Shown here: positions 1-64,000 of the stretch, one piece after another | Position numbering within the stretch: the stretch's first letter is position 1 | Layout: every line of letters starts with the position of its first letter | DNA from: Podarcis vaucheri | Taxonomy: Eukaryota | DNA: 64,000 bases | NCBI GenBank assembly: GCA_965113315.1 | Contig: OZ220369.1 | Reading direction: 5' to 3' (one strand) | Notes under the pieces: model-generated | What the model saw: the letters and a program-made list of their open reading frames with translations, nothing else | Told to the model about the DNA's origin: nothing | Database searches by the model: none | Translations under genes and position numbers: made by a program

Positions 1-165
1 TGTGGGGAAGGGAGGGAAAAGATATTGTGAGTCTCTTTGAGACTCCTTAGGGTAGTGATAAAGCGGGAAATCAAATCCAAACTCTTCTTCTTCTTCTATA
101 AGCCGCCCAGAGTGGCTGGGGAAACCCAGCCAGATGGGTGGGGTATAAATAATAAAATTATTTAT
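1..165 (+). mobile_element. 3' tails of two squamate SINE/L2-like repeats
   Basis: A tail ending in (TTC)n at ~61-97 is followed by GCCGCCCAGAGTGGCTGGGGAAACCCAGCCAGATGGGTGGGGTATAAATAATAAA. The same motif recurs at ~29563-29630 and reversed at ~8935-8985. Confidence 0.55.
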
Positions 166-202
166 TTTCCCACAGGAAACACTGGGGATCACAGCTGTGC
201 AT

Positions 203-960
203 GGGTGTTGTAAGTCTTCATAGAACTGGTCAATTTCAGTTTCTTCAGCAGCAGTGGTTGGTGCATAAACTTGGATTACTGTGAAGTTAAAAGGTCTGCC
301 TTGGATTCGTATCAAGATCATTCTATCATTTTTGAGATTGCATCCCAGTATAGCTTTTGCCACTCTTTTGTTGACTATGAGGGCCACTCCATTTCTTTTA
401 CGGGATTCTTGCCCACAGTAGTAGATATGGTCATCCGAACTGAATTCGCCCATTCCCGTCCATTTTAGTTCACTGATGCCCAGGATGTCAATATTTATTC
501 TTGCCATCTCATTTTTGACCACATCCAATTTACCCAGGTTCATGGTTCTTACATTCCAGGTTCCTATGCAATATTTTCCTTTACAGCATTGGACTTTCCT
601 TTCGCTTCCAGGCATATCCACAACTGAGCGTCCTTTCGGCTTTGGCCCAGCCGCTTCATCAGCTCTGAATCTACTTGTACTTGTCCTCTGCTCTTCCTCA
701 GTAGCATGTTGGATGCCTTCCGACCTGAGGGGCTCATCTTCCAGAGTCATAACTTTTATATGCCTGTTGTCTTTGTCCATGGAGTTTTCTTGGCAGGGAT
801 ACTGGAGTGGCTTGCCGGTTCCTGCTCCAGGTGGATCACGTTTGGTCAAAACTCTCCACTATGACCTGTCCATCTTGGGTGGCCCTGCACGGCATAGCTC
901 ATAGCTTCTCTGAGTTATTCAAGCCCCTTTGCCACGGTAAGGCAGTGATCCATGAAGGGG
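203..960 (-). mobile_element. BovB (RTE-clade LINE) 5' fragment with N-terminal APE endonuclease coding region
   Basis: Minus-strand translation from ATG 780: MDKDNRH...KYCIGTWNVRTMNLGKLDVVKNEMARINIDILGISELKWTGMGEF...NGVALIV...RIQGRPFNFTVIQVYAPT...IDQFYEDLQH. These are typical RTE/BovB APE motifs. 781-960 resembles the BovB 5' region. Confidence 0.92.
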
Positions 961-1894
961 AACAATTCTTAGGACCCTTAACAAACTGAAGCTCCCAGAA
1001 TTATTTGTGGGAAGCCATGACTGTTTAAAGTTATATCACTGCTTTAAACGTATGGTGTGAATGTGGCCTGTCAGAAGGCACAGATCTCAAATTCTTGACT
1101 TTGCACTATACTTGCTCATAAGATCAGTTACACTTCCGACTCTTATTTTAATTTCTTTAATTTCTCTTTAGTGTGAATCTGTTTCTCACGCTCCAGGTTT
1201 TTGGATAGCTGGGAACTCTTTTTAAGACTGTGTGTGACTATGAATCATATTGGCCACCTGCATAACTGTAAAACTTGCTGTCCAAAGCAACACTCATATA
1301 CCCACTGTCTTTTGTTTCTGTGTAATAAACTAATATGTTTATACTTCCTGGTGTGACTACTTCTTAGCTGAGTATATGGGTGAAAGCTATATATGCATTT
1401 TAAATAGACACATGTCCTGACTCCATGCAAAAGGCTTCATTTCTCTCAGTAGGGTATTGCTGGCTTCATAGACATGATGTGGGTTCAAACGTACACCTCA
1501 TAACACACTTTTCTGATTTCTTCTGAGTGCACGGTGCTCACTGTATGAGTCAGCCACATAGGAAGCTGAACTGACATGTTTACTCCCAGGTGACAGATTA
1601 TCTCGACATAGCGGAAAATTGCTAAAGGAGTGACTCTCTTGACCCTCGCTGCTAGTAGCAATACATTTTTGAAGCTGAATTTTGTTGCATGTGTGGCCTG
1701 TCCCATCTGTGTTTGCGATGGAGGCACATGTTCAGACTTCTGATGCGGAGCAGGGAGGGGCAGTTTTATGTGGCAAACAGTTGCCAGGGGAAGGGCTGAG
1801 CTCTCCTTTTCCTCTGGCTGCTGCAAAGCTCCCTCTTCCAACAACTCTAGACCAAGAAGGGCCATTGGTCTAGTAGTGTTACACGCAGAATCTG

Positions 1895-2071
1895 CATAGC
1901 TGTCAACCTTCCCGTTTTTTGCGGGAAATTCCCTTATCCCAGCGCCGTTTCCCGTTGCTATCCTGGATTGTTAGATATCCCGTAGACGGTCCCCGGGACA
2001 GGGGAGGCAGCTGATCCCTTATTTTCGAGGCTGCTGATCCCTATTTTCAAATCTGAAAGTTGACAGCTATG
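1895..2071. mobile_element. hAT-type MITE
   Basis: TIRs CATAGCTGTCAAC / GTTGACAGCTATG; perfect 8-bp TSD AGAATCTG at 1887-1894 and 2072-2079. Confidence 0.85.
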
Positions 2072-2187
2072 AGAATCTGGCCAAGATCATCATGGTGGAG
2101 GGACTCTTTATCTTAATGTTCTATCTTGGCTCACTTCTTGATGTGCTAGCTTTCAACTTGCAGAGCTTATGGGATGATGCTGATGCT

Positions 2188-2412
2188 GAGAGCCAGTGTG
2201 GTGTAACGGTCTGTTATCATGTGAGACTAGCAGCAGGGAGACTGGTGTCCAAAATCCCAACTCGGCCACACGGAAATCACACGCTGGGTGACTTGGTTCG
2301 GGCCAGTAACCAGCCCAACCCACCTCGCAGGGCTGTTGTGAGGATTACTAAATGAGAGCGAACCGTGTGGCCCACCTTGAATCCCATGGAGGAAACAGTG
2401 GGATAGAAATGC
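2188..2412 (+). mobile_element. tRNA-derived squamate SINE (MIR/Squam-like)
   Basis: A-box-like GTGTGGTGTAACGG, B-box-like GTCCAAAATCC, core CTGGGTGACTTGG...CACCTCGCAGGGCTGTTGTGAGGAT, and an L2-like tail. Confidence 0.6.
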
Positions 2413-2439
2413 AAGGAAAAATGCTGGTAATGAGCCCCT

Positions 2440-3000
2440 CTCGCCCCGCCCCGCCCTCAGGCCTGGCTTCCTAAACAATCGCCGCCTCCCCTTGGCCCCG
2501 CCCCCTTTCCTCCCGCGCGCCGCGCCTTCCTCCCCTCCCTCACAACGACCGCTCCCGTCACCCGGGGCAACGGCTTTGAGGCGGGAGGGGGTGACGGCGA
2601 CAGAGGCGCGGGGCGGCGAGGGGACTGTGAGCGCAGCGGAGGCCCCACCCACCTCCCGGAGCAGCGCCGCCGCCGCCGCCGCCGCCGCTCAACCCCCTGG
2701 TCCGTCCGTCGGTGTGCCCTCGTCGCCGTGTTCCCCTCCTTCCCTCTCTGGGTCCCGCGTGGGGGACTGGCAGGCGGAGGAGGAGGAGGCTGAGGCGGGT
2801 CACAAGACTTGCGGGGGGAGGAGGAAGGGGCACGAGGAACGCCGAAAGGAGGCCTTATTATGGGGTGAGTCCGAGGGGGCCAGAGGAGGGGAAGGGGCGG
2901 AGGACCCGGGCCGAAACTGGAGCCACGCCACGGGGACAGTTCGGGAAAGCAAGGCGAGGCGGGGGACCTCTGAGCGCGCGCAGAGCGCTCCCACAAAGTA
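2440..3000. promoter_or_regulatory. CpG island; probable (bidirectional) promoter and non-coding first exon of the C16orf46-like gene
   Basis: Very GC/CpG-rich, with GC boxes and (CGC)8 at 2665-2688. Plus-strand donor GGG|GTGAGT at 2864/2865; minus-strand donor GAG|GTGGGT at 2653/2652. Confidence 0.75.
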
Positions 3001-3033
3001 ACTGGAACTCTTACTCAGCCCCAGTGTCTAGCC

Positions 3034-3444
3034 GAGTGTTTCCCAAACTTGGGTCACCAGCTGTGTTTGGACTACAACTCCCAGCATCCCAAGCTAGCAG
3101 AACCAGTGGTCACGGATGATGGGGATTGTAGTTCAGAAACAGCTGGAGACCCAAGTTTGGGAAACAGTGGTCTAGCCCAACCTTTCTCAACCTTGGTTCC
3201 ACAGATGTTGTTGGACTACAACACCCATCATTTTTAGCCAGCAAGACCAGTGGGCAAGGATGAGGGAAGTTGTAGTACAACATCTGTGGACCTAAGGATG
3301 AGAAAGGTTGGGGTTTCCCAAACTTGGGTCTCCAGCTGTTTTTGAACTGCAGTTCTTGTCATCCCTGACCACTGTTCCTGCTAGCTAGGGATGGTGGGAG
3401 TTGTAGTCCAAAAGCAGCTGGAGGGCCAAGTTTGGGAAACACTG
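3034..3444. mobile_element. three abutting hAT-type MITEs
   Basis: Elements at 3034-3169, 3178-3310 and ~3311-3444, each with TIRs and the GACTACAACTCCC-type core. The target 8-mer GTCTAGCC occurs at 3026-3033 and 3170-3177, and GGCTAGCC at 3445-3452. Confidence 0.8.
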
Positions 3445-4297
3445 GGCTAGCCATACACAACTGGGATTTTTAAAAAGAAGGGTGTTCCTGACCAGCCCCA
3501 ATGTCTTCCCATAGGTAACAGGTGCTTTAAGACAAGGGTGGCCCTGACCGTGCACAGTCACTGCCATCCACCCTCCTGCAAGTTACTGGGACATGTCAGC
3601 AAGTTCTGAAATGAGGGGCTGAGCTATGGGCATGGTTGCTGTGAGAACACTTGACAGCTTGTTTTCTGAACAACAGTGTAACTGAGGGAGGAATAGTCTT
3701 CTAAAAGAAAAAGAAATGGTATTAAATTATGGGAAGGAAGAACATATGGGGGAAGTAGGGAAAGACAGAGGTGAAGCTAAGGGTGAAGACAGCAGTTCAT
3801 TATACTGCAGGGTACTCAACGTTTTGGGGCCTGAGAGTATATTTGGAAATGGAAGAAAAACTCATGGGCATCACATGCTACCCATTTCATATAAGAACTG
3901 CCAATGCTCAGACCCTGCTCCTTGTCCAATCCAGGCAAAACATCCCCAAAATTAATAAAATAGTTTGCAGACCCCAGCATTATGTAAGGTGGTGAAAATT
4001 TTAATGCTCTTCTCTTCATTGAAGACAAATGCCTAGCAATGCAATCTTTTCACTGGACTTTAGGAAACAGGTTTCCATCACACTTTAGAACTGATGTTTG
4101 CTTTCATTCTAAGGCAGGGGTGGACAACCTTACTGTTCCTCAGGGGCACATGTAGCTGATGGGCGATACTCGGGGAACTTGTGCCAGTTTGTGTGGCTGG
4201 TCCAGTCTCGGCAGTGGGCTGGAGCATTAACATCCACATACCCAACTTACACCCACATCAAACCACAGGATTTTTTTGGAAGATGGGGACAAAGTAA

Positions 4298-4551
4298 TAC
4301 AGTCGTAGCTTGGATCCCAAACGCCTTGTGAGTTGAACGTTTTGGCTCCCAAACTCCGCAAACACGGAAGTGAGCGTTCCGGTTTGTGAACGTTCTTTGG
4401 AACCTGAATGTCTGAAGGGGCTTCCTCGGCTTCCAATTGGCTGCAGAAGCTTCCTGCAGCCAATCGGAAGCCACGCCTTGGTTTCCGAACGTTTTGGAAG
4501 TTGAACGGACTTTCAGGACAGATTCCGTTTGACTTCCGAGGTACCACTGTA
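4298..4551. mobile_element. Tc1/mariner-pogo-type MITE
   Basis: TA-flanked degenerate TIRs CAGTCGTAGCTTGG / CCGAGGTACCACTG; same family as the elements at 32016 and 33204. Confidence 0.8.
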
Positions 4552-4701
4552 TAGGGATGATATCTGTAAATAAATTCCCATTTCTTTGATCTATTTGAAG
4601 CATCTTGGGCTTCTGGGTGTAGTCTTTCTGAGGGAAGGGTCCCAGTTAATTAGTATAATGTGCCACCAGTGTGGAGAGCCTGCTACAGGATTGCTCCAGG
4701 T

Positions 4702-5039
4702 CAGGGGTTGGCAACCTAAGGCCCATGGCCCGGAAGTGGCTCACATAGGCTGTTTAACAGGCCCACGAGCCGCCAGCTTGGCAAGTCCCTGCGCGCTGTG
4801 TTAAACCCACGTGGTGCGAGGACTCTCTTCCGTGGCTCCAGAAATCGCTTCTGCACATGCGCAGATGCCGGAAATTGCTTCTGCGCAGGCGTGATTTTTT
4901 GTGTCTGGGCATGCGCAGAAGCGATTCCCGGTGCCACAGGCATGCACAGACATGATTTCTCGCATTGCACCGGCCCGGCCCACGGAGGATCTCCGCAGGA
5001 GTGATCCGGCACATGCCTGGTAAGCCTTGCTGACCCCTG
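4702..5039. mobile_element. hAT-type MITE
   Basis: TIRs CAGGGGTTGGCAA / TTGCTGACCCCTG; internal GCATGCGCAGA repeats; degenerate 8-bp TSD (CTCCAGGT / TTCAAGGT). Confidence 0.75.
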
Positions 5040-6115
5040 TTCAAGGTCATAGAAATGGTGCAAAAATGAACTTTGTAGCAGCAGCTGGATAGTTTTCCAA
5101 TATGTACATTATCTAATGTTAGGAAAACTAGGCCCTCGGCTGTGATTGGCAAAAATCTGCCTTGTAACCAGGCTTTTTGGTATTAATAAGTAGCCTTTGA
5201 CTTAGTTTGGGGGCCCCCATTCAGATGAAGGATTGTGTTGCAATGACCTGGATGTAGCTTGCTGGTGGGATCTGTGACTACGGGGTTGATGGTAGTGTGA
5301 GGCAAGCTAATGCTGTTCTTTTTGGTCTGTACCTGAATTCCCAAAAGTGTTTTTGTTTCTTAAATTGTAATTTTTAGTATGAAAAGGATTCTATTTTAGT
5401 CTTGTGGTCTCTTAATAAAGTATTTGTCTTTATCTATTGCTGTGGCTTCTTGTGGTAGGCCTTTGCTCTAAATGTGGCACCTGGTTTTCACTACTGAGTA
5501 ATTTGTGGGTTTGGGGCTTGGAGAACAAGGAGTGGATATTTGGCTCTTGGCTAGTTGAATTTCAAGGGCTCCAAAAAGAAATCTGAGTGTCCCCTGACTT
5601 AGATTTGGAAAACTTTTCAGGAGTGGAGGCTGGGCAGGATTGATTTTCCCTGGGCATCATTCAGCTTGGCTGCAGAGTTGAGAAATTAGCCCTGGGTAGA
5701 AAGGAATAATACCTGCTCCTTTGTTCAAGGCTAGAAGGGGTGAGATAGGACTAAGGAATGCTTACCATCATAGCTCCCATCTCAAAACAAAATTTTATTC
5801 AATCCCTTCTTTATCATACAAGTCTAGAAATAAGTTGGGTGCTGTGATGCAGAGCTGCTATGCAGTTCCTGAGTCAGCAGGACTCCTGTCCGGTGGGGTA
5901 AAAAAGCATGTCCTTGTATTCTGTTAAAGGATTTTAGAGGTAAAAATTACTTGTTATCACCCAGCAGCAGCTGGTCAGTAAAAAAATAAACATACCAATT
6001 TGTTTCATTCATGCTATTATAAAATAAATTGTCTAACTGCAGTATTATTACTTTTTTTAAAAAAATCCTTAAAACACAGGCAGAGCGCGTGTAACCTACA
6101 GAGTCAGCAAGTGTA

Positions 6116-6325
6116 ATGACTTCCTCTGAACAGAAGCAAAAGGAAATAGAGTCTGAAAGAGTCGCTGGAAATACAAGAATTGTGGAAACAGAATTGCGCT
6201 GCACCTACCCAAATGAGAGGCGGGAGAGGAATCAGATTTACACCCTTCTAAGCATCAGTAACAGCATAAATGAACAAGAGGAAAGGTCCTTGGATTGTAC
6301 TAATGGAACAGGATGGGAGGAAGCT
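6116..6325 (+). CDS. C16orf46: C16orf46-like protein, coding exon 1 (CDS join 6116-6325, 11896-13050; 454 aa)
   Basis: Acceptor CAG at 6079, ATG at 6116, 70 codons ending GTGWEEA|GTGAGT. Joined to the next exon it gives GTGWEEAVQGWG, the conserved C16orf46 motif. Synteny next to ATMIN. Confidence 0.88.
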
Positions 6326-7309
6326 GTGAGTAAGAATTTTATGTTGTGAACATTTATACTCTCAGTCACCAATTATCCATTAAAAAGAATCTGCCATAAT
6401 ATAGTGTAGTTTATAAATGGGCACCACTTGTCTCCTAGGGGCTGGTTCAAATGTAGTATAAGTTGAAGCATCTTGTGTTCAAATGTGCATTCTGATGAAT
6501 ATAAGAATTATATCCTTGGTTTCAAATCCATCAGGTGATACCGTTGCAGAAGTCCATTTAGTTATAGAGGTCTCTCTTGCTGAATCTTTTCAATATAAAT
6601 GTTGCAGCTGTGGATGAATGCACCTTCCCTCACCTTAAGTTGCAATACTACCTATAGCCCTGCCTAGACAGAGTTAGCTTTGCCTTGTCCATACATGCTG
6701 TGGAAAATCCAAGTCCGACTACTCTAGTGGACTTGGAGAGGCCTTTGGAAACTATTTGTTATCTTCAATTACTTCAGAATATGGCAACTAAACTGTTGAC
6801 TGGAACAAGCCACTTGGAATGTAGCCTGCCAATTTTCTGTGGCTTCTAATTTGATTCCAAGGATTTTCCAAGATACTGGTTGTGACAGGTTTTAACATAT
6901 AAAATCTCATATGGCTTCGGACCAGAGTATCTGAAGGCTTGACTGCTCCTATATGAACCTGCTTGATTTTTAAGACATTCATCAGAGGCCTTGCTTTGGG
7001 TGCTTCCACTTTCAGATGGAAAGTGGGTGGCAATCAGATAGTAGTATCCTGGTTTTGGAAGATTTTCTCCAGGGACAAATTGACTGGCACGTACTCTTAG
7101 CCTTTAGAATGAGGTTGTATTCTCCTGTATTCAACTGTATTCTCCTGAATTTTTAATTAATTGTTTTAACATTTCCTTTGCTGCTGAGTACGTTTGTTGA
7201 CATTCTTGCGGTTTGTATTGTTTCTGTACTGTAGTTCTTAAACTTTCTTAGCTGCTTAGAAAGTTTATATACTCAGATGTGGGAGAAAATTATTTTAAAG
7301 AAAATATTT

Positions 7310-7440
7310 AAAAACAAAACTCTTGTGATACATCCATTTAACGTGATAAAAACATTTAGGAGATAGACCGAGCTTTAATCCATAAAAACCTATGCCATGA
7401 TAAACGTGTTAATCTTTAAGGAATGGCAAGAATCTTGTTG
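7310..7440. mobile_element. degenerate Penelope-like terminal remnant
   Basis: CCATAAAAACCTATGCCATGATAAACGTGTTAATCTTTAAGG resembles a decayed version of the CACGAAAGCTTAT...GTCTTTAAGGTGC terminus at 58258-58305. Confidence 0.4.
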
Positions 7441-7628
7441 ATCTATTTACAAAGGAATTAATAAAAATAAATTATAGGTATTAATCATTTCACCCTGTCC
7501 AGACTAAAGTCAGTGGTGTTGGGTTCCTAAATTTACATAAAATATAATCCTTAAATTAGACAATGCTTTTGATGAAATTATTATAATTATAGTATTTGTG
7601 ATTTGGTTCAGGTTAGTATATGAAGCCT

Positions 7629-7981
7629 GGGACATAGGTGGCACTGTGCGTTAAACCACAGAGCCTAGGGCTTGCCGATCGAAAGGTTGGCAGTTCGAAT
7701 CCCTGTGATGGGGTGAGCTCCCGTTGCTTGGTCCCTGCTCCTGTCAACCTAGCAGTTGGAAAGCACGAAGTGCAAGTAGATAAATAGGTACCACTCCAGC
7801 GGGAAGGTAAATGGTGTTTCCATGAGCTGCTCTGGTTCACCAGAAGTGGCTTAGTCATTCTGGCCACATGATCCGGAAGCTGTACGCCGGCTCCCTTGGC
7901 CAATAAAGCGAGATGAGCGCCACAACCCCAGAGTTGGCCACGACTGGACCTAATGGTCAGGGTTCCCTTTACCCCTTTACC
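7629..7981 (+). mobile_element. Sauria SINE, near full length
   Basis: GGGACATAGGTGGCACTGTG head, GTTCGAATCC B box, AGATAAATAGGTACC core, ACC(C)TTT tail; TSD TTAGTATATG(A/T)AGC at 7613 and 7982. Confidence 0.9.
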
Positions 7982-8984
7982 TTAGTATATGTAGCAATAC
8001 TTTAATTCTTTGCTCAGGGTACTCTACACTTTCCCATTATATGTCATTTTAAAGATGTGCAGCTGGCGCTATGCATGGAAATAAGTCAGCCTGCATTTAC
8101 AGGGGCTTATGCCCAAGTAAGTCTTCATATGACTGCAGTTAATTGTGTAATTACTTTTACAGTTTTCTTGTATTTTGGATTGTGAAGCAAATGTCAAAGC
8201 TTTTCTTCCTACTGCCATGCTATTGTTACTCTATTTTTAGGCTCATGTTTACTACATTTTTTTGAGCTCTGCTTTGTGTCCTGATATCTGTATCTAATTA
8301 AGAAGCCCTGCGGTTATGTCCACATGGTACTTATTTTTAGGGCTGCAGTCCTGCCAGTGGCTTCATCCAGAGTCCATCCTTTCCTTGTATACATGCTTTG
8401 CATTTCCTAGCTTATAACACCTTGCAAGTGTTGGGGGAAGAGAATGACCAGCAAGGTCTAGTGATGCTTTCTTGTGAGAGGGAGCAATCCGAGCCACCTT
8501 GAAGGAAGCAGATATGTACCTTCTCTTAACCTGCAGACTGTTCCATCTATTAGTTGCTAATTTCTCATTTGTGAATAAAAGCTACCCAGTAGGTAATTAT
8601 CACAACCCTGATTGCAATCCTGCTATTTTTCCTAAATTTCTCAGCAGGTTTTGTTACCATCAGTTATGATATTATTCTGGTGTATATTTCCAGGGACATT
8701 GTGCTTCAGTTCCTATGTGGAGAGCCATTTCAGAATGTGGTGCTGAGAGATCATCACTATTGTATTATGCAGGGATTTATTTTGTCTCTTATGCTGTTTA
8801 GAATCTCTTCTGTATGAAAATCCTGAGGTCCTTTGGGATCCTGGAGTAAGGTGCCATCCGTATGCTGCTGACATTTTCTTGTAAAATTCAGAAGTGGTGG
8901 TGGATAAGATGAACTGATGTCTGAAATGAGTAATAATAATAATAATAAATTTATTATTTATACCCTGTCCATCTGGCTGGGTTG

Positions 8985-9660
8985 CATGAACTGGATGCAT
9001 GCTAACTAACTGAAGCTCAATCCAGACAAGATGGAGGTACTGATTATAATTGGTTTATAAGTGGTTTAGCCTGATACGTTGAGTCTATTTTGGGTGGTTT
9101 TGCATTTCCTTGAAGAATTAGGTGCAGAGCTTGGAGATTTGTTTAGATCTATTCTTATATCTGGATCCCCAAGTGAGATGTTGCATGAAGCACTTTCTGC
9201 CAGTTTCAGCTGCTATGCCAGTTTTCACCCCTCCTCTTGATGACTCTCTTATGTTAAGCTAATGCAGCGTCTTCATAGAATCATAGAATTGTAGTGTTGG
9301 AAGGGACCCTGAGGATCATCTAGTCCAACCCCTTACAAAGCAGGAATATGCAGCTGTCCCATAAGGAGATCGAACCTGCAACCTTGGCATTATCATGCTC
9401 TAATCAACTGACCTATCCAGACTCAGATGGAAGGGGATGCCTTAGAAGACTACTGAGAAGCCACAACTAGCCCATAATATGTTTGGTCGAATGGAACGCA
9501 TTACACAAGTGCATAAACATATTCAGTGGTTAGATGTCTATTTCCAAATACAATTCATAGTGCTGTTGTTAACCTTTAAAGCTGTGTAGCTCAGGTTGCA
9601 GATATCTGCAGGACCGCTGCCTGAATGCTGAGATTCTCTTCAAAGGCCCTTCTGTGGGTG
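8985..9660 (+). mobile_element. decayed L2-like LINE RT-region fragment
   Basis: ACTGAAGCTCAATCCAGACAAGATGGAGGTACT (LKLNPDK.E.L-like) plus further degenerate L2 3' sequence; interrupted by a SINE. Confidence 0.6.
9274..9420 (-). mobile_element. tRNA-derived SINE with CR1-type tail
   Basis: Reversed (ATTCTATG)n tail CATAGAATCATAGAAT, then TTGGAAGGGACC...ATCTAGTCCAACCCC and a reversed tRNA-like head GATCGAACC. Confidence 0.7.
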
Positions 9661-10864
9661 TACTTTGCCTGTTTTATATCCTACTTTTTGAGGCAAAAGA
9701 CATTTTTAAAGCAGCTTACAATGTAGCAGAGCAAGTATAACAATTTCAAAACAATAAAAATTCAGTTCTATTAACTAAGATTCTAGTTAGGAGATAATGC
9801 ATCCTGATTCAGAGAAAAAAATTGGACTGGATCATCTTTGAAGGAGTTTGCCATAGTGTGGTCTGGTTTTGTCATAATCAGGAATGTGACAGTAGGCTAC
9901 TATGCAATGGTTGTCTTTCATGGGCATGAGGATATAGTTTACGTTACTCCAGTGGACCAGGAATTATTGACCAAACAGCAAAGCTGTCCTTGAAGAACAC
10001 TTTCACATAGTCAGGAGTGCATGATCCAACTTTCCATCTTGTATTCAAACTTGGGCTCATAACAGGCACCACTGGAGAAGTTACTGTGGAAGGCATTTAT
10101 GCTGACAGACTAGTAGGTGGCAGCTTTCAGAACCATAACTGTTCCCAGAAGCAAAGTTAACATAACCTAAGGGTTTGCTTACAAGAGCTCAGCCTGGCTG
10201 CTGTGATGGTACCTATTTTGGCTTTTGTATGGTACATAGGACTCCATGCTAGCAATGCCACCATGCTTCAGTGTTTTGCCTGGCACGGATTATTCAGACT
10301 TTTTTTGCTTTGGGTGAAGTTCTTTCTATTTATGACTGTCTTTACAGATAGACCAATCAGATTTCTGGACACCAAGTACAGGGCCTTTTCAGTGATAGTC
10401 CTGCATCTTTGGAAGTCCCTCCCATAAGAACCTCCTGGCCTCCTGCTTCAGAGTTTTCAGAGGGCCTTAAAGAGTTTTTGTTGTTGTTGTGTGCAACTTT
10501 TTGGGGATGGTGTTGCTGGCTTTTATTTGTTTCATGTGCTCTATTCTGTTGTTTATATTAATTGTGGTGTGGTTTTAGGATATTGGTTTAAATGTGATGG
10601 TACACTGCCTTAGGACGACTTGTCCTTAAAACTGAATTGAAAATAACTTGTGAGTTTACTGCAAGGTGATCTGAGAACTTCATGGTAGATATAATATTCA
10701 CTATTTTTAAAAAAAACCCCTGAAAGGATTGATCAGAACACTTGTTGTGCCAGGGTGAGATTACGCAGCCTTCACAGCTGACTTCCTACTACTGGCAATG
10801 GGGATGTTCTGGAGAAAAGCAACTTGTGTTTTCTAGAGGTACAGCACCTCCAGTTGTGCACTGA

Positions 10865-10903
10865 AGTACAGTACAGTACAGTACAGTACAGTACAGTACA
10901 GTA
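10865..10903. repeat. (AGTAC)n microsatellite
   Basis: About 8 tandem pentamers. Confidence 0.95.
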
Positions 10904-11895
10904 TAGTGTGTCTATGGAGCACTGAAGTACAGATAATTGCTTTAGCCCATTGTCTGCTTTTTTAAAAAGCAAGTCTCGTCCTTTCTTCTATAAAATATTT
11001 TATACTTTCTATTACTTAAAAGAAAATTCAGTACTGAGGCTAGAATCCCATTGTCCCTAGGAGGGTGTGCCAGGGGGCCACTGGATGTTTCAAATCTCCA
11101 AGTTGAGGGCGGAGAACCTCATAAGGCCTCTTCCAGCCACTATGGAAGTCACTGTGGCCATTTGTCTTACCAATGTCAGAGTTCAAATGTTGGTTGGAGC
11201 AAAGAAAGGGGTTGGTTTGGATCTAAATCCTTTCCATATCCCTGACTCCACCCCTGCCCAATAAATAAATTGAGATAAATAAATGTCAGCCTTGGAACTG
11301 ACATATGTATTTTCCTTTCTACTGGAAACATTCGGAAAGAAATAATAAAAACTTAGAAGACAAGCACTTAGAAAGGACAAATAAAAAAGAGCACCACACT
11401 TTCCACCTTTTTGTTTTGCTACCATGTGCCCAGTAAAATGTCTTTGAGTTATTCAAACCCTCTGCCTTCTGCTGTCCCATTGGTAGGAATGCTGTGTTAG
11501 TGAAGAGCTCTAAAGAAAGCATTAAGAACATGAATAATAGCTTTTGGTCCTCCCATTTGAGACTAAAAATTAGCCATAATATGATATGCACAGCTTTGTT
11601 ATTTAAGTAGACTGGTATGAAACAAAAGTCGGGAGTTGACTTGTGCTGGACCTTCTTGTTTAGTACTAAACTATGACTCATTTAAGGTCTGCTCAACAGT
11701 CTTATCTGACTTTCTTGATAATGGGGCATTATTTTAAAACGGTCTAGGAACCTCATATCAATTACACTTTTTTTGAGCAGATAATATCTTTTCCTGCATA
11801 TTGGTCCACAGTTAAAATTAGCAAGAGATTACCAGTAAATCTAGTTGCTCTGCTGCTTAAAATACTAACTTATATTCACATCATTTTGCTCTCAG

Positions 11896-13050
11896 GTCCA
11901 AGGCTGGGGCAAAACAGCCCCATTTGCTTATCTTCAGCTACAGAAGAAAGCTAGAAAAGCAAAGACAAGTGAGTCTGTCAGTGGATGCCAGTCTGTCAGT
12001 GGATGCCTTTACTGCTTAGATCTGAATCAAGTTATTGACAAAAGTTTGGAACAAGACCCCAAGGGTACAGAACCATTGAAAACTGATTTCAAATTAAGTA
12101 CATGTGCTGCCACAGATCGTATTCCAGAAAAACAACAGACTCTGCTTTTACAGAGTGCAACCATAGACTCTTCTGCAACAGAAGACTCTAAAAAGGAAAA
12201 TTGTTATGGCAAAATATATTCTGGTCACACATCCCAAGGAGAAAAGAAAAAAGTGTCCTTAAAGGATGCTCAAGCTACTTTAAGTGAAAGGAGATTTTTT
12301 CTGATGAAAGAGAGTCCTCTCTTCCAAGGAGAAAAGAGAACAGTGCCAATAAAGGAGTATAGTATACTGACTACAGGAAAACCCAAAACTCTAGAAACTG
12401 TGAAATACAAAGACACAAAAGGCTACGAGCCTCCCATATGTAATCATGTTGGCACTGAAACTGCTACTGTTAAGCCATCATTAGTACTACCACCTCTGAA
12501 AGATGCAACTCTCAAAACCACCCTGGATCCTTCAGCAAAGAAAAGCAAGACTGTTACTTCCCAGGCAAGTGAAAAATCATTCCATGCTGTTTCTGAGACA
12601 AGTTGCTATGGTCAGGTTTTTAAAACCAAAGAGCAAAAGAGTGAAAAAAGAATAGACACAATGTGTAATGCAGTGAAGGAGCAAATAAAAATGCACGAAA
12701 TAGCCTCTTTTGACTCAAGGCTTTCCAAGACTTCATTCATCTCAAGAAACCCAGATCGTTGCTACTGGCATTGTGCATTTGCACCAGATACAAAAATGGC
12801 AACCATGTCTAATTCAATTGCACTGCGAAGACACAATCATCTCAACAGCATGCATTTACTGCATACAAAAGGAGCGCGAATCAACAAAGTTAATGAGATG
12901 CAAGACCCTTGCACCAGAAGCAGGAGTCACACTGGAACCAAACAAGGAAATGAGTCAAAAACACAGGAGATCCCTCTGCTTTCTGGACTATTCCCTTCCT
13001 TAACGGTCAGCCGTGTTGCAATAGCTGCATTGCCCTTTAGGCTGACCTGA
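11896..13050 (+). CDS. C16orf46: C16orf46-like protein, coding exon 2 (terminal)
   Basis: Acceptor TTTTGCTCTCAG at 11895, phase 0. Reads VQGWGKTAPF..., FQGEKRTVPIKEY, LVLPPLK and C-terminal FPSLTVSRV, matching recalled C16orf46 motifs. TGA ends at 13050. Confidence 0.9.
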   Translation, partial: VQGWGKTAPFAYLQLQKKARKAKTSESVSGCQSVSGCLYCLDLNQVIDKSLEQDPKGTEPLKTDFKLSTCAATDRIPEKQQTLLLQSATIDSSATEDSKKENCYGKIYSGHTSQGEKKKVSLKDAQATLSERRFFLMKESPLFQGEKRTVPIKEYSILTTGKPKTLETVKYKDTKGYEPPICNHVGTETATVKPSLVLPPLKDATLKTTLDPSAKKSKTVTSQASEKSFHAVSETSCYGQVFKTKEQKSEKRIDTMCNAVKEQIKMHEIASFDSRLSKTSFISRNPDRCYWHCAFAPDTKMATMSNSIALRRHNHLNSMHLLHTKGARINKVNEMQDPCTRSRSHTGTKQGNESKTQEIPLLSGLFPSLTVSRVAIAALPFRLT

Positions 13051-14123
13051 CTTTTTAAATTGTAATTTCTTGTTGGGCTATTCATGGATTTGTTTGGAGC
13101 ACTCTGTATAATGAGAAAAAATACTGAAAAGTCATTGTAAAGCAGACTGGGCAGATTTGTTAATTTGCATAGGTGCTATTTTGAATAGAGTTGACTGCCA
13201 CTCATTTCTGTACAAAATTAAAATACCAATTGATTACCTCTTACAATAGGATAATGGTTTCAGTAGATCCTTAAATATGTTTAGTTGAACTAATAGAGTC
13301 TGCAGTGTAGACTCAGGCTCTCAGAGATGAGCCTTAATGTGCATTGCCTGGATGATGCCCCCAGTTTGACAAAAACTTTTTGTCTTTAAAAGTACACCTA
13401 GCTAGTTCTTATTTAGAAAATTGGGCATAGCGTTTCAGTACTTCCAATCCCCACTGTATGTATGGTAAATGCAAGCTACTTTGGTCTGTTTTGTTCTTAT
13501 TAGTCCTTTTGCTTGGGAAGACCACTGCAGAAGCACCATGACCTGTGTAGTTTGTCTTCTCAAGGAATACTTGAACTACTGCACCAAACTCAGAATAGAT
13601 GGGCAAGGGATCAGATTTTGCCTAAATTAAGCCCGTACAATTTGGAAGTCATCGAGCCATACATAGCCACAATGCCTGTTTTTGCTCTCTGTCAAGGATG
13701 GCAATAGAAGGCTGTCAAATATCTGTCAGGCCAGACTAAGTTGCTCATGAGCTATATTTATCTCAATGAGTTGTACAGTTGTACAGGCCTAGACCAAGTG
13801 CTTCACCATATGGAATCTAGAAAAGTACCAAAAATTGTCTGCGTAGTCTCTGCCACAATGATGTACTATTTTCAAGCGCCCTCCAATTTGTGCAAAGCCT
13901 TAGCTGTTTTTAGATGTTGTAAAAAGTTTATTTTTAAAGTTTTCTTTTATGTTTAATGTTCAAACAATGTGTAGATAAGACTAAGGAAGCAAAGTTAATA
14001 TTTAGTTATATTTGTGTGTGTAGAATTGACTGTATATACTTCTTGATTTGTTTATGTCAGCTAGGACTTGTCCCCCTCTGCAAAATTAGGTAACTCACAT
14101 TGCTTTATAATCTAGATAGCTTC

Positions 14124-14129
14124 AATAAA
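14124..14129 (+). terminator. candidate poly(A) signal of the C16orf46-like gene
   Basis: AATAAA ~1.07 kb after the stop codon, at the end of an AT-rich UTR-like tract. Confidence 0.55.
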
Positions 14130-16836
14130 ATACTTTTCTGTATGCACAGTGACAGCATGTTCCTCAGTATTTCAATCCAAGAGATTTTCCTGTCAACATC
14201 TGCCATAATTATCCTACACCTTATCTGATGCATTTGGAGTAGCAGGAAGGTAATGACATTTCTGGATATCCAATTGCAAGAGTCCCAATGTCACTCACCC
14301 ATGATTCATGGAATCCACTTATATTTGATCAACTGTACAGAAACTTGTTCAAGTAGTTTTATTATAAAATCTTGCCAAATTCTTTTTAGTTTCAAACAAA
14401 CAAGTTTGCACATAAACTGATCGTAGTCCTTGAACTAAATATTTTGAGTTCTTATGCAAAAAAAATCTGAGAGCTGAGTGGCCTTTTCCTTTTGGTTTTG
14501 GTGATGGTAGCAAGGGCTCTCACCAGGAATTCATGTGCATAAACCTCCTGCAAGAACACAGTAGGCTAGTTGAAAAAATGAACTTTTTTGACAAGCAGCT
14601 TGCTTTCTTGTTCTTAAAACAGGCATGAAATTATTTAATGCAAAAGTGTTCAATAGCATGACCATTTTTTCAGGATTCATCAGTGCCTACAAAGAAAGGA
14701 TTAAAACAGTGACTGACAGAAATGTTGTAACAAACATGCAATATCTTTAAGAAACCACACCTGTTTCTACAAGTGTGGGGCAAAGATTTTTGGGGTGAAC
14801 CACCAATTAAATGGTGTGAATTCCTCACCCCCCCCCATTATAGGAGACAAAATTGCTCGAACCATTATAAACTGTTTATTTGAATTGCCTTTTCTTGGAT
14901 TGGCTGCTAGACTTAACCCTTCCTCTTGCTCCTACTACCACTTCTGTAGAAATGCTGGTTTTAGTGAACATTGTTGAAGGGCTTCCTGCTACCCTCATTG
15001 CACATCACATTTACTGCTAAGAATTGTGAAATTCTGTGCTCCAGTTTAAAGCAAAACATGGATAATGGATGGATACAAGCAGTCGTTTACAAAGTGGTTG
15101 CTTAACCGTGCTATAGCTGTAACCACTTGCTGAGTCAGTTACCTGTGTGATCCTGTTAGGCCAAGTGGATGAAAGTTTTACCTCTCATACAAAATACAGA
15201 CAGTTAAATGGTTGTCAGTCTTCACCTATGTAGACTTGTACCTTGTGAAATAATGGCTTTACAGAAAATAACATGTCATACTTAAGGACCCATTAATATG
15301 TGTTTTCATTTTTCAAAATTACAAGCAGAATAAAATGTCAATAAATTTTAATTCTTTGTGAGCATAAATAAACTTGAAGTTTCTTTTCTAATGATTCCAT
15401 TGATGAGTGAACCAAAATAAATAGCAGCTACTTTTCAGTGAATTTAAAATGATTGATCTTGTTACTTACCAGCTAAACCAAGTTAGTGAGCTGAAAAGCC
15501 ATGCTTGATAGTACTTACAAGTCATGCTTCCTGATGCTGCAGTTAGGAAAACTTCAAAAAGCAATTTGGCATCACAATGAACAAAGTATGAATTTTGTAT
15601 TACTTAGTCGAGGGTGTGGTGTGGGGGGGAAGGCTGTGGCCCTCCGGAGACGACTGGACTCGTTCCCCTCCTTGAACACAGTGGGGCCCACTTCTGGGTA
15701 GGTATGTCCAGGGCCAGGCTGCATATTCCACTGATTTCAGTGGGAAAGATTTAAGCATGTTCATAATGCTAACTGAAAATAGGTAGGGACTTTAAAAGTA
15801 TCTTAGCGTTGGTTGGGTCATGCCCTTTGTTTTAACTCCCCTTTTCTGCCCTGCACAAAGAGAACAGATGCCACAATCCAATACTCAAGGGTGTATGCTC
15901 CAAAATAAGTGTATATAGGATTACATACACAAGTAAATGTGTGTAGCATTACACAAGTGTGTATTGCTAACTAGCTTTTAAAATAGCATATATATTTAAC
16001 AGTTTTTTTCTTAGTTCTTCTGTGGACTTTGTCAATGATAACAGTGTGGAATTTAGCTGTGATTTCATTCTTTTTTTAAAAATTGTGGTGTTTTTTTAAA
16101 AAAAATCATACTATTGATTTTCTTTTAAACACTTGAGGGTTGTTGTTTTTTTTAAATCACCATTATATCAAATGTGGAAAAATAGGGGGATAACAGCATG
16201 GATAATGTACATCACAAAGAATGTGAGACTACACCAGAACTTAATGATCATTTAGCTTTAAAAATATAGAGCCTTCTTTAGATACAAATAATCATTTGAT
16301 TCCTCCCCCCCCTGCAAATGCACCCCAAGACCCTCCTGAATTTATATCCATTAAAAAAACCTGACCAGTTCTGTGGACACCCTACTGTGATTCTGTTATA
16401 CCAGAATATTTTTTGGTGATTCTCCCGGGACTCCCATGCCGATGTAGCCTTTAAAAAAGGAGTACACCTGCTTTTACACTTTCGCCACTTTGGCAAGTGG
16501 CACCCAGAGGGCTGACATTGGGTTTTTTTTTATAGGATTTCATTACTAACTTGGTTCAATAAATCATCACCAGCAGGACATATCAAATATAACATTTAGT
16601 GGAAAATTCTCATTTTTCAAATTAAAGTCCTAGAGAGCATGGAAAAGTTACCTAACATGACATTGAAAAGTTTAAGAAGAATTTGGCCAAAATTCACTAC
16701 AAGTTTTGTATAGAGGTTTGGTGAAATTCATTATATTAAGTGTTTTTTGTGAAAGTGAAAGATTCACGTTTTTGGTGTGGCTGCAAGACTCTGAATTTAA
16801 AGGCACCATCTTTTCCCCTCCCTTTTTTCCTTCCAG

Positions 16837-17532
16837 GAACAAGGCTGGGGGAGAGCTACTCCTTTCACATGCTGTAAGATCCAAAAAGAGACCAAGAAAC
16901 CAAGAGTAACCAAAACAGTCTCAAGCATCTCTCACCAGAATATGGTGCCTGCTAATAAGAAAAACATGGCCTGGGTAACACAGTTGGCAAGAGAGAGACA
17001 AAAAATGGACGACAAATTTACTGAAGGAGAACCAGTTTCAAGCAACAAAAAGATGGAAGTTTCGTGCATCAAACCATACAACTATGTCCCAATGATGACA
17101 GCCCATGCCGAGGGAGACAGAAAGAGAGGGAAATTAGACTCTATCCAAACATTCCTAGGTGAAAAAAGGAGCTTGCCAATAAAGGAATATGAAATCAAGT
17201 ACTCACAACGGCAGACAGAACCTGACATCCTGAAATATAATGCAATCGGCCTGCCCAGAGTAATCCACGGTAATCCTCCTAACAGCTTGAGCTGTATAAC
17301 CTTAAATGCATTTTTGGTCTTCAGACCAGACGAAGGCAATGTAATCAATTTGCATCTGGAGCCTCCTTCAAAGCATGAAGCAACAGCAGTCAAGAGAACT
17401 GAGGATGAGGACAGCACGGACGCAGTCTCCTATAGCCACGTAATTAAAAAAGTAAAGCAGAAGAGTGAAAAAAAAGTTGGTATGAATAATACGGTGAAAA
17501 AGCAAATACAAAAATCATGTATCGCCCTTTGA
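16837..17532 (+). CDS. diverged duplicate of the C16orf46 terminal exon (alternative last exon or tandem paralog), 231 codons
   Basis: Strong acceptor CCCTTTTTTCCTTCCAG at 16836. The open frame EQGWGRATPF...FLGEKRSLPIKEY...KQKSEKKVGMNNTVKKQI aligns colinearly with VQGWGKTAPF...FQGEKRTVPIKEY...EQKSEKRIDTMCNAVKEQI of exon 11896-13050. Confidence 0.75.
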   Translation, partial: EQGWGRATPFTCCKIQKETKKPRVTKTVSSISHQNMVPANKKNMAWVTQLARERQKMDDKFTEGEPVSSNKKMEVSCIKPYNYVPMMTAHAEGDRKRGKLDSIQTFLGEKRSLPIKEYEIKYSQRQTEPDILKYNAIGLPRVIHGNPPNSLSCITLNAFLVFRPDEGNVINLHLEPPSKHEATAVKRTEDEDSTDAVSYSHVIKKVKQKSEKKVGMNNTVKKQIQKSCIAL

Positions 17533-17853
17533 CTTGTCCATGGTGCTCAGCTATTTTGTCTCGTCTTCAAAGCTGTTTGACTTTTTCCTTTGTACTGAAT
17601 TAAGATTACATTCAAGCTATCTTCCCTTCCCAATCATTGCTATTCTAAATGCAGTACGAACACCTGCATGGTTTGTGCTGCCCTTGTAAAATTGTGATAG
17701 TAGCAAGGGCAATTACATTAATAATGAGGGAGCTTTAACTCAACAGGACTGATCATCTCAATTAATTGGCAGTGACTAATTTTAAACCAGTGAGGCCAAA
17801 GAGCTGGGACTTAAGGGGTACCCTTGGTTTCTGAGGCTATTTTGGTTCTAGTA

Positions 17854-18109
17854 AAGGTAAAGGTAAAGGTACCCCTGCCCAAACGGGCCAGTCTTGACAG
17901 ACTCTGGGGTTTGTGCGCCCATCTCACATCTATAGGCCGGGGGCCAGCGCTGTCCCGAGACACTTCCGGGTCACGTGGCCAGCGTGACAAAGCTGCATCT
18001 GGCGAGCCAGCGCAGCACACGGAACGCCGCTTACCTTCCCGCTGGTAAGCGGTACCTATTTATCTACTTGCACCCGGGGGTGCTTTCGAACTGCTAGGTT
18101 GGCAGGCGC
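17854..18109 (-). mobile_element. Sauria SINE, 5'-truncated
   Basis: Reversed (ACCTTT)n tail AAAGGTAAAGGTAAAGGT and GGTACCTATTTATCTACTTGCAC core; perfect TSD TGGTTCTAGTA at 17843-17853 and 18110-18120. Confidence 0.9.
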
Positions 18110-21100
18110 TGGTTCTAGTAGTTTGCTATAATTCAGAATGACTATATATTAAGGTGGTCATTCTTTCTCCCAATATCTGGAGCCCCAAAGCACCATGGGT
18201 GGTTTTTGGTTGGCGCATCTAGCCTTCCCAACTGCCCCTTTCAGTGGTAGCACAAACAGCCAGAGAAGCTCATCCCATTAGGCCCCCTTGTGACCACGGA
18301 AGGATCAAGGTGGCGAAGCACGGGATCCCAGTTACAAAGAGGAGGTGCTGAGGGAGATTTGAAGGCTGTATACAGCAAGCCTTTCATTTACTTTTGAGTG
18401 CACGGATGGGGTTGTGGATGCAGAGGTGGGGGGGCATAGCACAGGTGAGGGAAAAGAAGAGTAGATGGAGAGGGAGGCAAACATAGCAACTAAGTGATAA
18501 AATAATATGATGAACGACAGAGAAACGAACAGAAAAACAGAATGGAAGAGAGAAAGAATCGTTGGTATGAGAGGGTTTGTGTATGTATGTGTTTGAGACT
18601 GGATGGAGGATGGAAGCATGTCTGTTGTGTGTAAGGATGGAAGGGGTTGGCTTATGTGAGGAGGAATGGTTGATGAAATGGGGGAAAGCTGTGAGGAAAA
18701 AGGGGTGGGCTATCCGGTGGCTCCAGCCTTGCCTACTGCCGTTATGCGGCCTCTGACCACCTTTCCCCCACGGAATGCAGCCCCTGCATTCAGAACTGTT
18801 GGCCACCCCATATTAAACCATAGCCACGCTTGCATAGCCCTGGGAAAAGAATGCCAGCATGGCCACATCTCCTGCAGTCACGCCCCATCATTTGCAAACC
18901 CCTTGCATCAGGGCAAAACCATACCCTTTATCACTACTTTGGTTTTAAGGCAAGGAATAAAAAAGAAATGCTATCTCCAGCCACACAGCCAAAGGCTATT
19001 GCACTACAGCAATTTGACAGGGGCTAGTGAAAAGTGTGACATTGCGTTTCTATTTCACAGTATAATCCACTTTCTAGACCCAACTATTTCTTTTCAATAG
19101 AGGAATGAAATGGCAAAGTGTTCAAGTAACCATTTAGTGTAAAACAAGAGGCAGGGGAGGAAAACTGGTGAGTTAAGGCAGAAAGACATTTATTTGTTCA
19201 TCTTTGTGACATAAATGTGTTTCATTATATATACAGGTAGGCCCTTAACCTGAACAGTTTTATTCAAGACAGAGTTCATTTATTTAAAGCTCACAGTATT
19301 TGCAATTCTATGCATGCAGTTGTGTGTGCAAACACCTAATGGACAGAGAAGAGTCAGTTCTACCATTTTACTGTCTGAAAGCAGAGGAAACTGTGCACTT
19401 GCATGTTGGTCTAAATTGTCATTGCATGCACGTTTAAGAGTAATGTGCTCTTTGGCATTTCATCTTGATTAGCTGCCTGAAGAGAATACGTATGCATCGG
19501 AGGAGAAAAAGGAGGCTTGTGGCTCCATAAAGAATAACAGATTTAATTGTGGTAGATACATTTGATCTTTAACAAAGTGAGCACAAATGAGAGGGAGGAA
19601 ACCCCTAGAAAAAGAGGACTACTCTGTCCCTAAACATGGCAGAAAGGAGGGTGTAGTAAAAATTGCAGCTGCAAACGAGAATGAGGTTTTCTTTCACTTA
19701 CCCATATCCAGCCAGATATTAAAACTGTAATCATGACAACCTCCTCTTAAAGGCAACAGGCCACAGTTTCATTTTTATTCAGGATCCCTCCAGCCCATCT
19801 GCTCCTTACCCCCTCAGTGATGAAATGGAAGTCATTCTCTTGAGGCTAGAAAACAGCAGCACTGTATTGTTTCCTTGCAAAAACTCCATAAAGTGCAAGA
19901 ATTGGATACAGAAAATGTTCAATGATATACATGATCGATGCTGGAATTTAATATGGTGTCATTCAGATTTTTTATCTACATGCCAAGGTTCTGATACAAC
20001 CCTTGTCCCTTTAATAGATAAACTGTGTGTATTGACTCATTTTCACATTTCAGGCAACCTGCAGTGGACAAAACCCCTTAGTTCACTGGTATTGTTCAAT
20101 GACATGGTATTGCTTCTGACATGGTATACCCATGCTTAGGCTGCAGGTGGGGGCTCACATTATTGAATGCTCCTCCATACAAAAGGATTCCCTCTTATTT
20201 TCTGTATGAAAAACTAGGTATTAGGGAATTTTTTAAAAAATGCAGGGGGGTTGAGGTGTAATCAAGCATACGTGTTCCCATCTGCAGCCCATACACAGCC
20301 TAGACACGTTTATTCACAGTGCAATCCTACATTTAGTCAGAAACAAGTCCCCAACCTCCAAAAACCCAAACCCCCATAAAGCATGCAGAGGCTCACAGAG
20401 TTTCATTTCCAGTGTCTGTGTACGCCACCTCAATCTGCAGCCAGACGTGAAGCATGCGTGTGTATGTATGCACACCTAGAATTTTTCTTGAAAATTAGCA
20501 AGCATAATGAAATGAAATACCATACTTTGATCCAGCAAGAGTAAGACATCACACTAAGTTCTGCAACTCAGGTTTTTTGTTTTCAAGTTTAGAAATATCC
20601 ATTAAGCAGACTAGTGCTATTTCATGGTGCAAAATGATATTAAAGAATGTTCCTTTAAAAGTTAATATAAGCTTTGCAAACAATTAAGAGGTGGTTGTCT
20701 ATTTCCTGCATGCTCATCCTCTTTTACTCTTTCATCCATCTTGAACCAGCTACAATGACAGGCAAATATCCTGGGTGCATCTACTGCCACAGGTAATCTC
20801 TAACGCTGCCTTTGCCAACCTGGCTGTGTTGGCTAGGGCTTTTGGGAACATCTGGAAGTTACCAGGTTGGCAAAGGCTACTGTACAGTGATTGTGAACGA
20901 GTTATTTTATTTTCTAAAATACTAAACAACTCACCCAGTACAGTGAGTGTTAGGCCGTTTTCAGATGCTCAAAAAAGACAACTAAGATATCCCTCTAGAA
21001 GCAGGCATGAGAAAGGAAGCAACCAAACCCTGGGAGGAACAGCTTGCCAAAGTTTCTTGTTGCTTGCCTGAGATGGGTAGTAACTTGTAGTACTTGCCTT

Positions 21101-24100
21101 ATTATCATTGCCGAAAAACAAATATGGTTGGTTTTTAGTTCAAGTTAATTTTAACCCTTAACTGAAGAAAAGGTGAAGAATTTCAAGGATGAGTCTTTCC
21201 CTATAGAAGACAGGACTCAAGTTAGAGCTGATGTAAATGTCAGTTGACTATATGCACCATGCATGCTGTATTATACTTGGGATTGTAAGGAAGATCATGC
21301 CTGTATATATCAGTGTCCATCAGACTGAGAGAAAGGCATTTCTTGTTTCTTAGTACTATAGCAATCAGGGCTAGTCACACAAACACTAAGATATCAGTAT
21401 GTATATTACCATCTTTCACCTTCTATGAAGTAGAAGATTAATATGTAGAAGCTGAGCAGGACATTCTTAGTTTGCTTTTGACAACATGCTGAGTTTGATA
21501 GGTTGCGGAGGGCTGGGTGGTTTAGATCTAACAAGGGATAATCTCCAGCTCAGGAGGAGGATATGTGGTATCAACCTCTATTCAGGTCAGCTGGTTCACG
21601 TTGACAGAAACTTACCTTCCTGTAGCTATTGTGTCATGCAAGTGGGCCCTCTGTGTCTAGGTCATGACAATCATGCTAAACACTTGTATATAAACCAATT
21701 CTTTAAAAATTCAAATCTGTTTACTGCTCCCTCATTAGCAGGTAGGTTACCCCGATTGCTAGAAAATACTATGGAATTGGAAAACCAAAGGCAGAAGATG
21801 TAGCTTATGCACCAAACTCCCTTTAATTAGCTTATATTAATCAAATACAAGGATTGTGTGCAGACAGTTGCAAACTGAGCAACATTCTGGTTCAATCACT
21901 CTGATGAAATGGTGGGGGGAAACAATCAATAGAAACAAAGAATAAAATGTTACAAGATTCATTTCAAAGACAGGCTCAAAATCTCATTTAAAAGGATGCC
22001 AGGAATGTGAAAGGTGTTCAGAGACCAGATCTTTTCTGCAAATATGACTAGGCTGAGTCAATATTTTCTCTCTATAGCAAATATATTCTTGGAATCTCCT
22101 ACTAAAGAAAGAAGATAGCCAAAGGTAGGGCATGCAGGAGATCTGCCATTCCTGGATGGCTTTTAAGTCTTCTTCTATGAGTCCAAGGAGTGTGGAACAT
22201 TTCTTCCCCCACAAGCAGAAATCCATGGATTGATTTAGTCACAGCAGCAGTTCAAGGCAAGCTATTGCATAAGCACCCTATGTAGGATAAGATACCAGTA
22301 ACAGAATAGAGCCCAAAGGTCAATCTGCACTATTGGCACTGGCACTACACATCTATAAGTAGCTGCTTAAAGACAATCACATCAACTTAAGAAGGCGATT
22401 ATATGCCAACATGATCTCCACTGCATTAGTGGTACTTTGATTAAGGTGTGGGGGACCCAGAACAGCTGCCTGTTTTGTTTGTGGAAAAGCTTAATATACA
22501 TACTCATATTAGTGCCTGAACACCCTGACCACAGATACGCATCAACAATTCAAACCCAATTGAAGGTGCCCGTGGACACTTTAATCAAAAGTGCACCTAG
22601 GCTACTACATTCTGAACTGCAAGGACCAAGCTGTACACCACAGCAAGCCGGATGACACTAGCTTTGCACTGGAAGCACTAGGGGAGCACTAAGCTTCAGT
22701 GGGATAAGGGACTTTTTAGTTGCATCCCAACAAGAGTATAGTTAAATCTCTGGAGTGCTATCTTTTTAATGTATTTTACATTGTTGTGAACCAACCTGGG
22801 ATCTTATGGTGGAAGGGCAAATAATAAATCAAATAATAAATAATAATAAATAATTCATGTGACCATGGAGGAATAACAGTACCACTCCTGACTGGCAATT
22901 GACCTTAGATCAAAACAACTTGCATGATACATAAAGAGTGCACCCTAGTGATGTCATTACTTCACTGCTGCCTGGGACTCTGACCAAACTGCATCATTTC
23001 AGCTTCATCGCTTGTTAAACAGCATCAATCTAGAGACTGATTGAAGAACAGTGTGTAACCTGCATCAACCTTGAAGCTGTTTGCCACTCTTTGGCTGAAG
23101 CATTCAGCTGGTGCATACCAAAGTGTTATGTACGTACAGGACCCAGTTGAGAGTTCTTCTTCCAAATGCTTATCCAAGGCTCATTGGGAAATAGAGGCTC
23201 AATTCTGCAGAATAAATGCTTGGAGAGAGAAAAAATAAACCCTGCATACAATGAATGAAGATTGCAAATATCCAGTGTAGGATATTCTCTTCAATAAACA
23301 AAAAATGGAAATAGAAGTTTCTGAAGAACATCAACAGATAACATTGAGCAGTTGCTAGCACTTTAGACTTTGCACAGAGTATGCTGGGTAAGAGTTAGAC
23401 GGTAAGACACAAAATCAGTGTGGAAGTGATGGGTCTATGCCGACAGACCATTAGCAGCACTATACAAAGACAACAACAGGCCCTACCACTGAACATGGTG
23501 CTCTCCACATGCTGCTGAACTCCCAACTCCCATCAGCCTCAGCCAGTAGGGACAATTGTCAGGGATGATAACAGTTGTAGCCCAGGAACATCTGGAGGAC
23601 CACAGATCCTCCATCCTAGCCCTAAGTTTTTTTGCTCTTTGAAAGATAAGTTGTTCTTGGAGGAGCTGAGGGCTCAACATGAATTTAAAGAATTCAATCA
23701 CAAACAGAACTTTATGTCCAACAGCAGGTAAAAGCTGTAGTTGAACACATGCCATCTGCTACTTTGATGAACAATTTCCTTTATCACTTGGTTGAAGAGC
23801 TTCCTAGTAATCTTGTCCTGAGCAGATAGGAACTCATTGCTTTCTCATAGTTTGCCTTGCAGCTATGTTTCCAAAGTGAGTGTTTGACATAAGCTCTTAG
23901 GACAGATTAAAAAGAAAAAAAGGTACATTGGAAATTTTAGTCAATAATCCCTTTTCAGAGGCAATGAAAACCAGCAGCTCTGAAGAGTTGCTGACACAAA
24001 ATACACTGAATTAAATAACATATATCCAAGTGTATATTTGAAGTATCCTCTCTCATTTCTGCATTGGTGCCTTCCTTTCTTTTCCTTACTTAATATAGAT

Positions 24101-24475
24101 TTTTGCAAGCCATTGAGCTTAATTCCAAACTGTCTGCTAGAATTTGGCAAGACTGTTCAGAAACTAAACGTCTTACAGGCTACTAACATTGTTTCAAGAA
24201 AATTGAATCCATGATCAACAAGGATTTACCCATGTTAAACATGTTGGGTTGTATTCAACATTAGTCATAGACTGAGCAGACCAACTAAAATTAATGGACA
24301 TGGCTAAATTAGATTAATTTCAGTAATCCTAGTTTGAGTATAGCTTAGCTGTACAGAATCCAAAGTGTACTGCTGCACATTTTTCTTAGCATGGTGATAT
24401 CAATATTCAGTTGTCCACCTACCCACAGTCGCAAGTATGAAGTCTTACTAAATTTATATGGATTAGAATTCAGAT

Positions 24476-24538
<63 letters not shown>
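24476..24538. repeat. compound (CA)n(GA)n microsatellite, probably in the ATMIN 3' UTR
   Basis: Seen directly in the sequence, ~700 nt downstream of the ATMIN stop. Confidence 0.95.
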
Positions 24539-24543
<5 letters not shown>

Positions 24544-25239
24544 AAACTTGTTCTGTACTTTGGTTGGTTTTCTAGCAAGCAACAAGCTGCTGCAAGTATG
24601 TAGGGCACATTCCTGCCAACTTGTTAGCATATGTCACAGCAACATGCGGAAGCGTGAATGTGTAGGAATTCTTGGGCACAACCATGATGTAACCCCTGTA
24701 GAGCTGAATTGCAACGATGAACTCCAAAAACAAGAAGAAAAAAGAGAAGAGCTCCATTTTCAGGATTTGGGGAATGAGCCAGAATTTAAAGAAAACTAGG
24801 TTTTGGTCCATTAAAAAACAAACACCTACAGCACAATTCCATGTTTGATTACTCAAGAACTCCACTCTGTTTAGTGGACTTCTTCCCAAGTACAGGACTG
24901 CTGCGTTAATAGTCAAGATCAGAGGACAGGTATTACTACAGGTATTGGAACTTAAAAGGGTTTTTTTTTTAAAAAAATGTAACTCAGCATAGCAGAGGGC
25001 AGACACAAGATTACTACCAGTTATGAAGTGTTCAAACATACACAAACATACAGCAGTGAACATATGCACACAGGATTCATATTAGTAAACACAAAACAGT
25101 TAAAGTACCTTATAGTAGGACACAGTTTGTAAACCAACCGTATGTGGTCAATTACATTCAGTGGAGGTGACTTGAATGTCAGTTTCTCCTACCCACACAT
25201 AAATTAATCCTCAAAGAAAAGAGGGTTTGAGAACAGCAC

Positions 25240-27058
25240 TCAATGGTTTGATTTATCAGGACCCTGAAACAGAGAACACAATTCTGCACAAGTCTGTGTT
25301 TCGACTGAACTGAACTGTGACTCCATTGTATTCCAGGCCAAGTCAGCCAACAAAAAGTCATCCATAGCAGTCTGAGTCTCATTGCTAGTAAGAAATAAAC
25401 TGCCAAGGGTTTCAAAGCAGCTATCCATGGTCTGTGTTTCAGCACTATTCAGCTGGACTTTGCTTTCTGCCATTTGGTTAGAGGAATTTTTTGCAGGAAA
25501 ATGCACTTCTGTCTGTGTTTCTGTATCAGATGAGTCTGTGCTCATAGAGAAGGTAGACTGTTTCAAGATGCTCCCCAAAGGCAAATAGGGGCTGTCTAAA
25601 AAGAAATTTAAGTCTGTCTGGGTCTGTGTGTCAAACATCTCCAAACCTAAGAAATTGGGATTACCCCTGCAGCTATAGGACTGGGTGGCATTATCTGAAA
25701 ATAAATCTGTCTGGGTTTCAATATCTAGCAACTCCAAGACTGGCTCAGAGTTCAGCTGGGTCTCTTCTGTCTGTGTCTGGATATTGGAGGCTGTGAAGAA
25801 ATCCTCAATGTCAAAATCAATTCCTGCGTTCTGCGTAGGGCCAGAAGGCAAGGGTGTGCCAGCATGCGAGCTAGTGTCAGTCAAAAGACTACGGTTATCC
25901 AATGACTGACCCGCTGTGTTATTCGAAAAAATAGTTTCAAGATCGTTCAGTAACTCCATTGTCTGGGTCTGATTGTCTGTCATAACCTGCTGTGGGAGAA
26001 TATTATTTTGTGCACTGAAGCTGATAACTGGCTCACACTTAGTGTCTGGACTCAAAGATTTGCAGCTTCCTCTTTGTAGCAGACTTTGACCCAGGCCTGC
26101 AGCCATTAAGTTGCTGCCTGGAAGTCCCACTGTGGTTGAATCACTGAATGATGAACTAACACTGTCAAAAATGTCATTGCACATTACAGCCTGGTCCATT
26201 TGTACTCTCCCATCAATATCTTTCTGCGACCTATTGGTCTGAGTCTCCCGAGAAATTCCACATGACTGAAAGCAAGCCTGTGCAAGTGCATCTGTCTGAG
26301 CAGCTATGGAAGAAGTCAACTTTGAACTGGGTAACAGTGTCTGTGTCTGCACATTAATTGGCAACAAAACCTGAGAGCTGAATGTCAGGTCTGTTTGAGA
26401 ACAAGAGGACACCGATGAATCAGGAGTCCAAGCTGCAGATGTCACAAAGTTCTGTGAAATATAAGATAAGTCCGTCTGCACATTTGTTGAACAAATCCCG
26501 TTCTTGTAGCATATGGCTTCCAGATCTTGGATTGTATTATCTGATGCCCCTTTACCCAAATTGACCTGGATACCTGTGCTGACTGGCTCAACACTGCCAG
26601 CATTTTTGGTTTTTGAAAGGGGCAAGGTGCTTTTAAATGCAAGTGTTTCAGCCTCCAGTCCTGGTATCATAAATCCTACCGGCAGAGGCATTAAGTGAAC
26701 AGTACTCATAACAGAGCCTTTGTCATCAACAGCAACTACAACGGGTTTGACAGAAGAGTCTGGTGCTGATACAAAGATAGGCAACTGAGTAAGCTGCATT
26801 ACAGGGAGTTTAACCAAAGCCACTTTTGGCTTTGGCAGAAGCAACTTTGGTGAATTTTTTGGCTGCGTTTGTGTTTGCTTAGTAGTATAGGAACAGCTAG
26901 AATCTTCAAAGGAAGCTGCTGGCTTCATCTCAGAGGTCTCCAAGTCTTTAGTGCTAGTACATCTGGTTTGGACACTGGCAGAAGCTCCTTTAAGTTTTTC
27001 TCCCACCAACTGATTGGATACAGAGGTTTCAATTTTCCTTTTCTTACTTGGTGGATCC
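25240..27058 (-). CDS. ATMIN: ATM interactor (ASCIZ), exon 4 (terminal); SQ/TQT-rich DYNLL1-binding region
   Basis: Acceptor TTTACAG (AG at 27060-27059). Reads RDPPSKKRK...PKLLLPKPKVALVKLPVMQ..., with many xETQT motifs and MDDFLLADLAWNTMESQFSSVETQT; TGA at 25242-25240. CDS is the complement join of 35478-35786, 28929-29054, 27726-27925, 25240-27058 = 2454 nt, 817 aa. Confidence 0.97.
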
Positions 27059-27725
27059 CTGTAAATATTACAAAATCTTTGACTAGGTACAGCTGTAGCA
27101 CATACTCCTTCATTCCCTCCAAATCTTTCCCACCCCACCACTTTTACCATTTCTATAACAGAATTTAGAATAATGTGAATTGTTTGCCTTGAAAGCATAC
27201 TTAGAGAAATCAAAATAGTAACACACTGAATTATGGTAATGTTAAGCAGAAAACTGCATTGTTGGGTAAATAAGTCAGAGGTACAGTTAAACTCTGTGCC
27301 TAGGCTATTCAACCAAAGAATAATCTTACAGCAGTTTAGCAGCCAACAATGCTGACCTAAAAGTAAAACTTGCACTGCAATTCCACACAGTCTATAATAC
27401 TGCATTTTGATAAAGGACTTCAAAAGCAGTAGTCACCCCGCCTCCCCACATTGAATGGAAATGCATTCTGAATTCTTAGATAGTTCAAACAGAATCACTT
27501 TTACTGGTGGCAGCATGTTGGGTAATAATTGATTGTATAAAAGCCTGGAAAAATCCATGCCTCTTTAGTTATCCTTAAAAAAAAAATGTTGGTAAGATAA
27601 GGGAAGCTGTCAGTGGCAGTGATCTTCACAGAATGGTGTTATAACTCCTCCCCCTTCCAATGTTTTAAGGCAAATATATGTGCACATATATGAAACAGTC
27701 AACAAAGGAAAAATGTTGCCCTTAC

Positions 27726-27925
27726 CTATGTTCAACAGGGATCTCATGCTGTGTCCTATAAATATGAGACAATAATGCTGTCCTGCTAGCATAGGGGCAT
27801 CCACAAGTACACTGGAAAGACTTGCCACAGTCCTCACTATGTCGCTTCAGATCCCATATGGTGCCATAGGAATTGCTGCATTTATCACATTTATGCTTCT
27901 TTTCAGCATGCATTTTCATAAAATG
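27726..27925 (-). CDS. ATMIN: ATMIN exon 3 (zinc fingers)
   Basis: TTCAG|HFMKMHAEKKHKCDKCSNSYGT...CTCGCPYASRTALLSHIYRTQHEIPVEH|GTAAG; 200 nt, phase-consistent. Confidence 0.96.
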
Positions 27926-28928
27926 CTGAAATATAAAAACAAAAGTTAGGTAAGTTATAGGAAACTGCCTTGGACAGCACTGGTTCATCTAGTTCAGTAT
28001 TGACTACACTGACTGGCAGCGGCTTCAGGATTTCAGACTGGGCTTTTTCTGAGCCCTACCTGGAGATGCCAGTGCTCTGTCACTGAGCAATGGTCCTTCC
28101 CAAACAAAAGAAAGTGGTACTATGTTTGAGACACAAAGCTGTTCCAGTTCCAGCCTTCTCTATGCAAGACAAGGCACTTTTAAGCATGCTGTCAACAACT
28201 GAATTTTCCATAATTTTTGGTGCATTTTCATGCATTTTTAAATGACTGACTGGAGTTGATAGAGGGGGTTCAAGATTTTTCTTGAATTCCTGAAAATGGT
28301 TATAACATGGGAATGAAAGTCCATATACACTATCTGGCTGCACCTCAACTCAATAAATACTACAACTGATTTTAGCAATTCCACTCTTTCAAAAGTTATT
28401 AAGAATCAGAGAATGCATTTCTTAGAAGATCCAGACCTCTGACATGCAACCTGCATGAAGTTTGCAGTTAAGGTTCTCAATAATCTACACAGGCCCATTG
28501 TAAATTTTACAGTTATGAACTTCTGGTGAAAAGAGGGCATATTACAGAGAGTTAAAGGAGTAATTGAATTAACTAGTCAGAGCTCTACAGCAAAATTACC
28601 TCCAATTTGTTCCTTTCATTTTCAGCTACTGAAGGCATATCTCAGCACATTTAATAAGTTTAATTTTCTAACAAAAGAGTAGTATGTATAAAACCTGTGC
28701 AATGATGCTGCAGGCTCCCTAGTTCCATGAGAGCTCTTTCCCAACACACTGATCCCATAAACAATAGACAACTGACAATATGAAATGACATTCATATGAA
28801 GCTTCTCTTATAATGGAATATATTTACACAGAAATCTTGCAATTCAGAAAGATGCATGGCTCTTGAATAAGATGTTCCATATAAATTATATTGTTCTATT
28901 TATTGAATAATGTAGTTAGAATACATAC

Positions 28929-29054
28929 CTGTCGCACAAGAGAAAATTGTGAAAAAGGCCTTTCTGGTCCTCTAGGGCAACCTTCAATAGGACAGCAGTA
29001 GTATTTCTGTGGCGTTTTCAAGTCTTTCCTTATTGCAGGATTTATTTTTCCATC
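28929..29054 (-). CDS. ATMIN: ATMIN exon 2 (zinc finger)
   Basis: CTACAG|DGKINPAIRKDLKTPQKYYCCPIEGCPRGPERPFSQFSLVRQ|GTATG; 126 nt. Confidence 0.95.
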
Positions 29055-32015
29055 CTGTAGGAGAAGAATATTATTAAATTGTATCTAATGTTTGGGGCTC
29101 AGAAGTATCTGGAATACAAATAAAGCTTGTCTTTATACAGCATTTTGCCTGCCTGCCTGCATACTGAAGAGATTCTCCACTTGAAACTTCTGTACATGTT
29201 TCAGTTATTCCCTATATGCAATAAAAACTTTAGGTAGTTTACATCCCAGCTCACTCTAATTGCCTAGATTATGTGACAGGTAGTTGATTATTCAGTAACC
29301 CAGTTGGGTCAATCCTGGCTAAATAAGCAGAGGTATGTACAAGGCTTTTGCTCATGTGTTCTATCCCATGTGCTCTGATTTAGAGAAGCCGTCCTGGTTT
29401 CTGATTTGATCCCAGAATGTCCTGCTTTTCCTTAGGATGTTCCTGTTTTCACTGAAGAAATGTTAGAGGGTATGGAGTTATCTAACCCCCTAAGCTGTCT
29501 GAAGGCAATACTGTATAGGGAAGGTTTTTTTTAATGTTTCATTATGTTTTCATATATGTTGGAAGCTGCCCAGAGTGGCTGGGGCAACCCAGTAAGATGT
29601 GTGGGGTATAAATAGTAAAATTATCATTATGGAATGGGATGTCCCTATTTTCATCGGAGAAATGTTGGAGGGTATGCTATCCTCATGCTGCCACTTTTTC
29701 CCTTGGCACGCTGTGAGAAGCAAGGCAATTTTCAATTAACGATAGGTCCCAGTAACATAGTTACAATGTTCCAAACCACCCAGGATTTTAAACCATGGTT
29801 TGAAAATGTTCCAAACCTGAGACAACCAGTTTCCTAGTGCTAGTGTAATAAGAGTAGATGAAGAATTCTGGGGTTAATTTTGGGGCACCAAGAAGGAGGG
29901 AAGGGTGTGTGTGGACACAAGGCTTATTCACATCTGGGCTTGTTAAACCAAGAAGATATGATTGAGTGATCACTGTCACTTAGGAAACAGAAACATTTTG
30001 CAGAAAACATTATGCTGAACTTTTAGACCAAACGATTTAGAACCAAACATCTCACCGCAAGAGAGTGTAATATTAAATTCAAAACAAACTGAAGCTAAGG
30101 AGACTAGTGCTATACCAATGACTTGTGATGTCAGAGCCATGAACCAGATCAAGGAACCACTGACTGCTCCAGTCTCTCCATAGCTGAACTTGAGCAGGTT
30201 TTTGAGCATACTGTGATACAGAGCAAGCATGGACAAAAACACAGAATAATGAACATATTATTTCCTATAATATTATATTTTAAAATGCAAAGTTTCTGGC
30301 ACTTCTGGTTGGAAAGATTTGCTTGAAATATGTGTGGATATGGCTCCTAAAATCTCAGAAGCCAGAAGGAAATCAGTAGGATTTCCAGTAGCTTTGAGAT
30401 AGGGCTTAATTCCAGTAGTTTGGGGACAAGGATTAAGTGTGTAACATTACAAAATAGTTTGATTGCAGAAGTATATGGGTGTGGTTCAATTAATACAAAG
30501 AGACAGCTTTCCTTGGTGTAAAATTTGGACTGCAGAACTTTTAAAGGCTTTTTAAAGTGTGGCATTCTCTTTATACATTAAGGAACCCAAGCATTCGTAA
30601 TCCAAGGCTTTCCAAACCAGCTGCATTAGATACATGCTCAGACTGGCTGGAATGTAAGTTTCATCATCGGTGCAAAACCTCTTCTCTAACTTCTTTTTAT
30701 CTTCCCTTTCAAAAAGGAGTGGGGAAAGTGTGAGGGAACAGCCTAGAGATGCTAAAACCTGAAATGCAACGATTCAGTCCTGAAGAATGCAGGAAGACTC
30801 ACTCTACTCTTCAGGCCCTCCCTACCCTTCTGTTAATAAACAGCAGTGGTAGCATATATAAATCCCTAGGAATGAAAAATATTTCCAAACCTTAAGCAAA
30901 AGAATCTTTAAAAACAACAAAAAGCTGCCAGCATTTATTTATTACATTTTTCATCTTAGGCTTCCACCCATCCATTTTATCTTCACAACTACTACATGAA
31001 GTAAGTTAGGCTGAAGAATAATGACTGCCTCAAGGTGACCTAGTGAGATCCATGAATGAGTGGTGACTTAAAACTGGCTCACAGACCCATTGACTGGAGT
31101 CTTCCTGTTTATTTTACAGAGCTCAGTTTCCCCATATACAATGCAAGTCTCACTTCAAAATTCACTCACAAGGGTATACAGATTTCCATTTACTCATAGT
31201 TCTAAAGCACTCTCAGGTATCTTAACTGTCTACTGTAATATTGGCACTAAAATATAGAATACCATTTTGAGAAAACTCTTTGTTGGTTGGAGCAAAAATA
31301 AGTCTGAAAAGATATCTCTGAGGTAAAAGCCCAACAAGCCATTATGCCACCCTGCAATATGTAAAGGGATGAGGAGAGATTACAAGGAGTCCAAGTAGGA
31401 CCTGTTGCAATATTATTGTCACATTACTTCAAAATCTTAATTAAGTCAGTACTTTCCAAACAAAGTATCTGGCTGCAAGATGGAGGACACTGTTTTATAA
31501 ACGCTCGTTTTGCTCTAAATAGCTACAGCTTCCCACCAGAGGTTTTATCAAGCACTTCTGGAAGGGATTTGGAGGAAGCCGCCAGCCACTTCCCATTAAA
31601 GGTCACATTTCAAATTTGGAAAGACATTAAAACTTATAATAATATTATCAACAAAGTACAATCAGAAGCAGGAACCCAACCATAAAGGCAGTAGCAAAGA
31701 TGTGAGTACTTCACTTAAATACCAGGATTTTGAAAACAGCACCATGGGCTCGGGCACAAAGCTCATTTTCAAGATAAACACAAGAGAAGAGAAAGTTACG
31801 GGAGAAAAGAAAGATTAGCGGTAGGGATTCTGGCTTTGGTGAGAGGAGGTTTCCTTGCTTAGCCTGAAATACACAGAGCAGCTGAAGGAATCTGTAATTA
31901 AGTACAGTGAGCCTTTCATAGCTACAGTGATTAGGTTACTAGGGTTTCAGGCTAGGTCTGGGAAGGTTATGAAGTTGTCCTTACCTAGGGCATACTCACG
32001 AGATTTTAAGAAAAG

Positions 32016-32473
32016 TACAGTGGTACCTTGGTTCTCAAACAACTTGGAACCCAAACACTGCAAACCCAGCAGGAAGTGTTCTGGTTTGCGAAATTTTTTC
32101 GGAAGCTGAGCATGCTCTGTTTTGAGTGCCACACTTTTGTTCTGAGGTCTGTCTGTTTTTGCTATTTATTTTGCATTTTTGTAGCTCTTTTCTGTTTTGA
32201 TTTTGTGACAGTGTGGAACCCAGTTCAGCTACTGATTGATTGGTTGTGTGACTGCAGTACATTGATTATTGCTTTCATTTTATGGATCAATGATATCGTT
32301 AGATAGTAAAATTCATGTTAAATTGCTGTTTAGGGGTTGTTTTTAAAAGTCTGGAATGGATTAATCCATTTTGCATTACTTTCTATGGGAAAGCGCGCTT
32401 TGGTTTTGGAACGCTTTGGTTTTGGAACGGACTTCCGGAATGGATTAAGTTTGAGAACCAAGGTACCACTGTA
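32016..32473. mobile_element. Tc1/mariner-pogo-type MITE
   Basis: Perfect 23-bp TIRs CAGTGGTACCTTGGTTCTCAAAC with TA TSD. Confidence 0.9.
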
Positions 32474-33203
32474 CAGAGTGAATTTGTGGAATGAAAGAGC
32501 ACATAGGTTGCGATAAAGCAATGTAGATGGTGAGGGGATACTGTTCACTGAACCTAGAAAGCTTAGATGAAGTACATTTTCAGAGCTTAGGAAGGGATTT
32601 CTAAATATTTTAAATGGGGATGCTCTTGCCTGATTTTAACAACAGCACAGCTTGGCGGGCAGGATGTTTGGCTGGAGTGAGGAATCAGGAAGGGCTGCAA
32701 CAAGGCCAAATGAAGCTGCAACTTGTATCAGTGGGCCATAGTAGTTGAAGGATTCTGAGAGTTTGAAGAAACCCTGACCTGCATCTAGTACATTTATATA
32801 AGAGCCTAAGAAACAGATTTTAGGGTGGGTTTATAATTTGGCCCTTCAAGAGGCGCCTCCTCATATTTGCTTACAGAAAAAGCTTTTAAGTGTGTAAATA
32901 TGTTTGTGTGAGAGAGTGTACAGGAGGATCATAGTGAGGGGATTTGTCAGATGCTTATGGTGAGGGTCACAGATTAGTGGTGCCACTACTTGTCTCCTTT
33001 TTGCAGAAAGACATATCATCATATCGGGCTAAATAGGTGGTGGCAGCAGCAAGTGTCTGGAAGGTCCAGTTCAAATTATGTAGTCACTTGAGACTTCCAG
33101 TTCGGGCTTTGGTTCTAAACCTGCTTACTATGAGGGAGCAAGATCAGTGGTTCTCCAATATTACAGGCAAGTCTTCCCCAGCCCTGTTACTCAAACAACC
33201 CTT

Positions 33204-33449
33204 TACAGTGGTACCTCGGGTTACATATGCTTCAGGTTACATACGCTTCAGGTTACAGACTCTGCTAACCCAGAAATAGTACCTCGGGTTAAGAACTTTG
33301 CTTCAGGATGAGAACAGAAATCGTGCTCCGGTGGTGCGGCGGCAGCAGAAGGCCCCATTAGCTGAAGTGGTGCTTCAGGTTTAGAACAGTTTCAGGTTAA
33401 GAACGGACCTCCGGAACGAATTAAGTACTTAACCCGAGTTACCACTGTA
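33204..33449. mobile_element. Tc1/mariner-pogo-type MITE
   Basis: TIRs CAGTGGTACCTCGGGTTA / TAACCCGAGTTACCACTG, TA TSD, internal CTTCAGGTTA repeats. Confidence 0.88.
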
Positions 33450-35477
33450 CTTATGTTACACATTGTTCTAGGTCAAGCAGAATGTGTGGTGGATGATTAC
33501 CAATTACTGTACGGTATGTATTGCAACTCTGTGAATGAATGGTTAGAATGGATACTTTCTGCTGAAAAATTACTAAAGGAAAGGAAGTAGGATGGCAGCT
33601 GAGCTGAACTGCGGAGTATCACAAATGAACAAAGCATTAGAATTCTGCCTCTACAGAATCATCATGAAGCTACAGAGTTAAGAACCCACAATAAGAGCCA
33701 CAGTCCTTGGAAGTCACAGGCTAACCTATGATTAACAGAAATTCCAGAAGCATGAGAGGAAAATAACATTTCAAGGATAGCTGGTACCCAGTCTTCCCCA
33801 GGAAGAACAGAAAACATCCTGATAATGCCAAAGTTACTTGCAATTATGATGCCAATCCACCAAGTTATGAACTAGCGAATTTTGGGAAGTACTAAGTGAA
33901 CAGACGAAGAGGCTCAGATGATCAAGTTATTGAGGGATAAAAGGTATTAGAGGGACAGAACCATTTGGGGAGGGGCAAGATCTCTGCAGTGTAAAGCTTC
34001 CACCACAAACCCCACACCATCACAGAGTGTTTGTGAGTGTATGAGACCTCTCTAACTTTGATTTCAATAAACCCAGTGTTTTGCCTCCCCCCTATAAGAC
34101 CCTCACTAACTTATTTCAGGCTGAGTATAGTCTGACTATACTCCCAACATTTGGAGATACTGATGGTTGAACCTGAAACCTTCTACATTCAAAGCATATG
34201 AAATGAGGTTACAGTGGGTTGGGTTTCCATGGGTCTTCTCTGAACTAACCTTGGATACAGCCCATTATACTGACTCAAAGGACAAAGTATGGCACTTTCA
34301 TATACCATATTCATATGACTTAGATCAGGAATGGCAATGTGTGGCCACCAGTTGTTATGGACTATGATCCCCCCATAATATCTGATCACTGGCCATGATG
34401 GCTGGGGCTGATGGTGGCAGCTGTAGTCCAAAATGTCTAGAGGCACCATGTTGGCTACTCCCAGTCTTACACCAATGGTTATCTAATTCAGTATTTTCTA
34501 TCTTGACTGGCCACAGGTCTCTCGGATCTCAAGGATATTTATTTCCCAATAAGATACTTTTAACTGGAGGTGCTGAGTACTGAACAAGGAATGAAGTTCC
34601 TTGAGTACTGAACAAGGAATCTTCTGCATGAGCAACTTCACACCAAATCTGATCAAATGGTTCATCCAGCCCAGTATCATCTGCCACAACTAGCAGAAAT
34701 CGAATCTTGTACCAAGTCTGAACCTGGAGCTTTGTGCAAGCGAAGGATGTGCATCAATTTAGCTATGGGCCCTTCCTAACATTTGCTTTTTAAAAAAAGT
34801 TATTTTATTACCATGGTTGTATGGCATCCTGGCAGCTTTGCTAGATATGCCTGAAACTTTTAAATAAAGCTAAGAAGTAACTGTGAGTGGGAAAGGGAGT
34901 CTCTGAGTTTTGATTTAACATTGTACTGGCACACCACTTTTCAAGCAAAGAAAATGAGCTCAAAGTGGCTCACAACGACAACAGAGCATTAAAAAGATAT
35001 TAAGAATGCCGCTGGAGGAGGGAGGGAGGGAGGGGAAAGGGGTATCTGAGGTAAATCAACCAAAAGGGGGTGGGGTGCAGGGAATAGGAAAAGGGCTTTT
35101 GTTGCTGTGGTTATTATTAATAACTGTCTATAGCTACCAGTTAATAATTATTGCCTGGGATATGAGGAGGGGCTGAATATAATAATTAATAATTGAATTT
35201 TGCCAGCTACCCACCAATACTTGGGAACTTTGTGAACAAACCGATGCTGGAAGGGAGTGGTTATTAACATTAACATTTGAATTCAGATAGCCGCCATCCA
35301 TGAAAATAATTGAATTCTGATAGCTACCCATCAGTAGTACATTGTTACCTGGGAAGCTTATAAGGAAACCGAAAGCTAAAAAGTGGGGCTGAAATGAAAC
35401 CCCTCTCTGGCGCGCCTCTGGAAGGAGAGGGAAGGCGCTGGGTCCCCAGAGGAGCGGGAGAGGGGAGGGCCGCTTAC

Positions 35478-35786
35478 CTGCTGCTGCTGCACGCCGTGGG
35501 CCTTGCTGAGGTGCATGCTCAGCGCCGGCGGGTTGGGCAGCACTTTGCCGCAGCCGGGCACCGTGCACAGGATGTTGCTCCTGACGGCCCGCGAGAGCTC
35601 CGTCACCGAGGGCCTCACCAGCTCCCACGGGCTCGACGGCCGCTCGCGGGGGCCGCGCGGCGCCGAGCGCGGAGGGCGGCCGAGCCCCAGGCCCAGGCCG
35701 GGCCGCCGAGCGGGCGGCGCCCGGGACACGGCTGCTGCTGCCGCGGCTCCTCCTGCCGCCGCCGCCGCTGCTGCCGTAGCCGCCAT
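35478..35786 (-). CDS. ATMIN: ATMIN exon 1 (poly-Ala N-terminus, first zinc finger)
   Basis: ATG at 35786 (AACATGG context). Reads ELVRPSVTELSRAVRSNILCTVPGCGKVLPNPPALSMHLSKAH; donor CAG|GTAAGC; 309 nt. Confidence 0.95.
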
Positions 35787-36005
35787 GTTGCTCTCGGCCG
35801 TTCCCGATCCGCCGACCGGCGGGGCACTTCCGGTGGCGGGAGGAGAGGGAGAAAGAGCGTGGAAGGGAACTCGGCGGAGAGACTGACAGGGAGCTCATAC
35901 ATATTTATACCTGGCGTTTTCCATATTCATGAGGGGCGCGCGTTCTACGAAACAAGTCCCACACCCAGTTTGCGCCTAGTGCCTTCCAGATATTATCCGC
36001 GGCTG
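35787..36005 (-). promoter_or_regulatory. ATMIN CpG-island promoter / 5' UTR
   Basis: CpG-rich; ETS-type CACTTCCGG at 35825-35833; YY1-like CGCCATGTT overlapping the start codon. Confidence 0.7.
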
Positions 36006-36214
36006 GAAATAAAAGTAGACCAGCATTTTCTATCTCTCCATTTGTAAAATGGAATATGGCTTATTGATAAGAATGTGGACAAAACAGGGTGGTGGTTACC
36101 CCCCCCCCCAATTCAGCAGTTGCATATGGGTTCTGAGGCCTGACTGCAACTGAGAACCGATAGGTAGAAATTCTTTTGTTATTTGCAAAAGTTTGTTTGC
36201 AACTTGTGTACATC

Positions 36215-36303
36215 CATGGGCGTAGCCAGGATTTATGTTGGGGGGGGGAGGCTTCATGTTAGGGGGCAAATCCTCAGTTTATTAACCCCTGCCGATGCCC
36301 ATG
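36215..36303. mobile_element. short hAT-type MITE
   Basis: Ends CATGGGCGT / ATGCCCATG; perfect 8-bp TSD TGTACATC at 36207-36214 and 36304-36311. Confidence 0.75.
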
Positions 36304-37562
36304 TGTACATCCTCAGATGAACTCAATCCCATTTTACACAGGATCAAAGCGCAAAAAGGTATGAATTTTTCCAAATGTATGAAGCTATGGATGTCATTAA
36401 CACTGGAATACAGATCTCTACATTCCAAATCTACCTGTTAAATGAACTCAAATTGATATGTACACACAGTGCTTTTTCTGAGGAGACACAAGGGTACGCA
36501 TACCCCTAAACGTTTTATGAATCTTTGTACTTTTGTCCATTTACTGTATTTATTTTTCCCAATTTGAACTATAAAATTGTGTTTTTCTTCCAAGTCAAAA
36601 TGAGTACCCCACAACATGTGAATTAACTTCAAAACAGGTTTGGACATTAAATAATAGGAAGAAAATCTAAAAAAGGCTTATATTAAAGAAGAAGGAATAC
36701 AGTTAGCAGTTGGATTAAATATTCATTAATGTCAGTGTTTAACCTTTAAAAATTCAAAATAATGATTTTACATCTATAGTAAATAAATTTTTGATTCTCT
36801 AAAATATGCTGTCTCTCAACCTTCTTTGGAAATCTGATTGTAATTCAACAGAGGCACACATACTTGATATAAAAGAGATACTACCAGTATAATGGGGCCA
36901 GTTACATGCTCAGACTTTGCAGTGCTTTGAATCAGGGTATTTTGTTATTCAGAGGGGGTGGCTGCTTCAGAGTTTGTCTCATTATACTGTACACAGCTTG
37001 AGTTTTGTATACATCATATCACTATCACTACTGATGACTACATTTGGGGGTAAAACAGCAAGAATGTGTAAGCCACTGGACTAGAGAACAAGGAAATGCA
37101 TTACTAATTCCAGTTCTTCGATAAGCACACTACTGTATTAAATGGGAAGTGGCAGTAAAATGTAATAGCTTTATTTACTCTTGTGAAAAAACTTGGACTC
37201 AAGCAGTTATAAGCTTTCATTTATTTAATCACACAGCTATTTTAAAAATAATATTACAAGCACCATGTTTATTATAATTTTAATATCATATCAGTAAGAA
37301 TTTTAGTTTCATTTGGTTAAACAATCAAGCACTTTGATATCACATCTAACTTCAGTTATTTGCTAAAGAAGTTCACCTACTCATTGTCCAGGAAGTACAC
37401 ACAGACTCTGGTCAACAGGTCACACCAGCTAGCAGGCTACAGCCTGCTAAGATGTCATATTGTAATCTGACCAACTGAATTGTAAGAAGTTTATGGGAAT
37501 AGATTCCATGTTGTTTTCTTTTGCTGAAGAGAAATAATCCACTCCTTTGTCTAAAAATGTCA

Positions 37563-37675
37563 TTAGCTTGCAAGGGTTTGTGATAGTGCACTTTTTCTCT
37601 CATTAATTCTAAAATAGTTCCTGGCTTTTTGGGTGATGCAAGTAAGTAATGGTGAAGGGGGAACATCTGCCAGCC
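37563..37675 (-). CDS. CENPN: centromere protein N, last coding exon (10 of 10)
   Basis: TCTAG|(G)LADVPPSPLLTCITQKARNYFRINERKSALSQTLAS*. Candidate poly(A) signals (TTTATT on +) at 37170, 37220 and 37268. Confidence 0.93.
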
Positions 37676-38240
37676 CTAGAATAGAATAAAACAAAATTAG
37701 AATCAGTTCTAAGTTTTGCATATGGTTCCATATTGCCTTGAAAGTACAGCTGTCCAAAGAACAAAACAGTTGGTGGGACCTGTCTTTTAAGGGTCACATA
37801 AGCCTTTTCTTTTAAATACAGCTCTTCACTTGGTCTATGCACTTGCATTTTATTCTAGATCACTATAATAGTCTATAATCCTCTGTATGTTACACTAGAC
37901 CAGGACTGGAGAACTGATGACCCTTAATTAGCCATGCTTATTACAACTCTCATAATTTGCCTTACTTACTAGATGTCATAGGGGTTGGTCCAATAGTTCC
38001 CTACCCCACACTAGGGGACCATTAGTCAAGTTCAGTCCCTAATGTCTCCTGCTTGCATAGTTTGATACATTTCAGTTTCTCACTCCCCTGTGCAAGTCAA
38101 GCAATAGGAACTGAAGTCCGAACATTCAGGTGCAGTGCTTAAGGGCTCTGAAGATGTTATGGAATCATTTGCCTGCATCTTAGCTTATGCTGGAATGTTG
38201 GCACAGCCAATATTCCTCAAATCAATTTTTGGCACTTAAA

Positions 38241-38462
38241 TACAGTAGAAACTATACTTATGACTGCCTCTACTTGGGCCTGATCCAAGTTGCGACCATA
38301 GCAAACCCAGAAGTAAATACCGGGTTTGCTGCAATTCGTGCATGCGCAAAAGTGGCTGCCGCTGAATGCACCTGCACATAACAGCGCTTCTACCAGCGAC
38401 CCTGTTCAACTTATGGACGGACCTCTGGAATTGATTACGTCCGTAAGTAGAGGTTCCACTGA
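38241..38462. mobile_element. Tc1/mariner-pogo-type MITE (degenerate)
   Basis: TACAGTAGAAACTATACTTA ... TAAGTAGAGGTTCCACTG imperfect TIRs. Confidence 0.65.
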
Positions 38463-38674
38463 CAAGTGAAACAGAGTATATTTTGCCAGCTGTCTGATTA
38501 TCAGCTGCCATTTAAAGCCTAAACCAGTTTTAAAACATTAAAAGATTAAAAATAAGTTTGGCAGTGGTGGTACTGAAACTCAGGAATTACTGCTTCTATG
38601 GAATCCTTATGCACCAGATAAGCATACAAAACATAATGCTATGAGTGTGCATTCTCAGAGACTGGAACACTTAC

Positions 38675-38798
38675 CGGCAGGTGCTAGGGATTTCAGTGAC
38701 TCTAAAAGATGAGGACTAGAAAACTTGACCATACATCTAAACGGGTCTTTATTGTTCAAGATACCATTTTCTTGTTCATTTCTGAACATAGTCTCAAG
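38675..38798 (-). CDS. CENPN: CENPN coding exon 9
   Basis: LETMFRNEQENGILNNKDPFRCMVKFSSPHLLESLKSLAPA; AG/GT flanks; 124 nt. Confidence 0.94.
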
Positions 38799-40194
38799 CT
38801 GTAAGTCAAATCAATAAATGGGTTTATAAAAAAGAGCTCTTTGTAGTTTATAATAAGCAGATAATTATTTTTACAGTTCAAAGTACTAAAACTACACTTC
38901 ATTTTCAGCCAACAGATTATTACACTCAGGATCCTGGTTTAAGATACCATGGTGGTCCATTAATTATCTGCTCTCAGAATCCAACAGTTATCCTTTCTCG
39001 CACCTCATTTTAAAAGAGCTTTATGCATTTTCTTTAAGAAATCTACAAACAGGAACAGCAACTTTTTCAGATTTTACAATCCTGTTTTTTCCAAAGTACT
39101 TATGCTTTCTTAAGTATGTGTGTGTATACACACACACACAGCCAATCAGTGAAGCTTGAGCTCCACATATGGAGAACTATATCACTCTGGTGGAATTCTA
39201 CCTGTATTGTACCACTTTACTTGGGCCTTCTGTCACAAAGACATTAAAGAAAACAGGTTCAATAGATGTGCATTTAAAAAAACCCAAAGAGTGCCCCCCT
39301 GTGGCAAATAGGCAACAATGCCTAAAACAGCCTCATTCATAGTTTTAAAGAACCCAAAACACCTGCAGCAATTTTGATTCCATTTTTATCACTGCACTAA
39401 GCTACATATTCTAATTTACTGTCACTATTGGCTCAATTAAAAAGCGTAAGAATTACTTCAGTCTCAGTACACTACCCTCTGGGGTAGTTGTGAATTGAGA
39501 AAAGTACTTTAACATTTCAAGACCATGATGTATCAATTACAACATCAAAGGAATATCACCATTCTGTATACAGGGTAATGATCTGCATGCACGGCTGGAA
39601 ATCCCATGTGTATGTAAAATAGTTAATTTAAGAAAAGTAAGCCATTTAAGCCCAGGGTTTTAGACTGTATTTCAAGCAGTCTATACAGTATAAGAATGGA
39701 CTCATGCAACACTTAGGAACAAATCAATACTCTTTCAGTTAGTACAATGAAATCTGCACGCTAACAGTTGACCTATCTTATAAAAATTGTAGGGCTGCTA
39801 CAGAAATAGAAAACTTAGTCAATAATATGAATTTTAGGCCACAAACAACTCTAATTGAACATAGGAACTTACTTCTGAGTAAACAAATGGGATTGAAGTG
39901 GTAATAGAATAAACAGAATAAAAACTGAACTTGTTTGTGCATCTTACACAGGGGAGTACCTCCCCTGACATGGTGCCTACCTCCAGTTTCATATATCCCA
40001 TATTTCTTTTTAATCTGATTAATGGCACCTTTTTCAGTTGATCAAATAGTCTTATTCAATTAATCTAAGTAGTTAACTGACACTTCAGCCCTAAGTATTG
40101 TTTTGTGCAAAAATAAATTTTATAGAATACATATACATAATAAATGTATATTTGTGCATTAAAATTATATAATATGCATTAAATATAATTTTAC

Positions 40195-40307
40195 CTTGTA
40201 TTGTGCAAACTCTAGTTTTGGCTGAGGACCATCACCAAAGGCTTCCTCATTAATTCTTTCAGTTCTTTCCTTTTTAAGTTTATCTTCCTTAACTATATTT
40301 GGATCCA
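40195..40307 (-). CDS. CENPN: CENPN coding exon 8
   Basis: DPNIVKEDKLKKERTERINEEAFGDGPQPKLEFAQYK; 113 nt. Confidence 0.94.
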
Positions 40308-40823
40308 CTGAAAGTACAGAACCATATAAAATTTCATGTAAAATGTTATCCTTTTCAAAGTGGCATTCAGAACTGAACAGAATTCCAAAGATGTAAAGGT
40401 CATGATGCAACAGAGTAAGACATACACACGCAGTCCACTGTTGTGTGCTTGAAGTACTATATGAATTGTGCTGCAGTGCCCCCCCCCATTCATTTACTCT
40501 ATAACAAACATACTAAAAGTGAACATATCAACACCAGAGAAAGCTATGAACTTCCAGCTGTGAGTTAAATGCATGCAAGACAAATATTAGCCACTATTTA
40601 AGTTTCTGAATATTTATTTAAATATTTTAGAAGATTTATAAACCTCTCCAATTAGTGCACAACTTGCTGAACCACTTCCTGTGCACACGCACATAGGGGA
40701 TATGGGCACCCCAAAACAGATAGTCATGTGGTAAACATGGATCTCCTTACAATGGCCAGACTTCTTAATATTTAAATATACTGTTTTGCTATATAGAGTT
40801 TTAAGCCAAGATATGATGGATAC

Positions 40824-40881
40824 CTCTTTGCAGAATGCAATTTCGTTCTTGTTGAGGTTGTGGGTGATGAGTTTGAAATTT
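40824..40881 (-). CDS. CENPN: CENPN coding exon 7 (variable linker)
   Basis: CTCTTCCAG|KFQTHHPQPQQERNCILQR|GTATCC; 58 nt, which restores phase between its neighbours. Confidence 0.82.
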
Positions 40882-41835
40882 CTGGAAGAGGGGGGTCCAT
40901 GGAGAGATAGAATAGTGATAGAACATTGTTAGTGTATTTTTGCCTCTAATGAGTGATTGTATGAAACTGCATTGCATTCAATGCTTGTCCTACTTAGAAA
41001 AGACCCACTGAAGTGAATGGGCATGACTAAATTAGGTCCATCAATTTCAATGGGTCTACTCCAAGTAGGACTTTGTATACAACCAATATTCCAAGTTCAT
41101 TGACTTAAGACCCAGTTTGCATGCCATGAGAAACTGTTAACTATATATTATGCTTAATGACTCCATCAGGGCTGTTTTGCTCCTCCTTCTAGTTTATGAA
41201 GAAACAAACCAAATCACTGGCTTAGCATCACAAAACTGCAATCTGATTTATATTAAAAATGCTGACTTCTTGTTGTGGTTTGTTTAGAGGGAAACACAAA
41301 CCACAACCTCTGCTTTGAACATTAGACTAAACAAAGTATTTTTCCTTCTTGCCAGTGCTCAGTGAAGGACCCTTGGCTCAACTCTCTCTTCAATAACCAC
41401 GAAATGTAGCCAAGAACAAACCTTGGCTACAGCTCATGGTTAGTGAACAGAGATCTTAACCACAAGCTGCAGTTCAGACAGCACATCAAGCCAAACCTTG
41501 GCTTAGCACAATAGCAAACAGGACAGGGGAGGAGCAAAGTGACTAAGCAAGGTTCAGCTTAGCATGCAATGCAGTTCAATGGCATATTTTGAGATTAAGT
41601 GATAACAGACAGAAATGATAAAAACTCAATAACGGCTCTAAAAGCAGGAGGGAAACTAATTCTGGCCTTTATTATCTCTTCCTGATTGTAAGACTGTACA
41701 GCTCTGTACCACTATAATCAATCTCTTTGAAGGAGAAAATTTCCTTACCTCCTGAGAATTTTAGAAGCAGGCCTAAGATTTAAACACCCCCCCCCAAAAA
41801 AAATTGACTTAGAATAGTATACTTAAATAACTCAC

Positions 41836-41937
41836 CTGGCTACATCGCTTAAGTAAAATATCTTTAAGCGAGTCTAAACAATGGCTTCGGAGGTCCATTT
41901 CATGGATGTCATTGTAACTGGCGGCAATCAGCAGGGC
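41836..41937 (-). CDS. CENPN: CENPN coding exon 6
   Basis: ALLIAASYNDIHEMDLRSHCLDSLKDILLKRCSQ|GTGAG; 102 nt; AAG acceptor. Confidence 0.93.
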
Positions 41938-42170
41938 CTTTAATTAAAAATGAAGGTGCTAGTTTAGTTGGAGTTGAAAGAGTTGTTCCATTATTTCTGT
42001 TTTAGAATTGGAATTTGATATTGAATTTCAGAGTATACACCTCTGTAGGATATCATGCAACTGAGCAGTAATTTCCAGTTGCTTGTTCATTCACTCTTAC
42101 TAAATCTAAGTTTAGAAATTACCTTGAAGATGACAGAAAAACAAATCTTTACCAGACATAATGTATTTAC

Positions 42171-42347
42171 CTGCAAAAGTAACGGTTTGCAGTTCTTATT
42201 TCTAGAGCTGGATATGAACACATAAGGAGTCTGTGAAATGTAAGCTACATAGGATGGCTTGTATTGGTTGGGCTTTGTATACTGTGTTCCCCATGCAATG
42301 CGAATCCAAATTGCATTGTCTTCAAACTCTTTAAAGCTGATAGTTAC
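42171..42347 (-). CDS. CENPN: CENPN coding exon 5
   Basis: VTISFKEFEDNAIWIRIAWGTQYTKPNQYKPSYVAYISQTPY... (highly conserved CENP-N motif); 177 nt. Confidence 0.97.
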
Positions 42348-42753
42348 CTGAAGTGTAGATAAAGGAAAAATATATATTGCAATCTAGCTGGCAGAAGTGG
42401 GCACTCAAAGTACTGAGAACCCTATATTTAAAGGCCAAGAAGTATAGATATAGTTGTTTCTTATATGTGTGTTACAAGAGGCAGAAAACACATCATGAAC
42501 TACTTTAACACAATGGTTTCTACAATGTATACAAAGAAGTTATGAGATATGAAGCACACCTAATTACCTTCCAATATGATACTAAATACTGCATTAAAAA
42601 AAACACAAAAAACCCAAGGATCACTGCTAAATTGGATAGATGGTAGACATTTCTCCATTTAGTTTCAAATTACTATAAATTTACATTATTTTTATACAAC
42701 AGGATAACAAAACATTTAAGAGAACCCAAAATATTAGCATTGTTTATGCTCAC

Positions 42754-42830
42754 ATTTTTCAAAGCTGATTGAAGACTTCTTTTAAATTTCTTTTTAAAAT
42801 CTGCAAAGTCAAAAATGTCATATTCATCAC
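42754..42830 (-). CDS. CENPN: CENPN coding exon 4
   Basis: GDEYDIFDFADFKKKFKRSLQSALKN|GTGAG; 77 nt. Confidence 0.93.
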
Positions 42831-43639
42831 CTGCCAATAAAACAAAACATTTTAAAATAAGCTTCATTCCAAACATAACTTGCATTATTTTACTTCAAGC
42901 ATGCAAAATACCAAATTATTTATTTATTATTAATAATTTTAAAATCCTGCTCTTTAGTTAAAAAACTTTTCTGAGACGGTCTCATATCCCTGCCCTCAGG
43001 AATGCAATCAAAAATATGAAATACAAAACGAAAAAGGGTTGGGAGAGAAATAAAATTTAGTCACTATTCCTCAGTTCTTATAATGATCACCTGGAATTAC
43101 AGGAATTCAAGGAGAGAAGGGGCCAAAGTTTCTGATGTTCCAGCAGAGTTTATGGAAAGATCCCGCAGTACCTTCTCCTATCGGATGGAATGGCTGCTGT
43201 AGACATTTAGACGTTTATGGAAAGTGCATAATAAAGTTGCTCTTTCCTCAAAGCAAGTCTAGAGCTGGTGTAATGAAAACTAATCTGCCACCCTGGCTGG
43301 CATGAGTTGGTGAGGCTTAGGATATGGTGGTGGATTCATACATACACACATCCCAGTTAGATTGCTCTGTTCATTTCCTGGGGGAAATGTTTTATTATGG
43401 AAGGAAGAAGTATATCTTGGCCTTTAAGTAGCATTAAGAAAAACCCAACCCTTTGAGCTCTGCTAAACAGTCAAAGGTCTGCAAGAAAAACAGCAAAATT
43501 TTAGAGGTTTCCAGCAAGTTTTATAAGATAGCTGACATAATCCACTTTAAAGTTAGGATAAGCAAAATAAGACTATAACAGATAACTGGGCACTTCACTT
43601 ATTTATATAATGCTTTTGATAATTATAAACACTTCCCAC

Positions 43640-43696
43640 CTTCTTTTGTCATTTGATAAACAGTCCAAAGCTTTTTGTCCCTGTATGTGTAGTTGT
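43640..43696 (-). CDS. CENPN: CENPN coding exon 3
   Basis: TTTTCCTCAG|(Y)NYTYRDKKLWTVYQMTKE|GTGGGA; 57 nt. Confidence 0.88.
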
Positions 43697-45146
43697 CTGA
43701 GGAAAAATATTTGACAATAAACAGCATTGCTTATTAACACAAGAATCCATAATTGTTATAAGCTAGCAACTCCCTACACAATACAGGAATTTCATATTTC
43801 ATTTTGCTGATTAGTCAACAGTTTTGCTCTTTGTTACAGAAAGGATGGCTAAGTTCTGTACGCTTGGGAACTGATATCTATTACACATTCTGGAGATTAG
43901 AACAATCCAACCCAACCCTTTTCATGGATGATCAGTTTCCATATAATAAAACTGGTTCCACCCAACAATTAAGAGCTTCACAGAAATAGGACATGTGTTT
44001 TCAAATGGTAAGATATAAACAGATTTCCAAATAGTGCAGATACATATTATTCTCATTGGCCACATTTGCAGATAACTCTAATTTTGGCTTACTAAACAAT
44101 ACTGTACACCTATACTCCCACTTTCCTCATCCCTTCATGCAGCCAAAATTTACTTCCTTAACAAGTATAATTGTCAGCAAATTTTAATATCATTCTGATT
44201 ATATTTGCATAGGGCCATTTGTGCCCAAAATTTCTTCAGGAGCCAAATCCAACCTGCAAGTGACTAGTTGAGTTATTTCTTCTTATTGTTATTTCTACCA
44301 TAAAGCAGCTTACAAGAAATGTGAATACAATAAAGATCAAATATTTACCCAAACATTTATTCCAAATTATGAGAGGAAGAGAAATTATGGTTCCTTAACT
44401 TGACATTGGATATAGATTCTTTCAACCTCCATTTACTTTTCAAAAATTGAAGCAAACTAGAAATCAATGCATGATCCGGGGTAGTGTAGTTACATTTTAA
44501 CATTTCACAATGTAAACTATAAATAGCTGCAATGTAAATGTTTACCAAATACTACTGATTTAAGATCACAATGGAATTCAAACCTTCAGATTCTGACAAA
44601 TATTCAAGCTTGTATTTAGTGAGTTATGCAAATACCATTTAATAGTACTGTAATCCTATAAACACTTGTGGCAGTAAGCCAAATTAAACAGTGACACTTG
44701 TAAATAAACAGAGGATGAAGTTGAAAAGAGCATCCTATTTCCTTATCTGGCTCTAAATGTAATTCAAGCTATGTATACTGCAAAGAAATGAAATCTTAGT
44801 CTAGTAGAAACTTCTTTGCTTTGGGAATGTTCATTGGGGAATACGATTACAGTACTGGCTAAACACAATTACTGGGTTGGAGAGGACTCTTGCCTTCTGA
44901 AGATGGTACATGGATAGCTGGGCCTAGTATCACTGTGTAATGAAAACAATACCATCAAATTAAGAGGAAAGGGGAGTGATCAACTACCTTGTATTACCTA
45001 AAAGTTAAATGATTTATTTTTTCGACAAGACAAATATTAATCTAATCAAAAGGAAGTGCTGAGTGCTTAACCAAAATCTAACTGATTTATACCAAAACAG
45101 AAACTAATCACAACAACAACAAAATATAAGAAAACACTTCACTTAC

Positions 45147-45192
45147 AAATTATGTCTAGATCTGCTGCACGCTGGATAGTTGCATGGTTTTC
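45147..45192 (-). CDS. CENPN: CENPN coding exon 2
   Basis: ENHATIQRAADLDII|GTAAGT; 46 nt. Confidence 0.9.
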
Positions 45193-46051
45193 CTTCAAGA
45201 CAATAAGAACAACTTATCAAAAAAGTTAGACGATATTATATAGGCCCAAATTGCATACAAGGGCAAGCCACAGTTTTTTCCAAATATACTGGTGCATGCT
45301 TCAAACCAGCCCCCTCCCCTCCATGTCATGTTAGGAGAAAACAAAGTAGAACAGTGACCTTGTATTACTTGCGAACCAGCATTAGTGGTTTGTTTTCTCT
45401 AAACAGGTAAGCCAATGTGTGAGCATTCGTTCCCACATAAAACCAAGTCTATGCCCTGATTTGTCTTCTCCAAGCATGGAGGAGGGGGTGGAGGTGAAAG
45501 AGCTGTGTGCACCAGCATGCTACTCATTCACAGTAAACCATGGTTCATGGCTTACTCTTATGTCCAGATCTGGTTAAAAACTGCATTTGTATTAAAATAA
45601 TATTGTTTCATTATTAAGCTCTGAACCTGTAAAATCTATTAGCTATTCATTAGTTGCTTCATTGACAAGAAACTGGGGGCACTCCATCACAGATGAACAA
45701 GGGCTACAACAGTCATGGGTTTTGTTGAAATTCTGCAGAATCATTATACAAATCAAAATGTATCTACAGCCAAAGTATCCCTGAGCCTCACCACAATTGC
45801 TCCAAGGTCACATTTCCCATACAACATGTACAATTTGTAACAGACTGTCAGCGGGAGGGGTTTGTGGCCCTGTCCCCAGGGTTCCAGTTACACAGTGCTC
45901 AGATTTCTGGATTAGGTGCTAAAAGGAGCTCCATCACATTGTCCTGCTACACTCCAGCACTGGAGCAAGAAGATACAGTATGCTCCAGTTCTCAGAACTG
46001 GAACAATAAGATATGCACCCCAAAGGCCAAAGCCAGTGCTATTTTCTACAT

Positions 46052-46191
46052 CAGGCTTCCTTAAACTCGGCCCTTCAGATGTTTTGAGACTACAATTCCC
46101 ATCATCCCTGTCCACTGGTTCTGCTAGCTAGGGATCATGGGAGTTATAGGCCAAAAAACAACAACTGTAGGGCTGAGTTTGAGGAAGCCTG
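46052..46191. mobile_element. hAT-type MITE
   Basis: TIRs CAGGCTTCCT / AGGAAGCCTG; perfect 8-bp TSD TTCTACAT. Confidence 0.88.
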
Positions 46192-46599
46192 TTCTACATC
46201 ATTGCCCATGCAAGGAATAATAGTGACAGAAAAAAGATGGCGTATAAATGTAAGAAAAACGTGCCCCCCAAATGTGCATTCAAAATTCTCTCACTGCAAA
46301 GACCACTACTTTTCACACATGCTCCCATGTGCTCACATCACTGCCTCATCCTCTTATTTGGGTGAAGACATCACCAAAGGTCTGGTGGGTCCTCTATTAA
46401 AGGCACTTGAGAAAGATTTCAGTATTAAGAGACCAACTCCTATTAAAAGTAATTTTAAAACACAGACCACCAATAGTACAGTCATAGTACTTAAATAGTA
46501 CTGTGCTATGTTTCCCAGTAAGCATGTGTTTTATTTTATGCAGAAAAAACACTGACATCTGTACAAATTTCACAATGATCCTTCCAATACTGTTCTCAC

Positions 46600-46770
46600 C
46601 TCACATAGTCGAACTACTTCTTGGGACACATTTTCCTTTAGCTGATGGATGTTTAAAGACTGAAGCTGAGTTTCAGACAGAAACCCCCATGTGGCCAGCA
46701 TTTTCCCCATTTCAGAACGTGGGATTCGCAGCACAGTTCTTCTAATGAATTCAGCTACTCTCTCATCCAT
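46600..46770 (-). CDS. CENPN: CENPN coding exon 1 (exon begins 46780); full CDS 10 exons, 1038 nt, 345 aa
   Basis: MDERVAEFIRRTVLRIPRSEMGKMLATWGFLSETQLQSL...RLCE|GTGAG matches the CENP-N N-terminus. Confidence 0.96.
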
Positions 46771-46822
46771 AATGAAGACCCTTCAAAATAAAATAGAGAT
46801 TAAATATTCAGATACATTACAC

Positions 46823-46958
46823 CAGGTATCCCCAACCTTCGGCCCTCCAGATGTTTTGGACTACAATTCCCATCATCCCTGACCACTGGTCCTGTTAGCC
46901 AGGGATCATGGGAGTTGTAGGCCAAAACATCTGGAGGGCCGCAGGTTGGGGATGCCTG
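46823..46958. mobile_element. hAT-type MITE
   Basis: TIRs CAGGTATCCCCAACCT / AGGTTGGGGATGCCTG; perfect 8-bp TSD CATTACAC. Confidence 0.9.
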
Positions 46959-48699
46959 CATTACACACTGAAGATAGAAAGCATGCAGCAGCAGCAGCTG
47001 TGAAAAAGGTAAATCCAATACAGTATTAAGAATTAGTAGGAAAGGGATTGAAAATAAATGGCAAGAATTGAAATGCTACTATAAGTATTTGCTGCAGCCA
47101 CATCTGGAATCCTGTTACAATTCTGTCTTCATCTTAAAATGGTATCACAAAGCTTCAAAAACCCCAGCCACAACCCTAAAATAATTACAGGTTTGAAACA
47201 CCTTCCAAACAAGAGATGAGCTAAAGTTTTAGAAGCTTAGGAGTTTTGAAAATATAATTAAGAGGGTAGGATAGGAATATTTACAAAATTATGTTGGCAA
47301 AAGTATAGGTGAGAAACCTCTCAGTGGTATAGCTACATATTCCCAAAATTCAGGATAATCACAACAAATTTAGATATTCATCACTTGAGATTTTAAGGTC
47401 TATCATACTATAAAGTAGAACCTACTGTGAATCAATCATCCTATCCGCAACAAGTAGATATTAAATACTTATTTTCTCCTGTGTTTTGGCTACATCAGCC
47501 TGCTTCAGAAGCCAGTACAGGACACACTATTACAACAGGGGTAATCCGTGTGGTACCTTCCAGATCCTATTGGACTCCATCTCTCATCAACCCTAGTCAG
47601 CACCGCCAATAGTCAGGGATGATGCAAGCTGTAGTTCAATTACATCTACATTCTATATTTATCTTGCCATTCCTCCAAATACATGTTCCCCTCATTTTAT
47701 CCTCACAACCTCTGTGAGGTAAACCAGGCTGAGAAAGGAAGTGACTGGTGCATGGTTACTCTCCGTGAGCTCTGTGGATGAATGAGGAAGTGAATCTGGG
47801 ACTATCAGATACCTGCTTTTAGTCTGGCACTGTAAGTGCCACTTTATACTGCCTTTTACTCTTGTGAGAGCAGTGCAACATAAGCATACACTGGACCCTA
47901 CTTTCTTCTGAGAGTTGTTGGAAGATATATTTTTGTAAGAGGGTACCGCATTTTGTTTTTACAATCAAGTTGTCTATAAATGTTATTGAATATAAAAATG
48001 CTTGAAGTATGCAAAATAACAGAGCGTCTCCGACCATCTTGGTGGCAAAAGCCCATGGGGTCCTAGGCACACACATGGGGTCTGTGTCCCTTTGGGGAAT
48101 AGAAGACATGGCAGAGAATGTCATGCTTTAAGAAATATGGTTTATTCACCTATTTACACCTTCAGTCTGAATGAAGTCCAGATTTTACACCATAGTCATT
48201 CCAAAAGGTAGCAGTATAAGTAGCCTGCAGCCACCACACTCCAAATGATGGATCTCAGCTCTTTTATCCTTCTTCACCTAGCTCCCACCCAGCTGTTACC
48301 CTGGCAACCTCCCAAATCCCCAGTCTCAGTTCACACCTGGGGGCAAGAGGGAAGTTTTGTTGTCTTGTTAACCGACTCTATTGTACCGTAGCTCCACCAG
48401 GTTGGTTTGCCAGTCCAGGAATTCCCTGCCTGGCACAGCTGTGAAGTTGGTGTCTTAATCCACATCCCATTTAATCAAACTCCCAATAGTTAATTATTCC
48501 TAGAGTTTGGGGAGGGATCCCCCCAGATCTATTATATCCTCATCAATGAGCAGCAACATCCCCACACACTCCAACCCACTCACTGACATTACCGGTACTT
48601 TGGGGACTACGGGGCGGGGCTCCTATGCCCTTTATCCCTGCTGGCTGGGGCTGATGGGAGCTGCAGTCTCAAACACCAGGAGGGCTCGACATCCGGCAC

Positions 48700-49450
48700 C
48701 CCAGGCCCAAAGGCCATGACTCGGGTTCAAACCCTCTCGGCCACGAAGCTCTCACTGGCTGCGACTTCCTCTCCCGGTCCTATCCTACCTCACAGGTTGT
48801 CGCCAGGACGAAATGGGGATCCCACTATGTTAACGGCCGTTCTGAGCTCCTCGGAGGAAGAGCCGGATAAAAATAAACCGACTGATTTACAACGTACCGT
48901 TTCCCCGGCTCGCTTTCTTCTGAGGGAAAGGGGCTGCCCCTGTTACCTCAGCGGCGCTCCCCCACCCTCAAGTCGAACTTACTCGGCCCCGTCCTTCCCA
49001 TCTCCGGCGTCCAGCCGCCGCCTCTTTGCCATCTTCTTTTTCGGCTTACGAAGCCCTCCCGCCGCCCGCCGCCAAACCGTCCCCTCAGCTTTGAACCAGC
49101 CAATCAGCTGCCGCCTTCTCGTCCTCCGAAGCCAATCACCGCCCTAGCGGTGCCACGCGCCGCCTTGGCGGCTGCGCAGAGCTCGAACCGCGATAGCCAA
49201 GAGAAGCCCCCTAGCGTTCCTCGTCTCCTGTTCCGATTGCTTCAGCGTTAGTATAGTGTGCTATCAGCTGCAGCAGGAGAAGAGGCGGGATTTCCGTGTG
49301 ACGGAAGCGGTCAAGAAACAACAACTTCCGGGTCTGAACGAAGCTTACGTCCGGGTTTTGCCCTTTCTTTGAATTTCCGTCTGTTCCAGGCGTGCGGGGA
49401 GTTTTGCAGAACTTAGGTAGGTAAGTGTGAAGCGGGGTCTTCAGTAAGCG
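48700..49450. promoter_or_regulatory. bidirectional CpG-island promoter for CENPN (-) and CMC2 (+), with non-coding first exons
   Basis: CCAAT boxes at 49100 and 49132; TTTGAA (CHR-like) at 49090 and 49368; E2F-like CCGCCAAA at 49069 and GGCGGGA at 49284; ETS-type CGGAAG/CTTCCG at 49302 and 49325. Minus-strand donors at 48947/48946 and 48983/48982; plus-strand donors at 49417 and 49421. Confidence 0.85.
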
Positions 49451-52204
49451 GGTGTTTGTGTGACTTTGAGCGAAAATGTGAGAGAGGAGGAAGAATAAGA
49501 ATGGCAAGGATGTTGAATTCTGTTGACTGCTCGTTTATATCTATTGTATTATATCATGGGGAAATTATGTAATGTATATATGTAATATAAATTGAGTTGT
49601 ATCTGACCAATCCATATTCAGCGTAGATCCATTGAAATTAATGGAGTGGAGGGACACATTTATGCCATTCATATCTCCTCCAGCCCAGCGGAATGGGGAG
49701 TAGTAATATTTCTGGAATTTCAGTACTTTAGTTGTTATAGCAAATCAGGATTTTATTTATTCATTTTTTGCTGTTCAAGAGAATAAGAAGAGCTTGCTGG
49801 ATCAGGCCAATGGCCTGTATATAGCATAGCATCATTTTCTCTCAGTGGCAATCCAGATGCCTGTGGGAAGCCTGAAAGCAGGATCTGAATGAAGATCCTT
49901 TGACAGTGGAGATGGAACCCAGCCGTAGGTAGCCTTATTCAACATGAATTTGCTACCCATGTTGATGGTATAGTTTTATAGTTCCATAGTTTTAACTGTG
50001 TGCTGTGCTTTTATAAAACCCAGGCTTAAAAAACAAGACTGTATGCTGTGCGAAAATGTACTTTCAGTCCTTTCGTTCTTACATTTATGTATATTTCTGT
50101 ATACTTTGAAAATGGATTAGATTTATGATGTGTCCGTATGCTAGTATGTTCTCACTAAAACTCTGATTAAAAACAATATTAGGAACAGCAAAAAATCTCA
50201 AACTAGGCTTGCTCACTGCATTGTAGTGTTGTCCTAATAAAGCTCTCCCCTCCCTTGTCATATTGTGTTGGGAAATGGGTAGCTATGCTGGATTTGTACT
50301 TCTACCTTCTATTGTTCTTTTATTGACTATTTTATGATTTTATATACTATAAGCAGGCTTTGGTGGGAGAGGGCATTCTCTGTGCCAGCCCTTAAGTTGT
50401 GGAATTAGCTCACCACAGAGATGTGTCTTGCACTTACACTATATAGTCTCGATTGTATGTTGAAGATACATCACTTTACCCTCGCCTTTAGTGCCTGAGC
50501 TATGTATTTTTAGGACCCACCCAGTTCTCTTGACTGTAATTTGTTTGTAATGTTGCTATAATCCACCCTGGGACCTTATTGTGAAGGATGGCTAAGAAAT
50601 AAAATCACCATCAACAACAACACTTTGTGCACCACATTCTACAGTATGACTGGCTTCTGAAACTGTAGTTTTTGTGAAAAAGGTTGGGATCTTAAAGTAG
50701 CTTATGGTGTGGCTAAACCTTGTATATTGAACAAAAACTAGCCTATGTATAAATTTGGGTCACTCCGAGCTTTCCGGCAGCTGAATTCTACAAATGGAAT
50801 AGAAGTACTCTTTGAATGAATGAATTTTATAGTGTTGGTTACTAGAAAAGCATCTTAATAGTTATGCTTGCTTTTCTTGGCCATGGCACCACCTTGTGGT
50901 CATTCATATATACACTTTGTTGTTGTCCTGTGGGTTTGTAAATAGCTTTTATGTGCATTTAAATAGAAACCAACTCACAGCCTGCTTTTAGAGAGAGAAA
51001 TATAATGGTGCATATTAATCACGCCAGGACTGGAAGTTAAATCAGGCTTGGCGGAAGCTTTCCTACATTTATGCCATTTTCAGTGAGAAATGATCCCATC
51101 TCCCTTAAAAAGATGATGAAAACTCTTGCTAGTTACCAAAAAGTTGCTATGAAAACCTGTTCACCCAAGCCAGGTCAGGCTTTCTGCAATCCCTCAGAGG
51201 CTTTTTTCACACTTCCCATCTTTAAAGTGTAGATTTTTCACATCTAACTATCCATTTTTAATCTGCCTGCCTTGTTTCTGTGGTGAAAGCTTGGCTGCAG
51301 CTGTAACACTGCTGGCTAAGTAACAATTGTGCTGCACAGTGAAATATCACAATATGGTACTATGTAAGGCTGACACCAGTGACATGGAGTACAAATTCTT
51401 CCAGTACTTCCTTTTCCTGTGGAGGTTTTTCCATTTCATAATTTCGTTAGTAATGATTAATGCATGGCAATTGTGAATATATACAAGGCAATCTCGGCAG
51501 TTTCAAAGCTTCGTTTACTAAATACAAATAAAATAAGCATGCTAAATTAGATCACCCTGTAGGACAACAGAAAATGTTCTGATGAAGACTGAAAAATTGT
51601 CAATACAAAATTTTCTGTAATACCCGTGTCACTGTCTGAGGCATGCAGTTTTTAAAAATATTTTCTGGGTTATATAAGTCTGAGGGGTTTCTGTATTTCT
51701 GCAAACTGAGGTTCCTCCAAGGTGCCTGGTATCTCCTCTGTATGTGTGTGTGTGTTTGTGGTGTCACTTATGCCACTTAAAGAACCTGATTCGGAGAAGG
51801 AGTTCACTATTAGCCCATTTTGTCAAACCTATATACTGAGAGTAGACGGTTAGGTCTCCTTAGGGGACATAAAGCTGTTCCATTCATTCTGTAAGAGAGT
51901 AAAAAAACCCCTGGCAGCCTACTATTTATTGAACAGCGCTCCCTCCTGAGGAAGAAGAGAAATGCCATTTCTGTGGGGGCTCCTTAATATCCTGAGGTTA
52001 AATGTATTGAGCCGAGATAATGCTGCTTTGTAATCAATATAAATAAATCATCTCTTGAATTTTGACAGAACAGTCTTGCTCATTTTCTTCTGCGAACTCA
52101 GTGGTGCAGAATGATTTGACTGTGGAAAGAGAGAATGGTTAGAGCAAGGCACTGGCATAATAGCTCAGTAGCAGAGTGCAAACAGACATCTGGGGACGAA
52201 GCTT

Positions 52205-52238
<34 letters not shown>

Positions 52239-52243
52239 TATAT
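52205..52243. repeat. (TG)n microsatellite
   Basis: Seen directly in the sequence. Confidence 0.95.
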
Positions 52244-52914
52244 GCAGTTGTTGTCCCCCCCTTTGCTTTGTATGGTGAGGGGAGGATGATGCAGCCACTG
52301 CACTTGTGTAGATGCAATGCGAATAATACTTGTTCTGATAAACCACTAATTATCTGAATATAGGAAGCTGCCTTATACTGAGTCAGGCCAGTGGTCCATG
52401 TGGCTCAGAGTACTGGGCAGAGGCTCTGCAGGGTTTCAAATATGACACATCCCCAGTTTTACCAGGGACTGAACCTGCAAACGTCTGTGTGCAGATGCCC
52501 TACCACTGAACTACAACCCTTCACTTGTCATAGGCTAAATATCTTCTAGCTCAGTGTTCATTCGTCTAGACTTGTATTGTCTACACTGACCAGCAGTGGC
52601 TGTCTAGGGTTCCATGTGGAGTTTCTCCCAGCCCTACCTGAAGATGCCAGGGTTTGAACCTGAGACGTTTTTCATCCAAAGCAGACATGCTACCACTGAG
52701 CTATGGCCCTTTCCCAAATTTATTTCATTACTATTTTATTTTGCCTTTCTCTCAAGCAGCTCAGGACAATAAGGAGAGTCTCCAGCTTAATTTTATCCTC
52801 ACAACAATCCTGAGAAGTATGTTTGGCTGGGAGAGAGAGAGTGACTGGCCCAGGGTCACGCAATTAGCTCTATGGCCAAGAGAGGATTTGAAACTGGGTC
52901 TCCTTAGTCTCAAA

Positions 52915-53025
52915 AAGTTAAAGGACCCCTGACCGTTAAGTCCAGTTGCGGACGACTCTGGGGTTGCGGCGCTCATCTCACTTTACTGGCCGAGGGAGCC
53001 GACGTTTGTCCACAGACAGTTTTTC
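52915..53025 (-). mobile_element. Sauria SINE 3' fragment
   Basis: AAAGGACCCCTGACCGTTAAGTCCAGT...CTTTACTGGCCGAGGGAGCCG, near identical to 57778-57880. Confidence 0.85.
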
Positions 53026-53337
53026 ATTCCTTCTTTCCTTCCTTTACTGGCTTCAAGCCATGTGCGTTTCTTGAAAATATCCATCTGATTTTAAACTCAC
53101 ATAGTTTTACCAAAGTCCAAGTTGTATAAAGTGGGACCTGTTTTTATCAAGGTCCAAGTTTTCTGTAAACATTCTGATTTTGTAGGTTTTTAATTGAATT
53201 CTGACTTCCTGTCCTTGCAGTAGTAAGCATATATAAATCACATTATGAACACAAACTGCAGTAACTTTTAAAAACAAAGTTCAGCAGACAGAATTTTGAT
53301 TTTTAAAAAATGCCATTCATGTTCCCCCCCCCCACAG

Positions 53338-53383
53338 TTGTGAATTGACAGATAACAGCAGGCGCACAAGTCAGATTTCCCAG
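53338..53383 (+). other. candidate 46-nt 5' UTR exon of CMC2
   Basis: Poly-C tract plus ACAG acceptor at 53337 and a consensus CAG|GTAAGT donor at 53383/53384; contains no ATG. Confidence 0.5.
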
Positions 53384-53485
53384 GTAAGTACTAATTTTTA
53401 TATTGTTCCAGGCTTTCAAAGGTTAGAAATAGCTGCCTTATACAGAGGCAGACATTTGATCCATTTAGCTCAGTATTCCCTACAC

Positions 53486-53689
53486 CAGACCTTTCCGAAC
53501 TTTTCGTGTTGGTGACACTTTTTAGACATGCATAATTTTGCAACACAGTAATTCAATTTTACTAGCAAACTGGAGGCTAAACTAACCCCTTTCTAGCCCT
53601 GGGAGAAGCATGGGAAGCGTTCACGCAACACACCAACACATTGCAGGTGACACACTAGCGTGTCATGACAAACAGTTTGGCAAGCTCTG
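53486..53689. mobile_element. hAT-type MITE inserted in a SINE
   Basis: Imperfect TIRs CAGACCTTTCCGAACT / AGTTTGGCAAGCTCTG; perfect 8-bp TSD CCCTACAC. Confidence 0.8.
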
Positions 53690-54522
53690 CCCTACACTGA
53701 CTGGCAGCAGCTCTCCAATGTTTAAATTACTTACGCATCCTCACAACAATGCTATGAGGTAGGTTGTCCTGGGAGACAGTGATTTGTCCAGGGCTATGCT
53801 ATAAGCTTCACAGGTGATCAGGGGTTTGTATTTATGTATCACGTACAAACCTTATATTTTGTTTTGTCAATATAAAAACTGCTTCAGCCATTTTTCCCTG
53901 CCAAAGAAGAAAATGAACTTAAGTTTTCCTTTCTTAAACAAATGACTTTTTTAAAAAAAATGTTTGCTAGCTATTGGAACAGAGCCAAAATCCAGTTGTT
54001 GTAGCTTTATAAGTTTTGACCTGGAAGTCCTTTATGTTATGTTGCACTGTCCACTACAAATATTTCTCTTCTTTATTCTATGCATCCAAGCCCAGTGCAT
54101 TTTATTTTCTGCGTGTAAATGTTACAATTTTTATGGTTGTATTTGATAAATTGCAGGCGTTGGATCTACGTTACTAATACCAGTTCTTAAAATGTGTTAA
54201 GCTTGAAGGTGTTGCTTAAAATCTCCTTTTAAATAATAATATAAAAAACATGGTGATAGTTACCGTATAGTCACGCTGGTTCTATGCACTTCCAGTACCA
54301 GGAGGGAGCATTTGTCTGAATAGCAGTTCTTAGGCTTCACAAGAGAAGAGTGCTATTGCTTCTGATTGGTCACAATGGGACACAGGAAACTGGGCTAGAT
54401 CGGTCCTTTTGGTCTGACCCAGGAGGTTTCTTTTTACGTTCTGACCTAGCCAGGCTCTTATTTTCTTTCTTGTTCTCTTTGGTTCTTCCACCTCCCTCCC
54501 TGGAGAGAAATGAGTACAAAAC

Positions 54523-55660
54523 ATTTTTTTTAAAAAAATATAATTTTTATTAACAGGCCAATCACATCACATTATCCAAATCACATTAATTCCAAATTAT
54601 ACAGCCAAATTTTGTTGGGGGTACCCGTACATCAAGCTCCGAACGAGTCCAAACATCACTTGTATTGCGGCTTTAATTAAACAGTTCTATCCAGTGCAAT
54701 CCAGATAGTCCTTTATTACTTTCTTCATCTTCTTGTTGTTATCATATATTCCTTTCTTTGCGATCTCTGATAATCTTCACAAGAGATTAGAGACAGGCAT
54801 CCTCTGTGTGGGTTTTGTACACTCCAAAGATCATATCGCTCAGGGACAGCCGCCATTCCACGCTTCCATAAAAAATTAATCTTTGGTCTGTCCTTTAATT
54901 TTCTCAGGCTTGCCAAGTATATCAGGAGGGCTCTGTCAGGTTAAGATCACATTCCAACCATCCTTCTCATTCCAATGGTCCTGATTCTCCTCACCCGTCT
55001 TTCTTTCTCAGGCAAGCCTGTCTTAGCGAGACGCCATTTTAAGCTGCGTCATAAAATTTTCCTCCGCTCTCGTTGTTTACCGATCATCTCTTTAACTATA
55101 ATCCACTCCACACAGTTCTTGAATTCCTGCTTGTGGTTAGTAAAATGCAACGATCTTATTTCTTTCTGGGGTGGAGGGTTATTAATATCACATAATGCAA
55201 AGAAAAGAAATTTTTTTTCCTCCACCCCCCCTTCATTCCAAACATACAGTCTCTTAATGGTGGTTCATCAGTTGATTTACTTATCCATCTGTCACTCTGG
55301 TCACAGAGATCCATTAATCAGCAGTCTTATCTCTCGAACGTTGCTTGATGTATGTGCTTTAGCTTCATTCCAATCATATGTTTCCAATTATAATTCCGAG
55401 CTAAAGCAAACCAGCATGCGCTGATTGGAACTGGTGTCAGGAAGAGCCGAGCTCATAGAGGGCTCATGCCAAGTGACCTGCACCCCCTTCTCTCGAATCC
55501 GGGGGTGCATTGTGGACACCACTGGCAAGGCAGCCCGCCATCTCCTTGGGGGGGTAGGAAGACTGCATCCTTCCCATAGCAACCTCTTAATTACCTCGTA
55601 TGAGTCGGAGAGATGTTATTGTCGGCCATCTTCCAATGCGCCACCTGGTGGCCCCGAGTA
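54523..55660 (-). mobile_element. probable non-LTR retroelement remnant (L1/Tx1-like, non-autonomous)
   Basis: T-rich reversed tail with TTTATT at the left end, a purine-rich interrupted coding-like minus strand, and a CpG-containing 5'-UTR-like right end. Family not firmly identified. Confidence 0.4.
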
Positions 55661-57770
55661 CAAAGCAATTCTTTGTGATAGATACTCTATCTATCTGTGA
55701 TAGTTTTATCTATATTTTTATCCATATATTTTTATCTATATTATCTATATTTATCTTTATTTCCAGTTTATCTATATTTTTTCCTTTCCCATCCTCAAAC
55801 ATAAGACGCTCTTTGGCTATTAACCACTCCAAAGGCTACTAACCCTGATGGCTGTGCTCTGCCCCTGCTCAGAAACAGCATGCTTCTGAATACCAGGTGC
55901 TGGAAACCTCAGGAGGGGAGAGGGCTCTTGTGCTCAGGTCCTGTTTGGGAGCTTCTCACAGGCCTCTGGTTGGCTGCTGTGAGAAGAGGATGCTGGACTA
56001 GAGAGGTCACTGGCCTGAGCTTGCAGGATTCATCTTATGTTCTTGTACCTTCTGAATTTGGTCTGAAGTTTCGGGAGCTACCGAATTATCTTTGGGCTAC
56101 TTTATAGAAGCCGTCCTTCATGTCTGTTCAAAATCTCTCTCAAAAGGGGCTTTGTCCAAAGCGGAGGCCCACACATTGTGCTTGTGCCTTGCTTTTGGCC
56201 TTCTCGCTGGCATGGGTGAGAAGCAAAATGCGAAACCTAAACAGGCCTTTGTTCTTACCTTCTCAGGTTTTTACATTCTTATCTGTTCCATTTACCACTT
56301 TGGTATATGTCTTCTTGGCCGGCTAGCTTCTGATTTCTCGCTCACCCTAAAAGCTCAAAGGGGTGTGACAGCCCTTCCTTATCTCATTTTGTAGGTTGCC
56401 TCTAACTTGCCAAAGCTGAATAGCTTTCAAGATGGGCTACAGGAAAATTATCCTGAGGTCGTGCTCCCTTCTCTATATACTATACAATCACAAAAACACC
56501 CGATAGATCAGGTTTATTAAACTTGGTTGTTCAGGCTTGGTATTTCTGATACTCTGGGCTTATGGCTAGACCCTTGAGGTCAACATTGAAAGCCTTGCAG
56601 GAAGATTTACTTCTTGATTACTTTTTGAAGCAGTTGCACACCTTGATGCCTGGGGATACGTGTTGAAAGCACGGTTAGTGGTGCACATACCCAGGCAGCC
56701 AGAAGCTGAGACATTTACTGCTGCTCTATTCCTGTATAGTTAATAGAGATGAGGTGGAAATAGAGCTTCAGCTTTGAAAAATTGATTAATGGAAGCTGAG
56801 GTGTGGCAGAGCAGAAACTAGTAGCAAAAGGTCACCCCACAGAAGCTGCATTGGGGGCGGGCAAGGGACACACAGAGAAGCCCAACAGATACTGGGGATA
56901 GATATATTGATACCCGATGTATGAATTTCAACATATTTTGAGCCAATTGCGCTTTATCAGACAACTGTGTTCTCTGCCATTTTTTTTAAAAAGTCTTTCT
57001 TCAAAAGGAGTCATTGCCTAATCTACTGATTCTCTTCATCATTATGTATGTGGGGCTCAGAGGACCCTGTTCTATTTAAAACTAAATTTGCAGTGATTTA
57101 TGGCTAGAATCCAAAGAGCCAGTCCTGCAGCGCAGACTTTTGCACAAGCATTCAGGAATGAGTTACCCTCAGTTCAGTGGGACTTAAGTTCAAATGGGCC
57201 TATTAGGATTGCAGCTGTGGGTTCATACAAGGGGCTTAAACTAGCCCAATGGGACTGATTTACTTGGGCAGCTGATGCTCTCCCCATTCCCTACGTGTCT
57301 GGATGCATCATAAACTATATGAAACGCCCCAAGGTTTCAAAACCAGTTTGCTGCTCTTTGAGCTCACAGAACCAGTTTCCTAATTTGTTGGCTCCTGGCC
57401 CATTTTATCTGTTGATAAGTGAGTATGTAAGGTTTTTCCACTATGTAGAACCTTTAATTGGGCAAACAGGAAAAAGAGGAATTGCTCTCAGTTGATGAGC
57501 TGAACTAAAATCACCAACCCATTGTAGAATGTGAACTAAATTATGTTCTGGTTGTTGTGTTGTTGTTGTCATCGTCATTGTACTGTGGTATGATTCATTG
57601 CCTATCCGTATTGTAGATCTACAAGTAGGGTCAGGTTTTACTTTTGTTGTTGGATGAACTCCTCAATACATCTCTGTTCTATTATGTTTTATTCTATGTA
57701 TTTGGGTTTAAATTGTGCACAGGCAGTTGTGTATTTTATATAATGTAAGTTGCTTAAAGAAACTGTCATG

Positions 57771-58121
57771 TAAAGGTAAAGGACCCCTGACCGTTAAGTC
57801 CAGTCGTGAACGACTCTGGGGTTGTGGCGCTCATCTTGCTTTACTGGCCAAGGGAGCCAACGTTTGTCCGAAGTCAGTTTTTCCGGGTCATGTGGCCAGC
57901 ATGACTAAGCCGCTTCTGACGAAACCAGAGCAGTGCACGGAAACGCCATTTACCTTCCCACCGGAGCAGTACCTATTTATTTACTTGCACTTTGACGTGC
58001 TTTCAAACTGCTAGGTTGGCAGGAGCTGGGACTGAGCAACGGGAGCTCACCCCGTCACAGGGATTCAAACTGACCTTCCGATCAGCAAGCCCTAGGCTCA
58101 GTGGTTTAGACCACAGCACCC
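57771..58121 (-). mobile_element. Sauria SINE, near full length
   Basis: Reverse complement of the 7629-7981 family; flanked by AACTGTCATGTA / AACTGTCTTGTA. Confidence 0.9.
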
Positions 58122-58149
58122 CTTGCTTTCCTAACTGTCTTGTAGGAAG

Positions 58150-58365
58150 CAAAATAAAAAAATTCCTTCCTGTAGCACCTTAAAGACCAACTAAGTTAGT
58201 TCTTGGTATAAGCTTTCGTGTGCATGCACACTTCTTCAGATACTGTGTATGCATGCACACGAAAGCTTATACCAAGAACTAACTTAGTTGGTCTTTAAGG
58301 TGCTACAGGAAGGAATTTTTTTATTTTGACTATGGCAGACCAACACGGCTACCCATCTGTAACTG
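58150..58365. mobile_element. Penelope-like element remnant: 79-bp perfect inverted repeat plus terminal segment
   Basis: Arms 58150-58228 and 58250-58328 are exact reverse complements. They are followed by GCAGACCAACACGGCTACCC; direct repeat TTGTAGGAAGCA at 58140-58151 and 58366-58377. Confidence 0.8.
58206..58243 (-). ncRNA. minimal type-I hammerhead ribozyme motif (Penelope-associated)
   Basis: Minus strand reads GUAU-CUGAAGA-A-GUGUG-CAUG-CACAC-GAAA-GC-UU-AUAC: stem I GUAU/AUAC, CUGANGA and GAAA core boxes, 5-bp stem II, palindromic AGCU stem III. Confidence 0.65.
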
Positions 58366-58635
58366 TTGTAGGAAGCAGTTAATAAATGAAAAATATTATC
58401 ATTATTAAACTGATTAATTAATTGCTCACTACAGATTCTCTGATTTTACAAAAGATTAAGAGCCAAATGCAAATAGTACTTTACTGTATAATCATGCTTT
58501 GGTTCTGATCTTTTCGCTAAGAAATATACATAGGGCAAGATGCCCTATCTGGCATTCTCTTGGATATAAAAATGTATCACAATATTGACAGGTGGAAGAC
58601 TTCAGATTTTCCCCATGAGCTCTCCTTAATTTGCG

Positions 58636-58716
58636 ATGCACCCAGATCTGTCTCCTCATCTGCACAGCGAAGAATGCAATCTTATTATCCGTCTGCTCAA
58701 GGAGTGCCACAAAGAG
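58636..58716 (+). CDS. CMC2: COX assembly factor CMC2 (twin CX9C), coding exon 1; CDS join 58636-58716, 61505-61576, 62650-62724; 75 aa
   Basis: [27 protein letters not shown]|GTAAG contains the first CX9C; acceptor GACAG at 58591. Confidence 0.96.
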
Positions 58717-58854
58717 GTAAGACTTCTGCCTAAACCCAAAGCACACTGAAATGTATCCTGATAGAAAGGGCTTATCCCAGAATTCTACAGATAGAGGAGA
58801 CGGCCTTTGGGCAGTATGGCCATGAAATAGCTAAATACATCCTAAAGAGCAGCT

Positions 58855-58864
58855 CTCACTCTCT

Positions 58865-58899
<35 letters not shown>
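58855..58899. repeat. (CT)n microsatellite
   Basis: Seen directly in the sequence. Confidence 0.9.
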
Positions 58900-60122
58900 C
58901 TTGGCTCTGCGGCACACACAGTGTTGCTGATGGTGCCTTTAGAAAGTTCAGCAGGTTAAACTGATTCAGCAGCTGTGCAAGTTTGCCCATTTTCACAAGA
59001 GACAATTTTGTTTACCCTTTTCTTTCTCAATATAATGTAACATCCAGAAGCATCCATATTACTGCAGGTACGTACAGACGGGTTTATTGCTCTTAATACA
59101 GCTGGCGCATTAAGAGCAATCAAAGTGCTGGGCTTGCCACACAAGCCTTTTCAAAATTATTGCTGAGAGATTTTGCCTAGAAGGCAGTTGCTGGGTTAGG
59201 TTTTGGGTGGGAGGGAGTTGCTAGGTGCTTACGATTCTCAAATATGATGGAGACGTCAGCTTGCAAGGGTGTCCTGTAGCCATGGGCCTTGTATCGCTCA
59301 TCCTACTCCTTGGCTGCCGTTGTTCTCTTCAAGCAATGAGAACTTTGCTGCTGCTGCTACCACCTAATTACGCCATGGTGGGTAATTAAGAGCTGCCTTT
59401 TGTTGCTCGGTAGAATTCATCTGCGGTAACATTCCTGCCTGGCCATGGCTGCAAGGGAGCCTTTTTTCGGAATTAATATTCATGAACAGCTCTAATCCTT
59501 TCATGTTTTAGAAAGGCTAGGTGAAATGTTACATATAATTATAGGTTAACAAGATGTGGTTTATGATCAGTCCTACTTGAAACCTATATTTGATTGCTGG
59601 AAGAAGAGAAATGGAAGCACAGCCAAGGAAGGAAGGAAGGATCTTTTACTCTCAGTATAAAGATGCAGATGATGCATTTGACACGTTAAAAATTGCTAAC
59701 TGTTCTCTAGCTGTGCATGTAGAAGCAACAATAAAGAGTTAATTAGCTGAAAATAGTTTCCTGCAGAAGGAAGTAGAATATCTGCATTTGTGGTCCAGGT
59801 CCCAAAAATAAATTTCTTTATTTTCTAAATACTACTTACAAAAGAACTTCCCCCTGTTTCTTAGTTAACTTATATGGTCCATTGATTGTTTCCTGTTAGG
59901 ACTTTGGAAACATGCTTTTATTGAGATTAATACAAGGCAAGTATAGGAAGTGGGGTGGAAACCAGCATACAAATTCAATGCAGCTGCTAATAATTTTGAA
60001 ACAGTTATACAGTCCTGTACTGAACTGGTGCCTAGGCTCCTAAAGGCTTTTGTGACTTACTGCTGTAGTAAGCACTGAACTGGTTGTGGTTAGGATTGAG
60101 CCAAATTGGAGGGGGAAGTGGT

Positions 60123-60166
60123 ACAAACAAACAAACAAACAAACAAACAAACAAACAGACAAACAA
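60123..60166. repeat. (ACAA)n microsatellite
   Basis: Seen directly in the sequence. Confidence 0.95.
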
Positions 60167-61504
60167 TCCAGTGAATACGTGTGTGTGCACACGTAAAAAT
60201 TACACTAGCCTGTTTAGAGGGGGGCAGGAAGCATTTCTCTGGCTCTGTGACATGAGGTAACTAAATTTAATAGTTTATGCAGCATAACCAAGGTTTGTCC
60301 TATGTTTACAATACATGGTTTGACTGAGAGAGCTAAATCACGAGCCCATTAAGCTTAGTGCATCAGCCAAATGACCAAGAAAGAGCAAAGTGACTGCAAT
60401 ATGCTCTCTTTGAGCCTGCATGTTGCGCTTCCACACTATACTGTGGTTTGACGTGTGAACCAGACAGCTTCCTATGTATTCTATGGGTGCAGCAACTATG
60501 GATGAGAGTCTTTAGGTTTGGGTTGGGGGAAATCTTTCAACTGCTGGCTCAACTACTCAAGGCCTCTCTTGGGATGTGTGTCCAGGAACAATGCCTACGC
60601 TCCACCCCCACCCACTTTCTGCTCTTTCCCTTTCCGATGGTTGGCAGGGGGAGTGTCAATCACGAGGTGAAAAGAAAATAAGTAGCTGTTACTATTAGTA
60701 GTCTCTTATATCCCACGTAATACCAAAATAGGCTTCTAAGCGGTTTACAAATATAAAAACACAAGCATGGTGTCATACAGCTGTTGGTGATGACAACTGG
60801 AAGTTGGGAAGCCAGGCCCAGGGTTAAGCCTGGGTTAGGGAGTTAAGGTCCTGAAGTAGACTGGAGAATATTTTGTACTGTGGATTTGTTTTCATATTTT
60901 AAATTGTAAACTACCTTGGCAGAAAGGTATGTGTGCAGTGATTAAAAAACACACACACTGACATCATAGCCTTGGTCAGCTAATTAACGTACACAGTCAT
61001 GAAACAAATGCCTTTGTCTTGGTTTGACCCATGTTGTCAGAAGTGTCACAACCTCCATTTTACAGATTTTGGGGGGGAGGGGGAGTTGGAAAGGAAATCC
61101 AGTGTGACTGATTATGAATTACCATTACCACTAATTTAAACGTAAATTATAATCTTCACTTTGAACTCTTCCCATGTCCGCCAACACTTTATATTGTTTC
61201 ATTGATAACATAAGAGGAAAAATGACATTTACGTAATCTAAGCACAACCACAAGCGCTCCAGATCAGGTGTTTAGGGTGTGCAATATTGAATGTTACCTG
61301 TTAACCCTCTTTCCCCTTCACTTTTGCTTTTGTTTAAACCAATTCACAAACCAAGAACTTGTACATTGACCGTTAATGATGAATCCTATCTTGTAAATAT
61401 TACTTCAAAACTGTTATACTGTTTTTTTGTGATATACAAATGACATGAGAAGACTTGGTGTATTTATTTGTATAATTTATTATTACTGTGGTCCTGTTTC
61501 TCAG

Positions 61505-61576
61505 CACTCCATCATGAGATATTTTGGTCGTTGCAATGATTTTGACAAAGAAATGAGGCGATGCTTAAAGAAAGAG
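61505..61576 (+). CDS. CMC2: CMC2 coding exon 2
   Basis: TTTCTCAG|[24 protein letters not shown]|GTAAG contains the second CX9C. Confidence 0.95.
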
Positions 61577-61652
61577 GTAAGCCACAGACAATGAGGCCAG
61601 ACCACTGAAATATTCCCAAACACCCCTTTCAGTTTTGTGCCTTCCTCTTGAC

Positions 61653-62005
61653 AAGTGGTTCCCAAGGTGGGCTGTACCAATCCCAAGAAGGGCAGTGGGA
61701 TTATCTATGGGGGTACTATGAGGCAAGGGGAAAGTTGGAGGTGTAAATGACTAACAGACTTTGAAATGTTGGTATCACTGGATCAAGTTCCACAGTTTCA
61801 TTGAATTAATTGAACTAAATAGTTTTAATTTGGTTTTGAATAAATGTGAAATTAGTTATTACTCTTTTGAATTTTATGGTGTTGTTCTATTTAGTAGGTC
61901 ATGCAAACAGCTCTTCTGAATGATGCTTTTTGTAGAGCTGGGTAGTGGGCATTGGGGATGAGTTTATGAAACCAAGCATGGCCTGAAAAAGTTTGAGAAC
62001 CCCTG
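61653..62005. mobile_element. hAT-type MITE (older)
   Basis: Ends AAGTGGTTCCCAA / TTGAGAACCCCTG; TSD CTCTTGAC / CTCTTGAG. Confidence 0.65.
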
Positions 62006-62649
62006 CTCTTGAGTCTAGGGGTCCTGCTGGAATTTTACAAAAGCGTTTGAACCCATATTCCCCTAAGCTGTCTCCCATCAGAAATCATCCACCTGGGGGA
62101 CCACAGTGCCAAAATCCAGGCTGGAGAGGATCTAGACAATTTGTTTAACCCACCCACACCCATCCCACAGAACCTGCATTGCCACAGCCTGCTCACACAC
62201 CTTGCTCCAAAAATGCATACTGGGCAATCGTTCAGATCCTTTGGCAAGGTTTGTTAGCCCTCATGGTTTAAAAATGTACACAGAGTGTTCCCTTGAAGTC
62301 TCAGAAAGCATATGGAACCGTGGAAAGAGCTGCTGTTCACTTTTGAAAAATGGAGTAGCTAAAGATGCAAATTAAATAATAACCTTGTTGTTGTTTAGTC
62401 GTTTAGTCGTGTCTGACTCTTCGTGACCCCATGGACCAAAGCACGCCAGGCACTTCTGTCTTCAGAATAATAATAATAACCTTAGTGGGCTGCTTTCTTG
62501 GTGGTCCCCACCCCAACCAATGCAAATGTAATTTGTGTTCTACAAAAAAAAACGTGTATTTCCTTTTCAAGTGATAAACCCATGCTGCATTTTTAATGTA
62601 GTGACATGACTTATCTATTATTCATTTATCGCCTTGTTTTTCCTGCCAG

Positions 62650-62724
62650 TATCAAGAAAAGAGAGCCAGGAGCCAAGCACATGCAGAAGAGATAAGACGA
62701 AAAATGAGAACTTCAGAACCATAG
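62650..62724 (+). CDS. CMC2: CMC2 coding exon 3 (terminal)
   Basis: TTTTTCCTGCCAG|YQEKRARSQAHAEEIRRKMRTSEP*. Confidence 0.92.
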   Translation, partial: YQEKRARSQAHAEEIRRKMRTSEP

Positions 62725-62794
62725 ATAGAGCTGAGGACTGGGCAACATACGGATGGCCAAAGGAGTGTGTTGTCTCATGTCTTCTGGGTACCTA

Positions 62795-62834
62795 AATAAA
62801 GAAAACTATTTAAATCCAAAACATTTGCAATAAA
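62795..62834 (+). terminator. CMC2 poly(A) signals
   Basis: AATAAA at 62795-62800 and 62829-62834, ~70-110 nt after the stop. Confidence 0.7.
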
Positions 62835-64000
62835 AATGGCTGCGATGTTGGCAACTGTTCAGTGCACTTTAATTATTTGGTTGAGACTTAACATTTTTTA
62901 AAGAGCCCTGCTAGATCAAGCTATTTATTCCATCATCCTCTATCCTGCAGTGGCCAACCAGATGTCTGTAGGAAACCCACAAATAGGATGCCAAGACAAT
63001 AACTCTGTCCTACTCATTCTCCCCAACAGTAGGTATTTAGAGACATGCTGCTTTGAACCTTGAGGGTAGCATGTGGCCATCCTGACTAGAAGCCATTGAT
63101 AGCCTTGGTGGAGTATAATCACTTCTCGAGTTTTTCTGCGGAGAGGAATGATAGCTCCGTGGGTGAGTTCATGATTTGCATGTGGAAGGTCCCAGGTTCA
63201 GTCCCTGGTATCTCATATTAAAAGGATCTCTTCGGAGCAAGGCTGGGAAGAGCTTTTCCCTGAGACTTTTGGAGGCTGCTTTGAAAAAGAAAGCAAGAAA
63301 GCAGAGACTAGGGAAGCGGAATCTTGCAGCCAGTACAACATAGTGCATTTCTTTGCTGGAGTATACACATGGCCTTGGTTTTAACTGATATGTTAGGAGC
63401 TTCAGATCTCACTCCATTTCCTTTTGGAAATAAAAGCTCTTAGAGAAATGCCTGATTACCTGTAAATTGCTTTCAAAAAATATCAAGTCAGATGGTCAGA
63501 GGCATAAAGAACCATCCTATTTGCTCAGCACACCTGTCAAAACACGACCCTGAAACATCATGTGTGCAACCCCAGCAGGAGGTGCAAACAAACAGCTGAG
63601 TGCATTAATGCTCCTGTGTTTGGTGGGAAAAGAACTTAACTCTGATGATACTGGATTGGGGGCGGTGGATGACCAGCAAAAAAGTATTTGATGGGCTCTG
63701 AAGTCACACACTTTTTAATAGTGCTTAGTTTATCCACAAGTTAAAAAAGTTAAATAGAAAAGAAAAAGATGAATGGACATATATTAACACAGCATGGCCC
63801 ATTTCACTCAGAGTAGACCCACTGGAATTAATGGACCTAACTTTGTAATTAATTTCAAAAGGGCTGCTCTGACTAAAACTTAGTTGAATACCACCCGTGG
63901 TTAGGGTTCCACTATAATTTCATCTGCCTGCAGGAAACAGTTTGACTTATAAACAGCCTTTATAAACTAGCCTTTTGCTAGACTGATAACTGCTTGACCT

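Follow-up and report, generated by a model that had tools for sequence, protein, structure and literature searches.

C16orf46 of Podarcis vaucheri very probably carries an ancient, alternatively spliced tandem copy of its main coding exon

The stretch of DNA analysed here (the window; 64,000 nucleotides of contig OZ220369.1 from Podarcis vaucheri, containing no N) carries the gene C16orf46 and, 3.8 kb past its stop codon, a further open exon at 16837-17532, called exon B in the following, which is very probably a bona fide C16orf46 coding exon that arose as an ancient tandem exon copy and is alternatively spliced. Exon B is real, expressed at the RNA level, and, judged by protein-level proxies, selectively maintained in squamates; it is also already contained in automatic gene models of related reptiles, and is therefore genuine but fairly ordinary. 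All features described below lie on the plus strand.

Exon B was delimited by homology, RNA contigs, annotated orthologues, the phylogenetic tree, and constraint. Its acceptor, a polypyrimidine tract with AG at 16820-16836 (CCCTTTTTTCCTTCCAG, followed by GAACAA from 16837), was recognized from the sequence and from its DNA likeness to the acceptor of the main coding exon (exon A), and every spliced contig on exon B starts exactly at 16837. Directly behind this acceptor, 231 sense codons run up to a TGA at 17530-17532; the frame is lysine-rich and appears in the ORF listing of the window only from the Met at 16942. The original prediction had described a strong acceptor with 231 open codons at this distance from the C16orf46 stop, only partly visible in the ORF track and entered at the same homologous position and in the same phase (0) as the real exon (EQGWG versus VQGWG), all of which is borne out by the sequence. 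The 3'UTR behind exon B starts at 17533 and is covered up to 17850 by a contig of run X7, which extends from 16837 to beyond 17850; the 3' limit lies beyond this position, and the first poly(A) signals found by the signal scan are at 18812 and 18956.

The remaining exons of the gene were placed upstream. Coding exon 1 (6116-6325; 70 codons, MTSSEQ…GTGWEEA) was identified from its translation and its match to Pfam DUF4529 (profile positions 7-70, E 7.6e-12); it is common to all isoforms and ends in the donor GCT/GTGAGT at 6325/6326. Exon A (11896-13050; 384 codons and a stop at 13048-13050) begins in phase 0 with VQGWGKTAPF, matches DUF4529 with an E-value of 2.7e-27, is covered by an RNA contig, and forms the last exon of a 454-aa form; it is 98-99% identical to the models of Podarcis lilfordi and P. 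raffonei. Within exon A, an internal phase-0 donor (13004-13011; ACG/GTCAGC, cut between 13005 and 13006) is located 45 nt upstream of the stop, so that the A part then ends in …LLSGLFPSLT; it is documented by splice joints of run X1 and by the long reptile models. A cassette exon of 100 nt (14150-14249) between exons A and B was found from X1 joints, its sequence, and its good splice sites. When the cassette is read on from 13005, its first codon is TGA, which gives a 440-aa product ending in …PSLT, turns exon B into 3'UTR, and places the stop 97 nt ahead of the last junction. The internal donor with the 671-aa form that it yields, and the cassette, are additions beyond the original prediction.

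The translations of exons A and B were joined by BLASTP in a single colinear alignment, which has 274 columns, 27% of them identical (E 7e-8). It includes the blocks FLGEKRSLPIKEY/FQGEKRTVPIKEY, ILKY/TVKY, and KQKSEKKVG-MNNTVKKQI/EQKSEKRIDTMCNAVKEQI, and thereby all of the homology blocks that had been quoted as colinear beforehand. The similarity between the two exons is well above chance; exon B matches the first ~270 residues of exon A, about the first two thirds. Exon B alone aligns with positions 72-277 of Pfam DUF4529 (PF15032) at an E-value of 3.2e-5 and 23.6 bits, the curated cut-off being 27, and PF15032 is present in the precomputed annotation of two orthologues composed of exon 1 and exon B (P0001 and P0005). 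Three colinear remnants of similarity are left at the DNA level (11884-11909/16825-16850, 12322-12360/17152-17190, and 12606-12691/17430-17512), of which the first spans the acceptor, with 81% of 26 nt alike. Exon B thus combines colinear DUF4529 motifs with a position 3.8 kb downstream in the C16orf46 locus on the same strand, and, as a tandem exon duplication would leave them, each exon opens with xQGWG in phase 0 behind the AG of a homologous acceptor. No remnant of the missing C-terminal third was found by tblastn downstream of 17532. A weak tblastn match to the start of exon B, at 63235-63345 and translating …SSEQGWEELFPETFGG…, was taken as chance rather than as a further relative, given its E-value of 0.46.

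Evidence for transcription came from public sequencing runs. Exon B was listed in 24 of them, and four (X1, X5, X6, and X7; three studies covering four organisms) were examined over 11860-17850 as assembled contigs; the RNA status of the runs was itself a guess, and their contigs are spliced and therefore derive from RNA (cDNA). In all four, the last 29-30 nt of exon 1 (6296/7-6325) sit directly before 16837; this tail is unique in the window and was matched by the contigs with 0-1 mismatch. The same tail also precedes 11896 in an X1 contig covering 11896-13005. Both junctions that the original prediction had proposed to look for, 6325 to 16837 and 6325 to 11896, were therefore recovered, the former in X1, X5, X6, and X7 and the latter in X1, showing that exons A and B are spliced to a shared upstream exon. 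Three further GT..AG joints, 13005 to 16837, 13005 to 14150, and 14249 to 16837, were detected in X1, while X6 contains an exon 1-exon B contig and no contig at all for exon A. Joining exon 1 to exon B keeps phase 0, rebuilds the GTGWEEA-xQGWG motif, and encodes 301 aa by the window coordinates, from which the lengths of all joined forms were computed; the 301-aa isoform had been anticipated, and it now has contigs of four runs and a 301-aa model of Zootoca vivipara on its side. The A-to-B joint likewise keeps phase 0, and the 70 codons of exon 1, 370 of exon A, and 231 of exon B add up to 671, exactly the length of the P. lilfordi protein. Since the joint 13005 to 16837 carries both copies in one mRNA, as do the 671-aa models, the two exons are not mutually exclusive; their use is alternative, yet non-exclusive.

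Gene models containing exon B, from NCBI and other sources, exist in at least nine squamates and two turtles. The Zootoca vivipara 'C16orf46 homolog isoform X2' (P0001; 301 aa, 94% identical across the full exon B) and the Thamnophis elegans isoform X3 (P0005; 293 aa) consist of exon 1 joined to exon B, and the protein search with exon B also matched one Phrynosoma model and several Logan and ENA ORFs. Longer models of about 650-670 aa are composed of exon 1, exon A up to …LLSGLFPSLT, and exon B; they were found among squamates in P. lilfordi, Hemicordylus capensis (X2), Sceloporus undulatus, Crotalus horridus, Notechis scutatus, and Anolis carolinensis (X2), and among turtles in Natator depressus and Pelodiscus sinensis (X1). 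The P. lilfordi protein PODLI_1B026258 (P0010) has 671 aa, an exon B 98% identical to that of the window, and the junction …PSLT/EQGWG…, which is also present in other long models. A different internal donor of exon A is used in Pogona vitticeps X4, and in a Crocodylus porosus model the …PSLT donor recurs, there joined to a different short exon. For P. vaucheri, the protein searches returned no model with exon B, although its close relatives have one. The reptile Gnomon models agree with the window in the exon, in the junctions (…GWEEA/EQGWG… and …PSLT/EQGWG…), and in the lengths of 301 and 671 aa; they are, however, automatic predictions without a published description, to which spliced contigs, the cassette, a dating, and a measure of constraint are added here. 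Our literature search on C16orf46 and DUF4529 yielded no account of how the gene is built or how it evolved. A profile built from the exon B alignment and searched against 1.84 billion representatives returned 11 matches, all of them C16orf46 kin, and the search found no B-type exon in named bird, crocodilian, mammal, or amphibian proteins.

The age of the duplication was estimated from a mammal-rooted IQ-TREE phylogeny of 42 rows and 335 columns, comprising A and B parts cut from the long models, B-only sequences, and A-only proteins of squamates, turtles, crocodilians, birds, and three mammals. All 17 B copies, including those of turtles, form one clade (UFboot 100, SH-aLRT 97) within sauropsids, adjoining a weakly supported sauropsid A clade (84/73). 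Inside the B clade, the turtle copies together with the Logan ORF P0068 form the sister group of the squamate copies (100/100), and the squamate B topology broadly mirrors that of squamate A, with B branches 1.3-2 times as long. A single clade of squamate A and B copies was rejected by the AU test (delta lnL 33.7, p 0.00016), which rules out a squamate-specific duplication; it follows that the exon was duplicated before squamates and turtles separated. With mammals as the root, this date is relative to the squamate-turtle split only, and placing it against the mammal split needs a deeper outgroup. The suggestion that this might be an undescribed lineage-specific arrangement accordingly does not hold, as the exon is modelled in at least nine squamates and two turtles and its origin predates their divergence. 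The B-type ORF P0068 (297 aa, on a contig of 20.9 kb), the one new B-type sequence among the profile matches, retains a C-terminal third with homology to the last part of exon A. The duplication therefore copied the entire exon at the outset, and the copy became shorter in squamates only afterwards. In the tree, P0068 joins the turtle B copies by a long branch, and the branch lengths suggest a non-turtle relative of these copies; an archosaur or some other reptile outside the turtles could be its source.

Conservation of the frame was examined in 14 squamate exon B rows from Lacertidae, Cordylidae, Iguania, and Serpentes, including three Logan sequences and two rows from Podarcis; these lineages are separated by well over 150 My. 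All 14 rows keep an open frame, apart from shifted tails in three, so that stops or frameshifts of a decaying exon were not found in squamates. Conservation is block-wise, and 27 columns, including LPIKEYEI, are invariant in an alignment of nine sequences. Compared with the window, exon B is 64% identical in Hemicordylus (exon A 66-68%), 65% in Sceloporus (61-62%), 61% in Pogona (61-63%), and 52-54% in snakes (58-61%); by these pairwise identities, exon B diverges about as slowly as exon A among squamates. Between the two turtles, B is the faster of the two, with 65% identity versus 78% in A. Because exon B is lysine-rich, neutral substitution soon makes stops: in a simulation with substitutions alone, insertions and deletions being ignored, 154 of 400 frames were still open at 94% identity, three of 400 at 65%, and none of 400 at 52%. 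Block-wise conservation, A-like divergence, and this simulation together support the earlier proposal that the frame has been kept by selection. Phrynosoma, Anolis, and Crotalus have a frame shift that affects their last ~12 residues. In this tail (17487-17545), lacertids, colubrids, and elapids read …KKQIQKSCIAL, and the other three read …KSNTKIMYHPLICP, which corresponds to the +2 frame of the window; a slip in the preceding A-run is the likely cause of the two frames.

Several observations would fit a decaying partial duplicate, a pseudo-exon that is open by chance in Podarcis and spliced as noise. Exon B alone falls just under the Pfam cut-off, its branches are longer than those of A, and two turtles, Mauremys and Dermochelys, have a frame that stops early, at 35 or 17 residues; these are the only truncations observed, and by them exon B seems dispensable in part of the turtle lineage. 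Among the within-Podarcis differences listed, moreover, exon B has at least five (approximate count) non-synonymous against at least one or two synonymous changes, and exon A at least eight of each; the mostly non-synonymous changes in exon B could reflect a recently relaxed constraint. Chance openness, however, is hard to reconcile with a frame kept in every squamate row, with exons A and B having diverged to almost the same extent in the species pairs compared, with the invariant LPIKEYEI within conserved blocks, and with the loss of every simulated neutral frame by the identity reached in snakes. Noise splicing also accords poorly with an exon 1-exon B junction that occurs in each of the four runs and is the sole form seen in X6. 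We therefore regard decay as improbable. Even less probable, in our assessment, is that exon B is kept mainly as a regulatory 3' sequence (an alternative 3'UTR or a decay switch) with coding as a secondary role: the cassette TGA does leave exon B untranslated, but this would not explain an intact lysine-rich frame of 231 codons, amino-acid conservation across squamates, or the phase-0 joints with both exon 1 and exon A.

The original prediction had offered two readings, an alternative last exon and an unannotated tandem paralog, of which the former stands and the latter was rejected. An independent paralog, having a promoter and a first exon to itself, would agree with a separate 202-aa 'hypothetical protein' of Phrynosoma platyrhinos (P0002) on the same contig as the exon A model P0011; that model, however, merely begins at an internal Met. 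Neither in the 3.8 kb between exons A and B nor elsewhere in the window did tblastn find a second copy of exon 1, and every contig reaching 16837 continues to the exon 1 tail, exon A, or the cassette, so that the RNA contigs use the exon 1 of C16orf46 itself. We consider a separate gene highly improbable on these grounds.

According to the preferred reading, which takes exon B for an alternative coding exon of C16orf46, the large coding exon would have been duplicated in tandem, acceptor included, before squamates and turtles diverged, and the copy would afterwards have lost its C-terminal third in the squamate line. Three splice routes lead on from exon 1, and all of them are represented among the spliced RNA contigs. 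Splicing to exon B with exon A skipped would place the B body behind the shared N-terminus instead of the A body (301 aa); splicing to exon B by way of 370 codons of exon A would give two tandem DUF4529 bodies (671 aa); the same route with the cassette would end the protein at 440 aa and leave exon B as 3'UTR. This last form may serve to turn the gene down, in the manner of a nonsense-mediated-decay switch. AlphaFold2, run on shallow alignments, folded neither exon B nor the 671-aa P. lilfordi protein with confidence (pLDDT 41 and 31, respectively), and from these models we infer that the protein may be largely disordered and act via short linear motifs, such as QGWG..PF, GEKR.LPIKEY, and the basic K.KSEKK…VKKQI tail. 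Splicing would then select which motif set, or both, follows the common N-terminus. Exon B keeps the LPIKEY core and has a conserved block of its own, …HGNPP.SL.CITLNALLVFRPDE.GVINLHLEPP, which is absent from exon A. That sauropsid C16orf46 is a gene of two modules in which exon B has become a distinct functional module in squamates, with regulated and perhaps tissue-specific switching among A-only, B-only, and A+B forms, is a tentative idea that we hold to be rather unlikely; if true, it would offer a natural way into what this uncharacterised family of amniote proteins does.

Tandem exon duplication is a known source of alternative or mutually exclusive exons in vertebrate genes. Exon B resembles such cases in lying near its parent in the same gene, in having kept the acceptor, phase 0, and colinear motifs, and in being able to replace exon A behind a shared upstream exon. 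It differs in the considerable length of exons A and B (1155 and 696 nt), in their terminal instead of internal position, in an identity of just 27%, and in that they are not strictly exclusive, the internal donor allowing both in tandem. The mechanism itself is well known, and the locus offers a clean worked case in which it supplies alternative terminal exons. To our knowledge, C16orf46 (DUF4529) has no known function. The mammalian protein (390-411 aa) has a single body, and its layout of an N-terminal exon followed by QGWG, LPIKEY-like, and …PSLTVSR elements is that of lizard exons 1 and A; no second body was present among the mammalian, bird, and crocodilian C16orf46 models returned. The comparison of A and B points to motifs that are indispensable (QGWG..PF, GEKR.LPIKEY, and the basic tail) versus parts that can be swapped. 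Exon B also corrects the annotation of the P. vaucheri genome. As a hint only, human C16orf46 belongs to a lung co-expression module rich in cilium genes (PMC6787516).

Finally, two further observations concern the 3' side of exon A. A P. raffonei model named 'CMC2 isoform X4' (P0018; 293 aa) consists of exon 1 and the first 223 codons of exon A, which would imply a GC donor, CAG/GCAAGT, at 12564/12565 and read-through to the downstream CMC2 gene; no joint at this site was present in the contigs of the four runs (X1, X5, X6, and X7). In X7, one unspliced 3.5-kb contig (11860-15328) runs from before exon A across the internal donor and the cassette and ends close to a cluster of AATAAA signals at 15329-15416, which suggests either a long 3'UTR of the form terminating in exon A or intron retention.
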